Assembly (NCBI GenBank): GCA_963720265.1
Contig: CAVRET010000002.1
Coordinates: 584,704-648,703, forward strand
Length of the DNA: 64,000 nt
Direction of reading: 5' to 3'
DNA from: an uncultured bacterium
GTDB taxonomy: Bacteria; Patescibacteriota; Saccharimonadia; UBA4664
The notes beneath the pieces are model-generated. The model had not been told where the DNA came from and ran no database searches. It saw only the letters and a program-made list of their open reading frames with translations. Numbering within the stretch: the first letter of the stretch is position 1; the number at the start of each line of letters is the position of its first letter. Below are positions 1 through 64,000 of the stretch, in pieces. A program made the translations under genes and the position numbers.

Positions 1-1
1 T

Positions 2-247
2 GAGATCCTAGCGCTCGGCCGGCCCGATGATGTGCTCATGGCCACCGTCTGGAGCCTGGCCGATCCCGTGCTCAGGGGCGTCCTCAGGCAAGCCCGTGCC
101 CACGATCGGGAGCATCACGATAACGGCATCTATCGGGCAGCTTACAACCAGATAGGGCGGCGCTGGCCGGATATTGATGACCGGCTGTGCTACTACGTCC
201 TGATCACAGCCTTCTGGCGGCTAAGTGTCGCGCAGATAAACGTCTGA
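2..247 (+). CDS. 3' end of a hypothetical protein; the gene begins upstream of the window
   Basis: Open frame runs in from the window edge and ends at a TAA at 245-247; ORF track lists 32..247; a GC-rich hairpin follows. Confidence 0.3.
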   Translation, partial: EILALGRPDDVLMATVWSLADPVLRGVLRQARAHDREHHDNGIYRAAYNQIGRRWPDIDDRLCYYVLITAFWRLSVAQINV

Positions 248-290
248 CGTGATCCCACCGTGGGCTGCCCGTACTGGGCGGCCCACGTCA
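245..290 (+). terminator. GC-rich inverted repeat TGACGTG...CACGTCA with an inner CGTGGGC/GCCCACG stem, directly after the partial CDS
   Basis: Inverted repeat read directly from the sequence; no clear U-run follows. Confidence 0.3.
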
Positions 291-333
291 TGTCTGCGGA
301 CGACCTGCATTGTCTTATCTGACCATATGAATT

Positions 334-1080
334 ATGAATAAGATAGCCGAACCAGTTCCGCGCCCGTCGCGGTTGTCATTTTGGAGCACATGTATGACGC
401 AAACAGCCGTACCCGCAGCACCGTTTACGGCCATCGCCACCCTCGTTCGCTTTTGGGGCGAGGTCGTGGCGACCATCGAATACGCAGTCGCAGGCCTGAA
501 TGCCAACGACGAGCCAACCATCCTGGCCGTAAAAAACCAGGGCCTCATCGCGGCCGGCCGCTACGAGGTCACCGTCTTCCGGGTTGCCCTCCAGCAAGCC
601 TGGTTGAATGCGGGGCTGTCTGAAGCCGAGAAGCGTATGGTGCTCTTGGTCCTCACGTTTGACCAAGGAGGCGAGGCCATCCCCGCGATCTTCCCGGACA
701 CCGAGGAGCACTTCCGGGCCCTGCTCAAACGCATTGTGCCCAACGCAGACATGCTGCCCCGCTTCACCCGAGCTGTCCGGGCGAACCAGTGGAAGCGAGG
801 GAGGGGAGCGGTCGCCCAGCTGCAAACGTTCCAGGCCATTATGCGGCTACCGCGCGGCGACTGGCCGGTGCACGTCTGGCTGCTCGCCAATTCCGCATTG
901 AGGAAACTCCTTGCGGAGGTAATCGAGTACGACCAACAGCAGCACCGAGGCATGCTCGAAAGCCGGGCTCGGTCAGAATTTACGGAGTCGGGGATCCCGG
1001 ACGACATAGACTACCTGTGTCTGCTAGTCTATGTCGTCGCTCGGATCCGGCTGGGTAAAATAACCGCCCGGCGCCAATAA
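334..1080 (+). CDS. hypothetical protein; start may be the internal Met near 394
   Basis: 248-aa ORF, no recognisable family, high GC. Confidence 0.4.
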   Translation: MNKIAEPVPRPSRLSFWSTCMTQTAVPAAPFTAIATLVRFWGEVVATIEYAVAGLNANDEPTILAVKNQGLIAAGRYEVTVFRVALQQAWLNAGLSEAEKRMVLLVLTFDQGGEAIPAIFPDTEEHFRALLKRIVPNADMLPRFTRAVRANQWKRGRGAVAQLQTFQAIMRLPRGDWPVHVWLLANSALRKLLAEVIEYDQQQHRGMLESRARSEFTESGIPDDIDYLCLLVYVVARIRLGKITARRQ

Positions 1081-1168
1081 AAAAAGCCGGGGGTCATGAT
1101 AACCTCCCAGCTCGCCGAAGCTTGACGGGGATGGCGGGCAGCACGTCCGTCCGCCATCCCCGTGTCTC

Positions 1169-1657
1169 TCATCCTGTCATCAACTGTATGCGGGTAACCA
1201 CCTTGCCGCGGAACAGAAGGGTAGGGTCGAACTCCACCACGTAACGGTAGAGCTCGCCCGCGGGCCCGCGGTTCATTTGATTGGTGCCGTCATCGGCCTC
1301 CAGCACACAAACCATGGTTTGGGCCGGCAGGCCACTGGCCGTAATGGTGCTGAGGACTGGAATATTCCATTGGTCGCCTACCCATGCGGGGTAACTCTGC
1401 CGCTCGATCTCCTCGATCGAAAGAGACTGCCCCAATAGATTACCGAACTCGCCGGCCAGTGCTTCGAGGCCCTCTCCCTCGTCAAGGTGGGTGAGCGTCA
1501 CCAGCGGCCGGTCAACACCCACGCGGTCGATCTTTGCGACCGCCTCTCTGATCCACCGTTGCTCTTGCGCGGTGAGCAAGACCTCGCGGCTATGCCTTGG
1601 CGCCCACAGCACGTACACAACGATCGTATGGGTCGTCCCATCGCCAGTTGTACTCAA
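1169..1657 (-). CDS. hypothetical protein
   Basis: 162-aa ORF, protein-like composition. Confidence 0.4.
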   Translation of the reverse strand: MSTTGDGTTHTIVVYVLWAPRHSREVLLTAQEQRWIREAVAKIDRVGVDRPLVTLTHLDEGEGLEALAGEFGNLLGQSLSIEEIERQSYPAWVGDQWNIPVLSTITASGLPAQTMVCVLEADDGTNQMNRGPAGELYRYVVEFDPTLLFRGKVVTRIQLMTG

Positions 1658-1772
1658 TTGTTCTCCTATTGGTACTCGAACTCCAGACTCGTCCTGATAT
1701 TATGACATAAATCGCTGGTCCAATATGGGTCTCAAGAAAGCAACCAGGCCCTGCCGCGATTCGGCAGGGCCT

Positions 1773-2180
1773 TCAGCGTCTCCACCTCCGCCCAACGCGC
1801 ATAACTGAAAACTCGAGTCCGGCGTCGGCCTCAGGTGCACTTGTTAGTTCGTACACCATTCCGGACGGTACAAACGCCCACTGGGCATAACCCAGGGTAT
1901 ACCGCAGCTCACCCACGATCAGACTGCCACTGCCGCGGATAATGCGCACAGCCGCGCCCCGGCGGCCGGATCGAAACTGGCGACTATGCTCATCCCGCGC
2001 CAGCGGACCGAAGTAGGTGAACGTGTGCCATTTGGCCGTCACCCGCAGGTGATGGATGCCGGTTAGCGCCGCCATGGCCTCGTTCATGCTGCCGGGCTGG
2101 CGATCGTTCCACAACGGGTCTGTTCGTCCTTGTCCAACAATCACCCCGGCATTGGCGGGGCGTGCAGCTTTGCGCCACAT
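1773..2180 (-). CDS. hypothetical protein
   Basis: 135-aa ORF. Confidence 0.3.
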   Translation of the reverse strand: MWRKAARPANAGVIVGQGRTDPLWNDRQPGSMNEAMAALTGIHHLRVTAKWHTFTYFGPLARDEHSRQFRSGRRGAAVRIIRGSGSLIVGELRYTLGYAQWAFVPSGMVYELTSAPEADAGLEFSVMRVGRRWRR

Positions 2181-2619
2181 GTCGCAGCACCTTTCGTAAT
2201 CCGGTCGCTTACTCAGTGCATGAGTTTATACACAATGTCATATAAATCTAAAAAAGTCCAGGTTCAATAATTGGCCAAACAAACAATTCACCGAACCTGA
2301 GAGAGTATTCTTATGGAAACCGCCAAGGCATCGTGGCTAGCCAAAATCCCCAGCGGCCGCTGGACCAAACGGCTCGTTGTAGCCTTTTTGCTCGGCGTGG
2401 CGGCCATGGCCGGTCCACTAGCAGGCAAGCTCACGGGGGTCGAGCCCAACGATGTTTCGGGTTTTCTCCCAGCCTCAGCCGAGTCTACCGAAGCGCTCAA
2501 AATCCAGGATCAATTTCAATCGCCGCACTTAGCATGATGCCCCGCCCAGACCGCAGGCGTGGCATCATGCTTACCTGCACCCCAGGCGGGGCGATTGAAA
2601 TGATTCGGTCAGTGGCCGC

Positions 2620-3249
2620 TCATGGAGCTACCAGATCGGTCACCAGATCGTCGAGGAGCCGGTCACTGGCCTCGAGACCGCAATGCTCGCGGTGGACCGC
2701 ATAAACCACCATGAACTCTGCCACCATTGTCGCCATGTCCGCGGCTTCCGGTTGAATCCGAATTCCACGGTCATCACGGTCCCAGGCGGCCGTGACAAGA
2801 GCGGCCGCCGAGCGCAGAGCGGCATGCAACGCGTGCGGCTCAGCCTGGCCTTCGCCGTACAGTCCCGCCGTGCGGAGCAGGTCATCGATTACCTCGGTGT
2901 TACTCACCGAGCCGCGGTCAGACCATTCGACGCTGATATTGCGCAGATACCTGATGGGCTCAACGACCACCCTGCCCCGCCCCAGCTCCTGCACCATCCT
3001 TACCGCGAAATTTGATAGCCACTGCGCGGCCAGCATGCTGCGCACAGCGGCGGTCGTCGGTTCAGGATAGTCTCGTAGCGCTGTGAGGAGGGTGTCCGGC
3101 GGCTCGAGGATTGTGGGCGTATAAGGCGCGAACGACCGCTGCCTCAGTTCCCGTGGAACATTATCAAGCCACATAAGAATCCTTCCGTCGTGGCCGATTT
3201 TTTGGGCAGGAATTATTAAAACACACATCACGTAATAATGCCAAGCCAC
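2620..3249 (-). CDS. hypothetical protein; start may be the internal Met near 3174
   Basis: 209-aa ORF, alpha-helical composition. Confidence 0.35.
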   Translation of the reverse strand: MAWHYYVMCVLIIPAQKIGHDGRILMWLDNVPRELRQRSFAPYTPTILEPPDTLLTALRDYPEPTTAAVRSMLAAQWLSNFAVRMVQELGRGRVVVEPIRYLRNISVEWSDRGSVSNTEVIDDLLRTAGLYGEGQAEPHALHAALRSAAALVTAAWDRDDRGIRIQPEAADMATMVAEFMVVYAVHREHCGLEASDRLLDDLVTDLVAP

Positions 3250-3349
3250 ACCAAGCGCATCGACGCCCCACCCAGATCAGGCGAAAGCGACGATGCTTGC
3301 CTGCCCCGGGCGGGGCGATTTGGGTCGGCGGCATGTAGCGGTAATCGCG

Positions 3350-3931
3350 TCAGCCCCGGAGGTGCGATACCACGCCCGACAGGCGCGAAGCCGCGAAGTC
3401 GATGTTGAACTTCATACTGCTGCTCGTCGGGCTGTACGTGAAGGTGTCGGTGCGCAGGTCGTAGCCTACGATATACAGCTTGATCCCCGTCGGCGTGACC
3501 ATCAGGAGGTAGCGCTTGGGGATATCGCCGCCCTCGCGGTGGTCGATATGCAGGCCGACGCTGTAGAACAGCTGCTCGCCGTTGCCCTGAAGCTGGCCGA
3601 CCCTGAAGGTCATGCCCCGCAATGGGTATGTGCCGCTGCTGCACCAGGCGCAGTGCAGTGAATCGGCGCACCAATGGGGGCTGCAGAGTAGCAGCAGCTC
3701 ACGCTCGACCAGTAGCAGTGAATCCGCCATCGCCGACTCCCTCACCGGCGTTCGGACCTCGGTGATATCAGGCCGGGCGATAAGCAGCCGGCCGGCCAAG
3801 GCTAGGTCAGGGAGCAGCTGAGCAGTCGCTTCAGCTCCCATAGCGGGAATGAGGTTGATCGGCATCGGCTCTATGCCCTGCAGTAGTGTGTCCAGGGCAG
3901 TCAGCGCTCCGCCGGGTTGTGCTCTGCTCAT
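3350..3931 (-). CDS. hypothetical Cys-rich protein; the ORF as listed extends to 4159
   Basis: Contains CSPHWCADSLHCAWCSS; the longest form overlaps the divergent gene at 4096, so the internal start MSRAQPGG at 3931 is preferred. Confidence 0.35.
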   Translation of the reverse strand: MSRAQPGGALTALDTLLQGIEPMPINLIPAMGAEATAQLLPDLALAGRLLIARPDITEVRTPVRESAMADSLLLVERELLLLCSPHWCADSLHCAWCSSGTYPLRGMTFRVGQLQGNGEQLFYSVGLHIDHREGGDIPKRYLLMVTPTGIKLYIVGYDLRTDTFTYSPTSSSMKFNIDFAASRLSGVVSHLRG

Positions 3932-4095
3932 CTTGCAGACTTCCCCTCTCCGGTTATCACCGGCTCGTTTCAAACAGCTCTGCCAGATGTGCACAATATA
4001 ATAATTCTTAATACCAGGCAAATTATTGCCCAATCGTCCACAACCAGGCACAATATCTTGCATAACTGTGAGCGTTAGCTCTTCTTTGACCGGAA
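3932..4095. promoter_or_regulatory. AT-rich divergent intergenic region, likely holding promoters for the 3350..3931(-) and 4096..4533(+) genes
   Basis: Local AT-richness (tgcacaatataataattcttaatacc) between divergently oriented ORFs. Confidence 0.3.
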
Positions 4096-4533
4096 ATGTC
4101 CAAACCCAGATCAATTGAGGTGGTATCCATGCCCGCCAAGCCCGTACCGGAGCTCGCAATCACCATCCCCCGAGTCTTGCGGATCCTCTACATGAGGCTG
4201 CAGACGCCCCCCTGGAATGCTCAGTCGAGACAAGAAAACAAACCCAGCGGGCCCTTCAAGAATGAGGCCCTTGAGCTCTTCCTCCTGCTCTACATCGCTG
4301 GGGGCGAAGGCGGCCACATCAATGGCCCTAACAGCCACAGGCTCGCAACACAGCTCGGTTACGACAGGAAAAACGTCGAAGCCATCACCAAATGGTGGCT
4401 GTACTTCGACTATTGCGGCTACGTTGTCCGGCGCAATCTGTCCGCCGATGACAGGCATCTCTGGTTGCTTCCGGCCGGCCGCGAACGGCTGATCCAGTTG
4501 ATCGCAAAGTACCTGTTGGGGCACCTGGCGTGA
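4096..4533 (+). CDS. hypothetical protein, possibly winged-helix like
   Basis: 145-aa ORF. Confidence 0.4.
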   Translation: MSKPRSIEVVSMPAKPVPELAITIPRVLRILYMRLQTPPWNAQSRQENKPSGPFKNEALELFLLLYIAGGEGGHINGPNSHRLATQLGYDRKNVEAITKWWLYFDYCGYVVRRNLSADDRHLWLLPAGRERLIQLIAKYLLGHLA

Positions 4534-4694
4534 CGAGTGTCGTATTTAGACGACCAACATCAAAGCCCGGCGCCCCCGAGTAGGGCGCCGGGCAGTCGTA
4601 GGCGCCAAGTAAATCCGCGGCGCCTACGACAGATCCCTTGGGCACCGAACAAACGCCTTGGCACCATCGATGTGCCGGCCGGCTCCGTGGCCGG

Positions 4695-5084
4695 TTAGTG
4701 CACCCACGATTGGCGCGTCAGAATAAGCCCGATCAAGAGTGCGATCGCACCGATGACGGCCCAGCCTGGACTCACGATCGCGGTCGCCACGCCCATGGCC
4801 GCCGACGCGGTGTAGAACAGGAATGCCATCAACAACCAGCGGCGGTTCGTGGGATATCTGGCCACATACAGCAGTACGCCACCGCCAAGCCAGGTCGCCC
4901 CGGCTAGCACCGCCATGTAGCGGTCATTGGGTATCGTGGCGAAGCCGCTGAGGGCTGCGGCGCACACCAAAAAAAACCCGCCAAGCACCAAAGGAGCCGC
5001 ATTCCCTAGCCCCATCCTCTGCGGCGCACCTGCTCCTTGAGTGGTCACGGCCACCTCACTTTCAAAGACGGATCGTGAGCCCAT
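4695..5084 (-). CDS. small integral membrane protein
   Basis: 129 aa with about 4 hydrophobic helices (LVLGGFFLVCAAALSGF, WLGGGVLLYVARY, LLMAFLFYTASAAMGVATAIV, AVIGAIALLIGLIL). Confidence 0.45.
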   Translation of the reverse strand: MGSRSVFESEVAVTTQGAGAPQRMGLGNAAPLVLGGFFLVCAAALSGFATIPNDRYMAVLAGATWLGGGVLLYVARYPTNRRWLLMAFLFYTASAAMGVATAIVSPGWAVIGAIALLIGLILTRQSWVH

Positions 5085-5120
5085 TATAGGCCATCGAACG
5101 TTTCATCTATACTAATATGC

Positions 5121-6044
5121 ATGGCTGCCAAGCGATCTATGGCCTCTTCCGGCATCATTGCCCTAGTAACCGTCGCACTCTTCTATGGTATTACCGCCGT
5201 CCTCGCCCGGTATTTAGCTACCGGCAGCGGCGTATTTGAGCAATGGTATTTGCGCTATGGCATTGCTTTCATTTCGGCTCTTATCATTTTTCACGGCCGC
5301 CTTGATTTCGGGAAGTTCCGCCGGCTGCCCAAAGCCGAATGGCAAATCCTCATATTTCGTTCGCTCGTCGGCGGAGTAGCGGCCGTCGGCCTCTATACGC
5401 TGGCCGCCCAAAATGCCAAAATCGGCGCGGTCGCCTTTATGCAGGCCGTTCCGACCCTGTCGGCCCTGGGTATTCTGCTCATGCACGAAAAACTCACAGC
5501 CCCCAAAGCCGGACTGATCGCCCTGTCGTTTGTGGGCGTGATTATTGCCGCAGTCGAAAACCCCCACGACCTGATGTCGCTTAATATCGGCGAAATCTAC
5601 TCGCTCATCTCCGGTGCCCTGTTTTCGCTCTTTTTCATCACCCGCAAGTGGCACACCGGCGCACTCAATAACCAGGAAATAACCCTAGCCACGTTAGGCC
5701 TTAGTGCAGTCGCAAACTATCTGCTCAGCCTGGTCCTGTACCACCGGCTGTTCCCAGACACTTCCGGCTGGTCGCCGTTCTTTGTGGTCGTGTTGCTGGT
5801 CGCCGGCATCATGGGTGTGGCCAACATTTTCTTACTTAACTTCGGCTTTGAACGAGTCAGCGGCATCATTGCCGGCAACATTATGAATCTCGAACAGCTC
5901 TTCGGCCCCATCTTCGGCTTCATCTTTTATGGCGAAGTGCTGACCGGACGCGAGCTGATCGGCGGCATAATTATTGTCGCCGCCGCCATTGGTATGAACC
6001 GGCTGGGCAATGGCCACGAGCCCGCTGCTGGTGTTCCGGATTAA
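5121..6044 (+). CDS. DMT/EamA-like multi-pass membrane transporter
   Basis: 307 aa, about 10 predicted transmembrane segments, duplicated EamA-like halves. Confidence 0.5.
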   Translation: MAAKRSMASSGIIALVTVALFYGITAVLARYLATGSGVFEQWYLRYGIAFISALIIFHGRLDFGKFRRLPKAEWQILIFRSLVGGVAAVGLYTLAAQNAKIGAVAFMQAVPTLSALGILLMHEKLTAPKAGLIALSFVGVIIAAVENPHDLMSLNIGEIYSLISGALFSLFFITRKWHTGALNNQEITLATLGLSAVANYLLSLVLYHRLFPDTSGWSPFFVVVLLVAGIMGVANIFLLNFGFERVSGIIAGNIMNLEQLFGPIFGFIFYGEVLTGRELIGGIIIVAAAIGMNRLGNGHEPAAGVPD

Positions 6045-6090
6045 AAGCTGAGAGCCCCCGGACAGCCGGAGGTCCCAGCTTTCCGAAGGC

Positions 6091-6588
6091 TCAAATTGCC
6101 TCTCGACCCACCCACCGGAGCGTGTGCTCGGTCAGATCGAGCTCAAATACCACCACCTCTCCCATTCTGATGGGAAAATCGCCCCATCCCGGTTCTCCTG
6201 CCAGTTTGGCCAGCCATCTGATAGCGGGTAGGTGAGTGCAGAGCAGAACTTCCTCGTAGCCCGCGCACGCCTCAAGCACCTGTTCCAGTGTGGGCCTGTA
6301 CTCCAGCCACCTGGCTTCTTTGGGCTCGCACCTGAGTCCGCCGCAGAGTGCTGCGGCGAGCTGCATGGTCCGCCGGTATCCGGAGTGGAGCACGAGCAGC
6401 GTCTTGCCCAGAAGCGTCTGTGCGAAAAATGCAGCGAGCTGTTCCGCGCGCTGCTGTCCGTCTGCGGTCAGCGGACCTTCCAGCGAATCCGTTATCGCAC
6501 GGTGGTCGTAATCCGGGTGCCGGATTGCGCCAACCCGCACCTTGTTTGCCTTTGCCAATAGTCCTCCCTCCAAGGCGGTTCCGGCCAT
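6091..6588 (-). CDS. histidine phosphatase family protein (SixA / phosphoglycerate-mutase-like)
   Basis: N-terminal IRHPDYDH (RH catalytic motif), LTADGQQRAEQLAAFF, LHSGYRRTMQ and a C-terminal CTHLPAI histidine. Confidence 0.5.
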   Translation of the reverse strand: MAGTALEGGLLAKANKVRVGAIRHPDYDHRAITDSLEGPLTADGQQRAEQLAAFFAQTLLGKTLLVLHSGYRRTMQLAAALCGGLRCEPKEARWLEYRPTLEQVLEACAGYEEVLLCTHLPAIRWLAKLAGEPGWGDFPIRMGEVVVFELDLTEHTLRWVGREAI

Positions 6589-6763
6589 ATAACTTTACCG
6601 TCATCTCGAAATTTTACAAATCCGCCAACAACCTCAGGGGTGCAGCCTTGGTCTGAGCAATAATAATTTCTAGCAGCTGCATACAGAAGCGGGCGGACAG
6701 CCCCAGCGAGTTCATCGCCGCGGCCGTCCGCCCGTCGCTTCCGCGGTGCTACCGTGTGCCGGG

Positions 6764-7243
6764 CTAAGCCCAGGTCTCCGTCCGCCCGACGTCCTTGTTC
6801 TTCAGCTTCGTGTTCAGAACGTTGCCCCAGACTTCGAGCACCCCTGTCAGGGTGTCGCCGGTGACCTTCAGTCGGGACACCACCTTGCGCACGAAGGGAT
6901 CCGGGACGTGCACCAGCGAGGCAATAGTGTGGTCGCCGGCGAAAACCCCGGCCTTCCGGCGCACCCGGGCCAGTGTGCCCTGCATGACGATCAGGCACAC
7001 GGTTTCCGTCGTGAGGTAGTCAGGCAGCTTGTCGGTGTAGCCCTTGATGACCACGTACGGGCCGTCGGCACTGAAGTGCACCCGCTCGCCGCCCACGCGC
7101 TCGCGCTTGCCCGCCGAGCTGGTCCGGCGGCAGAAGGCCACGGCAAACTTGTCGGCCAGTGTCTCCGGCTCAGGCAGCGCTATTCTGGCAGCCGCCGCCA
7201 GAGCATCGGTGTCGAGATACAGTTTAATCTTGATGCCGCCCAC
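6764..7243 (-). CDS. hypothetical protein
   Basis: 159-aa ORF; overlapping ORFs 6492..6998(-) and 6746..7309(+) look like spurious Arg/His-rich GC frames. Confidence 0.35.
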   Translation of the reverse strand: MGGIKIKLYLDTDALAAAARIALPEPETLADKFAVAFCRRTSSAGKRERVGGERVHFSADGPYVVIKGYTDKLPDYLTTETVCLIVMQGTLARVRRKAGVFAGDHTIASLVHVPDPFVRKVVSRLKVTGDTLTGVLEVWGNVLNTKLKNKDVGRTETWA

Positions 7244-7651
7244 TGCACGTCCTTACTACTGCTACATCCGAAGAATTCGGACCGGTTGCTTGTAGTGTGT
7301 CCCCGGTAGCAGCCACGGAGAGCTCTCTGGGCACAAACCATTGCGCCGGGAGAGCTCCCCATAGCAAAAAATGTCAAAGGATGACAGTTATTGTAACATA
7401 AAATTTGTATAATTACAATTGGTAGACCAGGCGACCGAAAATTTACACCTGACTGTTAAGGAGTCCAGGCGCTGGAGACGGATAATAGGCTGCGATTCAA
7501 ACGTTTCAAAACCTAGAAGTCAGGATAAGTTGGGCCGCTTACAGACGATAAATGTCCCCATCCACAAATTTCACCACACCGTCACCAATCGCGCTAACCA
7601 TATCACCGTCTACCGCAAGCGCCGTACCATCCGGCAGACCATACACGGTAC

Positions 7652-8206
7652 CTACAAATTCTCGCGTCGCCTCGCCACAATCTCAGTCCGATTGTTATCT
7701 GCGCCGGGCCGATCCAAATGCGATTTTGTGGCAAAGTCCACCAGTTCCAAGTAGCTGGTGAGGGCATAGTCATCACCCTCACCATACAGCTTCTGGAATC
7801 CAGCCTGATTTACCCGTAGGCCCACTATCGCACTTCCCGCACTCGAACCTACGTATACTTTCGTCTCCAGCCATCGCGGCAAACGACGGCTCAAACCTGT
7901 TCTGTTGAACACGTTCATCAAATAGTCGGTGTAGCCTCCGAGCACAAAGAACAGATCGGCAGCCTCAAGCCGATCCATGTATTCCAACTCCGTAAGCGCG
8001 AGTAGATTGACTAGGTCATACACGCCGCCAAAAGCCGCAGCACCTTGAACAAGCTCCCGAACCGCCCAACGGTTACCAACGTCATACACGTAACCTTCGT
8101 TGATGACAGCAATATTGATCTGCTCAGCCGGCTTTCCAACTAAACGGACGGCCGTTTGCGCAATAGCGTCATTTGCAAATCCAGTCGAGGTCAAAAGCAA
8201 CTTCAT
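7652..8206 (-). CDS. peptidase E-like (S51) protein; C-terminal part displaced into another frame (7539..7682), apparent frameshift
   Basis: MKLLLTSTGF...VGSSAGSAIVG matches the paralog at 42955 and peptidase E; the alternative frame downstream encodes EATREFVGTVYGLPDGTALAVDGDMVSAIGDG, which matches the peptidase E C-terminus. Confidence 0.55.
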   Translation of the reverse strand: MKLLLTSTGFANDAIAQTAVRLVGKPAEQINIAVINEGYVYDVGNRWAVRELVQGAAAFGGVYDLVNLLALTELEYMDRLEAADLFFVLGGYTDYLMNVFNRTGLSRRLPRWLETKVYVGSSAGSAIVGLRVNQAGFQKLYGEGDDYALTSYLELVDFATKSHLDRPGADNNRTEIVARRRENL

Positions 8207-8287
8207 TGCGCCATAATATCGTAAAAGAACAATATAGCAAACATAAAATTGAGGCTTCGCCGAGCCTCAGATAAAACATAAGAGCAA

Positions 8288-8362
8288 TGGTAGCCCCACG
8301 GGGAGTCGAACCCCGGTTGCCAGGATGAAAACCTGGTGTCCTAACCGCTAGACGATGGGGCC
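8288..8362 (-). tRNA. tRNA-Glu (anticodon UUC)
   Basis: Reverse complement GGCCCCATCGTCTAGCGGTTAGGACACCAGGTTTTCATCCTGGCAACCGGGGTTCGACTCCCCGTGGGGCTACCA forms a cloverleaf, has a TTC anticodon in a 7-nt loop, a GTTCGACTCC T-arm and an encoded CCA. Confidence 0.85.
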
Positions 8363-8453
8363 ATATCGAGGCATAGGGCCGTGAACCGTCAAATTCTACC
8401 ATTTTTTGCCCGTTTGCTCAATGCCATAGCATGGCTTATCGTATAAGATAAGC

Positions 8454-9029
8454 ATGAAAGATTTAGACAGCTTTTCTATCGAGTCCGACCAGATCGTGCT
8501 GCTCACCTATCGGGACGGCACCAACCGCCGGGCACTCCGGGCCGATCTGCCTCAATTACTGGCCAAAGCCGATCTCAAACGTGTCCACGCCGCCTATCGC
8601 CTGCGTCACAATTATCGCGACACGCTACCGCCCTGGCTTCGCGCTCTTGCGCTCACGGTTATCGTGCTTAGTGCCGGCCTCGGCAGCATGAAAGTGGTCA
8701 GCACGGTTATACATCCGGCCACGCACACGATACGCCATATTGCCGACACCGCCGGCACGAGCGGTGAAGTGCTCGATGCCAACGCCAATCAACCGTCAGG
8801 TGATAGTGCCACCGCCTCAAATTCCGCCCTCGCCGCACCGTCCGTCCCGCAACCGGCTGTCAATCAGCCGGCCATGCCGAATCTATCCACGCCCGCGCCA
8901 AGCCCCATCAAGCTTCCGCTCGGCGTAACTGTGCCCGCTCCCACCGCACTCGTTCCCACTGTGGTTCAAGCAGTTACCCAGCCGGTCGCACACACGGTTA
9001 CTCATGCTCTGAATTCGCTCGGGCTCTAG
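8454..9029 (+). CDS. hypothetical membrane protein with a Pro/Ala-rich C-terminus
   Basis: 191 aa, one hydrophobic helix (ALALTVIVLSAGLGS), low-complexity tail. Confidence 0.35.
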   Translation: MKDLDSFSIESDQIVLLTYRDGTNRRALRADLPQLLAKADLKRVHAAYRLRHNYRDTLPPWLRALALTVIVLSAGLGSMKVVSTVIHPATHTIRHIADTAGTSGEVLDANANQPSGDSATASNSALAAPSVPQPAVNQPAMPNLSTPAPSPIKLPLGVTVPAPTALVPTVVQAVTQPVAHTVTHALNSLGL

Positions 9030-9108
9030 ACAAACCATTAATTTCATTCTATAGTCATCATCGAGTCAACGACTCCCTATATCCGTCCGACCGAAGGAGT
9101 ACACGGGT

Positions 9109-9480
9109 ATGACTGATGCACCGTCACGTCCGGGGCAGCAGAGCCTGGACCTCGTCAACAAAACCGATCTCGAGTCGGGGTTCCAGAGCATCTTCCCATC
9201 CGATCCTCTGTCCAGGCTCTTGGTGCCGGGCGGGCTCCGTGCCGCGCTCAGCGCCGTTAGGGCGTACGCCGCTGGCGCCGAGGGGCTCACGGCAGAGCAG
9301 TGCCTGGCAGTTTGCTTGTTCGTCCAGCACAACCAAAACGCCTTGAAGAGCGGCGGCGACCGCGCCCAAGTAGCCCACGAACTGGTCGGGCTCTGCGTCG
9401 CCACCGCCCTGCAGATCCAGGGCGAGATGATCCTGAAGCTCCGCGGCCAAGCCGGCCGTGAGCCCTTCGGCCACCGCTAA
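9109..9480 (+). CDS. hypothetical protein
   Basis: 123-aa ORF; an antisense ORF overlaps it, so this is a weak call. Confidence 0.25.
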   Translation: MTDAPSRPGQQSLDLVNKTDLESGFQSIFPSDPLSRLLVPGGLRAALSAVRAYAAGAEGLTAEQCLAVCLFVQHNQNALKSGGDRAQVAHELVGLCVATALQIQGEMILKLRGQAGREPFGHR

Positions 9481-10921
9481 CGGTGCGAACCTGCTGAAGC
9501 AGGCGGGCACGTACCGCCACCGGCCGGGAGGGTGCGATCATGCACCCACCCGGCCCGGCCGCAAATTACGTTGCAATTATTCATAAACGGAAAACGGGGC
9601 CTCACCAAAAGTGGCGAGGACCCCGAAAGAAAGGGGAGATTGGCCCGAGCATAGCCCAGGTTACTCGGGCCACCCCCGCGACGCGTTACCCGTGGTTCCT
9701 AGGCACCGTCTGGATCCTGTGCACCTCGACTCATCAGAGGCTGCACATGACGGTATTGCCCGTCGGGCGATGATGCGGCCGCGTTTTCAGATTTTGCGCA
9801 CCAGTAGCCAGTACATCAGCGACCGGATCCTAGGTACCTCTTGCACCCCCCGCGTTCGGAGGCTGCCCAAATCGGGCCCCTGGAGGCATCAGGGTTTTTG
9901 GGTGTAAGGGATATTTGGTCGGCGCAGGGCACGACTCCTTCTCCCTTGCGCGCAAGGCCATCTGCAGAATTATCCTGCACAATCAGCCTCACCCAGGCAG
10001 TAATTCCCAGGTCACGAACCCGGCGAACTCTACACTCGCGCGCCAGCTCGAGACTAAGATTATCCTCGAAAGGACCCCGGCAGTATAGGTAAAGCTACCA
10101 TCATTGTCAATAAAATTCCCAACGAAAAAGGGCCTCGCTAATGCGAGAGCCCTGTCTGTTTCTCGAGCGCCTAGGAAGGCTCTCAAGAAAGTGGTGGGGA
10201 GGAGCGAGCATATCTCGGTGCTCACTCCAACCCCCGAACGTGGCGGCTTCACCCTAAGGGTCGTGTATCTCTGCCGTTTCTTGGGCGTATCCCAGGGTTT
10301 CCCCGGGTGATCATCGCCTGGCAGTTTCTTGCCCTTTTGGGTCCCGGCATGCCGCCGTACCTAGTGTCACCGGTGCTCCGGTCCGAGTTCCTCTCTACCT
10401 GGAGGCTGAAGGTTGGAAGAGCCAGCCGTCACGGCCAAGCCAACTCTCCCCGTACACACCACGGCATCTTCGGCATACAAGCCCGAAGAGTCCACAGTGT
10501 TCAAGACCGGTACCCCGAGGGGCTGGCCCGAAGGCCTCCGGAGCCGTGTGTCTAGCACCTGGCAGGCGCTGGACGTTCTCGTCGTCGTGCCCATCGGGCG
10601 TGTATGACCCCGCGAGCCTGGGTCCCGATCTTGCCGCTCCACCCTGGGAGCGACCATTCCCCGGCCTCACCGATCGCTTCAACACTTGGTGCCAAATCTA
10701 TCGCACTTCGTGCAAACGCCTCGGAAATGCCGGTACTGCCGCGCGATATAAACCATTAACAGAACTTTGTCAACTCTTTTTACAAGCTTTCCCCCAACAA
10801 CACTTTTGCTTATTCATTATCCCAATCTCTAGCTCAAGCCAAAAACCATTTGGAGTTTTGCACTTGTCAGATCGCAAATCGAGTGGATACGATAAGATTA
10901 CAATTAAAGGTGAGGTGTCCT

Positions 10922-11506
10922 ATGAGTTCTCGTGCCATAGCAATAACCCGCGCTGTCTCCGTCATTGGCGGTACGACAGCGCTGATCGTCGCTGCAACCT
11001 TTGCAGCTGTGTCATCAAATCCGGTCACGATATCGGGCATTAGCCTGGCATCAAGTGACGTCCAGGCCCTAAATGTCTACGACTTCACTGGAAATAGCTT
11101 CACAGGAGACACCAGCAACCCTGGCAACACTGGTGCCATAAATGCCGACCTGACAACCTCGACACCGGGAACGCAGTACCCGTTCTATCTGCAAAACACA
11201 AGCGGCACAAGTCTTAACATATCGGCCACAGCCAATCCAACCGCTAGTGGAAGCTTAGACCCGAGCAACGTTGAGGTGACGTTCTGGGATGACTCAACCG
11301 GGGCACCCACTCAGCTGGGACAAGGTACGCTCGCAAGCATGCAGGCCGGGACTAGCGTAGCTCTCAATGCGTTGGCCGCTGGCGCCACAGGTAGTAGCAG
11401 TAGCAATGTGGCCGGCAACTACGATGTCAGCTTCAACCTTATCGCTCCCGATTCAAGCTTCGATACGCTGAGTACTGTGCAGTTGATCTTCACGGGTACG
11501 CCGTAA
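10922..11506 (+). CDS. TasA/camelysin-like secreted protein with a SipW-cognate-type signal peptide (paralog 1)
   Basis: The ORF starts at 10850, but a strong SD (AAAGGTGAGGTG) precedes the ATG at 10922. N-terminus MSSRAIAITRAVSVIGGTTALIVAATFAAVSS is followed by a Thr/Ser/Gly-rich beta-type domain. A SipW-type peptidase gene follows immediately. Confidence 0.5.
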   Translation: MSSRAIAITRAVSVIGGTTALIVAATFAAVSSNPVTISGISLASSDVQALNVYDFTGNSFTGDTSNPGNTGAINADLTTSTPGTQYPFYLQNTSGTSLNISATANPTASGSLDPSNVEVTFWDDSTGAPTQLGQGTLASMQAGTSVALNALAAGATGSSSSNVAGNYDVSFNLIAPDSSFDTLSTVQLIFTGTP

Positions 11507-11556
11507 GTTAGAATAAAGTCCAGGCTCTAGTTCATAGTTCGTAAAGGATTCCCGGC

Positions 11557-12672
11557 ATGAAATTACTTTGGCGCATCGCTAAATTTGCTCTGGTCACTAT
11601 CTACGCTCTGTGCGGGCTCGCACTGTTGCTGTTCTTGGTGCCGGCTACCGGCTTTGAAGCCAAAGAGATCGCCACCGGCAGCATGCGCCCGGCCATTCCA
11701 CCGGGATCCTTAGTCATTATTCACAAGACTCCGCTTAATCAACTCAAGGTCGGCAACGTCGTAACGTACACTAAGTCGGTCAATCCGCCGGTAACGATTA
11801 CGCACCGGATTGTGAAAACGGAAACGAAAAGCGGCGCGCCCTACTTCATCGTTAAAGGCGACGCCAACCCGGCGCCGGATCCGGCTGTGCCCGGCGGGCT
11901 GATTGTGGGCAAGGTCATCTTCCACGCGCCGTATATTGGCCGCGTGGCGATCGATATGCGCAACCCGGTGGTGATCGTGATCATTGTGATCATTCCCGGG
12001 CTGCTGATAATCGCGGATGAAATAATCCGGCTGCGCAAGGCCTTTGGCAGACCCGCGGCGCAAAAGAGCGAACCGACCGAACCGCCCGCACCACCAGCTA
12101 CAAAGGCGAAGGAGGCGGAAGTTGCGGTTAGCGCGGTGAAGAAACCGGTGGCTGTGCCCGCCCGCCGCCGGACAATGGACGGCATGAAGCCCAGACAGCT
12201 GGTGGTTACGCTGGCGGCTTTGTCCATGGTCGCGTTTGGCGTCAAGACAACCTACGCCGAAATTGCCTCAAATGCCGTGACCATTAGTGATATTAAGCTC
12301 TCGACTGGCGGCGGTTCCGGCAGCGGCAGTGGCGGCTCGCCCAGCCCGTCACCCAGCCCCACGACGCCGGCCTGCCCTAGCGGCGACATTTTGATCCAGG
12401 ACACCGGCGCCGGCTCGATCAACATTATTGATTGTAAGAACAAAAAGACCGGCAAGGTCGTGACGATCATTATTAACAACATCGATAACTCAAATAGCCA
12501 GTCGTCGAGCTCCGGCAATGTGAACAGCAGCGGCAACACGAACAGCGGCAATACCGGCAGCGGCAACTCGAGCAACTCCAACTCAACCACAACGACCGTT
12601 AACAATAACAAGCCTTCACCGTCGGCCAGCCCGTCGCCGACGCCGAGCGCGAGTCCGACGCCTCATTCATAA
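11557..12672 (+). CDS. sipW: signal peptidase I, SipW/archaeal type (S26B), with a C-terminal TM, PS linker and Cys-motif extension
   Basis: TGSMRPAIPPGSLVII (Ser box), VVTYTKS, ITHRIV (His box) and FIVKGDANPAPD. C-terminal extension SPSPSPSPTTPACPSGDILIQDTGAGSINIIDCKNKK plus an S/N/T-rich tail. Confidence 0.7.
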   Translation: MKLLWRIAKFALVTIYALCGLALLLFLVPATGFEAKEIATGSMRPAIPPGSLVIIHKTPLNQLKVGNVVTYTKSVNPPVTITHRIVKTETKSGAPYFIVKGDANPAPDPAVPGGLIVGKVIFHAPYIGRVAIDMRNPVVIVIIVIIPGLLIIADEIIRLRKAFGRPAAQKSEPTEPPAPPATKAKEAEVAVSAVKKPVAVPARRRTMDGMKPRQLVVTLAALSMVAFGVKTTYAEIASNAVTISDIKLSTGGGSGSGSGGSPSPSPSPTTPACPSGDILIQDTGAGSINIIDCKNKKTGKVVTIIINNIDNSNSQSSSSGNVNSSGNTNSGNTGSGNSSNSNSTTTTVNNNKPSPSASPSPTPSASPTPHS

Positions 12673-12693
12673 CTATAAGTTCGATGGTCGGCC

Positions 12694-12725
12694 CGGCCGT
12701 CGCTCACGTGCAGGAGCGACGGCCG
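12694..12725. terminator. bidirectional GC hairpin (12-bp perfect stem CGGCCGTCGCTC / GAGCGACGGCCG, 8-nt loop) between convergent genes
   Basis: Perfect inverted repeat read from the sequence; lies between the sipW stop (12672) and the minus-strand gene stop (12734). Confidence 0.45.
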
Positions 12726-12733
12726 AGATCGGC

Positions 12734-13483
12734 TTACGAAAAGATGCGCAGCTCCATCGCGAGCCGCGCGAAGGCGGCTTCCGGCGGCAGTTTTTGGCTA
12801 AACCGAGTACTGCCTAGATGGTGTCCCAGAGCGCCGGCGTAGAACAGCCACGGGTGCGCTACCATCTGAGCAGCCTCGCTAGCATCGTCCCAGGCTCGTT
12901 CTCTGAGCCTGCGCCGCGTGTGGTTGAGACTCAGACCAATGGCGTAGTGCAGCAACACCGCCGCCCGTAGCAACGTGTCGTCGCCCGCCTCCAGTAGGTC
13001 TCGGGCGATCTTAAAGTGCGCGAGCGCATCCTTGAACCGCCGGAGCGAAATCATCAGGCGACCGCGGAACAACGCCACTAGGCACCTGAGCGTCGTGTCT
13101 TCGTCGCCGGCCACCTCTGCGGCCCCGACGAGGCCGTGGTGTGCGTCTTCCAGCTGGTGCATAAGGCGGAAGACATCGGCCTGTAGCACCATGATGAGCA
13201 CTAGCCACGATGCACGGCCCGGGGCATCCGGCTCCATGGCACAAGCATGCCAGCGAGCCTGCTCCAAGTGGGCAAAACTCTTCTTCCACCCCTGAGCGTC
13301 GTCCATGTCTATGACTGCCAGGCCGAGGTGGGCCAGCAGCTGTGGGACGCCGGGGTATTCGCCTGCAAGTATCTCTCTGGCAAGCGGACCGATGAAATAT
13401 TGGACGAAGCCTTCGCGCAGCTCGCGGTGAAGCTTCGCTTCCAGAATGCCGGGATCGGGGTGAGGTTCACTAGCGTCGGTCAT
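12734..13483 (-). CDS. hypothetical alpha-helical protein
   Basis: 249-aa ORF, GC-rich. Confidence 0.4.
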   Translation of the reverse strand: MTDASEPHPDPGILEAKLHRELREGFVQYFIGPLAREILAGEYPGVPQLLAHLGLAVIDMDDAQGWKKSFAHLEQARWHACAMEPDAPGRASWLVLIMVLQADVFRLMHQLEDAHHGLVGAAEVAGDEDTTLRCLVALFRGRLMISLRRFKDALAHFKIARDLLEAGDDTLLRAAVLLHYAIGLSLNHTRRRLRERAWDDASEAAQMVAHPWLFYAGALGHHLGSTRFSQKLPPEAAFARLAMELRIFS

Positions 13484-13737
13484 GTCAAGCTCCCCTTTCT
13501 GGGGCTTTTGCGTACCATAAACGCTCGAGCCATCATTCTAGCTGTCAGGCTCGGGCAGCGCAATTGCTGATCGCGCAAGCTGCGCACGACGAAAGTCCGC
13601 GGGACTACTGGCGGACCAAGCCGCTGTGGCTGCGATGCCTCATGGTGACGGCCGTAGTGCTACTCGTGCTGCTGCACCGTTAATGAAGCCCCTTGCAGGT
13701 CGCGAGGGGCTTCATTACGCCTAATTGATGGGCTGCA

Positions 13738-14607
13738 TCAGTCCTCAACGTCTTCCTCCTCATTGATGTCATCATCTTCGGGCGCTATGACCTTCTCCCA
13801 AATCTTTCCCGTCATTTCATGTGCCTTGAGTCTCTCGGCCGTCGTAAACCACATTGCGATGTCCTCGCCCCACTTATCTTCAAGCAGTCGTTTGGTAGCT
13901 CGCTTGCAGTAGATCAAATCGGTGAGGGTTGGGCAGATGAACAGGGCGATTGGGTTTGGCTCCTCCTCTCCCGTCTCATCTTGCCAATATCCGTCTTCCA
14001 GGTACTCAATGTAGTTCTTGAGCCGCTTCCTCACTCTTTGGCGGGGCATGGTGGCTTCGATGATTTCGATGAAGCGCGTGGTGTCCGTGAAGTCGTCGTC
14101 GGTCTCAACCGTCCTTTCGAACACCAGCTGCGGGCGGATCAAGTCAGACTCACTCAGGAAATGATAATCGCTCTCTAGGTCGAAGTAGTCGGCTTGGGTG
14201 GTGTATAGATAGTGAACGCGGCTGGTGGTGGCATTTGCTAAGTTACTGTTGTGCATGGTGATGCAACAGTCGGCTACAAGCACACACTGCTCAACGAAGC
14301 CCGGGCTGCGGGACGACTCCCGGTAGCGCTTGCGAAACTCCTCGATCGGGTGACCCTGATTCTCCTTGAGCCATCGGATGCCGTTTAAGCCGAGATAGTA
14401 GATCGCTGGCTTAGATTTTTCTAGAAAGTTAGTTGAGTAAATCCATTCGACGTAATGGTTAGCTCGAAGGTCCGCGAGCCACGCATTAATCCGCTTGTAA
14501 TCTTTATGACCCATAAGCGTTTGTATTTGGATACGATTTAAGAATCTGTATTTGTACAGCAGTTTGAGTATAGTTTGTTGTCTTGGAGTTAGTTGCGGCA
14601 GTTTCAT
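13738..14607 (-). CDS. replication-relaxation family protein (plasmid/ICE-type)
   Basis: N-terminus LTPRQQTILKLLYKYRFLNRIQIQTLM matches the replication-relaxation (PF13814-like) wHTH signature; acidic C-terminus; local GC clearly lower than the flanks. Confidence 0.55.
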   Translation of the reverse strand: MKLPQLTPRQQTILKLLYKYRFLNRIQIQTLMGHKDYKRINAWLADLRANHYVEWIYSTNFLEKSKPAIYYLGLNGIRWLKENQGHPIEEFRKRYRESSRSPGFVEQCVLVADCCITMHNSNLANATTSRVHYLYTTQADYFDLESDYHFLSESDLIRPQLVFERTVETDDDFTDTTRFIEIIEATMPRQRVRKRLKNYIEYLEDGYWQDETGEEEPNPIALFICPTLTDLIYCKRATKRLLEDKWGEDIAMWFTTAERLKAHEMTGKIWEKVIAPEDDDINEEEDVED

Positions 14608-14976
14608 TTGATGAGATAGTTAGTGGATATTATAGGTAGCGATTAGTTCTGACGTTTTTTTGTTTGTCTTGTTTTGAGTGATGATATTTTGCCAACCCCA
14701 CCTACCCGTTATTTATATGGTAGGTGCCACGCTTATTCAAATATTACTGCGTATAAAACCCTCTTTATTGTCCTAACCCACTAGGACAAAGGTTACAAAA
14801 AGAAAATGCCCTTATATCGGCGCAGGGGCAACCGCATTGCAGGGCGTTAAGCCTTATTGATGAGCGATTTGTATCAGGCCGTACGGACGGCGGGCTCCCT
14901 GCTCATTTACAGATGCTGTAATTTATGTAAAAGTATTGCGGTATCGAACAAGTTGACAGTGAGAAGGTGATGCAAC
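14608..14976. promoter_or_regulatory. AT-rich divergent intergenic region between the replication-relaxation gene (-) and a membrane protein gene (+)
   Basis: AT-rich tracts (ttttttgtttgtcttgttttgag; tatttatatggtagg). Confidence 0.3.
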
Positions 14977-16095
14977 GTGGCCGCAGATCAGCGGTTTACG
15001 CTAGTGCTTCCGCCAGCGACCCAAGAGCCGGACCTCGCAACCGAGATCGGGGATACCGTCGGCTACATTCCGACGCGCGTGGCTGATTGGTACAAGGCCA
15101 AGACCGAACGAGACGTTAGCGCCCGGCTCCGGCAGCGGACGACGCAGTGTTTCCGCCTCCGGGGCTTCGGGATAGCGTTGACTCCGCTCGGCTTGGTCCT
15201 GATTGTGGATCATTGGCGCGCGCTGGGCATCGTGCTGTACGTCGTGGGCGTCGCAGTCTGGGCGGCTACCATGGAAAAATGCGACGCCATGCACGCGCAG
15301 CTGGACCGGCTGTGTTTGACCGCCACCTGGCACACGGAACGGTTGCTCGGCGATCTTAAAGGCGACCACAACCTGTCCAGGTACGCGATTGGTCTAGCCC
15401 ATCTCGTCCGGCAGCAGCTGGGTCCAACCGCCTGGCTGTACGTCGAGCGGCTTGTAGCCCATGACGGCGACGCTACGAATGATACCGTGGCGCTCTATGT
15501 CCTGCGCAGCGGTCAGCAGTGCTATCTACAGTTCTGGGCCGGCGATGAGCCGGTGTACCTGCCGCGCTGCGGGGCCGACCAGGTAGCGCGGCGCACCGCC
15601 CTTGGACAGGCCTTGCTGGTCGGTGGTGTCCAGGTACGCGAATCCGCTCCGTTGCAGGCGTTCCAGGAGCGGATCAAAGAACTCGCAAGCCGCCAGCAGT
15701 TCGTGGAGCTCATGATCGCCCTCCTCGGCCTCACCGCCGGGTTGGCATGCATCGGAGTGGCCACCCTGCAGCTTTACCTCAAGGCGGCAACCCGGGCGGA
15801 GGCCATAGAGGCGTTGGCCATTCCGGCGCTTATCGGCCTCATCATCGTCGCGATATATTATATCCGCTACCGACGGGGGCCGCGCTGGCGCACGGTGTCC
15901 ATGCCGCCGAACAACACCGTTCCGACCGACCAACTGGAGGTACTGGAAAAAGTCCAGGCCGCCCTGCCACCGGACGCCACCTTGGCCACGGAAGTACTCA
16001 GGGTGCCGCTCATCGGTACGGTGATCTGCTGCCAGGTTGAACGCGACGATGTCGTGGTCGGCGTGGCATCCTGGATCAACAAACGAACGCTGTGA
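14977..16095 (+). CDS. hypothetical membrane protein (2+2 TM helices)
   Basis: 372-aa ORF; hydrophobic segments LGLVLIVDHWRALGIVLYVVGVAVWAA and LGLTAGLACIGVATL...ALIGLIIVAIYYI. Confidence 0.4.
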   Translation: MAADQRFTLVLPPATQEPDLATEIGDTVGYIPTRVADWYKAKTERDVSARLRQRTTQCFRLRGFGIALTPLGLVLIVDHWRALGIVLYVVGVAVWAATMEKCDAMHAQLDRLCLTATWHTERLLGDLKGDHNLSRYAIGLAHLVRQQLGPTAWLYVERLVAHDGDATNDTVALYVLRSGQQCYLQFWAGDEPVYLPRCGADQVARRTALGQALLVGGVQVRESAPLQAFQERIKELASRQQFVELMIALLGLTAGLACIGVATLQLYLKAATRAEAIEALAIPALIGLIIVAIYYIRYRRGPRWRTVSMPPNNTVPTDQLEVLEKVQAALPPDATLATEVLRVPLIGTVICCQVERDDVVVGVASWINKRTL

Positions 16096-16123
16096 CAGCG
16101 CCAAGTCCGCTGACCGCAACCGC

Positions 16124-16163
16124 AAGGAGTCAACCGTCCGCGGTCGCGGTCGGCGGACTCCTT
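16124..16163 (+). terminator. inverted repeat AAGGAGTC...GACTCCTT followed by a T-rich stretch, between convergent genes
   Basis: 8-bp perfect arms separated by a GC-rich 24 nt, then ttgtttat. Confidence 0.35.
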
Positions 16164-16188
16164 GTTTATGGCCCAGGTCCCACTCGTC

Positions 16189-18711
16189 TTATGGGAACTG
16201 GCTAAGCAGCAATGCCGAAGTGCTCGTGGCGGCACCGCTGGGAGTTACCTCCATATCAACCCAGTACGTTTGTCCAAGTCCTTTAACATAAATATCCGGA
16301 TAAGCGTTGGGCGGGCCAACGGCAAATACCGCTTGTCCCTGCGTTGATCCACCTTGGTCAAAATTCGCCGGAGCTCCGGACCCGGTATATGGTGAAGTCG
16401 AGCTGGCTGCATAGATACCGGGCACGTGCATCACACCGTTGCGGATGCCGTCGAACGTCGGGCCGGCATTTTGGATGGCGCTTCCCGGGAACTGGTAGGC
16501 CGCGCCGATGTTGAAGTAGTAGAGTTGCTTGGCCGACCAGGCATCGGGAACGGCCGCGCTGTTGTAGACCGACACCCGGTAACGTCCGGCCGGCAGGGTT
16601 ACGCCTGTTAGTGCGCACGATACCCACCCCGAGCCGGCGATACCGCTCCAAGTCGGGCTGGTGTTACTGGCTACTATCGCCTGAGTGTCCTCGTCCCACA
16701 CGTCGCAGCGTGTGGCTAGCTGGGCGGTCCCGGACGGGCTGTAATACCAGATATTATTTACAGCACAGCTTTGGTTGAGCCGCATCTCCGTGCCAACGAC
16801 GTAGTCGACTGCCGAATCCCCGGTGGTGAATTGGTCGCCGTAAAACTTGTTTGGCCACGCGCGGTAGCTGCCGGTATAACCGTTTGGTGTGGTGGTGGTA
16901 ACCTGGATATCGATCCAGAAATTGGCAGAGTTGGATACACCCAAGGGGCACGTCGCAGACGGGTCAGTGCCGCCGACGGTAAATAGTCCTTGGCCGATAT
17001 TGCCACCGCCGTTGTATTGCGATGATCCGTATGACGAGTTGCCATCGGCAAAGGCCAGGATCGGGCCATTTTGGATGCCGTTAGGATGACCGCCTGCACC
17101 AAACGAGTCAACCGCGCCGGTCCCCGCACCGGACGTGTCTGAATCCGGAAAAGCGCCGTTAATGCCGGTCGCGGCAATGTAACGAGTAATTTCCGACAGC
17201 AAAATCGGCATTGGCAGCGCAACGTAATTCCACCCGGTCGACAGCGCGCCCGAGGTCACAACCGAGCCGGGCACCAGTGTTGTATCAGTAAAGTTAAGGG
17301 GGTTGATTTGCCAGAGGGCGAATTTCTGCGGCGCAGTCAAGCCGCCGGTCGGGCAGACCCAGTGCCAATAGCCCTCAAACCAACAATTGCCCTGGAGCGT
17401 CATAAAACCAACACCGGAGATAAAGTTGCCCGAGTACGACACAGGTGTCGTCGGCCCGTTCCCGGGCCGCCCGTCTTGGCCGTCCATGAAGCGGTAATTC
17501 GCCGCCGGCTCCGGCACCACCTCGACGTCGATCCAGTACAGCGCGTAGGTAAGGGTGGCATTGTCCGGATAGGCCCAGGTATTGGAGTTGTATGACATCT
17601 GCCCCGGGGAAGCTGCGCCATAGCCGGGTATGGTCAGAATGTCTTGCGTGAAACCGGAGCCATACATCTGTCCGGTGTTAAACATATTGTCCGAATACGC
17701 CCACCAGATTGAACCGCCGGCATTAAACGTGGCAACTTTATAATCACCGGCCGCGAGCGTGATAGCGGCGCTCCGGTAATCGCACTTAATCCACCCATTG
17801 CCGGCCGTTGCCGCACTACCGTCCACGTTCACCCAGGTTGGTGAGCTGTTGTCCGTCCCGGCTACAACCGTCTGACTGCCAACGTCCCAGACCGCACACC
17901 GCGTCGGCAGCACGGTCGCCCCCGACGGCGAGTAGTGCCAGATGGACGCCAGCTGGGCTGACTGGCTCAGCGAAAATTCCATCCCAAGTGTAAAGCCGCC
18001 GCTGCTGGTGTCCGTCTGAATCGGAGTCGGCACCGTCGGCCAGGCCCGCTCCGGCGTGCCCGGCGGAACCGCATCTGTCACCTGCACATCGAGCCATAAA
18101 AGGTCGTCTGCATCGTTATTATCGGGTTGGTGCACCGAAGCATCGGCGCCGTTGGTATTAAACGGCTGTTGGGGCCAAAACGTGCTCGCGCTGCTGCCGC
18201 TGGGGTAGGCCATAAGCGGCCCATTAGTGATGCCGTTGACGTATGGATCGCCCGACCCGAACTGATTTTTCGTGTCAGGAAAACCAATCGTGGTGCTGTA
18301 GCCTATCGCAGCCACGTATGGAACATTTGGGGTAAGCGGTATGGGGTTACAGGGAACAAAATTCCACGCCCCGGCTGTGAACGCGCCAGTCCACAGCACC
18401 TCAGACGCCGGAATAACGGTAGCGTCGGGGTAATCGTAAGCCTGCCACAAGGCAAAACCAATGTTCGTGTTGGTGTCGCCGCCGGTTGGCACCCACCACC
18501 AGTAGCCGTTGAAATAGAGACCGCCAGCAGTCACATTAAAAACCAGCCCGGCTACATAATTGCCGCTGTACGCCGTTGGTGAACCCGGCGGCTGGGTGCC
18601 TGAGGATCCAACCCCCGGGCGGCCGCTTTGGCCGTCCATTAAGCGGTATGTACTCACGATCTGTACTTCATACTGCAAACAATTATAGTGAGACCAGGCT
18701 ACTAACCACAA
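16189..18711 (-). CDS. large repeat protein with four DUF4082-like domains arranged (A-B)x2; no N-terminal signal peptide in the longest frame
   Basis: 840 aa. Repeats begin YRLMDGQSGRPG / YRFMDGQDGRPG (A) and GMEFSLSQ...IWHYSPSG...RCAVWD / GTEMRLNQ...IWYYSPSG...RCDVWD (B). Each ends in LLWLDVQV / LYWIDVEV / NFWIDIQV / TYWVDMEV, like the NYWVDVVF ending of DUF4082. The ORF-track start is a non-ATG (TTG) codon; the first ATG is at 18639. Confidence 0.55.
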   Translation of the reverse strand: MWLVAWSHYNCLQYEVQIVSTYRLMDGQSGRPGVGSSGTQPPGSPTAYSGNYVAGLVFNVTAGGLYFNGYWWWVPTGGDTNTNIGFALWQAYDYPDATVIPASEVLWTGAFTAGAWNFVPCNPIPLTPNVPYVAAIGYSTTIGFPDTKNQFGSGDPYVNGITNGPLMAYPSGSSASTFWPQQPFNTNGADASVHQPDNNDADDLLWLDVQVTDAVPPGTPERAWPTVPTPIQTDTSSGGFTLGMEFSLSQSAQLASIWHYSPSGATVLPTRCAVWDVGSQTVVAGTDNSSPTWVNVDGSAATAGNGWIKCDYRSAAITLAAGDYKVATFNAGGSIWWAYSDNMFNTGQMYGSGFTQDILTIPGYGAASPGQMSYNSNTWAYPDNATLTYALYWIDVEVVPEPAANYRFMDGQDGRPGNGPTTPVSYSGNFISGVGFMTLQGNCWFEGYWHWVCPTGGLTAPQKFALWQINPLNFTDTTLVPGSVVTSGALSTGWNYVALPMPILLSEITRYIAATGINGAFPDSDTSGAGTGAVDSFGAGGHPNGIQNGPILAFADGNSSYGSSQYNGGGNIGQGLFTVGGTDPSATCPLGVSNSANFWIDIQVTTTTPNGYTGSYRAWPNKFYGDQFTTGDSAVDYVVGTEMRLNQSCAVNNIWYYSPSGTAQLATRCDVWDEDTQAIVASNTSPTWSGIAGSGWVSCALTGVTLPAGRYRVSVYNSAAVPDAWSAKQLYYFNIGAAYQFPGSAIQNAGPTFDGIRNGVMHVPGIYAASSTSPYTGSGAPANFDQGGSTQGQAVFAVGPPNAYPDIYVKGLGQTYWVDMEVTPSGAATSTSALLLSQFP

Positions 18712-18844
18712 CCATCATCCGAATTGGCGGTCCGCACAACGTACGAAACCATAAGAATTAACAATAAAATGGGGTTATAGTATAAGTATTATTGTAAGAA
18801 CATACATACCAGGTATGCTCTCAGAAAAACTATGATGCAATCTG

Positions 18845-18865
18845 CTAGATAGAAAATCTAGATAG
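18845..18865. promoter_or_regulatory. direct repeat CTAGATAG x2 (13-bp spacing) in the AT-rich leader upstream of the second TasA-like gene
   Basis: ctagatagaaaatctagatag read from the sequence, about 30 nt upstream of SD AGAGGTGAGG. Confidence 0.3.
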
Positions 18866-18895
18866 CAATTAACTAAATAGAGGTGAGGCATAGCT

Positions 18896-19471
18896 ATGAC
18901 TAGACGCTCATTTGCAATCGCCCGGGCCGCTGCCACGATCGGCGGTATGGGTGCGTTAATAATTGGAGCGACGATGGCCGCTACCAATGTCGGCACCGTG
19001 GCGCTAACGGCCAATTCGTTCGCGACCACGTCCACCGGCTTACAGATTTCCAACGATGGCAGCACATTTAGTGACACCGCCACCGGGTTTGACTTTGGCA
19101 GTCTTACGACGGGTGGTACATCAACTAAAGAAAACATGTGGCTTCAGGACACCTCAGGTGGCACGACACCACTCGGCATTACGCTCGCTGCGGCCAATGT
19201 CGGCGCGCTCACCGGCCTGAATCCCGCCGACGTCATGGTAAACGTCGAAGCCCACGGCGGCTCCACGGTTGATAGCTTCTCGCTCTCGTCTCTGGAATCA
19301 AGCACACCGGCGCTCAGCGCGGCCAACGAGCCGACCATTGAAAGCGACGGCACGCCGGTCCCGACCGAGTACGACGTTTGGCTGTCACTCAGCTCCGGCG
19401 CCGTTACCGGCACCACGGATCCTACGAGCAACACGTTTGACCTCAACTTCACCGGAACGAGTAGTTCGTAA
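18896..19471 (+). CDS. TasA/camelysin-like secreted protein with a SipW-cognate-type signal peptide (paralog 2)
   Basis: MTRRSFAIARAAATIGGMGALIIGATMAATNVGTVALTANSFATTSTG resembles the SipW-cognate signal class. Thr/Ser/Gly-rich body; followed 3 nt later by the SipW paralog. Confidence 0.5.
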   Translation: MTRRSFAIARAAATIGGMGALIIGATMAATNVGTVALTANSFATTSTGLQISNDGSTFSDTATGFDFGSLTTGGTSTKENMWLQDTSGGTTPLGITLAAANVGALTGLNPADVMVNVEAHGGSTVDSFSLSSLESSTPALSAANEPTIESDGTPVPTEYDVWLSLSSGAVTGTTDPTSNTFDLNFTGTSSS

Positions 19472-19473
19472 CC

Positions 19474-20496
19474 ATGAGGGCGCCTACGCAAGCTTTCCGC
19501 TGGATTGGCCTGGCCGCATACGCGGGCCTCGCCACGCTCATCATCCTCTTTCTCACGCCCATTGGTGGTTGGAAGGCCCTTGATGTGCTCACGGGAAGCA
19601 TGCGTCCGGCAATTCAGCCGGGCGCCCTTGTCATCATTCATCGTGTACCACTCAGTTCGGTTCATCCCGGCAATGTGGTCACCTATGTTAATCCGCACGA
19701 TACCAAAGAGCTGATCACCCACCGGGTGCAGTCAGTCAATAAGGTCAACGGCGTCACCATGGTGACGGTCAAGGGCGATGCCAATACCATCGCCGACCCG
19801 CCGTTTGCCGGGGGCCAAATTCAGGGCCGGGTGGCAACGATTGTGCCCTATGCCGGTCGTGTGCTCAATGTTATCCACAATCCCTATGGTCTGGCGCTGC
19901 TCGTCATTTTGCCGGCCCTATTTGTAATATGGATCGAAGCTAGGAGGTTGATGGGCGTGCTGGTTGAAGAATCCGACCCCGCGACGCCCGGCTCAGGCCG
20001 CTCCGGCGGTCTGCCGGTAGCAATCCGCTTTCGCCGCCCCCGGGAGATTAAGCAAACAGACGCAGGCCGACCACTCGACGGTATGCGCCGGCTCGCGGTG
20101 TTGCCGGTCGTGGCCATCGCCTTGGCCGTATTCGCGGTTGGAGTAACACTGGCCGCGCTCACCAGCACGGTCTCGCTCACCGGCAACAGCTTCCAAACCC
20201 AAGTCAGCGGCTCGCCCAGCCCCACGCCTTCTCCTAGTGGCAGTCCAACTCCATCGCCCTCGGGTTCGCCCACGCCGTCCGGCTCACCGTCGCCGACTGC
20301 TTCACCTTGCCCCACCAATGTCTCAATTACTGACACCGGTGCCGGCTCTACTAACATCGTGCGCTGCACCTCCAAGACCATCATTACCAACTCAAATTCA
20401 AACAACGTAAGCGTTACGAATTCAAATCATCAGTCCACCTCGGGTGGCGGTTCCAGTACCAACACTCAGACCACCAACATTAACGTCACCTATTAG
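19474..20496 (+). CDS. sipW: signal peptidase I, SipW type (paralog 2) with a TM, PS-linker and Cys-motif C-terminal extension
   Basis: TGSMRPAIQPGALVII, VVTYVNP, ITHRVQ, VTVKGDANTIADP; extension SPSPTPSPSGSPTPS...PCPTNVSITDTGAGSTNIVRCTSK. Confidence 0.7.
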   Translation: MRAPTQAFRWIGLAAYAGLATLIILFLTPIGGWKALDVLTGSMRPAIQPGALVIIHRVPLSSVHPGNVVTYVNPHDTKELITHRVQSVNKVNGVTMVTVKGDANTIADPPFAGGQIQGRVATIVPYAGRVLNVIHNPYGLALLVILPALFVIWIEARRLMGVLVEESDPATPGSGRSGGLPVAIRFRRPREIKQTDAGRPLDGMRRLAVLPVVAIALAVFAVGVTLAALTSTVSLTGNSFQTQVSGSPSPTPSPSGSPTPSPSGSPTPSGSPSPTASPCPTNVSITDTGAGSTNIVRCTSKTIITNSNSNNVSVTNSNHQSTSGGGSSTNTQTTNINVTY

Positions 20497-20543
20497 GGCT
20501 TCGCGTGAGGCGGCCTTGGGCGACGATTTGTAAAACGTCTTCG

Positions 20544-21371
20544 TTATTTCAATAAGCTCGAAGGGGATGGATTATAGCCGAAAAGTTCTAAGTTCAACTC
20601 AATTACCTCCGGAGTAACAAGACTAGCGTACAAGTTTGCGGCGTCTCTATTGCGGGCGAATAGATGCCATCTGTCAGTAACATCCATGTCTTGAGCACGA
20701 CCCTGTAGAGTGAGACCATCGAATGAACTACCCTCACCAATGCCAGAGACCTGGTTGATGCCTAGGTCTTCGTTTAAGAATCCCAGCTGAATTGCAACCC
20801 TATCTCTGTATTCCTTATTCTGAAACCATTTATCGTAGAGAATAGCAGCGAAATCACCTTCAGACATATTAACGATAGCATGCGCGTTTTCTACCCAAAC
20901 ATCACGCACATCCATCAGGCCAAGGCGATGAATGTTACGCGTCTCGCCTCTAGCCTCGACATTACGGCGTCTCTGTATTTGTGAAGCAATGAGGTTGGGG
21001 AAATTTCTTAATAACAACACGTCAATGCAATTGCTTCGTGTAAAAGTCGTATAATGCTCCTGTAGCCTTCGTTTGGCGAACATCAGGTCTTCATAGCTTA
21101 CGACTACATATCTGGGTCTGCCACGATCAATTGCTGACAGCATGTAGTCTACGTCAAGATACGGTTTTGAGGGATCGGCTGGATGACGCGGTTCATTTAC
21201 GGCATTAAAATGCGCAACCCCACCTTTCTGGCCACGGCTTAGTCCTTCACTAAGCCATCCTATCAAGGCATGATTGCCTGAACGTTTAAGTCCGAAAAAA
21301 TGAATGTACGTCACACTTTGTGACTGACCAGCAATGATAGCTTCTGTACGTAACGAATCTACTTCTGGCAT
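20544..21371 (-). CDS. hypothetical protein, possibly a sulfotransferase-like P-loop fold
   Basis: FFGLKRSGNHALIGWL resembles the 5'-PSB PKSGTT motif of sulfotransferases; lower GC than the surroundings. Confidence 0.3.
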   Translation of the reverse strand: MPEVDSLRTEAIIAGQSQSVTYIHFFGLKRSGNHALIGWLSEGLSRGQKGGVAHFNAVNEPRHPADPSKPYLDVDYMLSAIDRGRPRYVVVSYEDLMFAKRRLQEHYTTFTRSNCIDVLLLRNFPNLIASQIQRRRNVEARGETRNIHRLGLMDVRDVWVENAHAIVNMSEGDFAAILYDKWFQNKEYRDRVAIQLGFLNEDLGINQVSGIGEGSSFDGLTLQGRAQDMDVTDRWHLFARNRDAANLYASLVTPEVIELNLELFGYNPSPSSLLK

Positions 21372-21754
21372 CAGAAGTGCATTATGAGACAGCTACGCAC
21401 CTAACACAACTAACCGTTGGGACCACCGCGAATATAGGGGGCTAACGCCTATCAAACTGCACTATAGATCTAAAGTTTAACTACTTGATCTATAGTCTGG
21501 AGCTTGTAGCAAGAACATAGTTTCTAGCCACGCCGTACATGACCAGCTAGAGCTAGTCAATATAGCTAGAACCGGCCTAGCCGTGACCACAAGGTTCTAG
21601 ACCGTCATGCTCAGCCAAGAACCTACGTGCTCATTTGTCAACGCTCTTCTCGGAATTGGCTGCATGGCGTCAAGATGTACCTGTTTCGGTCTATGCACGA
21701 GTGAAGACTCAATCGTGCTACGCGCTTATGCTTAAATAGGGTACAGTTAAGCCA
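21372..21754. promoter_or_regulatory. long AT-rich divergent intergenic region
   Basis: 383 nt without a convincing ORF between the minus-strand gene start and the GH16 gene. Confidence 0.25.
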
Positions 21755-22894
21755 ATGCCAAAAACTCGAAATAAAAATCTGCCAGGACGCAATGGTCTCG
21801 GCCGTTATTTGCTGGGCGCTGTGGTGATATTAGCTTCCATTGTCATCGGTCTAGTGGTGGTACACGTGAAAGCGGCCGGGCTGGTTGGGGATCTCAATGA
21901 TGACGGTGTGGTCAATGTGCTTGACTTGTCGATTCTGCTAAGCGACTGGGGGCAAACAAACGCCGCCATTGAGCAAAACCTCGGACAAACCGGGCCCGTT
22001 GGCGTCATTGACCTGTCGATCTTGTTGTCTCACTGGGGGGATACTGCCTCGACACCCACACCTTCGCCCAGCCCGTCCCCAGTCGCGGCAGGTTGTGTCA
22101 GCGGCGGCGTGGTTGCACCGTGCATCGGCGGAGCTTCTACGGGCGCCAGCGGTTGGGGGACACCCATATTTGATGACGAGTTTAATGGGACTAGCCTGAA
22201 TACCAGCAACTGGAGTACAGGGTGGTTTGGTAGCGGAATCACCGGTCCAGTCAATAGCCTTGAAGATGATTGTTATAACCCGGACCTCGTAAGTATTTCC
22301 GGGGGTTATCTTGATGAGCAGATTATTCAACAAACCTGCACTGGGCGGCTTGGATCGGAACCATACTCTGCAGGCTACATAACTTCAATGACCTCGGGTG
22401 GAGGTAGTGACTTGTTCGGCTTCACTTACGGCTTCATAGAAGCCCGTATTTACTTCCCGGCAGCGTCCAACGGTGAAGTTGCCAACTGGCCGGCTTTCTG
22501 GCTACAAAGTCTGCATGACGGCAGCCAAACTGCGCCGAATACGGAAATAGATATCGAGGAAGGCCTGCATGGAGCGCTAAGGTGGCATGTGCTTGGGGCC
22601 GGAGGAACTACGGTTTGTACTGATGGCGACACTGGACCAGGATGGCACACTATCGGCCTTGATTGGCAGCCTGGTTCGGCGACTTTCTACTATGACGGTG
22701 TAGCAGTTGGGAGTACTTGCACAAGTAGTGCGCTTGATCCTGCTAATACTGGAGAAATGAGAATAGCTTTGGGCGAACAGACTAGCGCCACCATTGCAGG
22801 GCCGCAGACCGCACCACAAACAATGCAGACCGATTACGTTCGGGTTTGGCCTACAACTGGTACAGTTTATACATACGATGGCAGCTCAAATTAA
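21755..22894 (+). CDS. secreted glycoside hydrolase family 16 (laminarinase/beta-glucanase-like) with an N-terminal dockerin-like repeat pair
   Basis: N-terminal TM/signal, then DLNDDGVVNVLDLSILLSDWGQT and GPVGVIDLSILLSHWGDT (dockerin type I-like). PSPSPSP linker; GH16 catalytic motif EIDIEE, and FWLQS. Confidence 0.6.
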   Translation: MPKTRNKNLPGRNGLGRYLLGAVVILASIVIGLVVVHVKAAGLVGDLNDDGVVNVLDLSILLSDWGQTNAAIEQNLGQTGPVGVIDLSILLSHWGDTASTPTPSPSPSPVAAGCVSGGVVAPCIGGASTGASGWGTPIFDDEFNGTSLNTSNWSTGWFGSGITGPVNSLEDDCYNPDLVSISGGYLDEQIIQQTCTGRLGSEPYSAGYITSMTSGGGSDLFGFTYGFIEARIYFPAASNGEVANWPAFWLQSLHDGSQTAPNTEIDIEEGLHGALRWHVLGAGGTTVCTDGDTGPGWHTIGLDWQPGSATFYYDGVAVGSTCTSSALDPANTGEMRIALGEQTSATIAGPQTAPQTMQTDYVRVWPTTGTVYTYDGSSN

Positions 22895-23007
22895 ATTCAT
22901 ACATAACTAATTAACGGCCACACCCCATTATCGCAAGTATACGATCCTGAGTCGGGCAGGCATCGTGTGTTTTTGCCAAAGCCACGCGCACAGGCCATAA
23001 TGAGCTT

Positions 23008-23847
23008 GTGTTTATCGCAGGCATTCTGTTCAGCTCCACACTATTTGAAGAAATCTCCGAAACCATTGGCAAGAAATCGGTTCGCAAGCGCCGCGAAACC
23101 GTCTATAATTTGGCCTTCTTGAGCCTATTTTGGACACTGACGCTGCTAATTGTGGCAGGCCTCATTGGCGTCAAGTTCGTTGTACAGGAAGCCTCATGGC
23201 CGTTTCTGATCGTGCGCATGATAATCGGAATCGCGCTCAATTTTGTGGCCGCCCAAGCCGTGGTCCAGGCCGATCGCAGCACACTCGGGTTCATCCGTCT
23301 GCTCACAATTCCGCTCGTGCTCGCAACCGACATCATGCTCGGCTACCACCTCACGACGCTCCAAATCGTAGCCGTCTGTGTTATGTTTGTCGGCCTTGTC
23401 GCTGCCTTTCATCATAACCCCACCGGCAAACGCGGTGCCGGCTGGGCCTTGCTGGTGGCAATTCTTGCAGCCGCCGACGCCACACTCTACAAGCACGATA
23501 TTACTCACTACAATTCCGTGGTTGGAGAGCAAGTTGTGGTCTATAGCGCCGTTGTCTTGTTCTTCTATGTCTGCTCGGTCCGGCAGGGCAGCCGGCCGCT
23601 CCATCTGTTGGCACGACCAATTACGGGTATTCAGTCGTTTACCGACGGATGCGGCCTGGCGATTGAAAGCTTCGCCTTCAGCTTCGCCCCGGCGTCGGTG
23701 GTTGTAGCTGCCAAGCGTACCTTCGCCCTCATGTGGTCAATCGTGTTTGGGCATCGCTACTTTCACGAGCACAAATTACATCGCAAACTATTCGCCGGCG
23801 CCGTACTGGCCGTCGGCCTCATTCTGCTCGTCAGCCCCGGCATCTGA
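23008..23847 (+). CDS. EamA/DMT-like membrane protein
   Basis: 279 aa, about 8-10 TM helices; start is a GTG and the N-terminus may be longer. Confidence 0.4.
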   Translation: MFIAGILFSSTLFEEISETIGKKSVRKRRETVYNLAFLSLFWTLTLLIVAGLIGVKFVVQEASWPFLIVRMIIGIALNFVAAQAVVQADRSTLGFIRLLTIPLVLATDIMLGYHLTTLQIVAVCVMFVGLVAAFHHNPTGKRGAGWALLVAILAAADATLYKHDITHYNSVVGEQVVVYSAVVLFFYVCSVRQGSRPLHLLARPITGIQSFTDGCGLAIESFAFSFAPASVVVAAKRTFALMWSIVFGHRYFHEHKLHRKLFAGAVLAVGLILLVSPGI

Positions 23848-23892
23848 TTCGCATATGATATAATATGGATCGAAAGACCAAGGAGGGTAACA

Positions 23893-24315
23893 TTGGTCAA
23901 ACCAGCTCGTCATGAATCATATACTTTGCTCGTCGCAGTCAGCGCCGGGCTCGTGCTGGTATTAATCGCCGACTGGTCATGGAGCCAGGGTCACAGCCTC
24001 AGCGCCAAGCCGGCCGACACCACGGTCACGGTTTCAACGTCACCAAGCCCGTCACCGTCCAGCTCTCCCATGTCTACGCCCACGCCGGCCTCATCGCCGA
24101 CCCCTCAGAGCTCATCGCAAAGCTCCACCACCACGAGCTCGTCCGGCAACAGCTCAAACAACATCACCGTTACCAACACCAACGACCAGACCGCAACCTC
24201 AGGTGCGGCCAACAATCATAATTCCAGCTCGACTAGCGTCACTATCAACGGTAATAACACTACTACCACAACCACTGACAACAACGGCCACGTTACCACC
24301 ACGGTCACGCATTAG
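23893..24315 (+). CDS. membrane-anchored S/T/N-rich low-complexity protein
   Basis: One N-terminal TM, SPSPSPSSSP linker, and an NNITVTNTN...TSVTINGNNTTTTTT tail like the SipW C-terminal tails. Confidence 0.4.
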   Translation: MVKPARHESYTLLVAVSAGLVLVLIADWSWSQGHSLSAKPADTTVTVSTSPSPSPSSSPMSTPTPASSPTPQSSSQSSTTTSSSGNSSNNITVTNTNDQTATSGAANNHNSSSTSVTINGNNTTTTTTDNNGHVTTTVTH

Positions 24316-24336
24316 CGTGTGCTAACATAAAAGCAT

Positions 24337-25758
24337 ATGCTTGCGGCTTCGTTTAAACGCACCAAAATCGTTGCCACCATCGGCCCGTCTTCGAGCTCAC
24401 CTCAAGTGCTCGAGCAGTTGTTGCTCGCAGGCGTAAATATGTTCCGGCTTAACTTCTCGCACGGCACCCAGGCTGAGCACGGCGAGGTTTTTCACCTCGT
24501 GCGCAAACTCTCAGCTCACCACAACCGCCCAGCCGCCTTGTTGGCCGATCTCCAAGGGCCCAAGATCCAGATCGGCATGCTGCCGGCCGACGGTTTGGCG
24601 TTCGTGCGCGGACACCTTGTACGTTTTGCCTACAATGCCGATTACGAAACCTCAGGCATCGTGCCGGTCCGCCACAACATTGCCAAATACTTAAAAAAAG
24701 GCGAGCGCATCTTCCTGCACGACGGCCAGATCGAAGTCGAGGTTGAAAAAATCGAGCGGGAACTCATCACTACCAAAGTGCTCGTGCCCGGCATTTTGCT
24801 GTCTAATCAGGGCATTAATCTCCCCGACACCGATCTTGGCGGCGAAATTACCACAGAAAAAGACCTGTCCGACCTCAAATTCGCGGTTGGGCTGGGCGCC
24901 GATTACGTCGGCTACTCATTTGTACAAACCGCTAGCGACATCGAACATCTGCGCGTCAAACTGAAAAAGCTTGGAGCGCCGGACATGCGAATCATCGCCA
25001 AAATCAAAACCGCCGCCGCCGTGGAGAACCTTGAAGCAGTCGTGGCTGCTACCGACGCCATTATGGTGGCCCGCGGCGATCTCGCCATCGAAACTAAACC
25101 GGAATCAGTACCCGCTGCCCAACGCCGGATGATCGAGCTCGGTAAGCTCTACCGTAAGCCGGTTATCGTGGCCACGCAAATGCTCGAATCCATGATCTCA
25201 GCGCCGGCCCCAACCCGCGCCGAGGTCTCTGATGTCGCCACAGCTGTACTCGAGGGCGCCGACGCCGTTATGCTCTCGGCTGAAAGCGCCGTCGGCCTGT
25301 TCCCGGTCGATACTGTCAAAATGATGAAGCGCATCATCCTCTACACCGAGCGCGAAGAACTAGCCAAACTCCCGACCCCGCCACTGCCCGCATCGTCCCA
25401 CGGCAACCAAACCAACGCCATTTCAGCTGCCGCCGTCGAGCTAGCGCGCCAGCTCCCGGCCAAAGTTATCATTGCCGAAACCAGCTCGGGCCAAACCGCC
25501 AGAAACGTCTCCGCCCTCCGTCCCGGCGTGCCCATCATCATGGTGACCGACCACGAGCGGGTGTATCATCAAATGGCCATTGTGTGGGGCGGCAAGTCGT
25601 TTCTAGTTAACAACATGGACGGCGCCACCGAGCACGTCATTCGTGAGTTAAAGGCCGCCGGCAATGTCGCCACCGGCGATGCTTTGGTAGTAGCTTCGGG
25701 CAACCAGCCCGGCCTCATCGGCGGCACCGACCGTGTACAAATTAAGATCGTGGAGTAG
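24337..25758 (+). CDS. pyk: pyruvate kinase
   Basis: KIVATIGPSS...NMFRLNFSHG, MVARGDLAIE, full 473 aa. Confidence 0.85.
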   Translation: MLAASFKRTKIVATIGPSSSSPQVLEQLLLAGVNMFRLNFSHGTQAEHGEVFHLVRKLSAHHNRPAALLADLQGPKIQIGMLPADGLAFVRGHLVRFAYNADYETSGIVPVRHNIAKYLKKGERIFLHDGQIEVEVEKIERELITTKVLVPGILLSNQGINLPDTDLGGEITTEKDLSDLKFAVGLGADYVGYSFVQTASDIEHLRVKLKKLGAPDMRIIAKIKTAAAVENLEAVVAATDAIMVARGDLAIETKPESVPAAQRRMIELGKLYRKPVIVATQMLESMISAPAPTRAEVSDVATAVLEGADAVMLSAESAVGLFPVDTVKMMKRIILYTEREELAKLPTPPLPASSHGNQTNAISAAAVELARQLPAKVIIAETSSGQTARNVSALRPGVPIIMVTDHERVYHQMAIVWGGKSFLVNNMDGATEHVIRELKAAGNVATGDALVVASGNQPGLIGGTDRVQIKIVE

Positions 25759-25761
25759 CCT

Positions 25762-25992
25762 ATGGAATGCCCCGCCTGCAAATCGCCGATGATTCACTCC
25801 AAAGTTGGCTGGTTGTGCATGAATTGCGGCAACCTCGAACCCACGCGCCATCATCACGAGGACGACAAACCGGCTCATGAAACCAAAGAGCCAGCCAAGC
25901 CTGCACCCAACCACACTGAGTCCAAACCCTCCGCCGTTACCGATATCAAAATCAAAGTCCACAAACACTCACGCAGCGCGAACCCCCGATAA
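25762..25992 (+). CDS. small zinc-ribbon protein with a basic/Pro-rich tail
   Basis: MECPACKSPMIHSKVGWLCMNCG; paralogous to the N-terminus of the 31399 gene. Confidence 0.4.
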   Translation: MECPACKSPMIHSKVGWLCMNCGNLEPTRHHHEDDKPAHETKEPAKPAPNHTESKPSAVTDIKIKVHKHSRSANPR

Positions 25993-26032
25993 CCAGGGGG
26001 CTCACGCCACTGCCCTGGTCATCGGGGGTCTC

Positions 26033-26650
26033 TTAGCGGCGATGAACTCCGGTACGACCGGGCAGTGAGCGCACCGGCACGGAATTCCCGTTCAGCTTAG
26101 CCGCCACATCGACTTGGGAGCTTCCGTGATACACGGCAAGATGCCGCAGTCGTGACAGTCTCCCCGGCCGTCGGTACAGTAGCACACGGTACGGGCCGTA
26201 GCGTTGGACGTACAACAGATACCTCGGGAACTGTTCCCCAACGGCCTTGGCCGCATCCTCCACCTCGGGCGCCACCGCCGTGCTCTCCCAGTTGTAGCAT
26301 TCGCGCTTCCAGCAGACCACGCAGGCGATCACCACAATCTGCCAGACCGCAACCAGCGCGATTATGCCCCCGAGTATTCCGTAATCCCGGTAGAACGAGC
26401 GGTCGGGTGAGAACCGGCCCAGCACCAGGAGTGCTACGGCTACCAGGGCCGCAACCACGGCTCGGTTGCGGCACGGCCGCCATTCATGTGCAGTTACACT
26501 CCAGATGAAGCGAATCATGGGCTGGAGACTGATCTCGCTGATCCGGACCTCTGAGCCCGGTCGTGCGACTTGTGTTATCAAGGCGGCTCCTAAGTTCGGA
26601 GGTTGCTGAGCGATCGGTTCAATTATCCAATAGGAAATGAAGTTTGCCAA
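26033..26650 (-). CDS. hypothetical membrane protein
   Basis: 205-aa ORF; hydrophobic segments AVVAALVAVALLVLG and GIIALVAVWQIVVIACVVCW. Confidence 0.35.
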   Translation of the reverse strand: MANFISYWIIEPIAQQPPNLGAALITQVARPGSEVRISEISLQPMIRFIWSVTAHEWRPCRNRAVVAALVAVALLVLGRFSPDRSFYRDYGILGGIIALVAVWQIVVIACVVCWKRECYNWESTAVAPEVEDAAKAVGEQFPRYLLYVQRYGPYRVLLYRRPGRLSRLRHLAVYHGSSQVDVAAKLNGNSVPVRSLPGRTGVHRR

Positions 26651-26714
26651 ATGCGGCCATCAACGCGCGCAGATCATTTTGGCATGAGCCTGCGCAATCA
26701 ATTACACTAGGCAC

Positions 26715-27923
26715 ATGAACAAACTCACCATCCGCGACATTGACCTTGAAGGTAAAACCATCTTTTCTAGGCTCGATTGGAACGTACCCGTAGACGACGG
26801 CCGCATTGAAGACACTGCGCGCATCGAAGCCACTCACTCTACCATCGAATATCTGGTAGGGAAACACTGCCGCATCGTTATAACGAGTCATCTTGGCCGC
26901 CCGGATGGGAAGCCAAGGCCCGAGTTTAGTCTTGAGCCGGTGGCCAAAAAAGCTGCCCAAGTGCTCGGCCGGCCGGTCGCGTTTGTGCATGATTGCGTCG
27001 GACCCGAGGTCAAGGCCGCGGCTGATGCCCTGAAGCCAGGTGAGCTCCTTTGCCTCGAAAATGTTCGCTTTCACCCCGAAGAAGAGGCCAACGACCCCAA
27101 ATTTGCGAAGCAATTGGCCGAAGATTCCGGTGCTGAAGTATTTGTCTACGATGCTTTTGCCAGCTATCGTCCTCACGCCTCCACCGAAGGGATTTCGCAT
27201 GTTTTGCCCGGCGTGGCCGGATTACTTGTCGAGCGCGAAGTCGATTATATTACCGGCGCGGTCGAGCACCCCAACCGCCCGCTTATTGCCATCATCGGCG
27301 GCGCCAAGGTCTCCACCAAGCTCGGGATTTTGGAAAACCTTATCCCCAAAGTCGACGCGATGCTGCTAACTGGCCCGATTGCCAATACCTTCGCGCACAC
27401 ACGCGGGCTGAGCATTGGTAAAAGTGTCATCGAGCCGAACATGGAAGCCGAGATCCATAAGCTCGAAAAGATCGCCGCCGCCGCCAATACGCAATTGCTC
27501 CTGCCAAACGAAGTGATGGTGTCAACGAGTATTGAAAAAGCCAGCCATCTGCACGCCACCAAGCTGGGAGAAGTTGAAGCGAGCGAATATATTGTTGACG
27601 CCGCACCCAGCTATGCCTCGCAGCTCAGCGCTGAGGTCTTCGACTTCCTCGACTTTGACCACAAGTGCACCGTTATCTGGAACGGCCCGCTCGGCCTAAC
27701 CGAGATCCCTGATTTCCAAGTCGGCTCGCGTGCCATGGCCGAGGCCATCATCAAGCTGCCGGGCTGCACCTCAATTGTAGGCGGTGGCGACACCACCGCC
27801 TACGTCGATGAAGCCGGCCTGCGCGATAAATTCACTTGGGTCTCTACCGGCGGCGGCGCCAGCTTGGAACTCATGAGCGGCAAAGGCCTGCCCTGCGTTG
27901 ACGCCCTGCAAGATAAGCCATGA
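26715..27923 (+). CDS. pgk: phosphoglycerate kinase
   Basis: FSRLDWNVPV, ITSHLGRP, LENVRFHPEEE, GGGDT; 402 aa. Confidence 0.85.
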   Translation: MNKLTIRDIDLEGKTIFSRLDWNVPVDDGRIEDTARIEATHSTIEYLVGKHCRIVITSHLGRPDGKPRPEFSLEPVAKKAAQVLGRPVAFVHDCVGPEVKAAADALKPGELLCLENVRFHPEEEANDPKFAKQLAEDSGAEVFVYDAFASYRPHASTEGISHVLPGVAGLLVEREVDYITGAVEHPNRPLIAIIGGAKVSTKLGILENLIPKVDAMLLTGPIANTFAHTRGLSIGKSVIEPNMEAEIHKLEKIAAAANTQLLLPNEVMVSTSIEKASHLHATKLGEVEASEYIVDAAPSYASQLSAEVFDFLDFDHKCTVIWNGPLGLTEIPDFQVGSRAMAEAIIKLPGCTSIVGGGDTTAYVDEAGLRDKFTWVSTGGGASLELMSGKGLPCVDALQDKP

Positions 27924-28795
27924 AACGCCCCCAGCTCGCCTACCCGCTGCCGGCGGGCCAGGCCGGCGACCCGGGTTACTTCGAGCCCGACAGCCTCGTC
28001 TGGCGCATTATGCGCGAGCGTGTACTCGTGCTAGGGGGTGTACCGGCCGTACTGCTGCAACTCGCCCATCCCTTGATTGCCGCCGCCCTCACAGAACATT
28101 CAAACTTTAAAGCCAATACCTTCCGGCGCCTCAAACACACCCTTACCGCCGCCCTGTGGGTCAGTTTCGGCGACCATGACACGGCCCATGATGCGGCCGC
28201 ACGAGTGGCCAAGTCGCACCGGCCGGTTGAGGGCAAATTGGCTGCCGCACACGGCCCGTGGCAAGCCGGTGCGCCCTACAGTGCCACTGACCCTGCGCTC
28301 GACCTTTGGGTCTACGGCACGACCATAGAACTGTTTCTTAACACCTATGACCATTTTGTTCGCCGATTGAGCTTCAGCGAGCGTGAACAATACTATAACG
28401 CCAGCAAGCCGGTCGGCGCACTCTTTGGTGTCACGCCTACGGTCAGGCCAAAAAGTTATCCCGATTTTAAGCGCTATTACAACGATATGTTAGCGAGTCC
28501 GCAGCTCGTGATTGATGAGCCGGCTGCGGAGCTGGCCAGAACCGTCTTTACAATCAAGGTCTACGGCCTGCCACTCGCACCGTTAAAACGGGTTATTTGC
28601 GCCGAACTCTTGCCTCGCGAGCTGGCGACGGCTTATGGCTTGCAGACCAATCGTTTCTCAAGCCTCTGTTTCCGTGCACTCGGCTCCACAAGCCGCAGCC
28701 TCATGCCGCTCTTGCCTACAAGACTCAGATATTGGCGGCATTATCACACGGCCCTGCGCCGATGCCCCGTTTCGCTTACAGAAAAAAAGCATTAG
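27920..28795 (+). CDS. DUF2236 (MpaB-type oxygenase-like) domain protein
   Basis: GGVPAVLLQLAHPLIAAAL, typical of DUF2236; overlaps the pgk stop by 4 nt (ATGA). Confidence 0.45.
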   Translation: MKRPQLAYPLPAGQAGDPGYFEPDSLVWRIMRERVLVLGGVPAVLLQLAHPLIAAALTEHSNFKANTFRRLKHTLTAALWVSFGDHDTAHDAAARVAKSHRPVEGKLAAAHGPWQAGAPYSATDPALDLWVYGTTIELFLNTYDHFVRRLSFSEREQYYNASKPVGALFGVTPTVRPKSYPDFKRYYNDMLASPQLVIDEPAAELARTVFTIKVYGLPLAPLKRVICAELLPRELATAYGLQTNRFSSLCFRALGSTSRSLMPLLPTRLRYWRHYHTALRRCPVSLTEKKH

Positions 28796-28799
28796 TATA

Positions 28800-29585
28800 A
28801 TGAGGAACATGAAACGCCTCATCGTCGCCAACTGGAAAATGAATCTCGGGCCGGCTGAGGCTAGTCTACTCGTGAAGCGGCTTGAGCAAAAAATCAAGCC
28901 AACATCTGAGGTTGATGTGGTCATCTGCCCGCCGTTTGTCGATCTTGTACCGCTCGCCCGCGACCTCGACCATGACAAGCTCGCCCTCGGCGCACAAACC
29001 ATCCACGACGCCGATTCCGGCCCCTTTACCGGCGAGATTTCTGCCCCCATGTTAGACGGCTTGGCCAACTACGCCATCATCGGCCACTCCGAGCGCCGCG
29101 CCATGGGCGAAACCGACCCCATGATTGCGAAAAAATTGGCTGCCGCGGTTCGCAACCACCTCATCCCTATCCTCTGTGTCGGCGAAAACCTGCATGAGCG
29201 CGGGTCCGGCCTCGCAGCAAAAGTGGTGACCGATCAGCTCACGGCTGACCTCCGTGACCTCACGGCTGAAGATATATCAGGCCTGGTGGTCGCCTATGAA
29301 CCGGTTTGGTCAATCAATCATCACGACGGCAAGCCGGTTAAACACGCGCTGCCTGAAGATATTAAGTTTGCCTACTCCACGATCCGCACCACTCTCGAAG
29401 AACTCTACGGCGAAGCCGGCCCGGCCAACGTGCGTTTACTGTACGGCGGCTCGGTTGATCCTGACCATTGCCGCGCCTACCTCGAAATGCAGTATGTCGA
29501 CGGCCTGCTTGTCGGCACCGACAGTCTTAATTATGAGGACTTTAGCAAAATCGTCGCCACAGCCCAAAAACTGGCGCAATCATAG
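28800..29585 (+). CDS. tpiA: triosephosphate isomerase
   Basis: MKRLIVANWKMN, AIIGHSERR, YEPVWSIN, LYGGSV. The longer ORF from 28635 overlaps the upstream gene; start taken at the ATG at 28800/28809. Confidence 0.8.
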   Translation: MRNMKRLIVANWKMNLGPAEASLLVKRLEQKIKPTSEVDVVICPPFVDLVPLARDLDHDKLALGAQTIHDADSGPFTGEISAPMLDGLANYAIIGHSERRAMGETDPMIAKKLAAAVRNHLIPILCVGENLHERGSGLAAKVVTDQLTADLRDLTAEDISGLVVAYEPVWSINHHDGKPVKHALPEDIKFAYSTIRTTLEELYGEAGPANVRLLYGGSVDPDHCRAYLEMQYVDGLLVGTDSLNYEDFSKIVATAQKLAQS

Positions 29586-29626
29586 GCATTGTGGTACACA
29601 TAAGAGCATAAGGGGAAAAGTCAAAA

Positions 29627-30844
29627 ATGTTCGCAATGGTATCTGGCCTCATGGCGTTGCTCGTGCAGGTTTTTAGTTTGTTTACGCCCATCAGCTTAAG
29701 TGCCCCGACCTCTACCGTGTCCGCCGGTCCGGCCACAGAGGCAGTTTGTCCAGCCGCCGCCAACATGCAGGCAACCTGCTTGTCGTGGGTACGCGCGATG
29801 TCCGGTGATCATTTCCAGGCCGCTGCGAGATCCAACGCACAGCCGGCCGGACTAAGCCCGACTCAGCTCAAAAACGCCTACGGGGTAACTACTTCCGGAA
29901 CTGGCAGCCTGGCCGTGATCACCGCCTATGACAACCCGCGCCTAACGTCAGATCTTGCCACCTATGACCAAACCTTTGGTCTACCTACGTTCCCTAGCTG
30001 CACAGCCAGCCTGCAAACCGGCTGCTTTGCCAAAATGAGCCAAACCGGCAGTACTACCTTCATGCCCACCCCCAATCGCGGCTGGGCACTCGAAGCGGAC
30101 CTAGATGTTGAGCTCGCGCACGCCACCTGCCCGAGCTGCCGCCTGACCATTGTGGAGGCCAACAATGCCTCCATTACCAATCTGCTGGCCGCAGTCGACC
30201 GCGCCGTCACCATTGGGGCTCACGTAGTTTCAATGTCGTGGGGCGCCGGCGAATTCTCCTCCGAAACCTCCTACGACAGTCACTTTACAAACCCCAATGT
30301 CAACTTTGTGGCCGCTGCCGGTGACTCGGGTTACAGTGTCGGCTGGCCGGCCGCCTCAAATCATGTACTGGCCGTTGGTGGCACTCATCTGGTGCTCAAC
30401 TCGAATGGCACCCGCGCCTCTGAAACCGTTTGGAACGACACCGGTTCGGGCTGCAGCGCCTACGAGACCAAGCCGGCCTGGCAAACCGATACTGCTCCCG
30501 GCGACTGTGTCCGCCGCACATCCAACGACATCGCAGCCGACGCTGACCCCAACACTGGTGCAGCTATTTACGCCGGTTACAGCCCATACGGCTCGGGTTG
30601 GCTCGTCATCGGTGGGACTAGTCTGGCGACACCACTCGTTTCGGGCATGATCGCTGACTCCCCGGCCGCCACGCAGTCCGCGCTGCTCACAAGCGTCTAC
30701 GGCGCGCTCGGTAACACTGCGGACCTCTACGATGTCACCGTAGGCCAGGACGGCCACTGCTCGCCGGCCTATCTCTGCACCGCCGGCACCGGTTACGACG
30801 GCCCCACCGGCGTCGGTGCACCCACCGGACTTGGCGCGTTCTAA
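29627..30844 (+). CDS. secreted subtilase-superfamily (S8/S53, sedolisin-like) serine peptidase
   Basis: Signal peptide, sedolisin-like pro-domain (LSPTQLKNAYGV), AAAGDSGYS, and GGTSLATPLVSGMIA (catalytic Ser motif). Confidence 0.5.
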   Translation: MFAMVSGLMALLVQVFSLFTPISLSAPTSTVSAGPATEAVCPAAANMQATCLSWVRAMSGDHFQAAARSNAQPAGLSPTQLKNAYGVTTSGTGSLAVITAYDNPRLTSDLATYDQTFGLPTFPSCTASLQTGCFAKMSQTGSTTFMPTPNRGWALEADLDVELAHATCPSCRLTIVEANNASITNLLAAVDRAVTIGAHVVSMSWGAGEFSSETSYDSHFTNPNVNFVAAAGDSGYSVGWPAASNHVLAVGGTHLVLNSNGTRASETVWNDTGSGCSAYETKPAWQTDTAPGDCVRRTSNDIAADADPNTGAAIYAGYSPYGSGWLVIGGTSLATPLVSGMIADSPAATQSALLTSVYGALGNTADLYDVTVGQDGHCSPAYLCTAGTGYDGPTGVGAPTGLGAF

Positions 30845-30927
30845 GCGTCGCTTTGCAAAACTGCTGACTCAGTATAGCCGCGTTGACAGCTTTTTAACCG
30901 TCGCCTGCCAGTCCGATATGGTCTAGA

Positions 30928-31365
30928 ATGGGCAGCATGGACCTGAAACTCACTCCCAAGGAATACCTCAAACTGATTGAACTAGCTTATCTCGGCGAAT
31001 GGATGATTAACGCGCATCACGACCCCGAGGTGCAGGATGACTCAGCCAGCCAGGTGCTGCAGCGCCTCTTGGCTGCCGGACCACCCGCCGAAGCGAGCCG
31101 CGATGAGGAAACAGGGCAGTACTATCTGTCGACCGAGTGGATCGACCGCGTCTACGATACCTACATCCTAGATTACGATGATCATGTCTTTTGGGATGAG
31201 CTGACTGAGCGTTTGGCCGGTCGAGATCTCGCTCGTCAACGTGGAATTGATGTCGAAGAGATTGACCGCGATGAAAACCTATCAGAATTACGTCCACTCG
31301 AAGAAAAATACCGCGACGAACTAGAGACATACGGAATCGAGCGGCTCGGTATCATGGGCTATTAA
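30928..31365 (+). CDS. hypothetical acidic protein
   Basis: 145-aa ORF, D/E-rich. Confidence 0.4.
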   Translation: MGSMDLKLTPKEYLKLIELAYLGEWMINAHHDPEVQDDSASQVLQRLLAAGPPAEASRDEETGQYYLSTEWIDRVYDTYILDYDDHVFWDELTERLAGRDLARQRGIDVEEIDRDENLSELRPLEEKYRDELETYGIERLGIMGY

Positions 31366-31398
31366 GGCGAAACATAACAGTTATGGTATACTACACGC

Positions 31399-32733
31399 AT
31401 GAAGTGCCCTAACTGCGGCAATGAGATGGTACAGTCACGCGCCGGCTGGCTCTGTTTGGCTTGTGGGCACGTTGTAACCGAAAATAAGCCCCTCGTGCCA
31501 ACGGCTACCATCACCAAAGGTAGCGGCAACGCCGACGCAAGCTCGAGGCCGGAAGAGCCTCAGGCATCCCCGCTCTCGCCACCGGCTCCAGTTTCTGAAC
31601 CGTCAAATGAGGAGACTGCAGATACATCGGACGATCAAGCAGATGCTCAGGTCGATGATAATACAGACAACGAGGAAGACACTCAGGCCGCGCCGCCCGA
31701 ACCGCCGGTTACCATGCCTGCGACCACCGATCCTAATTCGCAGGCGGAAGCTGCCGAAGAATCTTCAGCGCCAGCTGATGCAGCCGAATCGCCGGCTACC
31801 GTGGCGGCCGATGCGATGCCTGAAACCGATGCCAAGTCGGAAGCGGAACCAGAGGCAGACTCAGGATCAAAACCAGCAGCGGAACAGCCAATGGAACCGG
31901 AGCCGATAACCGTCAGCGAGCCAAAGCCCGAGTCGGCACCGGAAGATGCGTCAGAGGCCAGCGCTATACCCGAACCTGACGATCAGCCAACATCTCAGCC
32001 AGAACCGGCCGCCGACGATTCCGGATCAGTGAGCGAACCGGTTCCATCGGCCGAGCCGGCAGTTGGGCCGCCAATTGAGGCGGAACCTGCACCTTCCACC
32101 GAGCCGGACTCTGCACCGGTGACCAACCCAGAACCACAACCAGAACCAGCGCCACCGGCGCCGTCGCAGCCGCTCCAACCCCCGGCTGGTCCAGTCGCCT
32201 CAGATAACCAATCCGCACAATCCCCCGACATGCTCAACGCCAAGCCCCCGTTCACACCAGCTACTCATCCGCGTCCGGTGAGCCCTGCGGTGAAGGCCGG
32301 CGCCACTGCGGTAATAGCCGTCGTCGTGCTTGCTACTGGTGTCCTGTACTTCTCGCACTCGTCCAAACTCGCCGCCGATCATACATTGTCTACTGCACCT
32401 GCAGCCTCAGCGCCGACCTCACCATCTGCCATTGCCGAGGCTAGTCGCGACGCGGAGCGCAAGGCCGATGTCGCCGCCCTGCTCAGAGCCTATCAGGCTG
32501 CAGTCACAAACAGCCCTTTCCCGACCGCGCCGCCCTCCGTAAGTGTCAACAGCGTTGATCCTACCACGGGCCAAAATTACGTCATCATCACCACCAAGCC
32601 AACTTCGCTTGGTCAGGTCCAGTATCAGGCAGGAGCAACCTGTGGCTCAACCAGTGTCACCAACGGCTCGCTAGCCTTGTCGACCGAGCTCGAATCCGGC
32701 TCAACCTATTGCGTCGACGCTCAATCTCAATAA
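31399..32733 (+). CDS. zinc-ribbon protein with a long acidic/Pro-rich disordered region, one TM helix and a C-terminal extracellular domain
   Basis: MKCPNCGNEMVQSRAGWLCLACG; about 250 aa of E/P/A/S low complexity; TM helix AGATAVIAVVVLATGVLYF. Confidence 0.45.
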   Translation: MKCPNCGNEMVQSRAGWLCLACGHVVTENKPLVPTATITKGSGNADASSRPEEPQASPLSPPAPVSEPSNEETADTSDDQADAQVDDNTDNEEDTQAAPPEPPVTMPATTDPNSQAEAAEESSAPADAAESPATVAADAMPETDAKSEAEPEADSGSKPAAEQPMEPEPITVSEPKPESAPEDASEASAIPEPDDQPTSQPEPAADDSGSVSEPVPSAEPAVGPPIEAEPAPSTEPDSAPVTNPEPQPEPAPPAPSQPLQPPAGPVASDNQSAQSPDMLNAKPPFTPATHPRPVSPAVKAGATAVIAVVVLATGVLYFSHSSKLAADHTLSTAPAASAPTSPSAIAEASRDAERKADVAALLRAYQAAVTNSPFPTAPPSVSVNSVDPTTGQNYVIITTKPTSLGQVQYQAGATCGSTSVTNGSLALSTELESGSTYCVDAQSQ

Positions 32734-32794
32734 TTGCCGCAGTCAAAGTAACGCTCCATGCGTGTAACGTGACGCAACCGCACGAAATAGCAAA

Positions 32795-35700
32795 TTGCGC
32801 TATCATCAGGAGGTGCATCCACTCCTTTCTGAACTCAACGACGAACAACGCCGCGCCGCCGAGACCATAAACGGCCCGGTACTCATTTTGGCCGGCGCGG
32901 GTAGCGGCAAAACCAAAGCTCTCACGCACCGCATCGCCTACCTGGTAGCAGAAAAGCGCGTCCGGCCGTTGAACATTCTGGCCGTCACCTTTACCAACAA
33001 AGCCGCGGCCGAAATGCGCGGCCGTGTTCTGGGTTTGCTCAACCTGCCGCCGGACAGCCGTAGCTATTTCCCATTTATCGGCACGTTCCATTCCATCGCC
33101 CTCAGGCTGTTACGCGCCAACGCTGCCGTAGCCGGCTTGCCGTCCAACTTCCTCGTTTTCGATGCGGCTGATTCGCAGGCCGCGGTCAAACGTGCCCTCC
33201 GCAGCGCTGCCGTTGACGACAAGAAATTCACTCCCAATCTCATTGCAAACCTCATCTCCAGCGCCAAAAATGAACTCATCGGGCCAAAAGCTTATGCCAA
33301 ACTGGCGGCCGGTCAGGCTGGGAGTGTAGCCGCCAAAGTGTATCCCCTCTACCAAGCCATCTTGGCCGAAGCCGGCGCGCTCGATTTCGACGACCTGCTT
33401 TTCCGCACGGTTGAACTCCTGCGTGACAATCCCGAAGTTTTGGCCAAATACCAGCAGCAATTCCAATACATCATGGTCGATGAGTATCAAGACACCAACC
33501 ATGCCCAGTACCAATTCACCAAATTGCTGGCAGCAAGCCATCATAATCTCTGCGTCGTGGGCGACGACTGGCAGTGTCTGCCCCCGACCACGGTAATTGA
33601 AACTGCATCAGGTCCCAAGCGAATCAAAGATGTTGCCAAAGGCGAGCTTGTACGAGCCGCCGCAGGATTCGGCAAGACAGCCATGTTTAAAGTGCGAAAC
33701 ACTCGTGAAACATGGTTCAACGGCGGTTTAATTCAGCTCAAAACAGCCTCCGGACGCGAGCTTACTTGCACACCGGGCCATATTCTTTTTGCGAAATTCG
33801 CGCAAACGGACGCTTACTTCGTATATCTAATGTACGCGCATAAGATTGGATATCGAATCGGCGTTGCCAAGGGAACAAGGTTTGACGGAAAACTCTACGA
33901 TATTGGACTAAGAGTGCGCGCAAATCAGGAACGCGCTGATCATATATGGGTACTCAAAGTATGCGACGACAAGGCCGAGGCCATGTTTACCGAAAGTCTC
34001 CTCGCTTATAACTATGGCATTCCCATGACTGTCTTCCGGGCCTACGCAAACCGGCGCATGAAGTTCGATCAACTGTACATTGACCGGCTGTATCAGGAAA
34101 TCGACACCGAAAAACGGGCCAGGCATCTAATGGCCGATGTCGGGCTAATGTTCGACTACCCCCACTTCTCGCCGCAGGCGACAACGAGAAACGGGCGCAA
34201 GCGGGTGAGCATCAACATTGTGCTTTTTGGTGACCGACGAACAACGGCACAAAGCCCATGGTCTGCAAGTCGAATGTCCGCCAACACTTCTGATACGCAA
34301 GACCTGCAGTGGTTCGAGCAGGTTGGGTATTCGATACGTCCCGGAAGAGCGGATACATACCGCTCGGAAACACAAAATCTAGATTTCGGCAAGATTGAGC
34401 AAACACTGCAATCAATGGGTGTCGAGCATACTGACAATCTAGAAATAAGCCGGTGGGCTTATCTCACCGATCATAGATTTAGTTTCATGCCTGCAGCCCA
34501 AATCCACCGCGAAATGATGGTGGCTCAACTAGATTCCAGCGGCCAGCTAGTTGAGGACAGGGTAACAGCCACAAGCAAAGTGAACTATTCAGGTCCGGTC
34601 TTCGATCTTGACATCGATTATGTGCACAACTATCTAGCAAACGGTATTGCGGTCCACAACTCCATTTATTCCTGGAGGGGCGCAAATTTCCAAACAATCC
34701 TCGATTTTGAAAAAGACTATCCCGAAGCTACCATTATTAAACTTGAACAGAATTATCGCTCCACCAAGCCGATACTAGATGCCGCTCACGCCGTCATAAC
34801 CAAAAATCGCGTCCGCAGTGATAAAAAGCTCTGGACCAATCGCGAAGGGGGAGCGGGCCTGGGCATCGCCAACGTTTACAACGAAATCCAAGAGGCCGAG
34901 TGGGTGGTCCGGCAAATCCGCGACCTGCAAGTGGCCGAAAAGCGTGAGCTCTACGATTTTGCCGTTCTATATCGCACCAATGCACAGTCGCGCTCACTCG
35001 AGGAAGGCTTCTTGCGCGCAGGTGTTCCCTACAAAATCGTCGGTGGCACGCGTTTCTACGAGCGCAAAGAAATCAAAGACGCGCTGGCCTATCTGCGCTT
35101 CATCTACCAGCCCGACGACGCCGTCAGCTTCGGCCGCATCATCAATGTACCGGCCAGGGGTTTAGGTGATGTTACCCTCCAGCGCCTTGAACAGTGGCGC
35201 GCAAACGCAGCCGGCACAGCCCGTCCCACCAACTTACTCGACGCATCCCGAACGGCCGACCAAATCCCCGGCCTCCAAGCCAGGGCCGCCGTAGCACTCA
35301 AGGCCTTCGCCGACCTCATCGACGAACTTCGCACGAAGTCCACCTCGCTCGATCCGGCCGCCCTCCTTGACCTCACCTTAAAGCGCTCTGGCTACCTGGC
35401 CTCGCTCGACGACGGCTCCATCTCAGCCGCCGATCGCATCGAAAACGTCAAAGAGCTCCTGTCTGTCGCCGAAACCTACAACGGCCTCGGTCTCCAAGCC
35501 TTTCTCGAGGAAATCGCCCTCATCTCCGACCTCGACAACTATTCCGAATCCACCAATGCCGTCACACTCATGACCCTCCACGCCGCCAAGGGCCTGGAGT
35601 TTCCCGTCGTCTTCATCGTCGGCATGGAAGAAGGCATTTTCCCGCACTCGCGCGCGCTGTTTGATGCCGAGCAAATGGAGGAGGAGCGCCGATTGTGTTA

Positions 35701-36130
35701 CGTCGGCTTCACTCGGGCCAAGGAGCGCCTGTTTCTCGTTTACGCCAACTCGCGCTTGCTCTACGGTGCCACCAACCACAACCCGCCCAGCCGTTTCCTG
35801 CTCGATATCCCGCCTGAGCTGCAGGCGGCTGGCAGTGAATGGGGCAGCGCCTCCCGTGGCACGGCCGTTACCGGCCACTCGGCGGGCGCCGGCAGTTGGT
35901 CGCTCGGCACGCTCACTACGACCGGCCTACCGGCCACCGAGGCCCAGGCCGCGGCTCATCGCGAAACCATGCTTGGCCTCGATCTTGCCCCCGGCGACCG
36001 CATCCGTCATGCCAAATTCGGCGAGGGCCTGGTATCAGAAGTCGCGGGCGACGAAATTACCGCCACGTTCGAAGGCCTGGGTCAAAAGCGCCTCTCCCTA
36101 GCATTCGCTCCAATTGAGAAAATCAGCTAA
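32795..36130 (+). CDS. uvrD: ATP-dependent DNA helicase UvrD/PcrA, interrupted in-frame by an intein
   Basis: Walker A AGAGSGKT; motif II VDEYQDTN; motif III split as VVGDDWQ / SIYSWRGA around the intein; helicase C-terminal motifs LHAAKGLEFPVVF, VGFTRAKERL. Confidence 0.8.
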   Translation: MRYHQEVHPLLSELNDEQRRAAETINGPVLILAGAGSGKTKALTHRIAYLVAEKRVRPLNILAVTFTNKAAAEMRGRVLGLLNLPPDSRSYFPFIGTFHSIALRLLRANAAVAGLPSNFLVFDAADSQAAVKRALRSAAVDDKKFTPNLIANLISSAKNELIGPKAYAKLAAGQAGSVAAKVYPLYQAILAEAGALDFDDLLFRTVELLRDNPEVLAKYQQQFQYIMVDEYQDTNHAQYQFTKLLAASHHNLCVVGDDWQCLPPTTVIETASGPKRIKDVAKGELVRAAAGFGKTAMFKVRNTRETWFNGGLIQLKTASGRELTCTPGHILFAKFAQTDAYFVYLMYAHKIGYRIGVAKGTRFDGKLYDIGLRVRANQERADHIWVLKVCDDKAEAMFTESLLAYNYGIPMTVFRAYANRRMKFDQLYIDRLYQEIDTEKRARHLMADVGLMFDYPHFSPQATTRNGRKRVSINIVLFGDRRTTAQSPWSASRMSANTSDTQDLQWFEQVGYSIRPGRADTYRSETQNLDFGKIEQTLQSMGVEHTDNLEISRWAYLTDHRFSFMPAAQIHREMMVAQLDSSGQLVEDRVTATSKVNYSGPVFDLDIDYVHNYLANGIAVHNSIYSWRGANFQTILDFEKDYPEATIIKLEQNYRSTKPILDAAHAVITKNRVRSDKKLWTNREGGAGLGIANVYNEIQEAEWVVRQIRDLQVAEKRELYDFAVLYRTNAQSRSLEEGFLRAGVPYKIVGGTRFYERKEIKDALAYLRFIYQPDDAVSFGRIINVPARGLGDVTLQRLEQWRANAAGTARPTNLLDASRTADQIPGLQARAAVALKAFADLIDELRTKSTSLDPAALLDLTLKRSGYLASLDDGSISAADRIENVKELLSVAETYNGLGLQAFLEEIALISDLDNYSESTNAVTLMTLHAAKGLEFPVVFIVGMEEGIFPHSRALFDAEQMEEERRLCYVGFTRAKERLFLVYANSRLLYGATNHNPPSRFLLDIPPELQAAGSEWGSASRGTAVTGHSAGAGSWSLGTLTTTGLPATEAQAAAHRETMLGLDLAPGDRIRHAKFGEGLVSEVAGDEITATFEGLGQKRLSLAFAPIEKIS
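33575..34660 (+). mobile_element. intein (362 aa) inserted in UvrD helicase motif III
   Basis: Begins Cys (CLPPTTVIET...GELV, block A), TCTPGH (block B), ends NGIAVHN followed by extein Ser (block G); the central ~200 aa could hold a degenerate or unrecognised endonuclease domain. Confidence 0.75.
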
Positions 36131-36184
36131 TCATGCCTGACACCCGGTTGACGGCCGAGCTGATCAGTTCCAAAATATGGTCAC

Positions 36185-36817
36185 TTGCCGCCCCATCAAC
36201 CTATAGGAGCATTCATGGAGCAGGGCAAAAGCACCAGCCTCGATCACGATGCTACCGCAACCGCCAGGGACGTCGCTGGGCAGATTGAAAAGCTCAGTTA
36301 TCTAGTTCAGATGCTGCTCACAAGCGCATCTCTCATAGTTACCCGGCTCACTCTGACCCAGCAGCGGCGAGCGTTTGAGCTCGTCTGCCCACTTGTACAG
36401 CAGCTCGTCGAGCTTACCGATCTGAGCATCCTGTGCCAGGGGTTGGCGTTGTCGGCCCACTTGAACCTCGGTGCAGCACCGGAGCCAAAAGTGAGCGAGA
36501 CCGATCGGCTGTGCGAGGGACTGAATAATGTATCGCAACAGCTGCTCATGATCGCACAACAATCCCAAAGCCGGCTGTCTCAAGCCCAGCAACGGCAAGC
36601 CTGCGATGCTGGGCACGATCTTGCTCAGCGGGTCGCGGAACTCTCCGAGCTCAGTCTCACCTGTCGCCAGATTGCACTAGCAAGCCGGCTTGGCAAAGCA
36701 CCGTCACGATCTCGGGGTGCGTCCTCACGAGCCTACGACCGCGCTACCGAACCCCTTGAGGTCAGCAATCCAGACATTGACCGGGTCATCGAGCTGCTGC
36801 ATGCCCGTACGCAGTGA
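36185..36817 (+). CDS. hypothetical coiled-coil/alpha-helical protein
   Basis: 210-aa ORF, Leu/Gln-rich heptad-like repeats. Confidence 0.35.
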   Translation: MPPHQPIGAFMEQGKSTSLDHDATATARDVAGQIEKLSYLVQMLLTSASLIVTRLTLTQQRRAFELVCPLVQQLVELTDLSILCQGLALSAHLNLGAAPEPKVSETDRLCEGLNNVSQQLLMIAQQSQSRLSQAQQRQACDAGHDLAQRVAELSELSLTCRQIALASRLGKAPSRSRGASSRAYDRATEPLEVSNPDIDRVIELLHARTQ

Positions 36818-36832
36818 CCGGCCGAAGACCAG

Positions 36833-37186
36833 GTGGTTGAGCCGCCACTCAGCGCAACTCAAAGGTTTGTGATCGCGGTCTTGCGGCTTGCCGCAGACCC
36901 TTCCAACCGCATGGTCACGCTCCGAGTCCGGCCGGCCGACCTGATCGGGAACTGCCAGATGGGTCCTGCCATCGATGCCCGGCGGATTGCGCTCTGGGTA
37001 CTGTGGCACGAGACCAATCTCACCAATGACCAACTCTCCAGGTTGATCGGCAAACCGGTCTCCAGGGTCAAGATCTACCTGACATATATTCAAAAACTAG
37101 CTGGTGTCAGCGCTGACCGGTTGCGCCAACTCCAAGCCATCGTCGCTGCCGCCCACGCGAGGTCGGACCAGGCGGAAAGAGAATGA
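36833..37186 (+). CDS. small protein resembling the DnaA C-terminal DNA-binding (HTH) domain
   Basis: ARRIALWVLWHETNLTNDQLSRLIGKPVSRVKIY resembles the DnaA domain IV pattern (R.IAMYL.RELT..S...IG..FG.RDHTTV). Confidence 0.35.
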   Translation: MVEPPLSATQRFVIAVLRLAADPSNRMVTLRVRPADLIGNCQMGPAIDARRIALWVLWHETNLTNDQLSRLIGKPVSRVKIYLTYIQKLAGVSADRLRQLQAIVAAAHARSDQAERE

Positions 37187-37241
37187 ACGGTCGGCTCCAC
37201 CGCCGCCGGTGGCTCCTCGTTCATAAAGGGGCCACCGGCGT

Positions 37242-37997
37242 GTGTACAATGCTATAATCACGCCAATGCCGAATCCCGCTCCCACCAAGCCGTTTACCCG
37301 TGTACTGCTCAAGCTCTCCGGCGAGCAATTTGCCGGTCAGGGTGGGTATGGAATAAATTTGGGTCTTGTAGAAAAATTTGCGGCTGAAATCCAAGCCGCC
37401 CGCAACGCTACCGGCGCCCAAATCGTAATCGTGGCCGGTGGCGGCAATATCATGCGCGGCGCTAGCGTCAAAGGCACCGCCATTCAAGAGATCACCGGCC
37501 ATTATATGGGCATGCTGGCCGGAGTTTTAAACGGCATGGCCTTAGTCGATATCATGAACCACTCAGGCGTGCCCACCGTGCTGCAATCGCGCCTCGCCAT
37601 CGGCACCATGATTGAGCCGTTTGTGCGCAGTACCGCCATAAAGCATATAGAAGACGGTAATGTCGTACTCATGGCCGGCGGTTCGGGACTGCCGTTTGTT
37701 ACCCACGACACCGCCGCGGTCACGGCCGCTCTTGAGCTCGGCGCCGAGGTGGTGCTCAAAGGCACCAACGTCGACGGCGTGTATGACCGCGACCCGCATA
37801 AACACCCCGGCGCCAAGCTGCTCGGCCGCACCTCTCATAATCAGGCATTAATCGATCCGAACATTAACGTATTCGACGCCGCCGCCATCTCACTGGCCAT
37901 GGAGAACGCTCTTCCGATCATTGTTTTCGACCTCCTCACCCCTGGCAACATCCGCCGCGTCATCGAGGGTCAAGCCGTCGGCACGCGCGTGGAATAG
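37242..37997 (+). CDS. pyrH: UMP kinase
   Basis: RVLLKLSGE, IVIVAGGGNIMRG, GTNVDGVYDRDP. Confidence 0.85.
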   Translation: MYNAIITPMPNPAPTKPFTRVLLKLSGEQFAGQGGYGINLGLVEKFAAEIQAARNATGAQIVIVAGGGNIMRGASVKGTAIQEITGHYMGMLAGVLNGMALVDIMNHSGVPTVLQSRLAIGTMIEPFVRSTAIKHIEDGNVVLMAGGSGLPFVTHDTAAVTAALELGAEVVLKGTNVDGVYDRDPHKHPGAKLLGRTSHNQALIDPNINVFDAAAISLAMENALPIIVFDLLTPGNIRRVIEGQAVGTRVE

Positions 37998-38106
37998 GAT
38001 TTTCCACAAACCCGAACCAACCCCGAAATTGACTCGCACCAGATACTCCGCTACCATAAGCAAGATCTCAGTTCCGGTTGCCATATCAATTTAGCCAAAC
38101 CAAAAC

Positions 38107-39408
38107 TTGCGAAAAATAAACGTCCCTATCGTATTAACGAGCGAGACACTTATTTTACGCCCCACTACGAGTCGCTTCGGCGCTCACCAAGTCAACATTC
38201 GAGAGCTCAAACGCCAGGCAGTGGCGTATTACGACCGGCTCAAGGCTCAGCCGCGTAATTTTGTTGCCCTAGGCATTCTGGCTGTCGCGCTTAGCTTCGG
38301 TCTGGCTACCGGCCGTCTGCCGATCGCTGCCAGCGCCAGCGCCGATTCGCAGCATCTTGTTTCGCTTTACGCCGACGGCCAAAAGCGCCTCTTTGCCACC
38401 AACGCCGCCACCGTTGGCCAGGTGCTGAATCGCGCCGGCGTGAAATTGGGAGCCGGCGATCTTGTTGAGCCGGCCGCAAGCACCTCACTACCGTCCGGCC
38501 AGTTCAACATCAACGTGTATCGCGCCCGTCGCGTGCTGGTGGTCGACGGCTCGCACCAGTATCTCGTCAATTCGGCTTACCAAAGCCCGCATTTGCTTGC
38601 CCAAGCTGCCGGCCTCACGCTTTATCCTGAGGACAAATACCAGACCGGAGTTATTACCAATTTCGTGCAAACCGGTGCGGTCGGCGAGGAAGTGGTGGTA
38701 AACCGCGCTATCCCGTTTACCGTCCAGGTTGACGGCAAAACCTATAATCTACGCACCCAGGCCAAAACTGTGCAATCCGCACTCACCGGTGCCGGTATCG
38801 CTCTTGGTCCCAAGGATATTGTGTCCGCACCCCTGACCGCTCCGGTCACGGCCGGCGAAGGCATCGGCATCACGCGCGTTACCGAGGCCCTCGCCACCAT
38901 TACGCAGACCATCCCATTCGCGGTCCAAAATGCCACCGATCCGGACCTAATGCAGGGACAAACTCAGGTCAAAACCCCTGGCGTGAATGGCCAGAAAACC
39001 GCCACCTACATGATCCACTACACTAACGGCGCCGAAACCAGCCGCGACCTTGTGCAGCTCGTCAGCCAGACCGCCCCGGTGCCGCAAGTCGTCGAGATTG
39101 GCACCATGGTCATCTTTGAGGGCTCGGTCGAATATTGGCGCCCGCAGGTCGACGCCGCAGCCAGTGCCAACGGCATCGACCCCAACATGATGCTGCGCAT
39201 TATGGAGTGCGAATCCAACGGCAACGCCGCCGATGTGTCGAGTTTCGTGGTCGACGGCCAGCACCCCACCGGCCTCTTCCAGTTCCTCCCCTCCACGTGG
39301 GCTGCCGACGGGGGCACCCCCAGCAACATCATGGACGGCTCGGCTCAAATCCAGATAGCGGCCAAAGTGATGGCCACCCAAGGCACCGGCGCCTGGGCTT
39401 GCCAATAA
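38107..39408 (+). CDS. secreted G5-domain protein with a C-terminal transglycosylase-like domain (RpfB-like architecture)
   Basis: N-terminal TM, DUF348-like repeats, a G5-like region (VKTPGVNGQKTATYMIHYTNG), C-terminal IMECESNGNAADVS...GLFQFLPSTW. Confidence 0.5.
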   Translation: MRKINVPIVLTSETLILRPTTSRFGAHQVNIRELKRQAVAYYDRLKAQPRNFVALGILAVALSFGLATGRLPIAASASADSQHLVSLYADGQKRLFATNAATVGQVLNRAGVKLGAGDLVEPAASTSLPSGQFNINVYRARRVLVVDGSHQYLVNSAYQSPHLLAQAAGLTLYPEDKYQTGVITNFVQTGAVGEEVVVNRAIPFTVQVDGKTYNLRTQAKTVQSALTGAGIALGPKDIVSAPLTAPVTAGEGIGITRVTEALATITQTIPFAVQNATDPDLMQGQTQVKTPGVNGQKTATYMIHYTNGAETSRDLVQLVSQTAPVPQVVEIGTMVIFEGSVEYWRPQVDAAASANGIDPNMMLRIMECESNGNAADVSSFVVDGQHPTGLFQFLPSTWAADGGTPSNIMDGSAQIQIAAKVMATQGTGAWACQ

Positions 39409-39444
39409 CCGTGGTTTCTCAGTTGGCTACGGTATAATGAAGGT

Positions 39445-40626
39445 GTGAACGCGCTCGATATTGTACTAATTGTGCTGCTCATTGCAGTGGCAGTCCGGGG
39501 TGTGGCCTCGGGTTTTTTGCGTCAGGCCGGCTCGTTGTCCGGATTCATTTTGGGCCTGGTGCTCGGTGCCATAGTTGCGCCATGGGTTGGAAACTATGTT
39601 TCAGGGGCCGGCGTGCGCGTGCTGGTCGTGCTGGGAGTGTTTTTTGGAGTGGCCGTACTTATCGGGGGTTTGGGTGAGGCGCTGGGCTATCGGCTCTCGC
39701 GTTTAGCCGAACGCGCCAAGCTTGCCATCCCTGATAGTTTTTTGGGGGCTATCCTCGGCATTGTTGTAACATTGGTCACGGTTTGGTTGCTCGCGCCCAC
39801 GTTCGCTCGTGCACCTTCGCCCCTCTTGGACAATGAAGTGCAGGGCTCATACATTCTCCAAACCCTCGACCACGTGCTGCCGCCGGTACCGGATGTTATG
39901 TCGCGGCTCGAACGCTCGCTTGGTATTGCTAATCTCCCCCGCGCGTTTGCCGGCCTTGAGCCCACTCCGCCCGCGCCGGTCACCGGGCCGGACGCCGCGG
40001 CCGTGAATGCCGCTGCGAGTGCCGGCCAAGCTGCCACAGTTAAAATAGAAGGCCTAGGCTGCGGCGGCGTGCTTGAAGGCACGGGCATAGTCGTTGGCCA
40101 AGATCTCGTAGCTACCAATGCCCACGTCATCGCCGGCATTCCGGCTCCCACCGTGCTCGATGCCAACGGCCGCCACGACGCCACGGTGGTCTTCTTTGAC
40201 CCCAATCTCGACTTCGCGGTCTTGCGCGTTTCGCATCTGGCCGCCTCCCCCTTAGGCCTGTCAACTATCACCTCGCCGCGCGGCACGGTCGGCGCGGTGC
40301 TTGGCTATCCCGGCGGCGGCGACTTCCACGTGAGCGCGGCCGCGGTACTCGATTCGCAGACCGCCATTGGCCGCAACATTTACGACGCCGGCCTCATTCA
40401 TCGCGAAATCTATGAGATCCAGGCCGTGGTCCGGCCCGGCAATTCCGGCGGCCCGCTCATTACTCCTAGCGGCACTGTCATCGGCGTTGTCTTTGCAATG
40501 TCTACCACCAACGGTGATGTCGGCTACGCTCTTACCTCAGCCGAAGTTCTACCCGACATCCACACCGCTGCTGTCACCGCCGCCGCGGGCGGTTCGGTTG
40601 CCGACGGCGCATGCGTCGACGACTAG
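39445..40626 (+). CDS. CvpA-family membrane domain fused to a trypsin-like serine protease (MarP-like)
   Basis: N-terminal about 4 TM CvpA-like region, C-terminal ATNAHVI (His), and GNSGGPL (Ser). Confidence 0.6.
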   Translation: MNALDIVLIVLLIAVAVRGVASGFLRQAGSLSGFILGLVLGAIVAPWVGNYVSGAGVRVLVVLGVFFGVAVLIGGLGEALGYRLSRLAERAKLAIPDSFLGAILGIVVTLVTVWLLAPTFARAPSPLLDNEVQGSYILQTLDHVLPPVPDVMSRLERSLGIANLPRAFAGLEPTPPAPVTGPDAAAVNAAASAGQAATVKIEGLGCGGVLEGTGIVVGQDLVATNAHVIAGIPAPTVLDANGRHDATVVFFDPNLDFAVLRVSHLAASPLGLSTITSPRGTVGAVLGYPGGGDFHVSAAAVLDSQTAIGRNIYDAGLIHREIYEIQAVVRPGNSGGPLITPSGTVIGVVFAMSTTNGDVGYALTSAEVLPDIHTAAVTAAAGGSVADGACVDD

Positions 40627-40689
40627 ACATATAAAATCATATATGCTATAACAATTACTTCCAGACGTTTCAGTAACTGCCGAGGAGGC

Positions 40690-41415
40690 ATGAACGGAAT
40701 GGTTGCAACGCCCGATGCGGGCACCGATGAACTGAGGGTACTCATCAGCTTGTCGTATCAGACCTGGCTACCAATCGCCAACTACTTCAAGGCGACTCGC
40801 GGCCCAGGGCCTGTGACGCTCGCTGAGCTGGCAGAGATGACCGAGACTCAGATACTTGAGATCGAAAACGTCGGCCCTGTGGGCCTGGCCCGCATCATCC
40901 TGCTCCTGGTAAAGAACGATCTTCGACTGACCGGCGACCCCGAGGTGCCGTTCGACCATCTGGTTGAGCACCTTGTGGTCCGGGACGGCGTGTTCAGCTT
41001 CCGCCAGTACCGCGTATCCCGTGACGGGTACGCTGCGATTAAGCAAGCGGGTTACCACGATATTCGCGACCTCGCCCAGCTTAATCGGGTCCAGATTGCG
41101 AAACTCGTCAGCCGAGGAGGCATCGGTAGTGTAATCCGGGCGCTGGACGTGCGCGGTCTCAGTCTGCCGCCGCTGGCACGCTCACACACAGTGCGTGAGC
41201 TCCGGCTGCCGCGTAGTCTCGCGAACCTGCTCCGGGAAGCCAAGCTGATGGACGCACCGATCGGGCAGCTCTCGCAGAACGGGCTGTACTCGCAGATCGT
41301 CGGACGAGGCAGCCAGCTCGATTCCCCGGCCATCTGGGCGCACATCCGGGCGCTGACCAAGGTGCTGCTGGATGACTACGGCTACGAGCTCCCCGAGCAT
41401 CCCCGCGTTCGGTAA
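40690..41415 (+). CDS. hypothetical protein with tandem RNA-polymerase alpha-CTD-like helix-hairpin-helix repeats
   Basis: LAELAEMTETQILEIENVGPVGLARII and IRDLAQLNRVQIAKLVSRGGIGSVIRALDVRGLSL resemble the RpoA C-terminal domain. Confidence 0.35.
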   Translation: MNGMVATPDAGTDELRVLISLSYQTWLPIANYFKATRGPGPVTLAELAEMTETQILEIENVGPVGLARIILLLVKNDLRLTGDPEVPFDHLVEHLVVRDGVFSFRQYRVSRDGYAAIKQAGYHDIRDLAQLNRVQIAKLVSRGGIGSVIRALDVRGLSLPPLARSHTVRELRLPRSLANLLREAKLMDAPIGQLSQNGLYSQIVGRGSQLDSPAIWAHIRALTKVLLDDYGYELPEHPRVR

Positions 41416-41607
41416 TGGCTATGCCGCACATTTCGCAGAGCACAGACGATAGGGTGGGGCAGACGGCCGGACGGTCGCCTGCCCCACCCTAAGTTGCATT
41501 TATTGCTGCTCTGCGATCAAGCGCATACGGCGTGAAGTAATAATGATCAAACGTTCCGCCCGGAGCGGCCGCACGCCGCCCCGCTAAACGTTTCGGTTTG
41601 TTAAGAT

Positions 41608-42444
41608 ATGATTATGGATCTCTCCCGCGTCGATGATGTACGCACCGCGCTCAAACTCGCCGGCATCCGGCCCAACAAGAGCCTGGGGCAGCATTTTTTG
41701 GTCGATAAAGCAAGTCTAGAAGCCGTCATGGAGGCCGCCGCACCCACGGCGACTGACACTGTGCTGGAAATTGGCCCGGGCCTGGGCGTTATGACGCGCC
41801 CGCTCACGGCTCGCGTCGGCCGTGTGGTCGCGGTTGAAACCGACCCCGTACTGGCCGGCCTCCTGCGTCGCGACGCGCCGCTCAACCTCCAGGTTGAGGA
41901 GGCTGATATTCTGAACTTCAACCTCACGGCACTGCCTCGCGGCTACAAGGTTATTGCCAATCTACCGTATTACCTGACATCCAAAATCCTCCGCCTGCTC
42001 ATCGAATCGCCGAATCCTCCGAGTGTCATGTCTGTGCTGGTGCAAAAAGAGGTGGCCGAGCGCATCACGGCCCGGCCGGGCGATCTGTCGCTGCTGGCGC
42101 TCTCAGTCCAATACTATGGCCGACCCGAGCTCGTGCAAGTCATTGAACGGCACAAATTCTGGCCCGCGCCGGAAGTCGACTCGGCCATACTGCACATTAC
42201 CATGACAGGCAAACCGGCCTTCCCGGCCGATCCGACCAAATTCTTCCGCTTGGCCAAAGCCGGCTTCGGCGAGCGCCGTAAGCAGCTCAAAAACGCCCTC
42301 GCCGGCGGCCTTAACCTCACCGCCGACTTTGCCGCCCAGCTGCTCGTATCGGCCAAGCTACCACCCACCGCCCGCGCTCAGGAGCTTGACCTCAAAGCTT
42401 GGGGGCGTCTCTACAAAGTCGCCGTTAAGCGCAACTTGCTTTAA
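41608..42444 (+). CDS. rsmA: 16S rRNA (adenine1518/1519-N6)-dimethyltransferase
   Basis: LGQHFLVD, VLEIGPGLGVMT, ANLPYY. Confidence 0.8.
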   Translation: MIMDLSRVDDVRTALKLAGIRPNKSLGQHFLVDKASLEAVMEAAAPTATDTVLEIGPGLGVMTRPLTARVGRVVAVETDPVLAGLLRRDAPLNLQVEEADILNFNLTALPRGYKVIANLPYYLTSKILRLLIESPNPPSVMSVLVQKEVAERITARPGDLSLLALSVQYYGRPELVQVIERHKFWPAPEVDSAILHITMTGKPAFPADPTKFFRLAKAGFGERRKQLKNALAGGLNLTADFAAQLLVSAKLPPTARAQELDLKAWGRLYKVAVKRNLL

Positions 42445-42487
42445 CTGCTCTGTCACGCCATAATTTCAGTAATAATTAAGGTGAATC

Positions 42488-42958
42488 ATGGATTCAACCA
42501 CGATATATCAAACCACCAGCAGCCAGCCCGTATCCGCCGGTGCGACCGCCGGTCTGATCGTATTGCAGCTTGTTATTTTGGTTGTCGCTATTGTCCTCAT
42601 TGTATCAATGTGGAAGCTTTTCAAAAAAGCCGGCCGGCCCGGCTGGGCAGCCATCATCCCTTTTTACAATGCCTATATCTTGATTAAAATTGCCGGCCGG
42701 CCCGGCTGGTGGCTCGTACTCTACTTAATACCAATAGTAAACCTCATAATCGGGATCATCATCGTTATAGACATAGCTAAGGCCTTCGGCAAGTCTGGAG
42801 CGTGGGGCTTCTGGATGCTCTATATCCTCAGCTTTATCGGGTATCCAATACTAGGTTTTGGTTCAACCCAGTACCAGTCGGGAGGTAATGGTGGTACCAA
42901 CCCGGCTATGCCCGTACCGCCACCCATACCGCCGGTGGCTCCGCCGCCCGCCGCATGA
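42488..42958 (+). CDS. small membrane protein with an internal AGRPGW repeat and a Pro-rich tail
   Basis: 156 aa; KKAGRPGWAAIIPFYNAYILIKIAGRPGWWLVLYLIP. Confidence 0.4.
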   Translation: MDSTTIYQTTSSQPVSAGATAGLIVLQLVILVVAIVLIVSMWKLFKKAGRPGWAAIIPFYNAYILIKIAGRPGWWLVLYLIPIVNLIIGIIIVIDIAKAFGKSGAWGFWMLYILSFIGYPILGFGSTQYQSGGNGGTNPAMPVPPPIPPVAPPPAA

Positions 42959-43596
42959 AACTCTTCCTCAGTTCAGTCGCCATGACATCCGAGCTCATCA
43001 GCCCATTCACAAAGCTGGTTGGTAAGGCCGCTCCCGACATCAGCATTGTCTTAAGCGAAAATGCGGCCGACCCGTACCGGCGCACCGGGGAGACCATTGG
43101 CTGGCTACAAGATAACTACCAGGCCATGGAAGACGCCGGACTAAACATTGAGCGCATTGATTTGCGGGGGTTTCGCGACCCCGATAGGCTCGCGGCCAAA
43201 CTCTCAACCTACGACGTCATTTGGCTGGCCGGCGGTAACACATTTTATCTGCGCTGGCTCCTGGCCGATACCGGCGCCGACACCGTAATTTGCAAGCTGG
43301 TTGCAAACGACAAAGTCTTCGCCGGCGCCAGTGCCGGCGCCATTGTGGCCGGGCCAACGCTGCGTCACGTCGAGCTGGCCGACGATCCAAAGCTTTCGCC
43401 GGCTTGGCCAAAAGACGGCCTCGGCCTCACCGATATTGTGGCTGTGCCGCACTACGATCAGCCTGGTTACGCTACCATCACCGGCAAAATCAATCTCGAG
43501 CTTCAAGCCGACGGTTTCACCACCTGCCCGCTGAACAACGACCAAGCCCTGATCATCGATGGTACCGCCACCACGGTCGTGCCCTCTCCTGCTTAG
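42955..43596 (+). CDS. peptidase E-like (S51) protein
   Basis: MKLFLSS..., IWLAGGNTFYL, GASAGAIVAG; paralog of 7652..8206. Confidence 0.6.
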   Translation: MKLFLSSVAMTSELISPFTKLVGKAAPDISIVLSENAADPYRRTGETIGWLQDNYQAMEDAGLNIERIDLRGFRDPDRLAAKLSTYDVIWLAGGNTFYLRWLLADTGADTVICKLVANDKVFAGASAGAIVAGPTLRHVELADDPKLSPAWPKDGLGLTDIVAVPHYDQPGYATITGKINLELQADGFTTCPLNNDQALIIDGTATTVVPSPA

Positions 43597-43625
43597 CCCT
43601 GAATCATGGTAAGATAGGCCCTATC

Positions 43626-45101
43626 ATGCCCAAATTCTATGTCACCACGTCCATTGCCTATACCAACGCCGAGCCCCACATCGGCTACGCAATGGAGCTC
43701 ATTCAGGCCGACGTGCTGGCCCGCTATCACCGCCAGCGCGGCTATCAAGTGTGGTTTCTGACCGGCACCGACGAACACGGCAACAAGAACAAGCAGGCAG
43801 CCGTTGCCAAAGGGTTAGCACCCCAGGCCTACGTTGATCAAATTAGCGAAAAATTCCGCGACCTCGCAAAAGTACTCAACGTCTCAAACGACCAATTCAT
43901 CCGCACCACCGATCCGCACCACAAAGTGGCTTCGCAAGCGCTCTGGCTGGCCTGCAAGAAAGACATCTACAAAAAGCCCTATGAAGGTTGGTACTGTACC
44001 GGTTGCGAGGCCTTTTATACCGACATCGATGTGCCTGACCACATTTGCCCCATTCACAAGCACCCGCTTGAGCACGTTAAAGCCGAGAATTACTTTTTCA
44101 AGCTCTCGGCCTATACCGGGCAAATCAAGGAGCTCGTTACATCGGGCAAGCTGCTAGTGCGGCCGCAAAGCCGCCGCAACGAATTACTCGCCCTGCTTGA
44201 CCGCGGCCTCGAAGACGTCAGCATTAGCCGCGAAAAAACCCAACTAGATTGGGGCATCGAGGTACCGGACGACCACGACCACGTCATGTATGTCTGGTTC
44301 GATGCCCTCGCCAACTACATCTCGGCACTCGGCTATCCAGACAAGGATGCCAAGCCCTTCCAGACCTTCTGGCCGGCCGACGTGCAGATCATTGGCAAAG
44401 ATATTACCCGCTTCCACGCTGCGCTCTGGCCCGCCATGCTGATCTCGGCCTGGCTCACGCCGCCGGTCAGCGTGTATGCGCACGGCTTCATCAGCTCTGA
44501 AGGTCACAAGATGTCAAAAAGCCTCGGCAATGTGGTGGCGCCGGCCGATGTCATTAACAAGTATGGCGTCGACGCGCTGCGCTATTACCTGTTGCGCGAA
44601 ATCCCATCCGACAGCGACGGTGATTTTTCCTGGACCCGCATGGAGCAACTTTACAATGCCGACCTGGCCAACGACCTCGGCAACCTCGTGCAGCGTGTCA
44701 TCGTAATGTTCCGCAAATACCTTGAAGGCATTATCGGTGATCTGCCTCCGCACTCGCACGATATTGAGCCATACGAAACCGCCATGGCTGATCTGCGCTT
44801 TGACAAAGCTCTGGCCGAAGTGTGGCTGCTCGTCCGCGGGCTCAACCAATACCTTGAAGAGGAAAAGCCATGGGAGCTTGCGAAAGATAGCAAGGAGCAC
44901 CTCACCGACGTCTTGCATCATGCCGTCGCCGACCTCGTCCAGATCGCTAGCATGCTCATGCCGTTCATGCCTGAAACAGCCGGCAAGATCGCGGCCAGCT
45001 TCGCCGGCGGCGTGGCCCGCACCGAGGTTGGCATTCTTTTTCCGAAACTCGAAGAAACCACTAGTCAACCAGCAGGCAAGCAGCGACCCGAAGCCAAGTG
45101 A
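43626..45101 (+). CDS. metG: methionyl-tRNA synthetase (short form)
   Basis: PHIGYAM (HIGH), CPIHKHPLE zinc knuckle, GHKMSKSLGN (KMSKS). The ORF-track N-terminal extension from 43290 is Arg-rich and overlaps the upstream gene; start set at the ATG at 43626. Confidence 0.8.
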   Translation: MPKFYVTTSIAYTNAEPHIGYAMELIQADVLARYHRQRGYQVWFLTGTDEHGNKNKQAAVAKGLAPQAYVDQISEKFRDLAKVLNVSNDQFIRTTDPHHKVASQALWLACKKDIYKKPYEGWYCTGCEAFYTDIDVPDHICPIHKHPLEHVKAENYFFKLSAYTGQIKELVTSGKLLVRPQSRRNELLALLDRGLEDVSISREKTQLDWGIEVPDDHDHVMYVWFDALANYISALGYPDKDAKPFQTFWPADVQIIGKDITRFHAALWPAMLISAWLTPPVSVYAHGFISSEGHKMSKSLGNVVAPADVINKYGVDALRYYLLREIPSDSDGDFSWTRMEQLYNADLANDLGNLVQRVIVMFRKYLEGIIGDLPPHSHDIEPYETAMADLRFDKALAEVWLLVRGLNQYLEEEKPWELAKDSKEHLTDVLHHAVADLVQIASMLMPFMPETAGKIAASFAGGVARTEVGILFPKLEETTSQPAGKQRPEAK

Positions 45102-45859
45102 CGCTCGTCGACACCCACTCACACATCCATTTCGACAATTTCGACGCCGATTTGCCCGACGTCCTGGAGCGTGCGAAGGCCGCCGGCATGGCCAAAATGC
45201 TGTGCGTAGGCGTAAACGATGACGATTCCCAGCGTGCGATTGCATTAGCCAAGCAACACACCGGAACCTTGCGCTCTACCGTCGGCCTCCATCCGCACGA
45301 TGCCGACCGCGGCCAGCCCGCACTCAACCATTTAACCGAGCTCGCTCAAGATCCCGTTGTCGTAGCCGTCGGAGAATGCGGCCTCGACCGGTTCAAATCC
45401 ACAACCACGCCCGTCGAACAAGAACACGCCCTGCGCTTTCAAATCGAGCTGGCCCACGAGCGTAACCTCCCAATGGTCTTCCACGTCCGCAATGCCTTTC
45501 CCGATTTCTGGCGCATCATGGTCGATTACCCCGGCACGAAAGGCGTGGTCCACAGCTTTACCGCCGGGCCGCCGGAGCTCGAGGCCGCCTTAGCGCGCGG
45601 ACTCTTGATCGCGCTCAACGGTATCATGACATTCACCAAAGACCCAGACCAACTCGAAGCCGCACGCCTTGTCCCGCTGGAGCGCCTAATCCTCGAAACC
45701 GACTGTCCCTTCCTGGCGCCCGTCCCCATGCGCGGCCGCCGGAACGAGCCCGCCTACATCACCCACACGGCCGAGTTCCTGGCCAATCTCCGCGGCGAGT
45801 CATTGGGTGAACTCAGTACGGCAACCACGAAGAATGCCGAGGCACTCTTTAATGTGTGA
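45098..45859 (+). CDS. tatD: TatD-family metal-dependent hydrolase
   Basis: LVDTHSHIHF, GECGLD, HVRNA, VHSFTAG, ETDCPFLAP; GTGA overlap with the metG stop. Confidence 0.75.
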   Translation: MTLVDTHSHIHFDNFDADLPDVLERAKAAGMAKMLCVGVNDDDSQRAIALAKQHTGTLRSTVGLHPHDADRGQPALNHLTELAQDPVVVAVGECGLDRFKSTTTPVEQEHALRFQIELAHERNLPMVFHVRNAFPDFWRIMVDYPGTKGVVHSFTAGPPELEAALARGLLIALNGIMTFTKDPDQLEAARLVPLERLILETDCPFLAPVPMRGRRNEPAYITHTAEFLANLRGESLGELSTATTKNAEALFNV

Positions 45860-45945
45860 CAGGTCACAAATTTGACCGCCAAATAAAAGAAATTTACTAT
45901 AACAAAGCACGGCTTCCCTGCAAGTTCAACGGAAGGACGTAGTAC

Positions 45946-46422
45946 GTGTCGTCACGACCTGCTACTGCAAAGACCAGAGCTCCTCGAGAAGCACGACCCG
46001 GTCATGGACCCACTCGGCGTCATGGCACTCCACGGCCGTATGGGCTGGCCCCGGCCGACCCCTGCGGGCGCGAGCAGTGCCGGTGTCATCAGGCTCATGA
46101 CTTCGCAACTGAGCTCGTGATGCTCCAAATCAGCTCCCGGGACGTACCCAAGCAGCGATCAAGGGCAATGGCAACCAGGCTGCTGAAGGCGCTGTTCGCC
46201 CACGGCCGACTCCCGGTGACCGACCTGAACATCGGCCAAGAGCTACATGAGATGGTCCTCTGGGCCTATGCCGTGGCCTGTCCACTGTTCGGTGTGAGCG
46301 GCCTTGCCGGGCATCGGGATCGCAGCTATGCAGATGTAATAGCTGCACTGCCGCTTCGCATAACGATCCCCGTGGCGCGTGATTACGCCCGCAACGGTCG
46401 GCTGGCGGTCTCGGCCGTCTGA
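45946..46422 (+). CDS. hypothetical protein; start probably at an internal Met
   Basis: 158-aa ORF, Arg-rich N-terminus looks spurious. Confidence 0.3.
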   Translation: MSSRPATAKTRAPREARPGHGPTRRHGTPRPYGLAPADPCGREQCRCHQAHDFATELVMLQISSRDVPKQRSRAMATRLLKALFAHGRLPVTDLNIGQELHEMVLWAYAVACPLFGVSGLAGHRDRSYADVIAALPLRITIPVARDYARNGRLAVSAV

Positions 46423-46553
46423 TTTTCCATCAACATTGCCGTGCACCATAGCTGCGTGGCGGGCCCGGGTACGACCCGGGTCCGCCACCGCGATCCATAC
46501 AGAATTCGCGTGTTACAGTAAACCAGAAGCTAATATCCTAAAGGAGAATCATC

Positions 46554-47159
46554 GTGGGCGAAGCACCTGGGCATGCAGGGGAGCCGGGCTGGACAGTACC
46601 GGAAGGCTGGCACCACAAGCTAAACGAACTAGATGAGCAAAACGACGAGCATATCCGTGAACAACTGCTAGATCACGAACGTGCCAGGCAGCGTGGGGCC
46701 ATAGAAAACCGTCACGAAGCCGCTGCTGCTCTCACTGAAATGCTAGGCGTTGCTCAAGAAGCCCGGAGATCTCTTCTCAGCACAATAAGCGGTGATCCCG
46801 ATTCAAGCCCTGAAGCCAAGGCCCGCTACCAGGAATTAAGCGCGGCGCTCACAGCGTCTGAAGATGCCGTACTAAAGCCTTTTTCGTTACGTGACGGCCA
46901 GCTCTTTCAATCACGACCAGTTGAGCACAGCGGCCAGCAAGAAGTCGTAGTGGCATCTGCGAGCGGCGATCCGGATTCAATCCAGGAGCTGACGAACTCG
47001 CTCAGGGCGGCCTCGCCCTCGGAGGGGCAGCCCGTGAGCGGCGGCATTGCGCTTGACGTCGGCAATGCGGCGCTACATTATAGCGATTATCTGAGAACCT
47101 TGTCAGATATGCCGGTAGCAATGGTGGAAAAGTCCCTGACCGCACAGATCCGAGAGTAA
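46554..47159 (+). CDS. hypothetical protein
   Basis: 201-aa ORF, acidic. Confidence 0.35.
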   Translation: MGEAPGHAGEPGWTVPEGWHHKLNELDEQNDEHIREQLLDHERARQRGAIENRHEAAAALTEMLGVAQEARRSLLSTISGDPDSSPEAKARYQELSAALTASEDAVLKPFSLRDGQLFQSRPVEHSGQQEVVVASASGDPDSIQELTNSLRAASPSEGQPVSGGIALDVGNAALHYSDYLRTLSDMPVAMVEKSLTAQIRE

Positions 47160-47166
47160 TACCGGA

Positions 47167-48363
47167 ATGAAGTCAACCGTACCAAAAAATTATTATTTCG
47201 ATCATGCCGCCGGTGCGCCGCTTGCTCCCGAGGCGCTCGAGGCCATGCTGCCGTATCTGCAGGAATACGCCAACCCCTCGAGCTTGTATGGTGCCGCCCG
47301 TGAGGCTAGGCACGCCATTGATGCCGCCCGCGCCGCTATCGCCGATACCCTCGGCGCCAAGCCCACCGAGATCGTGTTCACGTCTGGCACGACGGAGGGT
47401 GACAACCTAGCGCTCCAAGGTGTGCTCCGCGCTCACCGGGGCGCCCATTGGATTACAAGCGCGATCGAGCACGAGGCCGTTTTGGCCTACACTAAGCCGG
47501 CAAAAAGCGAGCACCACCCATTCACTATCGTCCCGGTGAGGCCCAACGGTATTATCGATCCAACGGCGGTTGAGCGCGCCATCACGGATAAAACGGTGCT
47601 CATTAGCCTCATGATGGCCAATAACGAAATTGGTACCCTTCAGCCTGTGGCCGAGATCGCAAAAACAATTGCGGGAGTCCGTGCTGACCGCAAACAGCGC
47701 GGCCTCGACCTCCCACTGTACCTCCACTCTGACGCCGCCCAGGCCGCTGGCTACTTAGACCTGCACGTCTCGCGGCTCGGCCTCGACCTCCTTACCTTAG
47801 GCGGCGCTAAAATGTATGGCCCCAAGGGCACCGGCATCCTGTACGTGCGTCATGGCACCGAGCTTGAGCCGCTCATCTACGGTGGCGGCCAGGAGCGCGG
47901 CCGCCGCAGCGGTACCGAAAATGTAGCCGGCGCAGTCGGCATTGCCAAAGCCTTTGAGCTTGCGACCAACCTGCGGGCTGAGGAATCCCGTCGTCTCAGC
48001 GCCTTGCGTGACGAGCTCATCCACCGCATACTCGAGACCATCCCCGGTGCCAAGATCAACGGCGACTCCAAACGCCGCCTGCCAAACAACATCTCGCTCA
48101 TCATCCCCGGCGCTGAAGGCGAAGCCATGGTGCTCTACCTCGATCAGGCTGGGATCCAGGCCTCTACCGGCTCGGCCTGCACCACCGGCAGCCTTGAGCC
48201 GTCACATGTGTTGCTCGCCATTGGCCGCACCCCGGCCGAAGCCAACTCATCGCTGCGCCTCACCCTCGGCCGTGCCATCAATCAGGCCGCCGTCGATCAC
48301 CTCATTACCGTATTGCCGCCCATTGTGAGCCGCTTGCGCGACCTAAGCCACGAGCGACACTAG
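47167..48363 (+). CDS. cysteine desulfurase (class V aminotransferase, NifS/IscS/SufS-like)
   Basis: FTSGTTEGDNLALQGV, SAIEHEAV, LHSDAAQAAG, GGAKMYGPKG (PLP Lys), SGSACTTGS (active Cys). Confidence 0.75.
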   Translation: MKSTVPKNYYFDHAAGAPLAPEALEAMLPYLQEYANPSSLYGAAREARHAIDAARAAIADTLGAKPTEIVFTSGTTEGDNLALQGVLRAHRGAHWITSAIEHEAVLAYTKPAKSEHHPFTIVPVRPNGIIDPTAVERAITDKTVLISLMMANNEIGTLQPVAEIAKTIAGVRADRKQRGLDLPLYLHSDAAQAAGYLDLHVSRLGLDLLTLGGAKMYGPKGTGILYVRHGTELEPLIYGGGQERGRRSGTENVAGAVGIAKAFELATNLRAEESRRLSALRDELIHRILETIPGAKINGDSKRRLPNNISLIIPGAEGEAMVLYLDQAGIQASTGSACTTGSLEPSHVLLAIGRTPAEANSSLRLTLGRAINQAAVDHLITVLPPIVSRLRDLSHERH

Positions 48364-48801
48364 ATACACCGCCATCACGATACCGATTGCCAAATCGGAA
48401 TACATTGCTATATTTTCTTCAAAATTACGCTTTTTCGGAAGGTGTTCGAGCCCAGCCAAGAATAAAAACAGGCCGCCGCTAAGCGCCACGGCTGGCTGCC
48501 AACCCGGCTGCCAGAGCGAGACTATCCCCGCTAAACCCACGGCGAGATTATAGTTGCCAAGCTCCCGTACCAGCTGCCACGAAGCCTTATCTTTAATCCC
48601 TAATATGCCCTCCGCAGTTAGGCCGGGCTTCACGATCTGCCTCACGCCGGCGGTAAACAGCCGCACCCCAATGGCCCAAAAAATGAACCACTGGCCAATT
48701 AAGGATAAGACTGCCGAGTGGTTTTTATTTATGGCCACTTCCGTCACGACCGACAACACCGGAAAGACAAACATGAGTGCCGCGACTGTTACTACATACA
48801 T
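48343..48801 (-). CDS. hypothetical membrane protein
   Basis: 152 aa, about 4 TM helices. Confidence 0.4.
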   Translation of the reverse strand: MYVVTVAALMFVFPVLSVVTEVAINKNHSAVLSLIGQWFIFWAIGVRLFTAGVRQIVKPGLTAEGILGIKDKASWQLVRELGNYNLAVGLAGIVSLWQPGWQPAVALSGGLFLFLAGLEHLPKKRNFEENIAMYSDLAIGIVMAVYLVSLVA

Positions 48802-49400
48802 TGCGCGATAATCCTGGCCGGCGCACCGTCGGCACTTAGCTTCAGCGGCAGTGCAATCACGTTAAACGTCTGTCCCTCCAAGACGGATAATCCCACCAAG
48901 TTTTCGGCCAGTAGTATATTCTTCTTCAACCAGGCCTTGTGTAACGGAAACGGCTCGGCGTCAAAGCTACCGGCATCCACCGCCATGATACTCGGCTGTC
49001 GGCCGGTAAGGTACGCCACCGATTCATCATCCAGTTTTGGCACCTTGTCGTAGTAATCGGCCGCCATATAGTCATCGCTAAAACCGGTCCACAAGAGCAC
49101 AATGTCGCCCGGCCGTAAGGCCGCTTGTTCAAGCCCGGCCAGGGTAAACCCCCGCCGACCGTCCACCAGCACACCCCGCCCAACCAGCCGGTCCACGCCA
49201 AATGCATCTAGCATTACCCCGCCGGCCATCATGTGTCCTGGCGCATCAAGATGAGTACCGTTATGAGTATCCAAACGCAGCACCGAGTCCTGATAACCAT
49301 CGCTATCAACGGTCGCAATGGTCTCAAGCTCCACCCGCGGATCACCGGGATACACCGGTGTGTTGGGGCCGAGCGGCATAGTAAGGTCAATGAGTTTCAT
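48792..49400 (-). CDS. cyclase-family protein (kynurenine formamidase-like)
   Basis: DTHNGTHLDAPGHM, characteristic of the cyclase/arylformamidase family. Confidence 0.6.
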   Translation of the reverse strand: MKLIDLTMPLGPNTPVYPGDPRVELETIATVDSDGYQDSVLRLDTHNGTHLDAPGHMMAGGVMLDAFGVDRLVGRGVLVDGRRGFTLAGLEQAALRPGDIVLLWTGFSDDYMAADYYDKVPKLDDESVAYLTGRQPSIMAVDAGSFDAEPFPLHKAWLKKNILLAENLVGLSVLEGQTFNVIALPLKLSADGAPARIIAQCM

Positions 49401-49459
49401 ATGGCCATTCTAGCAGCTGTACAGGGACCGGCTCATTCCCGCCTGGTACAATAGAATTC

Positions 49460-50053
49460 ATGAAGCGCTTGGTGTTGGTGACGAGTATAACGCTCGGCGT
49501 CCTCCTATTCCTGGCTGTGGCGGTCTTTTTTAGCGTCGGCTTTTACCTGTCGCCCCAAAGCCCACTCACCAAAGCCGACGTCATTGTGGCCATTTCAGGC
49601 GGTGAGACCAATGCCCGCACCGCCGCAGCCGTTGACTTATATCAGGCTGGTTATGCGCCGCACCTCATTTTCTCCGGTGCTGCGGCCGATCCGTCCGGCC
49701 CGTCCAATGCCAGAGCGATGGCCGACGCCGCCATTGCCGCAGGCGTTCCGCCGTCTGCTATCGAGCTTGACGAAACTTCCACTGATACGGCCCAAAATGC
49801 CGCCAACGTGTCCGCCATCATCCGTCGCGACAACTATCACTCCCTGATCCTCGTTACCTCGCCGTATCATCAGCGCCGGGCCTACATCGTCTTCCGGCGC
49901 GCACTCGGACCGGGCTACAACATTATCAATCACTCTAGCTACGACCAGGGCTGGCGTCGTTCCGACTGGTGGGCCACACCGGCATCACGCGCGCTGACGG
50001 TTTCCGAACTGCAAAAAGTTGCCTATGAGCTCATAAGTGGATCCAACCAATGA
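49460..50053 (+). CDS. DUF218 (YdcF/SanA-like) envelope protein
   Basis: N-terminal TM, ADVIVAISGGETNAR, SPYHQRRAYIVFRR. Confidence 0.55.
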   Translation: MKRLVLVTSITLGVLLFLAVAVFFSVGFYLSPQSPLTKADVIVAISGGETNARTAAAVDLYQAGYAPHLIFSGAAADPSGPSNARAMADAAIAAGVPPSAIELDETSTDTAQNAANVSAIIRRDNYHSLILVTSPYHQRRAYIVFRRALGPGYNIINHSSYDQGWRRSDWWATPASRALTVSELQKVAYELISGSNQ

Positions 50054-51012
50054 TTGTTGATCTCGTAATTGTGGCCGCGCTCGTGTATGCCGCTTACGTC
50101 GGCACCAAGCGAGGCTTCATGCTTATCGGTCTCGAGCTGATCAGCTTCGTTATCGCCACCGCTGCCGGCCTGTTGGCCTATCGCCCGGTTGGTACCTGGT
50201 TGCATGCGTTGCCCACGGTTACGCTTGCGCTCGGAGAAATCGGCGGTTTTGTGCTGGTTTGGGTGTTTGTTGAGATCCTCTGTGCGCTCGTCATTCGACT
50301 AACCGTATTACCGCGTCTTATGCGCAGTCGTCATCAACTGTCACGGATCGACCAGGCCGGCGGCGCCGTACTCAATACGCTGCGCGGCCTTATTCTGCTC
50401 ACGCTCGGGCTGATCGTGTTTGTCGGCCTCCCGGTTTCCGCCAGCACGAAACAGCCGGTTACCGAAGCCGCCCTGCCGAAACTCATGTTGGCCAAAAGCG
50501 GCCAGCTTCAAACCTGGCTATCGAACGGCCTCGGTGGCGACCTCAACCAGTCACTCAACTTTTTCACCGTCACCACTGATCCCGAATCCACCGAGCACAT
50601 CAATCTCGGCTACACCACCACCGGCATCGCCGACCCGGCCGACGAAGAAGCTATGCTGGTGCTGGTCAATCACGAGCGCACCAGTCGCGGCTTGAAACCG
50701 CTTGTTATGGACCAAAAGATTCGCCTCGAAGCGCGGGCCTACTCGCAAGAAATGTTCCAGCACGGCTACTTCTCGCACATCGACCCCGAGGGCAACAACC
50801 CGTTCGAGCGCATGACCGCAGCCGGCATTAAATACAATGTGGCCGGCGAAAACCTGGCCTTAGCACCCACGCTCCAACTCGCGCACCAGGGGCTCATGAA
50901 TTCGCCGCCCCACCGCGCCAACATTCTCAATCCGTCCTTCCGCAAAGTCGGCATTGGTATTGAAAACGGCGGCTCCTACGGCCTCATGGTCACCCAGGAC
51001 TTCACCGACTAA
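50050..51012 (+). CDS. CvpA-family membrane domain fused to a CAP (SCP/PR-1-like) extracellular domain
   Basis: About 4 TM N-terminus; C-terminus HERTSRGLKPL...GYFSHIDPEGNNPFERM...GENLA...MNSPPHRANILNPSFRKVGIGI. Confidence 0.55.
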   Translation: MIVDLVIVAALVYAAYVGTKRGFMLIGLELISFVIATAAGLLAYRPVGTWLHALPTVTLALGEIGGFVLVWVFVEILCALVIRLTVLPRLMRSRHQLSRIDQAGGAVLNTLRGLILLTLGLIVFVGLPVSASTKQPVTEAALPKLMLAKSGQLQTWLSNGLGGDLNQSLNFFTVTTDPESTEHINLGYTTTGIADPADEEAMLVLVNHERTSRGLKPLVMDQKIRLEARAYSQEMFQHGYFSHIDPEGNNPFERMTAAGIKYNVAGENLALAPTLQLAHQGLMNSPPHRANILNPSFRKVGIGIENGGSYGLMVTQDFTD

Positions 51013-51075
51013 AAAAACGCCCGCCCTTCCAACTGGAAAGGCGGGATGGGGCGGCCCATAGCAGCCGCCCGCCCG

Positions 51076-51537
51076 TCAACTGTGGTATGACACGGTCAAG
51101 TGTTGCATGGCCAGCGGCCGCACCCGGTCCAAGATGACCGCTTCAGGCGTACCTGCGGCCGGCAGGCCGGCAGCCACGATGGCCTTCGTATCTGCGTGCC
51201 TCAGCACCCAGAATGGGCCGGTCGGTCCCGGCCGCACATGTATGGGCCACGTGCTCGCTGCGTACTCAACATTTTCCTCCGGCCCGGTATCTGGAAATAC
51301 TGCCAGCGCCCGGTCACGGTTGTGGTCGGCGATATAGGCCAGAACAAGTCCGGTAATCGCCAGTTCGAATGTGCGCCGTTCCTCAGCCTGCTCGTCTGTA
51401 AGCTGCACCTGTTCGGTACGGGCCGCCTCTACCGCGCCATCCGGGTTATATAGGGTCCAGCGAATGCCCCTTGGGTTCTCTGCGATCACGAGCAGGTAGC
51501 GATCACTGCCCACATAGAGGTACATTGCTCCTAGCAT
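51076..51537 (-). CDS. hypothetical protein
   Basis: 153-aa ORF. Confidence 0.35.
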   Translation of the reverse strand: MLGAMYLYVGSDRYLLVIAENPRGIRWTLYNPDGAVEAARTEQVQLTDEQAEERRTFELAITGLVLAYIADHNRDRALAVFPDTGPEENVEYAASTWPIHVRPGPTGPFWVLRHADTKAIVAAGLPAAGTPEAVILDRVRPLAMQHLTVSYHS

Positions 51538-51592
51538 CAGGCATCTCCTTCTGTCGATTGGCCCCCAGGGTCATGCTATAATAAAATATAAT

Positions 51593-52639
51593 ATGCCAAC
51601 TGTCTATGTCGGTCTTAGCGGGGGAGTCGATTCCTCCACCTCAGCCGCCTTGCTCAAAACGCAGGGCTATAACGTCATGGGCGTGTACATGAAGAACTGG
51701 ACTTCCGACGTTGCCGGCGTGGCCTGCCCGTGGAAGCAGGACCTGGCCGACGCCCGTGCTGCTGCGGCCGTACTCGACATTCCATTTAAGGTCTTTGATT
51801 TTCAGGCCGAATATCGCCAGCACGTCGTCGACGCTATGGTGGCCGAATACAAATCAGGTCGCACGCCCAACCCCGATGTGCTCTGCAACCAGCACATCAA
51901 GTTCGACCTATTTTTGCGCACCGCCCTAGCCGACGGCGCCGACCTCATTGCGACCGGTCATTACGCGAAAACGGAAAACGGCCGGCTCTTCGCTGCCGCC
52001 GACAAAAATAAGGACCAAAGCTACTTCCTCTACCGTCTCACGCCCGATGCTCTGGCCAAAACCATCTTTCCACTAGCCGCCATCACCAAGCCAGAAGTGC
52101 GCCGACTGGCGGCCAAATTTGGTCTGCCCACAGCCACAAAGCCCGACTCCCAAGGCATTTGCTTCATTGGCGAAGTGAGTCTGCGCGAATTCTTGCAGCA
52201 ATATCTCACGCCCGCACCTGGTCCGGTCGTGCTGGCCGCCACCGGAGAAACGCTTGGGGCCCATACAGGCGCCGAATTCTACACGCACGGTCAGCGCCAC
52301 GGCCTCGGCATCGGTGGCGGCATGCCGTATTACGTTACTCGCACCGATGTCACGACCGGCACGGTGTACGTCACCGCTGACCCGGCCGACCTCGAGCTCA
52401 CAACCGACCGCTTTGAGCTCGAAAACCTCCATTGGATCAGTGAGCCACCGACGCCCGGCCAAACCTACCACGTCCGCGCCCGCTACCGGGCTGCGCTCAT
52501 TACCGGCACACTCACGCCCAACACCGTCGGCACCCACGCCGTGCAGCTCGAGCGCCCCGAGCGCGCCGTTACTCCCGGCCAGTCAGCTGTTATCTATGAC
52601 GACTCTAGCCGTGTCCTCGGCGGCGGCCTCATCGCATAG
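51593..52639 (+). CDS. mnmA: tRNA-specific 2-thiouridylase
   Basis: VGLSGGVDSS PP-loop, NVMGVYMKNW, CNQHIKFD, GHYA. Confidence 0.85.
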   Translation: MPTVYVGLSGGVDSSTSAALLKTQGYNVMGVYMKNWTSDVAGVACPWKQDLADARAAAAVLDIPFKVFDFQAEYRQHVVDAMVAEYKSGRTPNPDVLCNQHIKFDLFLRTALADGADLIATGHYAKTENGRLFAAADKNKDQSYFLYRLTPDALAKTIFPLAAITKPEVRRLAAKFGLPTATKPDSQGICFIGEVSLREFLQQYLTPAPGPVVLAATGETLGAHTGAEFYTHGQRHGLGIGGGMPYYVTRTDVTTGTVYVTADPADLELTTDRFELENLHWISEPPTPGQTYHVRARYRAALITGTLTPNTVGTHAVQLERPERAVTPGQSAVIYDDSSRVLGGGLIA

Positions 52640-53198
52640 CATGGTAAACATTTAGGTACCACTTGTGCGGGTCAGAATCCTGAATCCCGAGCCACAACGA
52701 CCGCGCAGTCTCGGTATACAGATCGTTTACAAACATATTCTCGCGTAAAGTACCCATGCTACGGGCAAACTTCCATGCATCGCGCTGCTCACGAAACTCC
52801 ATGTCTACATCCAGCCGGTCAGCGTCCTTAACGATTTTTGCCTCAAGGGTCTCCATAGCCGCAAGTTCCCGCCACCACTTTGTGCCCTCGCCGGCCAGTA
52901 CCGTGTCCGCCAGCATGTGTTTGACTGCCTTTGTCTCGTCTCGGTGCAAATAAGCCTTATTAAACCAATTGGCGTCACCGGTGCGGCTTTCACCAATATC
53001 GTGCATGAGTGCCAACTGGAGCACCTTGCCGGCATCGGCCTGCTCATACAATGCAATCACAATCGCGATCCAGGCCACTCGCAAGGTGTGCTCCGCCACG
53101 TTCTGGACATTGGGACCATAAAACTGTACCCATTGACGGTCGATAAACCGCATCGCCCCGAGTTCATACAACAGATCGAGATCGCGGGAGGTACCCAC
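52629..53198 (-). CDS. HD-domain phosphohydrolase (YfbR-like nucleotidase)
   Basis: HTLRVAWIAIVIA...LALMHDIGESRTGD (HD motif). Confidence 0.6.
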   Translation of the reverse strand: MGTSRDLDLLYELGAMRFIDRQWVQFYGPNVQNVAEHTLRVAWIAIVIALYEQADAGKVLQLALMHDIGESRTGDANWFNKAYLHRDETKAVKHMLADTVLAGEGTKWWRELAAMETLEAKIVKDADRLDVDMEFREQRDAWKFARSMGTLRENMFVNDLYTETARSLWLGIQDSDPHKWYLNVYHAMR

Positions 53199-53920
53199 TA
53201 GTAATCCTCCTTCTTGCTCTCATATGACTGCTCCCAAAACAAAATGCCATCCTGCAAGGTATGGTCAATGACGTCCTCAACACCGGGAAACAGATTATCC
53301 AGTCTCTGGATCTCTGCTCGCGTATACCAATGGTTCGCGCCGCCGTCAAACCGGGCTTTAAAATCGCCGTGCGGATTCAGCGCCCGGAGGATGTAAAAGT
53401 GCTTGTCCTCGAGCAAATCGCCCTCGGTCGTGTAATCAAGCTTGTGGTAGAGGCACGTTAAAGTCATATCAGCGCGTAGACCAGCTTCTTCCATAAGTTC
53501 ACGCTCCGCCCCCTGAATTACCGTCTCGCCCCACCGGATCTTGCCACTCATAAACCCATGCCGGCCATAAAACGGCTGCTTCAACCGCTGCTGAATCATG
53601 TACTCGGTCTCGCCATCCGGACGCTCGCGGCTCGGCACCAGCAAGACGGTTATCTTGGCCTGCCGTTCAATCGTGCGCTCATCAGTATCCAGCCGGTTGG
53701 CATACTCCTTGCCCTTCACCGTTAACCGGTACCGGCCCGTTCTCACCTGCTCCACAAATCCCAGCTCGACCAGTCGCGCAATGTGAAAGTTAAAATGGTT
53801 GCTCGCAAGCCCCGTCGGCTTCTGCAATTCGGCAAACCCGGCTTCGGGCACAAACAACAGCTCGCGCAAAATTGAGGTCTGGGCAGCATGAATGGAAACT
53901 TCGTGACTCATTACGCCCAC
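53198..53920 (-). CDS. winged-helix DNA-binding domain fused to a NUDIX hydrolase (paralog A)
   Basis: N-terminal [43 protein letters not shown]; NUDIX box [23 protein letters not shown]. Confidence 0.55.
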   Translation of the reverse strand: MGVMSHEVSIHAAQTSILRELLFVPEAGFAELQKPTGLASNHFNFHIARLVELGFVEQVRTGRYRLTVKGKEYANRLDTDERTIERQAKITVLLVPSRERPDGETEYMIQQRLKQPFYGRHGFMSGKIRWGETVIQGAERELMEEAGLRADMTLTCLYHKLDYTTEGDLLEDKHFYILRALNPHGDFKARFDGGANHWYTRAEIQRLDNLFPGVEDVIDHTLQDGILFWEQSYESKKEDY

Positions 53921-53972
53921 AGTCTACGGACACATTGGGGCTTCGTCTAGTCAAGCGAGCTTGAGTTACCTA

Positions 53973-54683
53973 CTAAAACACCTTGCGATCGTATTCGTGC
54001 CGACCTTCCACAAACACACGCTCACCTGACAAAATACTCAGGCCAACGTCAAAGTTGCCAAAATGCTTCGGCTGGGCCAGCACCTCATCCAGTATCATCC
54101 AGGCATTCTGTCCGCCCTCAAAACGCTCTCGCAACTCTCCCTGAACATTAGTGCAATGGATATTAAAAAACAGTTTATCCTCAAGCAGCACATCAGTACC
54201 TTTTTCGAATGTTAATTCATGGTACAGGCCGAGGATTTTGTGGTCGGCCGTAAGACCCGTCTCCTCCGCAAGCTCGCGTGCCGCCGCCTCCACAATCGTC
54301 TCACCCCAGCGAATTTTGCCCGTCGGCCTGCCCCAAAAGCCAAAATACGGGTGCTTAAGCCGCTGTTGAAATAGAAACTCCTGCCGCCCGCCGCGCCTGC
54401 GCTCAATAATCAGCAGCACCACACATTTCGGTTGCCGCTCGACCGTATTGTTGTCGGTATCGAGCCGGTTGGCATACTCCTTGCCGGCTGTAGTTAGCCT
54501 GTAACGCGCCCGCCCGGCTCGCTCCACATAGACAAGCTCCACCAGCCGGTTAATATGAAACGTAAAGTGGTCGCTCGAAAGTCCCGTCGGCTTCTGCAGT
54601 TCCGCAAACCCGGCCGTCGGCAAAAACAGCAGCTCCCGCAGAATTGACGTTTGCGCCTCATGAATTTTCACTTCATGGCCCAT
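53973..54683 (-). CDS. winged-helix DNA-binding domain fused to a NUDIX hydrolase (paralog B)
   Basis: Same architecture: [43 protein letters not shown]; [23 protein letters not shown]. Confidence 0.55.
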
Positions 54684-54802
54684 AGCCGCACTCTGTTACT
54701 GCCGCGAGTATACGGCTCGCCCACCCACATGACTAGTAAAGTTGACTTTACTTGTGTAAACTACCCTAACCCCAACGTTACCCACTGAAGGGAGCAGCCC
54801 AA

Positions 54803-55219
54803 ATGGACGGGCCCACAAAGCTAACCTCGTCATCGCGGCGCCATTCCATGGTCAATACCAGGCCCGCGCGCGGCCTGTCGGCCCAGCAAATACTGGCCCG
54901 GCTTCTGCCACCTGGCACACCAACCGTGACCGCACTCGAACGGTGCGGAGCGCTGCGCCGAATGGTCTTGCGCCTCTGCAGCCACACGGCGTATGGACGC
55001 ACCAACCCGGATGAGCGCTACGACATTAAGGCCGATCGCAGGGTACTGATAGAGGCCGGCATTGGCTGGGAAGAGTTCCTGGCCATACACGACCAGGTCG
55101 TGGCCGGCGACTACCGCCTTTGCACTCGTCTGCTGGTGTCACTGCGGTGCCAACGGCGCCTGCTGGATTATGTCCGCGCCCGCCAAGGATCCGCCGGCGG
55201 AGAGCTCGTCCGGACGTAA
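54803..55219 (+). CDS. hypothetical protein
   Basis: 138-aa ORF, Arg-rich, weak. Confidence 0.25.
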   Translation: MDGPTKLTSSSRRHSMVNTRPARGLSAQQILARLLPPGTPTVTALERCGALRRMVLRLCSHTAYGRTNPDERYDIKADRRVLIEAGIGWEEFLAIHDQVVAGDYRLCTRLLVSLRCQRRLLDYVRARQGSAGGELVRT

Positions 55220-55324
55220 TCAGCAAAGGGAGGCCGATGTGCCGGCAAGTTGGGGATAGGCGGGCGCCTCACCGCGCCCGCCTATCCTTTGGAATTATGA
55301 AGAACCTACGCTAAACTATCACCC

Positions 55325-57214
55325 ATGACCACGCAAGAAATTCGTTCCGCCTATCTCAAATTTATGGCCGACCGCGGCCACGCCATTATCCCCCGCGCCA
55401 ACTTGGTGCCGGCCGAGGATCCTACCACGCTCTTTACCGGTTCGGGTATGCAGCCGCTCGTGCCCTACTTGCTCGGCGCCGAGCACCCGGAGGGCAAACG
55501 ACTGGCAGATTCGCAGCCCAGCTTCCGCGCCGAAGATATCGATGAGGTCGGCGACAATCGCCACACTACCCTGTTCGAAATGCTCGGCAACTGGAGCCTC
55601 GGTGATTACTTTAAGGCCGAAGAATTACTCTGGTTTTGGGAATTCCTAACCGAAGTCGTCGGCCTTGATCCCAAGCGGCTCTATTCTACCGCATACATCG
55701 GCGACGAGAAATACGACATTCCACCCGACACCGAATCAGTTGAAATCTGGAAAAAGTTGTTTGCCCAAAAGAATATCGAAGCCGAAGTTGCCGAAATCGG
55801 CTCCGAAGCCGAAGGTTACAAGCGCGGCATGAGGCCAGGCGAGCGCATTTTCCTTTACGACGGCAAAAAAAATTGGTGGAACCGCGGCGAAAAAGGGCCC
55901 AAAACCACTCCCATTGGTGACCCCTGCGGCCCTAACTCCGAAGTCTTTTACGAGTTCACCCACATCGTGCACAACAAGGCCTGGGGCGAACATTGCCACC
56001 CCAACTGCGACTGCGGTCGGTTTGTAGAAGTCGGTAACGCTGTCTTCATGCAGTACCGCAAGCGCGAGGACGGCGGCCTCGACAAGCTGCCCAAAGCTAA
56101 CGTCGATTTTGGCGGCGGCCTTGAGCGCATTGCCCAGGCGGCCGAAGGCTCGGGCGACATGTTTAAAATCAGCCTACTCTGGCCCATCATCCGCAAACTC
56201 GAGGAGCTATCCGGCTTCACGTATGATCAAAATCCCGGCGCTATGCGCATTATTGCCGACCATCTGCGCGCCGCCACCTGGCTGGCCACCGACGGCGTGA
56301 TGCCGAGTAACACTGCCCAGGGCTACGTTATGCGCCGCTTCATTCGTCGCGCCATCCGCCAGGCGCTCACACTCGACCTCCGTGACGACTTCCTTGAGCT
56401 CATCGTGCCGGTCATCACCGAACTCTACAAAAAAGACTATCCCGAGATGGCTGCTCGCGAAGAAACCATCATCCATACTCTGGTCAGCGAGGAAAAACAA
56501 TTCCGCGCCACCCTGGAGCGTGGCGTCCGCGAATTCGACAAGCTCTCCGAGCACGGCCTCACCGGTTATGAAATCTTCAAACTCTTCGACACGTTTGGCT
56601 TCCCCTACGAATTAACCCTTGAAGAAGCTGAAACCAAGCACATCAAAATCTCCAACAACTGGCGCGAGCAGTTCGACAAACTCATGGCCGAGCAAAAAGA
56701 CCGTTCCCGCACCGCCACCGTGGGCCAATTCAAAGGCGGCCTGGCCGACCATTCAGAAATCAGCACGAAGTACCACACCGCCACCCACCTCATGTATAAG
56801 GCCCTGCGGCTCGTACTCGGCGACCACGTCGTGCAGCGTGGCTCAAACATCACGCCCGAGCGCTTGCGCTTCGACTTTTCATACCCAGCCAAGATGACCC
56901 CGGAAGAGATCAAGCGTGTCGAAGACATTGTGAACGAAAACATTGCCAAAGACTGGCCCATGGGCTTTCGCGAAATCCCGACCGAGCAGGCCTTTAAAGA
57001 GGGGGCTCTCGGCGCATTTGGCGACAAGTACGGCGACAAGGTCAAGGTTTACACTGCTGGCGACCCGGAAGGTGAGTGGTACTCCAAGGAAATCTGCGGC
57101 GGCCCGCACGTTTCGCACACCGGCCAACTCGCCGAGGGCGGCAAGCACTTCAAAATCACCAAAGAAGAATCATCATCCGCCGGCGTCCGCCGCATCAAAG
57201 CTGTATTACAATAG
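55325..57214 (+). CDS. alaS: alanyl-tRNA synthetase, short form lacking the C-terminal C-Ala domain
   Basis: N-terminal catalytic core (FTGSGMQP, GDNRHTTLFEMLGNWS) and an editing-domain HxxxH (HTATHLMY), CGGPHV; 629 aa versus about 870 for the canonical form. Confidence 0.7.
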   Translation: MTTQEIRSAYLKFMADRGHAIIPRANLVPAEDPTTLFTGSGMQPLVPYLLGAEHPEGKRLADSQPSFRAEDIDEVGDNRHTTLFEMLGNWSLGDYFKAEELLWFWEFLTEVVGLDPKRLYSTAYIGDEKYDIPPDTESVEIWKKLFAQKNIEAEVAEIGSEAEGYKRGMRPGERIFLYDGKKNWWNRGEKGPKTTPIGDPCGPNSEVFYEFTHIVHNKAWGEHCHPNCDCGRFVEVGNAVFMQYRKREDGGLDKLPKANVDFGGGLERIAQAAEGSGDMFKISLLWPIIRKLEELSGFTYDQNPGAMRIIADHLRAATWLATDGVMPSNTAQGYVMRRFIRRAIRQALTLDLRDDFLELIVPVITELYKKDYPEMAAREETIIHTLVSEEKQFRATLERGVREFDKLSEHGLTGYEIFKLFDTFGFPYELTLEEAETKHIKISNNWREQFDKLMAEQKDRSRTATVGQFKGGLADHSEISTKYHTATHLMYKALRLVLGDHVVQRGSNITPERLRFDFSYPAKMTPEEIKRVEDIVNENIAKDWPMGFREIPTEQAFKEGALGAFGDKYGDKVKVYTAGDPEGEWYSKEICGGPHVSHTGQLAEGGKHFKITKEESSSAGVRRIKAVLQ

Positions 57215-57218
57215 AACC

Positions 57219-57548
57219 ATGCCAATCATTCGCATCGAATACGACCCCGACAAAATTTCAGCCGAGCAAATCACGCACCTAGCCCTTGAGGTTGTGTCAT
57301 ATACTCGGGAAGTTACCGGCATACCCGAAACGTACGCCTGGGCCAATGCCTCGCAAATCCGGATCGACATTGATCCGGTTGATATCTTTATTGAGCTTTC
57401 GGCCCACAAGGTGCCAGATGGCGACGCCAGCAAACTCTCAAAGCCAATCGCTGCCAAAATCAAGCAGTGGAAGGCCGACCACAACTTTCACCACCCCATC
57501 AACTTAACAGTAACACCGGTGAACTGGCAGCTCGAAATCGGCATTTAG
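57219..57548 (+). CDS. tautomerase-family-like small protein (Pro1 N-terminus)
   Basis: MPIIRIEYDPDKISAEQITHLALEVVSYTREVTGIPE resembles the 4-OT/tautomerase beta-alpha-beta start. The ORF-track extension from 56943 overlaps alaS in another frame and is spurious. Confidence 0.4.
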   Translation: MPIIRIEYDPDKISAEQITHLALEVVSYTREVTGIPETYAWANASQIRIDIDPVDIFIELSAHKVPDGDASKLSKPIAAKIKQWKADHNFHHPINLTVTPVNWQLEIGI

Positions 57549-58069
57549 CCAACGCCAACAATCACTACCCCACATAAAAAAGGAAGGCCGGCTCTGTCGC
57601 AAGGACAGGCCGGCTTCGTCCGTAGAGGAAAAGTATGTGGGACCCGCGAGCGCAGGGCCGCAGGCAGTGTTGAGGCATGGGCGGTTTTTGGAGCAATACG
57701 CGGTTAGTCCGCGCTCCAGCCGCTCACCGGGCAGGTTCGTTCGAACGATCGACGACACTTACCCCAAGGTTGTTGTGTGTGCTTATTATCGTGAACGGCC
57801 GACAAACCATCATCGGCAAAAAGCTAGGCGCTTTCCAAACCGTTCTATTGGCACACCTCGTTTGTGCGAACATATCCAGTGGCCCGCAGCCGTTGGCCCC
57901 AAACGGGCTCCACCATACAAAGCTGGTGGTCATGGCTGCGTAGCCAACACAAACGAAAAACCTTACCTCTTACTACACCTCCAACGAACGCCGGCATTAA
58001 ACCATAAACTCCCCGGATATTCAATGGCTGTCAGGCAAACACAAGCTTGTTATAATCAGATTAACGAAC

Positions 58070-58723
58070 ATGAGGCAAGGGCTGGGCGTGGCGTGGGGGT
58101 CTATTAAACTATGGGTCGTTGTTGCCGTTGTCCTTGGGCTCGGCTTTGTTGCCTCGGCTTATCTCAATTTTTACCAGTACCAGCAGGCCAACCAGGAACA
58201 ATCCCAGCTGCAAGGCCAAATTACCGATCTGACCTATCAGGTGAAACAGGATCACCTGCCCGGCGGCGACGCTTATTCGCCCTCGCCGAGCCCTGCTGCT
58301 AATTCTGGTTCAAGCGCAAGCCCGAGTCCTTCGCCGAGCCCCTCACCGTCCGTAGCCGGTACGGCCAGCATTAAAATTAGCCAATTCGGCGTCAACTTCA
58401 CCGTTTCCGATCCAATCGTTGACCTCACCTATGCTCCGACCGAATCCGGTGGGCTAATCGTCGCCGGCCTCACGACTCAAAGTTTGCTCGCAAAATACCC
58501 CGGTTGCACTCCGTCCAACGCCGCTCTTGGCATGTTGGTGCGCAGGCCCACGGGTGAAACCGCTCCTTCGCACGACAAACTCGTTAAAAATCTTGGTGGC
58601 TATAGCTTTTATTATGTGGCGCCCTTAGGCTATTGCACCTCCGACTCAGCCGGCCGCAATATTATCGCCGCCGACTCCGCCGCGCTCTCTGGCACTGCGC
58701 TGGCAACATTGGAGAGCGACTAG
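58070..58723 (+). CDS. hypothetical exported protein with an SPSPSP linker
   Basis: N-terminal TM/signal; PSPSPAANSGSSASPSPSPSPSPS. Confidence 0.4.
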   Translation: MRQGLGVAWGSIKLWVVVAVVLGLGFVASAYLNFYQYQQANQEQSQLQGQITDLTYQVKQDHLPGGDAYSPSPSPAANSGSSASPSPSPSPSPSVAGTASIKISQFGVNFTVSDPIVDLTYAPTESGGLIVAGLTTQSLLAKYPGCTPSNAALGMLVRRPTGETAPSHDKLVKNLGGYSFYYVAPLGYCTSDSAGRNIIAADSAALSGTALATLESD

Positions 58724-58782
58724 CAATCAGTTGCGCCACTGTCCGCAGCGACGTAAGCTGGTGAAGTGAACGAAGGGCAGGC

Positions 58783-59073
58783 ATGCACAACTCCCGCAAA
58801 CTTATCACGCTACTCTGGATAGTCATCGCCGTGCTCGTGGTCGGCGGTGGCATAGCGGCCTTTCTGTTGATTCATAAAGTCAACGATCTCGAGAGCAATA
58901 ATTCTGACCTCAACAGCGACGTCTCGGATTTGCGCAGCCAACTCCAACAAGCGCAAACCACGCCATCACCCACGCCTACTCCCAGCCTGACGCCGACACC
59001 GTCACCCAAGCCCGCTGCCACGCCTACGCCGGCCGCCAAAGCAACCACTCCAACGCCGGTGCCAAAGGGCTAA
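58783..59073 (+). CDS. small membrane protein with a coiled segment and PT-rich tail
   Basis: TM helix LITLLWIVIAVLVVGGGIAAFLL; TPSPTPTPSLTPTPSPKPAATPTPAAKATTPTP. Confidence 0.4.
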   Translation: MHNSRKLITLLWIVIAVLVVGGGIAAFLLIHKVNDLESNNSDLNSDVSDLRSQLQQAQTTPSPTPTPSLTPTPSPKPAATPTPAAKATTPTPVPKG

Positions 59074-59155
59074 CGACCAGGCAGCCACTGGGCCTAGGTG
59101 TTTGGCGCCCCGCACCATAAGCGCTACAATTGCAAGGTAACTGCACACATAGGTC

Positions 59156-60448
59156 ATGGCCACCAAATTGATTGAAAAACTTGCAAAGCTACGTCAGCCC
59201 GGCAGTAGTCAGCGCTATCTGGTAGCACTCGATATTGGTACCGAATTCGTGAAAGCGCTCATCGGCGAGGTCAAGTTTGATCCCGCTTCGGGTGCACCGT
59301 CGCAGGTCGAAATCATTGGCGTCGGCCGCCAACGCCAACGCCTTACCGATATGCAAGGCGGTGCCGTTACCGACATTACCGGTGTGGTCGAAAATTGTGA
59401 CGCCGCGCTCAAACTAGCCGAACGCATGGCCGGAGTGGTGGCCAAAGACGTGGTCATCGGAATCGCCGGCGAGCTGGTGAAAGGCGCCTCCACGATCGTC
59501 CGCTACCGCCGCGCCCAACCCAGTACACCCATTGACATGCCGGAGCTGCGCAAAATCCTCGACCGCGTCCAATATCGCGCTTTTGAGCGCGCCAGAGAGC
59601 AACTCACCTGGGAAACAGGCTACAAAGAGCTCGAGGTGAAGCTCGTCAACACCGCCATCGTTGATGTCCAGATCGACGGCTACCGTGTTACCAACCCCAT
59701 TGGCTTCCAGGGCAAAGATGTCTCCATTCAGCTTTTCAACGCCTTCGCCCCCATGGTCCATCTTGGTGCGCTCCAAACTGTCGCCGCTGACCTCGACCTC
59801 AACCTTATTAATATCGCGGCCGAGCCGTTTGCTGTGGCCAAATCCGTCGGCGGCCAGGACACTAGTGAGTTCTCGGCCATCTTTATCGACATCGGCGGCG
59901 GCACCACCGACATCGCGCTCGTCAATAACGGGGGAGTGGAAGGCACCAAAATGTTCGCTATCGGCGGCCGAGCCTTTACCAAGCGCATCGCCCAGGTAGC
60001 CAACATTAGTTTTGAAAAAGCCGAAGAAATGAAAATCGCTTATGGCACGGAAAAGCTTGGTCCGAAATCAGTGTCTGCGGTCGAAGAGGCCGTTAATGCC
60101 GACATACAGGTCTGGCTATCCGGTGTAGAATTGAGTCTCGCCGAATTCGACCGCGTCGACCACCTGCCGGCCAAAATCCTGCTCTGCGGCGGCGGCACTG
60201 GCCTGCCCCAGATCGTGGCCGCACTCAAGGGCAAAAATTGGTACAAAAACCTGCCGTTTGCCAGAAAGCCGGTCGTCAACCACATCTCGCCTTCAGAAGT
60301 TAACCGCGTTATCGACAAAACCGGCAAGCTCACGAGCTTTGCCGACATCACGCCGATGGGTCTGGCCAACCTCGGTCTTGACCAAGTCGGCGGCGAAACC
60401 ACCACCGACACCCTCATGCGCAAACTCGCCCGCGCCATCGCTAATTAA
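59156..60448 (+). CDS. ftsA: cell division protein FtsA (actin-like ATPase)
   Basis: LVALDIGTEFVKALIGEV, IGVGRQ, VIGIAGELVKG, IFIDIGGGTTDIALV, LCGGGTGLPQI. Confidence 0.7.
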   Translation: MATKLIEKLAKLRQPGSSQRYLVALDIGTEFVKALIGEVKFDPASGAPSQVEIIGVGRQRQRLTDMQGGAVTDITGVVENCDAALKLAERMAGVVAKDVVIGIAGELVKGASTIVRYRRAQPSTPIDMPELRKILDRVQYRAFERAREQLTWETGYKELEVKLVNTAIVDVQIDGYRVTNPIGFQGKDVSIQLFNAFAPMVHLGALQTVAADLDLNLINIAAEPFAVAKSVGGQDTSEFSAIFIDIGGGTTDIALVNNGGVEGTKMFAIGGRAFTKRIAQVANISFEKAEEMKIAYGTEKLGPKSVSAVEEAVNADIQVWLSGVELSLAEFDRVDHLPAKILLCGGGTGLPQIVAALKGKNWYKNLPFARKPVVNHISPSEVNRVIDKTGKLTSFADITPMGLANLGLDQVGGETTTDTLMRKLARAIAN

Positions 60449-60784
60449 GCAAATATAAAGTCTCATAACACACGCCCCGCCTTCCGGCCGGGCGCATGTC
60501 CAAGCGGAAAACGGGGAAATCGCAGGAGGCCCGGCGCCTACGCAGGGCGGCGGCGTTGGGTGTAAAAGCCAAAAGCACAATTCGCACCCATAAACAGGAA
60601 CGAAAGGTGCCCGGTGATGAAGTGCCAGAAGCCAATCAGTACAGCCTCCCACAGGGGCGCACCCAGCTGCGACGACTGAGTGGGCGGGGCCCACACCTGT
60701 GCGGTGGTATTGGCGGACGACTCCGTGTTTGTGTTGCCCAAATCAACACTGGTCGTGTTGTTGGTAACGGTGACCACGCCTACC

Positions 60785-61168
60785 TCAGCGGCCGGTTGGC
60801 CGTCGGGCGTTGTGCCGGTGATGCGGCCTATGCACACCTGCACCAGCGTGGACTGCCGAGGCGGCTGGAACGACCACAAGTCTCCAAGGGCCCGGCGCCA
60901 AGGTGACATCCTGGAGTTGGCTGGAAGTCCCGGCCAGTACATGCGCCGGTTTGTAACCCGGGAGCATCCTGAACGTCACAGACTGGCGTGACAGTGCATA
61001 GCTGAACATCGAAGTCCTGCCGGTCATCGGACTTCCGGTTATGTGCAACGCAAAACTCACCTGACCCGCACCGCATTCGGCTTCACCGGCTAGGGCCGGT
61101 CGAGCCGCGCCAAGGATTACTCCGATTGCGACCAGCGGTATCGGCAACACCCAACCCCAGCGCCTCAT
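60785..61168 (-). CDS. possible small secreted protein
   Basis: Signal-peptide-like N-terminus MRRWGWVLPIPLVAIGVILGAARPALAGEAE; sits in a GC-rich region where spurious ORFs are common. Confidence 0.2.
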   Translation of the reverse strand: MRRWGWVLPIPLVAIGVILGAARPALAGEAECGAGQVSFALHITGSPMTGRTSMFSYALSRQSVTFRMLPGYKPAHVLAGTSSQLQDVTLAPGPWRLVVVPAASAVHAGAGVHRPHHRHNARRPTGR

Positions 61169-61763
61169 AGCGCCTCCTCTTCGGTGCTAGTGCTATTCGA
61201 GAAGAATCACAGATTATAGTAGCACGCCGCAGGATCAGCCTGACTATTGGGTCAAAAATTAAGACAAAATTTTAGACCCAGCCCAGGAGTCGCAAGATCG
61301 CGACTCCTGGACATGGGCCTGTACACCGACTGCAAGGCCACAAGGCCGTCCCGGTGTTGACACCCGGGCGGGCGATGAGACACGCACGCCGGCGACAATG
61401 AAGCGTGCAATCAAGCGCGCTCAAAACTCTGTGCCGCCTGGGCCGATGCGGACAAACTCCTGCCCGCATCTGGTTGAGAAGCCCGGCGACTCCCCGCCTG
61501 TTAAGGTGGAAGTATTATGGAGATGCCGCCGTCAGGCCGGGTGCGGCGACGGCCTTGCGGCCTTAACCTGACGGCCCCGGCTAGCAGCCGGACGAAATCC
61601 AGCTGCGCACCTCCCGATGGTAGCGCGACCGAACTCCTGGCATCCCCTCCGGGGCGCCGGAAACACATCCGAGATTGATCAGCGCTAGATGCAGCGTGAT
61701 CCACTTGCCTGCGACAAGTGCTCCTGCATCCGCGGAGTGTTTCTGATTCGGCACCTAAAGTAG

Positions 61764-61798
61764 CGAGGGCACGCGTCCCGCTTGCGCGTGCCCTCGCC
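61764..61798. repeat. perfect 13-bp inverted repeat GCGAGGGCACGCG-N9-CGCGTGCCCTCGC (stable hairpin, no U-tract)
   Basis: Read directly from the sequence; one of several hairpins in the 60.45-61.9 kb non-coding stretch. Confidence 0.5.
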
Positions 61799-61913
61799 TT
61801 CATGCTAGCACGAAAATTGCACCCGTAAAGATAAAAACAAAATCCGGTGCTCGCAACACCAGCTAGAGCGTCAAGCACAAGCACGGTCGCGCCAATTATG
61901 GTAGGCTTAGAGC

Positions 61914-63626
61914 ATGCAGGATTCTGCACTCTACCTCGAAGCCGACGAAGACATTACCTCCGCCATCGATAAGCTCAGCAAAGCCCCCGGCAATGCTGTG
62001 CAGATTGTGGTACCCAAGCGCTCAACCATGCTGCAAAGCATTATTAATCTAAAGCTGCTCAAGAAGGCTGCCGAGTCTCACCATAAGAATCTTGTACTCG
62101 TTACTGGTGACAAAATCGCCTCTGAGTTGGCTTCACGCGTGGGTCTGGCCGTAGCGCCCAGCCTAGGCGCCAAAGCCGTGCTTGGCGCTGCCGAAACTCC
62201 AGCCAAATTACAAACGAACGAAGAGGTGATCGAGGCCGATGACCCCCCGCCACCACCCCCGGCACCGGAGCCGACCCCTCCAAAGCCAAAAGGCCCACCG
62301 CTACTAAGGCGCCGCGAGCTCTCAGACACACCGGCACCTCCGCCGCCGTCTCCAGCTGGACCCGAACCCGAGCCGGCCGAGTCACCGTCCACGGATGCTA
62401 AACCGGCTGCGGCGAAGTCGAGCGGAGCAAGCGTACCGAAGATCCCGAATTTCAATATTTTCCAAAAGCGCCTCGGCTGGGTTGCGCTGGTGGTGGTCGT
62501 TATTATCGCGTACTTCGTCTTTATGGCGTTTTTCACCAGCGCCAAGGTTACGCTCTACGCCCAAGGCACCCAATCAACTATTGATACGAGTTTCGCAATT
62601 GATACATCTGCGCAAACCTCCGACTCGGCCAATGCCGTACTGGCCGGCCGCACGATTTCCGCCAGCAAGGATCTTTCCGGACCGTTTACGCCCACAGGCA
62701 CGCAAGACGTCGGTACCAAAGCCTCGGGCACCATGACGATCTTCAACTCGTACGACGAAAACCCGCACACGCTGGTGTCCGGCACACGCTTCCAGGCGCC
62801 CGACGGCACGGTCTTTCTCTCAACAGCCGATGCCACAGTGCCGGGTGCAACACTGAGCTTGTCCGGCGGCCATGTCTCGCTCAATCCAGGCCAAACCACG
62901 GTAAACGTCCAGGCTTCGGCCAATGGGGCTAACTTCAATGAATCCCCAGCTAGCTACACCATCCCCGGTCTCCCGGCCAGCGAGCAGTCGCAGCAAAACG
63001 GCATCTATGCCACCGGCGCTCAGATGTCTGGTGGTACCACCAAAACGATTACAGTTGTGGCCCAGTCCGACGTCAGCACCGCGCAAGCTGCCCTACTGCA
63101 AAAAGACGCCGGTAATGCCGGCTCCGAACTCAAGGCCGCCCTACCCAACGGTTACACCGAAATTGTTGCCTCCCAGTCCAGCTCCGCCTCGGCTGTAACC
63201 CCGTCGCCGGCTGTTGGCCAGCAGGCTGATACTGCCACGCTACAGCTCAAGGTTACTTACACCGTGCTAGCCGTCAAAACCAGCGATTACCAGGCCTTTG
63301 TAAATGCCGCCGAGCAAAAACAAATCGGCGCAAACAACCAGATTTACGACAACGGCCTCGGCTCGGCGCAACTCACATCGACCGGCCAAGATAGTTCCGG
63401 CCGCCCCACCTTCCACCTCAACACCACGGCCTTTAGCGGCGCCAAACTCAGCACCACGCAAGTCGCCTCGCAAATCAAAGGCAAGCGCTATGGCGACGCC
63501 GCCAGTTACGCCTCCGGCCTGCCGGGCGTGCAGCAAGCCACCATTAGCATCTGGCCGGCCTGGGCCTCGAGCTTACCTTCGAGCACGGGCAAAATTAAGG
63601 TTGTAATCCAAATCGCCAAACAATAG
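61914..63626 (+). CDS. hypothetical single-pass membrane protein: cytoplasmic N-domain, poly-Pro linker, TM, large extracellular S/T/G-rich domain
   Basis: 570 aa; DDPPPPPPAPEPTPPKPKGPP; TM helix LGWVALVVVVIIAYFVFMAFF. Confidence 0.45.
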   Translation: MQDSALYLEADEDITSAIDKLSKAPGNAVQIVVPKRSTMLQSIINLKLLKKAAESHHKNLVLVTGDKIASELASRVGLAVAPSLGAKAVLGAAETPAKLQTNEEVIEADDPPPPPPAPEPTPPKPKGPPLLRRRELSDTPAPPPPSPAGPEPEPAESPSTDAKPAAAKSSGASVPKIPNFNIFQKRLGWVALVVVVIIAYFVFMAFFTSAKVTLYAQGTQSTIDTSFAIDTSAQTSDSANAVLAGRTISASKDLSGPFTPTGTQDVGTKASGTMTIFNSYDENPHTLVSGTRFQAPDGTVFLSTADATVPGATLSLSGGHVSLNPGQTTVNVQASANGANFNESPASYTIPGLPASEQSQQNGIYATGAQMSGGTTKTITVVAQSDVSTAQAALLQKDAGNAGSELKAALPNGYTEIVASQSSSASAVTPSPAVGQQADTATLQLKVTYTVLAVKTSDYQAFVNAAEQKQIGANNQIYDNGLGSAQLTSTGQDSSGRPTFHLNTTAFSGAKLSTTQVASQIKGKRYGDAASYASGLPGVQQATISIWPAWASSLPSSTGKIKVVIQIAKQ

Positions 63627-63635
63627 GGGGACGGC

Positions 63636-64000
63636 ATGCGCAAATTCCTTGGTATTGATTATGGTGCTCGCCGCATCGGACTAGCCGTGGGCGACGACGA
63701 AACAAAGCTCGCCCGCCCGCTCGCAACCGTTGGCGCACCCGAGCTGGCTGACACGATTAAGCGCGAAGGCCCATTCGCCGCCGTGGTGGTGGGCCTGCCG
63801 CGCAATCTCGACGGCGCCGACACGCCGCAGACCCTGGCCGTCCGCCGTTTCACCGACGACGTCCTCTGGCGCACGCATCACATCGAGGCTGTTTACCAGG
63901 ATGAAGCCGCCACCTCTCAGGTCGCGGAAGAGCAGCTCAAAGAGTCGGGCAAGCCCTACACCAAGGCCGATATCGACGCCGAAGCTGCCACCATCATTTT
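63636..64000 (+). CDS. ruvX: putative pre-16S rRNA nuclease / Holliday-junction-resolvase-like YqgF (RuvX); 5' part only, continues past the window end
   Basis: MRKFLGIDYGARRIGLAVGD...VVVGLPRNLDG; no stop before the window edge. Confidence 0.6.
   Translation, partial: MRKFLGIDYGARRIGLAVGDDETKLARPLATVGAPELADTIKREGPFAAVVVGLPRNLDGADTPQTLAVRRFTDDVLWRTHHIEAVYQDEAATSQVAEEQLKESGKPYTKADIDAEAATII

Follow-up and report, generated by a model that had tools for sequence, protein, structure and literature searches.

Described systems closest to the locus

The protein examined here is encoded in the chromosome of a member of Saccharimonadia, within a 64-kb stretch of DNA that was analysed as a whole (hereafter, the window), and comprises four related units in the order A1-B1-A2-B2 followed by a short C-terminal tail. 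The domain family nearest to these units is DUF4082 (PF13313), which has almost no literature and no assigned function, and for which a literature search returned nothing relevant. The A and B units of relatives match the PF13313 model over nearly its full length, the terminal strand YWVDVEV corresponds to the end of the model, and the predicted fold is all-beta. The definition of PF13313 lacks the features of the subfamily represented in the window, namely the fixed A-B pair and the N-terminus M-T-T-Y-R-L, as well as the C-terminal tail ending in F-P (FP tail) and the adaptor partner of the split forms.

The structures that best matched a model of the A2-B2 half were those of actinophage minor tail and tip proteins (e.g., of Streptomyces phage Issmi). 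Relatives from metagenomic phages have their genes in the tail module, directly downstream of those for the tape measure and the tail fibre, and the window protein, like virion proteins, lacks a signal peptide. It differs from phage tip proteins in having no detectable sequence similarity to any GenBank phage (tblastn against 50,697 records) or PHROG (no family), and in being encoded by a chromosomal gene with neither phage neighbours nor a virion-attachment domain of its own. The Mtd-type fibres of Bordetella phage BPP-1 are comparable through the partner, for the adaptors of phage and Saccharimonadales relatives have Mtd_N-like N-termini (PF18454) and a C-terminal domain like PF26209 (Phage_phiTE_241_C); these domains belong to the partner and not to the window protein, and at this locus the partner is absent. 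The surroundings of the gene showed no diversity-generating retroelement.

Export by Tat hitchhiking is well established (PMC4273604, PMC10924467, PMC6708511), and the genetic signature of such co-export is a signal-less subunit coupled with a Tat-signal partner (PMC4273604, PMC10924467). Similarly to the Escherichia coli hitchhikers HybOC and PaoABC, A-B proteins of Actinomycetota ending in FFP are encoded beside, and coupled to, a small Tat-signal subunit, and a one-polypeptide fused version is also present among the Actinomycetota relatives. The known hitchhikers are cofactor-containing redox enzymes, whereas co-export of the A-B proteins is suggested by gene order, and for the window copy a Tat-signal partner is missing. 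As for the Bacillus SipW-TasA/TapA system, the sole likeness is the adjacency of the window gene to SipW-like and TasA-like genes; the window protein has neither a signal peptide nor a TasA/camelysin-like domain, and the two do not co-occur among relatives.

Gene, start codon and domain architecture

The features of the gene are collected in Table 1. Translation is likely to start at GTG 18657 rather than at TTG 18711 or at the annotated internal ATG 18639 that had been offered as an alternative start, because the N-termini of relatives, the start of the close relative L107 and the extent of homology with it all favour the GTG codon. The product of GTG 18657 begins fM-S-T-Y-R-L-M-D-G and fits the N-terminus M-[TSA]-[TSN]-Y-R-L conserved in dozens of relatives; L107 has a GTG at the equivalent place, 3 nt past the stop codon of its upstream gene, and DNA-level homology with L107 starts at position 18662, 5 nt ahead of GTG 18657. 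The extension from TTG 18711 overlaps or precedes the TATAAT hexamer and lies outside this homology, and a TTG-type N-terminal extension was found in none of the relatives' proteins. GAAG may act as the ribosome-binding element of GTG 18657, although the assignment is weak. A consensus promoter scan upstream of the gene detected no promoter (the −35 candidate TTGTGG fits at 3/6 positions only), and the number of terminator-like sites in the consensus scan equalled the chance expectation.

Table 1. Features of the DUF4082-type gene, given as positions in the window
Feature	Position	Strand	Basis and remarks
ORF	16189..18711	-	840 codons from TTG, as described in the original prediction
CDS with proposed GTG start	16189..18657	-	822 aa; stop codon 16189-16191
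In-frame upstream extension from TTG 18711	18658..18711	-	probably untranslated
Perfect TATAAT hexamer	18682-18687	-	possible -10 box, 24 nt before GTG; weak evidence
GAAG, weak Shine-Dalgarno-like element	18666..18669	-	8 nt before GTG 18657; read by eye
Domain A1, DUF4082-type beta-sandwich	18067..18657	-	ORF residues 19-215; self-alignment; PF13313 on A units of relatives
Domain B1, DUF4082-type beta-sandwich	17497..18066	-	ORF residues 216-405; self-alignment; orthologous B1 of P0002
Domain A2	16882..17496	-	ORF residues 406-610; weak direct PF13313 match
Domain B2	16240..16881	-	ORF residues 611-824; best PF13313 stretch of second half
Ser/Thr/Ala linker and C-terminal FP tail (SGAATSTSALLLSQFP)	16192..16239	-	unstructured in AF2; tail consensus in relatives
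Terminator-like hairpin	16086..16102	-	consensus scan; about 90 nt past stop codon; weak

Neither a Sec nor a Tat signal could be read from the sequence with any candidate start, and a hydrophobic N-terminal region was absent with every one of them. The lack of a signal peptide that had been noted originally was thereby borne out, and the alternative start picked upstream of ATG 18639 did not reveal one.

The repeat motifs quoted in the original prediction were all present, and four related repeats arranged as (A-B)x2 were recovered by alignment. A1 opens with YRLMDGQSGRPG and A2 with YRFMDGQDGRPG, GMEFSLSQS is found in B1 and GTEMRLNQS in B2, and the unit ends LWLDVQV, YWIDVEV, FWIDIQV and YWVDMEV follow the pattern [LYF]W[LIV]D[VIM][QE]V in 4/4. 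Residues 22-404 were aligned with residues 406-828 at 35% identity over 445 columns (self-alignment, E=1e-54), a duplication into two halves that is far beyond chance, and A and B were matched by profile-profile comparison with an HHalign probability of 99.0% (E=3.4e-18, 150 columns). All 21 family-invariant residues, and most of the near-invariant ones, are kept in both halves.

The DUF4082 assignment in the original prediction is right in substance, though only through relatives, and it did not extend to the protein itself, which stays below the PF13313 gathering threshold of 28.4 bits (Pfam). The whole protein gave nothing at E<=1 against Pfam and nothing useful in Pfam and NCBIfam scans; A2, with 14.3 bits (E=0.04, below threshold), was the sole match among single units, and the second half reached 23.7 bits (E=5.3e-5, also below threshold), with its best stretch at residues 228-314 of the half, so that the proposed HMMER check returned no significant match. 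Among the 313 homologues found, relatives at 40-62% identity have A and B units above the threshold, with scores of 36.2 (P0002), 57.1 (P0065), 49.4 (P0030) and 72.5 bits (P0003); the first of these values belongs to the orthologous B1 (residues 208-356) of a 62% identical protein. PF13313 was matched by A units of P0065, P0012, P0049 and P0050 and by B units of P0030, P0003 and P0020 (30-72 bits in both cases), and overall by 40 of the 82 aligned family members, which matched no other family.

AF2 predicted all-beta structures for the A2-B2 half (pLDDT 86.3, pTM 0.87) and for B2 as a single domain (pLDDT 86.4, pTM 0.85), and modelled the C-terminal linker and tail as unstructured with low confidence. 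A Foldseek search of BFVD gave 30 matches at E<=1e-3, for the most part actinophage 'minor tail proteins', with TM-scores of 0.1-0.34, and the top structural matches in the PDB included the central fibre gp20 of mycobacteriophage Douge (8zdp) and the Bxb1 tail tip (9d93), with TM-scores <=0.34. With the single-domain model, Foldseek found nothing in the PDB at E<=1e-3 (TM-scores <=0.5). The remote beta-sandwich matches of this model were PHR domains, the Cwp84 lectin-like domain, CBM6 and F5/8-type C, together with viral capsid accessory proteins, and because all of these are remote, no specific ligand can be inferred from them. A clean assignment as a CBM or lectin, which this search was meant to provide, was not obtained. 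PDB sequences searched with a profile yielded 0 matches at E<=1, and the Pfam and structure searches revealed no sign of a catalytic motif or an enzyme fold.

Adaptor pairing and the C-terminal tail among relatives

The window protein fits an A-B-FP-tail subfamily, which is defined here by the N-terminus M-x-x-Y-R-[LF], no signal, an A-B pair and an F-P end. Loci of relatives in genome and viral collections were found with an alignment query, a single-protein query having found none. The signal-less members of the family end in a conserved C-terminal FP tail, the consensus of which is S-G-A-F-L-[ATV]-F-F-P across 41 relatives. In the window version, SALLLSQFP, position −3 is Gln, and the same position is Phe in 31/41 relatives and Leu in the closest ones.

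Genes of the A-B-tail type usually follow directly on an adaptor gene whose product has a phiTE_241_C-like domain (N-dom). Among unfused A-B proteins, an adaptor was directly upstream of 21/39 tailed and 1/38 tail-less members (Fisher p=3.5e-7, from our own crude ORF calls in high-GC DNA and from related sequences, so that the Fisher p-values overstate independence). The tailed proteins without an adjacent adaptor number 18, the window protein included, and in each of the three closest relatives (L002, L107 and L005) an adaptor gene immediately precedes the A-B gene. Among fused proteins, 1/24 bore the tail; exceptions to the general rule were L054, fused yet tailed, and L038, in which the adaptor itself is tailed. 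The FP tail is thus a mark of the split state, and is likely to serve as the docking element for the adaptor. In Saccharimonadales the adaptor is small and has an N-terminus resembling Mtd_N; in another genome of Saccharimonadales, several adaptor/tip gene pairs are scattered among cellular genes.

IMG/VR viral contigs encoding relatives numbered 45. The closest counterpart in architecture, P0009, has the arrangement (A-B)x2-tail and is 43% identical to the window protein at 99% coverage; its contig carries an SPP1-type portal, and its gene comes after one for a 671-aa protein of the Mtd_N/phiTE_241_C kind, the N-terminus of which matches many tail-fibre, tail-spike and hyaluronidase PHROGs (E 1e-16 to 1e-10). 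In L098, a gene for a tape-measure protein (E=2.4e-32) is followed by the adaptor and A-B-tail genes; this location in the tail module holds for L005, L009 and L098, and genes for terminase, portal and capsid are present on the contig of P0022. The adaptor of phages is the tail fibre or tail spike, adjoining the tape-measure gene. The phage contigs with relatives have a high GC content similar to that of the Actinomycetota genomes with relatives.

Outside contigs that look like those of CPR bacteria, the family was confined to Actinomycetota genomes (50/50 loci) and to these phage contigs. A Tat signal, N-dom and A-B are fused in 80/120 best homologues, and at Actinomycetota loci small genes for a Tat signal plus N-dom abut or overlap the starts of signal-less A-B-FFP genes; at least 18 of these small actinobacterial partners have the motif [ST]RR[KRN][IV][FL] and a hydrophobic region. 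The actinobacterial A-B-FFP loci lie in cell-envelope polysaccharide clusters, the genes of which include GT2, GT4, Wzy_C, PIG-L, C-methyltransferase and pyruvyl-transferase.

Because the signal-less state is common to the whole adaptor-paired subfamily, the missing signal peptide is nothing peculiar to this gene. It is better accounted for, as judged from gene order, as a family trait to be explained by partner-dependent delivery. The suggestion that the protein takes an unusual export route or is cytoplasmic would accordingly give way to an address carried by the adaptor, in the form of a phage tail-fibre N-terminus or of a Tat signal.

The unpaired copy in the window and its possible roles

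A spacer of 238 nt separates the start of the gene from a divergently oriented TasA-like gene upstream. N-dom was absent from all six frames of the 64 kb, as searched by HMM (including unfiltered) and tblastn, and no adaptor remnant was found in the spacer or on both strands to position 19400, where low-complexity noise against the TasA-like gene was the only signal. None of the best 120 of 302 adaptor homologues was on the 1,108,292-bp contig, and the window contains no Tat-signal partner. The neighbours are TasA-like, SipW-like, membrane protein and Replic_Relax genes, the last a mobile-element gene 1.6 kb from the window gene, and neither phage structural genes (PHROGs) nor an adjoining polysaccharide cluster was found at the gene. 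GC3 of the gene is 0.68, like that of housekeeping genes; recent horizontal transfer was rejected as GC and GC3 both match these genes. A recent cassette duplication framing an insertion was likewise rejected (flanking paralogues only 35-39% identical). A classical tRNA-integrated island is unlikely, since the orientation of tRNA-Glu 8288-8362 is wrong for its 3' end to adjoin the region. Most likely, the gene is intact and compositionally native, but unpaired.

The reading that we favour, with a probability of roughly 0.55, is that the gene encodes a partner-dependent tip module for binding a glycan or receptor, signal-less and intact, which in the Saccharibacteria chromosome is separated from its adaptor. 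In most relatives the A-B-tail gene appears translationally coupled to the adaptor gene, and the adaptor would supply the address. In phages, where the adaptor is the tail fibre or spike, the receptor-binding distal portion of the fibre would consist of the A-B protein; in the split form of Actinomycetota, the folded complex of adaptor and A-B protein would be exported by Tat hitchhiking. In each case the FP tail would dock the A-B protein onto the adaptor, and the A-B pairs would most likely bind a cell-envelope glycan, as suggested by the generic beta-sandwich fold, the weak structural matches and the gene context. The window copy would have lost, or become separated from, its adaptor, and its missing signal peptide would be inherited from the family, since a signal-less family relies on the adaptor. 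The apparent oddity of the missing signal peptide is thereby removed.

Other readings were weighed. One, which we consider unlikely, is an autonomous surface adhesin that, brought to the surface of the Saccharibacterium non-classically or by an unrecognised partner, would bind an envelope polysaccharide of an Actinomycetota host, the epibiont re-using a phage-type receptor-binding module. The organism belongs to Saccharimonadia, those Saccharibacteria that have been cultivated live as epibionts of Actinobacteria (PMC10633639), and the confinement of the family to Actinomycetota and similar high-GC phage contigs is in keeping with such a role, as are the intactness and native composition of the gene, its conserved invariant residues and the dispersed adaptor/tip pairs of the other Saccharimonadales genome. 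However, the window protein has no signal peptide, adaptor or known export determinant, the polar Gln of its tail departs from the residues usual at that position, and a literature search for tail-fibre-like adhesins of Saccharibacteria found nothing relevant. A non-functional relic, that is, a remnant of a two-gene cassette of a phage or mobile element stranded by loss of the adaptor and without a role, is improbable. Its slightly degenerate tail, the nearby Replic_Relax gene and the lack of an adaptor that all three closest relatives possess could be understood in this way, but the 2.5 kb reading frame is uninterrupted, the invariant residues are kept in both halves (21/21, with most near-invariant ones), AF2 folds the protein confidently, and the host-like composition suggests that the gene has long been resident without decay.

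A cytoplasmic protein, for example one that binds or processes a sugar polymer precursor, is quite improbable: the absence of a signal peptide with any candidate start, the many signal-less family members and the polysaccharide biosynthesis clusters around actinobacterial relatives are all compatible with it, but the A-B unit is fused behind Tat signals in most relatives and is found also in phage tail modules, settings that both put it outside the cytoplasm, and neither a catalytic motif nor an enzyme fold was detected. The original prediction had further proposed that the protein is cargo or partner of the flanking cassettes of SipW-type signal peptidase and TasA-like genes. This proposal, which drew on position only, between two pairs of TasA-like and SipW-like genes, is very improbable. 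The SipW-like and TasA-like genes (clusters c34/c35) were seen, apart from the window, solely in L001, whose sequence is identical to it, and in none of the roughly 100 loci of other relatives, in which the consistent partner is the N-dom adaptor instead; moreover, the protein has no signal peptide that a signal peptidase could cleave, the adjacent cassette is divergently transcribed, and the two cassettes are old paralogues (35-39% identity).

Beyond this gene, the fixed A-B pair, the conserved C-terminal tail and the phiTE_241_C-like adaptor each appear to be undescribed, as does the occurrence of one module in three settings: in a single polypeptide headed by a Tat signal, as a separate protein beside a small Tat-signal partner, or downstream of a phage tail fibre. 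Two testable hypotheses arise, namely docking of the tail to the adaptor and Tat hitchhiking of a non-redox cargo. Because the family is shared by Actinomycetota, their likely phages and Saccharibacteria, the cultivated members of which live on Actinomycetota, its proteins are candidates for host recognition by epibionts, a process that is still largely open in Saccharibacteria (PMC11623550). It is conceivable, if distinctly unlikely, that Saccharibacteria have domesticated the phage-tail-fibre-type adaptor and the FP-tailed tip as a system of modular host-recognition adhesins; DUF4082 A-B tips are common to actinophages and to envelope-polysaccharide loci of Actinomycetota. If so, the tip proteins would bind glycans in the cell wall of the Actinomycetota on which the epibiont lives, and the FP tail would be an undescribed docking signal for mounting on a phage fibre, a Tat-exported adaptor or a surface structure of the epibiont. 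At one locus (L106), the adaptor is followed by a 223-aa non-DUF4082 protein that ends in SAMIGFFP.

Reading frame, repeats and domain assignment of the window protein

The 840-codon frame from TTG, listed with the other features of the window in the table below, was recovered from the sequence together with all the motifs quoted in the original prediction. In a self-alignment of the product, residues 22-404 paired with residues 406-828 across 445 columns, 35% of them identical (E=1e-54). Units A1, B1, A2 and B2 were then cut out, the matching units were taken from 120 homologues, and the A profile was aligned with the B profile using HHalign, which gave a probability of 99.0% (E=3.4e-18, 150 columns). 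Since A and B are homologous and the halves are duplicated, the protein consists of four homologous domains arranged as (A-B)x2, and both alignments agree with the four-repeat layout proposed earlier.

The public annotation (P0001, 816 aa) starts at the internal ATG (18639), which had been suggested as one possible start. Relatives by the dozens open with M-[TSA]-[TSN]-Y-R-[LF] (MTTYRLMDG, MALYRLMDG, MSNYRLF and others), and Y-R is kept also at the beginning of the internal A2 unit and is therefore part of the domain. An in-frame GTG (18657) in the window encodes fM-S-T-Y-R-L-M-D-G. At the closely related locus L107, the equivalent GTG lies 3 nt past the stop of the upstream gene. The DNA of the window resembles that of L107 (78% over 78 nt) from position 18662 onwards, which is 5 nt ahead of the GTG, and no homology is seen farther upstream. 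The GTG is preferred to the ATG on account of the conserved N-terminus of the relatives, the L107 GTG and this homology limit, and is judged from sequence to be the likely start, giving a protein of 822 aa. A consensus promoter scan upstream of the frame reported no full promoter. The protein had been described as lacking a signal peptide, and no Sec or Tat signal was found from any candidate start.

Features of the window around the DUF4082-type gene
Feature	Position	Strand	Remark
tRNA-Glu(TTC)	8288-8362	-	edge of the variable region holding the cassettes
TasA-like gene	8454-9029	+	
TasA-like gene	10850-11506	+	
SipW-like signal-peptidase gene	11557-12672	+	
Replic_Relax gene	13738-14607	-	PF13814, 51 bits
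DUF4082-type gene	16189-18711	-	longest frame, from TTG
Internal ATG	18639	-	public annotation start
GTG	18657	-	likely start
GAAG	8 nt before GTG 18657	-	by eye
TATAAT (perfect)	18682-18687	-	by eye
TasA-like gene	18896-19471	+	
SipW-like signal-peptidase gene	19474-20496	+	
275-aa ORF	20544-21371	-	no Pfam or PHROG match
GH16-like protein	21755-22894	+	N-terminal membrane anchor

The assignment of the units to DUF4082 stood through the relatives and did not stand for the window protein itself. A Pfam scan of the whole protein gave no match at E<=1, A2 alone of the four units matched DUF4082, weakly (E=0.04, 14.3 bits), and the second half scanned alone reached 23.7 bits (E=5.3e-5), under the PF13313 gathering score of 28.4 bits. 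All direct scores being below the gathering score, the window protein is no formal Pfam DUF4082 member, although its homology to members is clear. Relatives at 40-62% identity passed the threshold, among them P0002 (62% identical and likewise (A-B)x2; 36.2 bits on its B1 unit), and matches at 30-72 bits were obtained with A units of the homologues P0065, P0012, P0049 and P0050 and with B units of P0030, P0003 and P0020. PF13313 was matched at E<=1e-3 by 40 of the 82 aligned family members, and no other Pfam family was matched. In substance the call is right, the units being divergent DUF4082 domains. The searchable literature on DUF4082 holds two passing mentions only.

AlphaFold2 gave confident all-beta models for A2-B2 (pLDDT 86.3, pTM 0.87) and for B2 alone (pLDDT 86.4, pTM 0.85). 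No chain related to the window protein was found by sequence search of the PDB, and the sole structural matches were remote beta-sandwiches, examples being CBMs, PHR domains and the lectin-like domain of Cwp84.

Family architectures, the adaptor gene and the C-terminal tail

Two architectures were found among the best 120 homologues. Eighty have about 545 aa, with a twin-arginine signal (SRRKIFKGAVGVAAAGA), an N-dom (phiTE_241_C-like domain) of about 115 residues and an A-B pair ending exactly in YWVDVEVTPS; the remainder have no signal peptide, A at the very start and C-terminal extensions. When one genome per GTDB species was scanned, 50 loci were obtained, every one of them in a MAG of the Actinomycetota (Acidimicrobiaceae, Streptosporangiaceae, Trebonia and Mycobacteriales), and a scan of IMG/VR yielded 45 viral contigs with relatives. 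The A-B subfamily is modest in size, since phmmer, run exhaustively against 1.84 billion cluster representatives, returned no more than 547 matches at E<=1e-3. Tip domains are shuffled within the family. In P0003/P0005 (about 1400 aa; L107, 2993-7192), additional B units separate the first A-B pair from the last, and there is also an inserted non-DUF4082 domain resembling a 223-aa FFP-tailed protein of the Saccharimonadales MAG locus L106 and the N-terminal extension of P0024.

ORFs were called and clustered across all 105 fetched loci. The Actinomycetota loci are cell-envelope polysaccharide clusters, with genes for GT2, GT4/GT1, Wzy_C-like, PIG-L, C-methyltransferase, nucleotidyl-transferase, epimerase and polysaccharide pyruvyl-transferase proteins. 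They encode a fused Tat-N-dom-A-B protein together with one or two signal-less A-B proteins (about 400 aa), and the gene directly before a signal-less one encodes a Tat signal and an N-dom in 160-200 aa, usually with overlapping stop and start. Tat signal, N-dom and A-B thus occur as one polypeptide or split in two, a Rosetta-stone relationship indicating that the small Tat/N-dom protein (adaptor) and the A-B protein (tip protein) act together. The adaptor family often matches PF26209 (Phage_phiTE_241_C), sometimes with Mtd_N in addition, and its named members among the matches listed are all Candidatus Saccharimonadales.

The signal-less proteins end, after a Pro- or Ser-rich linker, in a peptide with the consensus S-G-A-F-L-[ATV]-F-F-P (G-L-L-M-A-x-F-P and L-L-A-L-F-P in phage and CPR variants). 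With adaptor presence scored by an HMM of the N-dom, an N-dom gene lay directly upstream of 21 of 39 tailed and 1 of 38 tail-less unfused A-B proteins (Fisher p=3.5e-7), and the tail was present on 1 of 24 fused proteins (p=2.3e-5), both p-values overstating independence because the sequences are related. The lone tail-less protein with an adaptor ends in FLAFLP, a variant of the tail. Of the 18 tailed proteins for which no adaptor was detected, several are second copies in tandem or have an adaptor missed by ORF calling, as at L010, where the small gene is visible in public gene calls. At L106, the adaptor P0257 (180 aa) is abutted by the 223-aa non-DUF4082 protein, which ends in SAMIGFFP, so that the tail is tied to the pairing with an adaptor rather than to DUF4082 domains.

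L106 (GCA_035945435.1; 1178-3558(-), 14179-15393(-), 5439-7310(+)) encodes several small adaptor-like proteins of the 'MARLPTPGGDxGxWGxxLNxFL' type on one contig. The tip protein encoded behind them differs from one to the next (219 aa with a 570-aa fibre-like protein, 180 aa with the 223-aa protein ending in MIGFFP). A 623-aa A-B protein with FMNFFP at its end is encoded there on its own, and all of these genes are scattered among ordinary cellular ones. At the Actinomycetota loci L014-L054, fused and split ([Tat-N-dom][A-B-FFP]) forms stand side by side (e.g., L030 2296-6357, L023 7194-11585), typically with a small lipoprotein-like gene (cluster c11) between them; the exceptions are L038, where the adaptor itself ends in the FFP tail and A-B is absent, and L054, where the fused protein is still tailed. 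In a genome of 49% GC (L007, 6617-11362(+)), the same duality occurs without any Tat signal: the fused form (686 aa) has an N-terminal domain, N-dom and A-B, and the split form consists of a 302-aa protein (the same N-terminal domain plus N-dom) and a 453-aa A-B protein ending in FLKFFP.

Phage relatives and a possible role of the module

The one relative with the (A-B)x2 architecture across 99% of the query is P0009, the gene for which is preceded by that for a 671-aa Mtd_N + phiTE_241_C protein on a contig also carrying an SPP1-type portal. The N-terminus of this 671-aa partner matched many tail-fibre, tail-spike and hyaluronidase PHROGs (E 1e-16 to 1e-10). On another viral locus (L098), genes for a tape-measure protein (E=2.4e-32), a 473-aa N-dom protein and a 408-aa A-B protein follow in this order; P0022 is flanked by phage genes including terminase, portal and capsid, and P0010 adjoins Gp80, amidase and phage lysozyme genes. 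When predicted viral structures were searched with the A2-B2 model in Foldseek, 30 matches reached E<=1e-3, mostly 'minor tail proteins' from phages of Streptomyces, Mycobacterium, Gordonia and Arthrobacter. TM-scores were low for the top PDB matches, which were the central fibre of mycobacteriophage Douge, the tail tip of Bxb1 and the baseplate of phi812. No sequence relative of the window protein was found among cultured phages in GenBank and PHROGs.

From the observed architectures, homology and gene-order associations, a most likely mechanism can be proposed. The A-B pair may be a binding module for cell-envelope glycan, in view of its presumed distal position on phage fibres, the actinobacterial polysaccharide loci and the generic lectin/CBM-like beta-sandwich fold. 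The FP tail would dock the tip protein onto the N-dom of the adaptor, and the adaptor would give the address: incorporation into the virion in phages, and Tat export of the folded complex in Actinomycetota. Such 'hitchhiking', in which one subunit alone carries the signal, is established for Tat (PMC4273604, PMC10924467, PMC6708511). On this reading, the family never possessed a signal peptide, which would explain why the window protein has none.

The Saccharibacteria in cultivation live as epibionts on Actinobacteria (PMC10633639), and their host recognition is largely unknown (PMC11623550). Nothing on adaptor/tip modules of this kind in Saccharibacteria was found in the searchable literature, and the adaptor/tail system behind the window gene appears to be undescribed. 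That phage-type adaptor/tip modules serve host recognition in these bacteria is a speculative and rather unlikely reading.

The window copy and its neighbours

For a pyruvate kinase gene at a distance of 5.6 kb, the best named matches (60-75% identity) are confined to Candidatus Saccharimonadia, Saccharimonadales and Saccharibacteria, so that the window belongs to a Saccharibacteria genome. The three closest relatives with visible context all have an adaptor immediately upstream (159 aa before an 821-aa tip protein at L002, 210 aa before 1399 aa at L107, and 671 aa before 841 aa in the phage L005). The window gene has an upstream spacer of 238 nt, beyond which a TasA-like gene is transcribed divergently. 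No adaptor was found in the 64-kb window by tblastn or an unfiltered N-dom HMM in all six frames, and no remnant of one in the upstream spacer; none of the best 120 of 302 adaptor homologues in a 5.8-billion-protein collection lies on the window's 1,108,292-bp contig, other proteins of which are present there. Phage structural genes were likewise not found near the gene by Pfam and PHROG inspection of its neighbours. The window protein resembles a phage tail-fibre tip or receptor-binding module and a Tat hitchhiker cargo but, having no tail module and no partner, cannot be classed as either in this genome. This adaptor-less copy may have a divergent partner elsewhere in the genome, may function alone, or may be undergoing loss. 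Ongoing loss is argued against by the intact gene, which keeps all 21 family-invariant residues in both halves; its GC (0.589) and GC3 (0.676) are like those of housekeeping genes. Its tail, SALLLSQFP, is slightly unusual in having Gln at -3, a position occupied by Phe in 31 of 41 relatives and by Leu in the closest ones.

The protein had also been proposed as cargo or partner of the flanking SipW cassettes, for which its position is the sole argument. The SipW-like and TasA-like clusters were present in the window only, among the clustered ORFs of all fetched loci, the protein offers a signal peptidase nothing to remove, and the consistent partner of the family is another protein, the adaptor; this proposal is therefore considered very improbable.

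The other neighbours of the gene are a 372-aa membrane protein and a 249-aa protein, neither with a family match, flanking the Replic_Relax gene, which also matches PHROG replication-initiation families and is the trace, 1.6 kb from the ORF, left by an element of plasmid, ICE or phage-like type. The 275-aa ORF (GC 0.452 and GC3 0.41, against a window average of 0.577) is likely a recent horizontal acquisition. The GH16-like protein has two dockerin-like DLNDDGVVNVLDLSILLSDWG repeats before its catalytic domain. The tRNA-Glu gene is no obvious attachment site for the variable region, because its 3' end points away. The SipW-like peptidases are extended far at the C-terminus, where they have a second membrane segment and low-complexity tails rich in Ser/Thr/Pro/Asn, and their S26 domain is barely seen by Pfam (16.8 bits). 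As the paralogues are 35-39% identical, the cassettes represent an old tandem family rather than the product of recent duplication.

Follow-up and report, generated by a model that had tools for sequence, protein, structure and literature searches.

UvrD-family helicases are established hosts of inteins. Sixteen UvrD inteins are listed in PMC4760082, where the phylum of the Saccharimonadia is not among the phyla listed, the UvrD intein of SPO1 and CampHawk is covered in PMC3868849, and the coliphage PaulScherrer (Escherichia phage, a Justusliebigvirus; MZ501100.1) carries a gene annotated as "intein-containing UvrD / Rep family helicase precursor". Homing endonucleases have been sorted into six structural classes (PMC3384342). 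The non-canonical endonucleases of inteins include in-frame HNH, Vsr-like/DUF559, and out-of-frame or antisense types (10.1101/2025.01.02.630785; PMC2677866; PMC11855218), and GIY-YIG domains inside inteins were stated not to be known in 2006 (PMC1564403) and in 2009 (PMC2677866).

We analyzed a stretch of 64,000 nucleotides (the window) from a bacterium of the Saccharimonadia (Patescibacteria/CPR). Our main reading, to which we assign a probability of roughly 0.8, is that its chromosomal PcrA/UvrD helicase contains a class 1 intein whose middle domain is most likely a homing endonuclease without a match among the described families.

The helicase gene and its intein

The open reading frame list of the window gives a PcrA/UvrD precursor of 1111 aa with a TTG start at 32795..36130 (+), which holds the insert in helicase motif III. 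The precursor matches the Pfam models UvrD-helicase (PF00580, 5e-82) and UvrD_C (PF13361, 2e-74) as well as PcrA_UvrD_tudor, and these domains together with the SF1 motifs place it among the UvrD/PcrA/Rep SF1A helicases. The NCBIfam PcrA model TIGR01073 gave 829 bits, under its cut-off of 911, when scored on the unspliced precursor. The host helicase is likely PcrA, and not another UvrD paralogue. A public gene call on a 1.1-Mb contig, with an extein 100% identical to that of the window, has 1105 aa, six residues fewer, which fits a start at about 32813. Public sources attach no name to the exact window protein, and its close relatives, where named, are called only "UvrD-helicase domain-containing protein" or "PcrA".

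The N-extein (32795..33574, +; 260 aa) ends in the middle of motif III with VVGDDWQ, and the C-extein (34661..36130, +; stop codon included) begins at the +1 Ser of SIYSWRGA. In the translation, the two junctions read LCVVGDDWQ / CLPPTTVIET and YLANGIAVHN / SIYSWRGANFQ. The segment between them, 33575..34660 (+), comprises exactly 362 codons without a stop, while each of the five other frames contains 11–18 stops. On the intein alone, Pfam Intein_splicing (PF14890) scored 37.6 bits, above its gathering score of 35.8, and on the whole precursor 34.2, slightly under it. The NCBIfam models intein_Nterm (TIGR01445, intein aa 1–72) and intein_Cterm (TIGR01443, aa 341–362) scored 25.3 and 23.3 against cut-offs of 24.5 and 15.6, respectively. 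Because these models exceed their curated cut-offs, we identify the insert, by its sequence, as a genuine class 1 intein (Cys1 ... His361-Asn362), predicted to be self-splicing, with blocks A, B, F, and G and the +1 Ser all present.

The N-terminal part of the Hint domain (aa 1–76; 33575..33802, +) contains block A, CLPPTTVIETASG, and block B, GRELTCTPGHILF, the latter with the TxxH motif T66-P-G-H69 (TCTPGH). Its C-terminal part (aa 301–362; 34475..34660, +), which matches the Pho RadA and Spl DnaX mini-inteins, contains block F, GPVFDLDIDYVHNYLANG, and block G, IAVHN, so that the intein ends in VFDLDIDYVHNYLANGIAVHN, with a penultimate His and a terminal Asn. Among 107 complete family members, C1, G60, T66, H69, D344, H361, and N362 are each conserved in at least 90%; the first residue is Cys in all 107 and the last two are HN in 106, and the +1 residue, Ser in the window copy, is Ser in 80, Cys in 26, and Ala in one (Ser or Cys in 106/107). 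The AF2 model gave a pLDDT of about 90 or more for the Hint parts, and the top Foldseek matches of the whole predicted structure were inteins and Hedgehog Hint domains, with E values down to 6e-7. Of the other ORFs of the window, ten were scanned, among them the five largest apart from pcrA, and none had a Hint match.

The intein splits SF1 motif III between its Q and its S (GDxxQ / SIYxxRGA). When the intein was removed in silico, the resulting 749-aa extein aligned to PcrA of G. stearothermophilus (1pjr) with E = 9e-186, without a gap over the junction (vgddwq-siyswrga versus vgdadqsiyrwrga). Furthermore, a syntenic orthologue without the insert (locus L161, protein P0169; 87% identical) reads VGDDWQSIYSWRGA unbroken, its peptide being identical to that of the window over 11 residues before and 15 after the junction. 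The first-pass annotation had proposed a 362-aa intein with canonical boundaries inside motif III, to be checked with intein HMMs and an alignment with an intein-free helicase, and the coordinates, the HMM scores, and the clean junction bear it out. The L161 DNA reads GGCGATGACTGGCAG / TCGATCTACTCCTGGCGC over the insertion point, with GATGACTGGCAG / TCGATCTACTCC at its center, and an example of an intein-less site sequence is GTCGGCGATGACTGGCAGTCGATCTACTCCTGGCGCGGC. Judged by this comparison, the extein DNA flanking the insertion point in the window, 33530..33574 (+) on the left and 34661..34705 (+) on the right, forms the two halves of a presumptive homing target.

An intact middle domain between the Hint blocks

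The first-pass annotation had considered the intein large enough for a middle domain, and a domain of 224 aa (aa 77–300) indeed lies between Hint blocks B and F. Its N-half (aa 77–165; 33803..34069, +), a candidate catalytic core, has the predicted topology beta-beta-(hairpin)-alpha-beta-alpha and is the best-conserved region of the intein, with a mean pairwise identity of 0.45 and 15 of 89 columns conserved in at least 90%; the conserved residues are Y84, L85, M86, G92, R94, G96, G111, R115, E119, D122, W125, E140, G148, P150, and F154. A two-helix connector (aa 166–196; 34070..34162, +), in which T178, L185, and P196 are conserved, closes on a conserved YPH motif, whose His, H197, opens the C-half (aa 197–300; 34163..34474, +). 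This C-half, the candidate DNA-recognition part, is predicted to form a beta-beta-alpha-beta-beta-alpha-beta module and is the most variable region of the intein (mean pairwise identity 0.27).

Structure prediction, another check that had been suggested, gave a confident fold of the middle domain (AF2 pLDDT 90.7, pTM 0.85). The window copy retains all invariant residues of the family, and the domain is intact. Of the two possibilities offered in the first-pass annotation, a central domain that is degenerate or one of another type, the evidence favors the second, given an intact domain whose N-half is better conserved than any other part of the intein. In all matches examined, two extein-less derivatives included, the domain follows Hint block B; no free-standing copy was found among them, the short matches being fragments or extein-less, intein-shaped proteins.

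We then compared the domain with known families. Pfam, NCBIfam, and PHROGs gave no match at accepted thresholds, a PDB sequence-profile search returned nothing, and Foldseek found no PDB structure at E <= 1e-3; the family is represented in none of these four resources. The proposed scan with endonuclease HMMs came back empty, since models of LAGLIDADG, HNH, Vsr, EndoVII, and other nucleases in Pfam and PHROGs had no accepted match. In keeping with the earlier remark that no LAGLIDADG motif is evident, the LAGLIDADG Pfam models matched neither the window domain nor any of 48 family members, even at E <= 10. A hidden out-of-frame or antisense endonuclease of the ShiLan type (PMC11855218) is ruled out by the 11–18 stops in each other frame, the longest stop-free stretch being 100 codons, within which an antisense ORF of 93 aa lies (34156..34437). 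Kinship with the phage-methylase ShiLan domain was also rejected, the two being unrelated.

Distribution, mobility, and decay

An earlier word-indexed homolog search had found only 11 relatives, the named ones being Saccharibacteria. When the middle domain served as the query of an exhaustive profile search, 1,680 cluster representatives were found, which overturned the view of a rare, lineage-specific element. Among the best 150 of the 1,680 matches, the insertion site is the same in 109, and the complete copies lie at this motif III site in UvrD-family helicases. The domain was also found in 65 phage genomes, some of them already carrying the annotation "intein-containing UvrD". The intein is therefore one member of a very large family that uses one site in bacteria and phages, and is of a kind already known. 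In one family member (P0124), the helicase holds another intein besides this one, which has a DUF559/Vsr-like nuclease.

The 120 closest PcrA proteins comprise 104 without an intein, 10 with full copies, and six with shortened copies. Three of the latter (P0191, P0222, and P0262) have lost exactly the N-half, one retains the tail only, and two are mini-inteins of 185 aa. The splicing residues are kept in all 15 of the relatives' inteins that could be delimited. Between the window and the relative P0170, the exteins are 87% and the inteins 58% identical, and, leaving aside the copy in the source genome itself, no intein found exceeds 60% identity to that of the window; a faster divergence of intein than of extein could, however, reflect relaxed constraint and not transfer. 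The intein has a GC content of 0.503, compared with 0.576 for the window on average, and a GC3 of 0.53, compared with 0.67 for the N-extein and 0.70 for the C-extein; the relative L163 shows the same GC3 offset. From these sequence comparisons, the empty sites, the full and shortened copies, and the low GC3 of the intein fit a homing cycle. The first-pass annotation had also seen in the intein a mark of selfish-element traffic in this lineage: the traffic is supported by the variable presence in syntenic pcrA genes and by the decayed copies, but it is not peculiar to the lineage, as the family extends through bacteria and phages.

Identity of the middle domain and known systems

The middle domain is probably an unclassified homing endonuclease, as judged from its position, its conservation pattern, and its decay pattern, and not from homology. 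Translation would yield the 1111-aa precursor with its ATPase core interrupted. As the conserved residues suggest, splicing would then begin with an N–S acyl shift at Cys1, assisted by the block B Thr and His, and proceed through transesterification onto the +1 Ser and cyclization of Asn362, assisted by His361, to an O–N shift that leaves a contiguous helicase of about 749 aa. In the homing step, the conserved N-terminal core would cut an intein-less pcrA allele at or near the sequence encoding motif III, the variable C-terminal beta-alpha module may read the DNA, and recombinational repair would copy the intein into the cut allele. In a more specific version, which we offer tentatively and hold less probable than its converse, the domain would define an intein-specific, unclassified homing-endonuclease family in at least 1,680 clusters of bacterial and phage UvrD-family helicases, with a Tyr/Arg/Glu/Asp/His core that is either a new fold or an over-diverged GIY-YIG derivative, and a recognition module like SUI1 or a LAGLIDADG half.

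A possible but doubtful alternative is that the N-half is a GIY-YIG nuclease that has diverged strongly, with the C-half as its DNA-binding module, in an I-TevI-like bipartite design inside an intein. The predicted N-half topology, beta1-beta2-alpha1-beta3-alpha2, points in this direction, as do Y84, (Y/F)93-R94-x-G96, R115, and E140, which fall on the corresponding predicted elements of the beta-beta-alpha-beta-alpha core and sit like the GIY Tyr, the YIG motif, the helix-1 Arg, and the helix-2 Glu of I-TevI. We tested this with Pfam on single sequences, on the 48 members, and on their consensus, with NCBIfam, with Foldseek against PDB and BFVD, and with hhalign against 69 I-TevI-like and 80 UvrC domains, with shuffled controls and a positive control. 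The GIY-YIG model PF01541 did not match the window domain alone. It matched five of the 48 members at E <= 10 (best E 0.0088), being the only Pfam family to match more than two of them, and it was also the only one matched by the N-half consensus, colinearly over positions 1–68 of 78, but with 13.5 bits (E 0.094), where the gathering score is 22.6; all of the signals are sub-threshold. Foldseek against BFVD returned annotated GIY-YIG/group-I-intron endonucleases at E 5e-3 to 2e-2, whereas the top 50 PDB matches included no GIY-YIG structure. The best local hhalign alignment paired E140 with the catalytic Glu of I-TevI and likewise with that of UvrC, yet the probabilities were 4.8% for the I-TevI-like alignment, with one of 40 column-shuffled controls scoring higher, and 1.1% for UvrC. 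The test had power, because the same set-up links the I-TevI-like domains to UvrC at 89% (P = 2e-6). Moreover, the motif reading and the HMM draw on the same information and are not independent. GIY-YIG membership was thus not accepted, Pfam, NCBIfam, Foldseek, and hhalign having given hints only.

We consider it unlikely that the domain is a remodeled or degenerate LAGLIDADG endonuclease with signature motifs eroded past recognition, although no other type of endonuclease is nearly as common in inteins (10.1101/2025.01.02.630785). The C-half order alpha-beta-beta-alpha-beta-beta-alpha is that of one LAGLIDADG half-domain, and Foldseek weakly matched pieces of about 80 residues of I-TnaI, I-CreI, I-CvuI, I-LtrI, and I-SmaMI (E 0.02–0.1), but SUI1/eIF1 folds, within the same weak range of E 0.01–0.1, fit the C-half equally well or better, and full-length alignments to LAGLIDADG enzymes gave a TM score of about 0.2 and an rmsd of 16–17 Å. 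A non-significant alignment with the TliVMA intein puts helix alpha2 opposite the LAGLIDADG helix, but it is carried by Hint block B (E 0.1–0.45). It is the N-half that holds the best-conserved residues, and this half has neither a leading helix nor an acidic-Gly motif; moreover, a degenerate remnant is not expected to be the most conserved region of an intein. With no HMM match and a fold likeness confined to the C-half, a LAGLIDADG remnant was not accepted. It is more improbable still that the domain is not a nuclease at all and has a DNA-binding, regulatory, or structural role in an immobile, vertically inherited intein, perhaps a post-translational switch of PcrA. This would agree with the Pfam, PDB-profile, and Foldseek searches, which established no nuclease homology, with the clustering of inteins in replication and repair ATPase motifs, where a regulatory role has been proposed (PMC4760082), and with the likeness of the C-half to small nucleic-acid-binding folds such as SUI1 and B5 (a sub-threshold match of its consensus, 24.6 versus 28.6 bits). 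Nevertheless, close syntenic orthologues vary in the presence of the intein and the domain has repeatedly been deleted with the splicing residues kept, which argues that it serves the element and not the host. The foreign composition of the intein, the same domain with inteins in phage helicases, a Foldseek match to a phage protein annotated as a methyltransferase, and invariant residues of the kinds usual in active sites (Tyr, Arg, Glu, Asp, and His) likewise speak against it. Finally, the reading of the insert as a lineage-specific helicase subdomain, for which no support was found, has practically no probability left: it is refuted by the Hint blocks, the intein HMM scores, and the predicted Hint fold, by the nearest orthologue (87% identity), which is entirely without the insert, and by the same insert in unrelated UvrD-family helicases and phages.

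If the domain is a homing endonuclease, as we favor, it would provide an uncharacterized site-specific nuclease scaffold; a GIY-YIG identity would make it an in-frame nuclease of a type called unknown in inteins (PMC1564403, PMC2677866), and a new fold would add a structural class to the six of PMC3384342. A large, well-conserved, and confidently folding intein domain with no Pfam, NCBIfam, or PHROGs model and no solved relative is the more interesting point. To the UvrD inteins, a family already recognized and large, the window adds a new member that is apparently intact. As inferred from the sequence, PcrA, a core repair and replication helicase, would have to mature by protein splicing in this genome, and annotation of the pcrA gene as an intein-containing precursor is warranted. 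The empty sites, full copies, nuclease-deleted copies, and mini-inteins at one orthologous locus in one bacterial class form a homing-cycle data set, and the copies in E. coli phages (e.g., PaulScherrer/Bas60) make homing directly testable.

Like inteins with HNH, Vsr-like/DUF559, or antisense endonucleases, the window intein carries a domain other than LAGLIDADG; this domain has no HNH, Vsr, or EndoVII match, and it is in frame, with no other frame open for more than 100 codons. The window domain resembles I-TevI (1ln0/1mk0), the Seg proteins, and the UvrC N-terminal domain in its predicted topology, beta-beta-alpha-beta-alpha, and in the order in which the conserved Tyr, Tyr-x-Gly, Arg, and Glu follow one another, and the likely bipartite design, a small conserved N-terminal core followed by a variable C-terminal DNA-binding part, is that of the GIY-YIG homing endonucleases. 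In contrast to these, the window N-half inserts an additional beta-hairpin after strand 2 and before helix 1, and it fails the Pfam and profile-profile tests. PI-SceI (1vde) and TliVMA/PhoVMA (7qss, 7qst, 7qsu), the best whole-intein structural matches (E 6e-7 to 1e-4), have the same architecture of Hint-N, inserted domain, and Hint-C, the same class 1 splicing residues, and the same homing-cycle logic, but the inserted domain of the window lacks LAGLIDADG motifs and HMM matches, only its C-half weakly resembling one half-domain. For the known UvrD/Rep inteins, neither PMC4760082 and PMC3868849 nor the PaulScherrer annotation gives an endonuclease type for the middle domain. In the PaulScherrer copy, the insertion point (VVGDEFQ / C...HN / CIYQFRGS) and the Hint blocks are those of the window intein, and so is the middle domain, which matches the profile at E = 2.8e-31. 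The window copy shares its host protein family with these inteins and resides in the chromosomal pcrA gene of a bacterium of the Saccharimonadia.

An intein in motif III of the PcrA helicase

The pcrA precursor is encoded by a single long ORF on the + strand (32795–36130, 1111 aa), in which positions 33575–34660 translate into 362 codons without a stop. This insert begins with CLPPTTVIETASG and ends in YLANGIAVHN, with ...LCVVGDDWQ preceding and SIYSWRGANFQ... following it; the first-pass annotation, which had proposed a 362-aa intein here, was correct in all of its coordinates and residues, as confirmed by the ORF and its translation. When scored alone, the 362 residues reached 37.6 bits for Pfam Intein_splicing (gathering score 35.8), 25.3 for NCBIfam intein_Nterm (cut-off 24.5) and 23.3 for NCBIfam intein_Cterm (cut-off 15.6), and the Pho RadA and Spl DnaX mini-inteins aligned to the last 50–60 residues. 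In the AlphaFold model, both Hint parts (aa 1–76 and 301–362) showed a pLDDT of ~90 or higher, and the top structural matches were endonuclease-bearing VMA inteins, PI-SceI and Hedgehog Hint domains (E 6e-7 to 1e-4). The insert is an intein, a reading upheld by the scores above all three cut-offs and by the confidently modelled Hint parts.

In-silico removal of the intein left a 749-aa protein that matched the PcrA of G. stearothermophilus (1pjr) at E = 9e-186 and aligned with it over the junction without a gap, confirming that the excision is clean. The junction falls between the Gln and Ser of GDxxQSIYxxRGA, the well-established motif III of the SF1 helicases of the UvrD/Rep/PcrA family. By established intein chemistry, splicing would start with an N–S acyl shift at Cys1, followed by transesterification onto Ser+1 and by cyclisation of Asn362 with the assistance of His361, and a final O–N shift would then yield the active PcrA.

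Empty, full and decayed copies at the pcrA locus

With the spliced extein as the query, we obtained the 120 closest PcrA proteins, namely the source genome's own copy P0168 (100% identity, located on a contig of 1.1 Mb, and without a name in any source) and 119 others with 63–87% identity, the named ones of which are from Saccharimonadia, Saccharibacteria or, once, 'Patescibacteria group'. The insert shows a presence/absence polymorphism, as it is absent in 104 of the 120, among them the closest relative, P0169 (87% identity, 766 aa), and present at the same site in 16. These 16 form a decay series: ten inserts are full-length (~360 aa), in three of 243–245 aa, the deletion takes out exactly the N-half and connector of the middle domain (aa 77–165 and 166–196), a 196-aa insert retains the tail alone of this domain, and two have shrunk to mini-inteins of 185 aa. 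Cys1, the block-B His, the His-Asn pair and Ser at +1 are kept in every one of the 15 inteins with definable boundaries; the sixteenth, in the protein P0239, did not match the junction pattern and is outside this count. Over the insertion point, the empty allele reads GGCGATGACTGGCAG followed directly by TCGATCTACTCCTGGCGC.

The loci of P0169 (L161, intein-free) and P0170 (L163, intein-bearing) share their gene neighbourhood with the window: L163 has a subtilase gene and a 145-aa ORF on the upstream side, as does the window, and both loci have an AA-kinase (pyrH-like) gene on the downstream side. P0169, P0170 and the pcrA of the window are orthologous loci differing by the insert. The intein is also compositionally foreign, with a GC of 0.503 against the window mean of 0.576 (lowest 3.3% of equal-sized windows) and a GC3 of 0.53 (exteins 0.67 and 0.70), an offset found alike in L163 (0.55 against 0.68 and 0.72). 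Between the window and P0170, the extein protein is 87% identical and the intein 58%; in the DNA, the exteins are ~80% identical, whereas the intein aligns over 591 nt only, at 65%. The empty, full and decayed copies, together with the synteny, composition and divergence, match a homing cycle in which invasion and fixation are followed by nuclease decay and loss, and give evidence that the intein is or was mobile in this Saccharimonadia set. From the anatomy of the intein, the middle domain would cut pcrA alleles at their empty motif-III site, after which the intein would be copied in by recombinational repair. Both the observation of the first-pass annotation and its interpretation stand.

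The interval from pcrA to the AA-kinase gene is a variable spot adjoining pcrA, with different small genes in the three syntenic loci: ORFs of 210 and 117 aa without annotation in the window (36185–37186), a 188-aa ORF and a Sigma70_r4 protein in L161, and DUF3800 and NUDIX proteins in L163 (3001–6378). Directly upstream of pcrA, a 444-aa ORF (31399–32733, +) without a Pfam match consists of an N-terminal CxxC...CxxC (zinc-ribbon-like), ~250 residues of Pro/Ala/Glu/Ser-rich low complexity and a hydrophobic stretch. Elsewhere, the stretch 20350–21900 has the lowest GC of the window (~0.457, mean 0.576) and may be another horizontally acquired segment; its 275-aa ORF (20544–21371, −) and the second largest ORF of the window (16189–18711, −, 840 aa) had no Pfam match at E ≤ 1e-5. 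The tRNA-Glu (UUC) gene at 8288–8362 (−) is the sole tRNA gene in the 64 kb.

The middle domain and candidate nuclease families

With a 48-sequence alignment as input, the middle domain (aa 77–300) was modelled with a mean pLDDT of 90.7 and a pTM of 0.85. In the modelled N-half, a β-hairpin and a small hairpin precede one helix, one strand and one long helix; this half is followed by two connector helices with a conserved YPH motif at their end and by the C-half (aa 197–300), a β-β-α-β-β-α-β unit. The N-half has the highest mean pairwise identity in the intein (0.45, against 0.36 and 0.43 for the Hint parts) and the C-half, which varies most, the lowest (0.27). Conservation reaches at least 90% in fifteen N-half columns (Y84, L85, M86, G92, R94, G96, G111, R115, E119, D122, W125, E140, G148, P150 and F154), and all invariant residues are kept in the window copy. 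Since the domain combines a conserved core with a variable module, occupies the position of intein endonucleases and was repeatedly deleted while the splicing residues were kept, it has the features expected of a homing endonuclease and probably functions as one.

Searches with the middle domain returned no Pfam match even at E ≤ 10, none in NCBIfam, and one chance-level PHROGs match to a family of unknown function (E = 0.08), while the 48-sequence profile found nothing convincing among the PDB sequences. Foldseek against the PDB gave none at E ≤ 1e-3, the best weak matches being eIF1/SUI1 folds and ~80-residue pieces of LAGLIDADG meganucleases.

A GIY-YIG nuclease was suspected in the N-half from the pattern (F/Y)VYLMY-x5-G(Y/F)RIG...R...E, the Tyr, Tyr-x-x-Gly, Arg and Glu of which fall at the places expected for GIY-YIG along the predicted secondary structure. 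PF01541 was indeed the sole Pfam family to match more than two of the 48 members (5/48, best E 0.0088) and the sole family to match the N-half consensus, colinearly over profile positions 1–68 of 78, and annotated GIY-YIG and group-I-intron endonucleases were among the weak BFVD fold matches (E 5e-3 to 2e-2). However, the consensus reached 13.5 bits where the gathering score is 22.6, and hhalign of 110 N-halves gave a probability of 4.8% with 69 I-TevI-like domains, exceeded in score by one of 40 column-shuffled controls, and of 1.1% with 80 UvrC N-terminal domains. This test had power, because the same procedure found the link between the I-TevI-like and UvrC domains (positive control, 89%, P = 2e-6). 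On the sub-gathering score and the failed hhalign comparisons, GIY-YIG membership was therefore not accepted. LAGLIDADG membership likewise fails, with no HMM match and an alignment to the TliVMA intein that is carried by Hint block B, and HNH and Vsr-like endonucleases are excluded, with no match in the Pfam and PHROGs searches. An endonuclease encoded out of frame is excluded by the stop-rich other frames of the intein; since the in-frame product is, in addition, the conserved one, the 93-aa antisense ORF within the intein (34156–34437, −) is most likely a chance ORF.

Distribution of the family and known UvrD inteins

Far from being rare, the intein is widespread. Although a word-indexed search with it gave only 11 relatives, all named ones being partial Saccharibacteria helicases, the profile of the middle domain alone, run exhaustively with HMMER against 1.84 billion cluster representatives, matched 1,680 proteins at E ≤ 1e-3, 174 of them at E ≤ 1e-30. 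The best 150 of the 1,680 matches include 109 with a complete intein at exactly the same site (...GDxxQ, C......HN, (S/C)IYxxRG...), and their UvrD-family helicase hosts are very diverse, some bearing at least two inteins. Cys occupies the first position in 107/107 complete copies and His-Asn the C-terminus in 106/107; at position +1, 80 copies have Ser, 26 have Cys and one has Ala. By tblastn, the middle domain is present in 65 annotated phage genomes, including Escherichia phage PaulScherrer, the helicase of which has the same insertion site and the same middle domain (profile E = 2.8e-31) and is annotated as 'intein-containing UvrD / Rep family helicase precursor'.

Several database proteins depart from the simple arrangement. 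The UvrD-like helicases P0124 (1210 aa), P0048 and P0064 (both 1.8–2.5 kaa) have two Hint regions each, which in P0124 belong to a first intein with a DUF559/Vsr-like nuclease and a second with the middle domain studied here, and P0066 and P0080 (1.8–2.5 kaa) carry the studied intein far from the N-terminus. P0103 (1466 aa) contains the middle domain between exteins without a Pfam match, at a junction that is still motif-III-like (VGDQYQ, C...HN, CLYGWRKA), and a phage protein annotated as 'adenine specific DNA methyltransferase' (BFVD A0A8S5TZY8) matches the middle domain (Foldseek E = 5e-8). P0090 (362 aa) and P0115 (367 aa) consist of Hint-N, middle domain and Hint-C alone, with no exteins, Met in place of Cys1 and no terminal His-Asn; they look like free-standing splicing-dead derivatives, comparable to the HO endonuclease, or pseudogenes.

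The intein itself is ordinary as a kind, and the part worth pursuing is the family-wide, unclassified middle domain, for which we found no describing paper among the open-access papers searched. According to two older surveys, no GIY-YIG domains were known in inteins (PMC1564403, PMC2677866), and a 2025 survey of intein endonuclease types reports LAGLIDADG, HNH, Vsr-like and EndoVII-like endonucleases among its own inteins (10.1101/2025.01.02.630785). UvrD inteins have been published from phages SPO1 and CampHawk (PMC3868849) and in a 2015 survey that counted 16 in five phyla (PMC4760082). Because such inteins are thus on record, same-site copies are widespread and one is annotated in PaulScherrer, the window copy is a further member of a large family of an already known kind.
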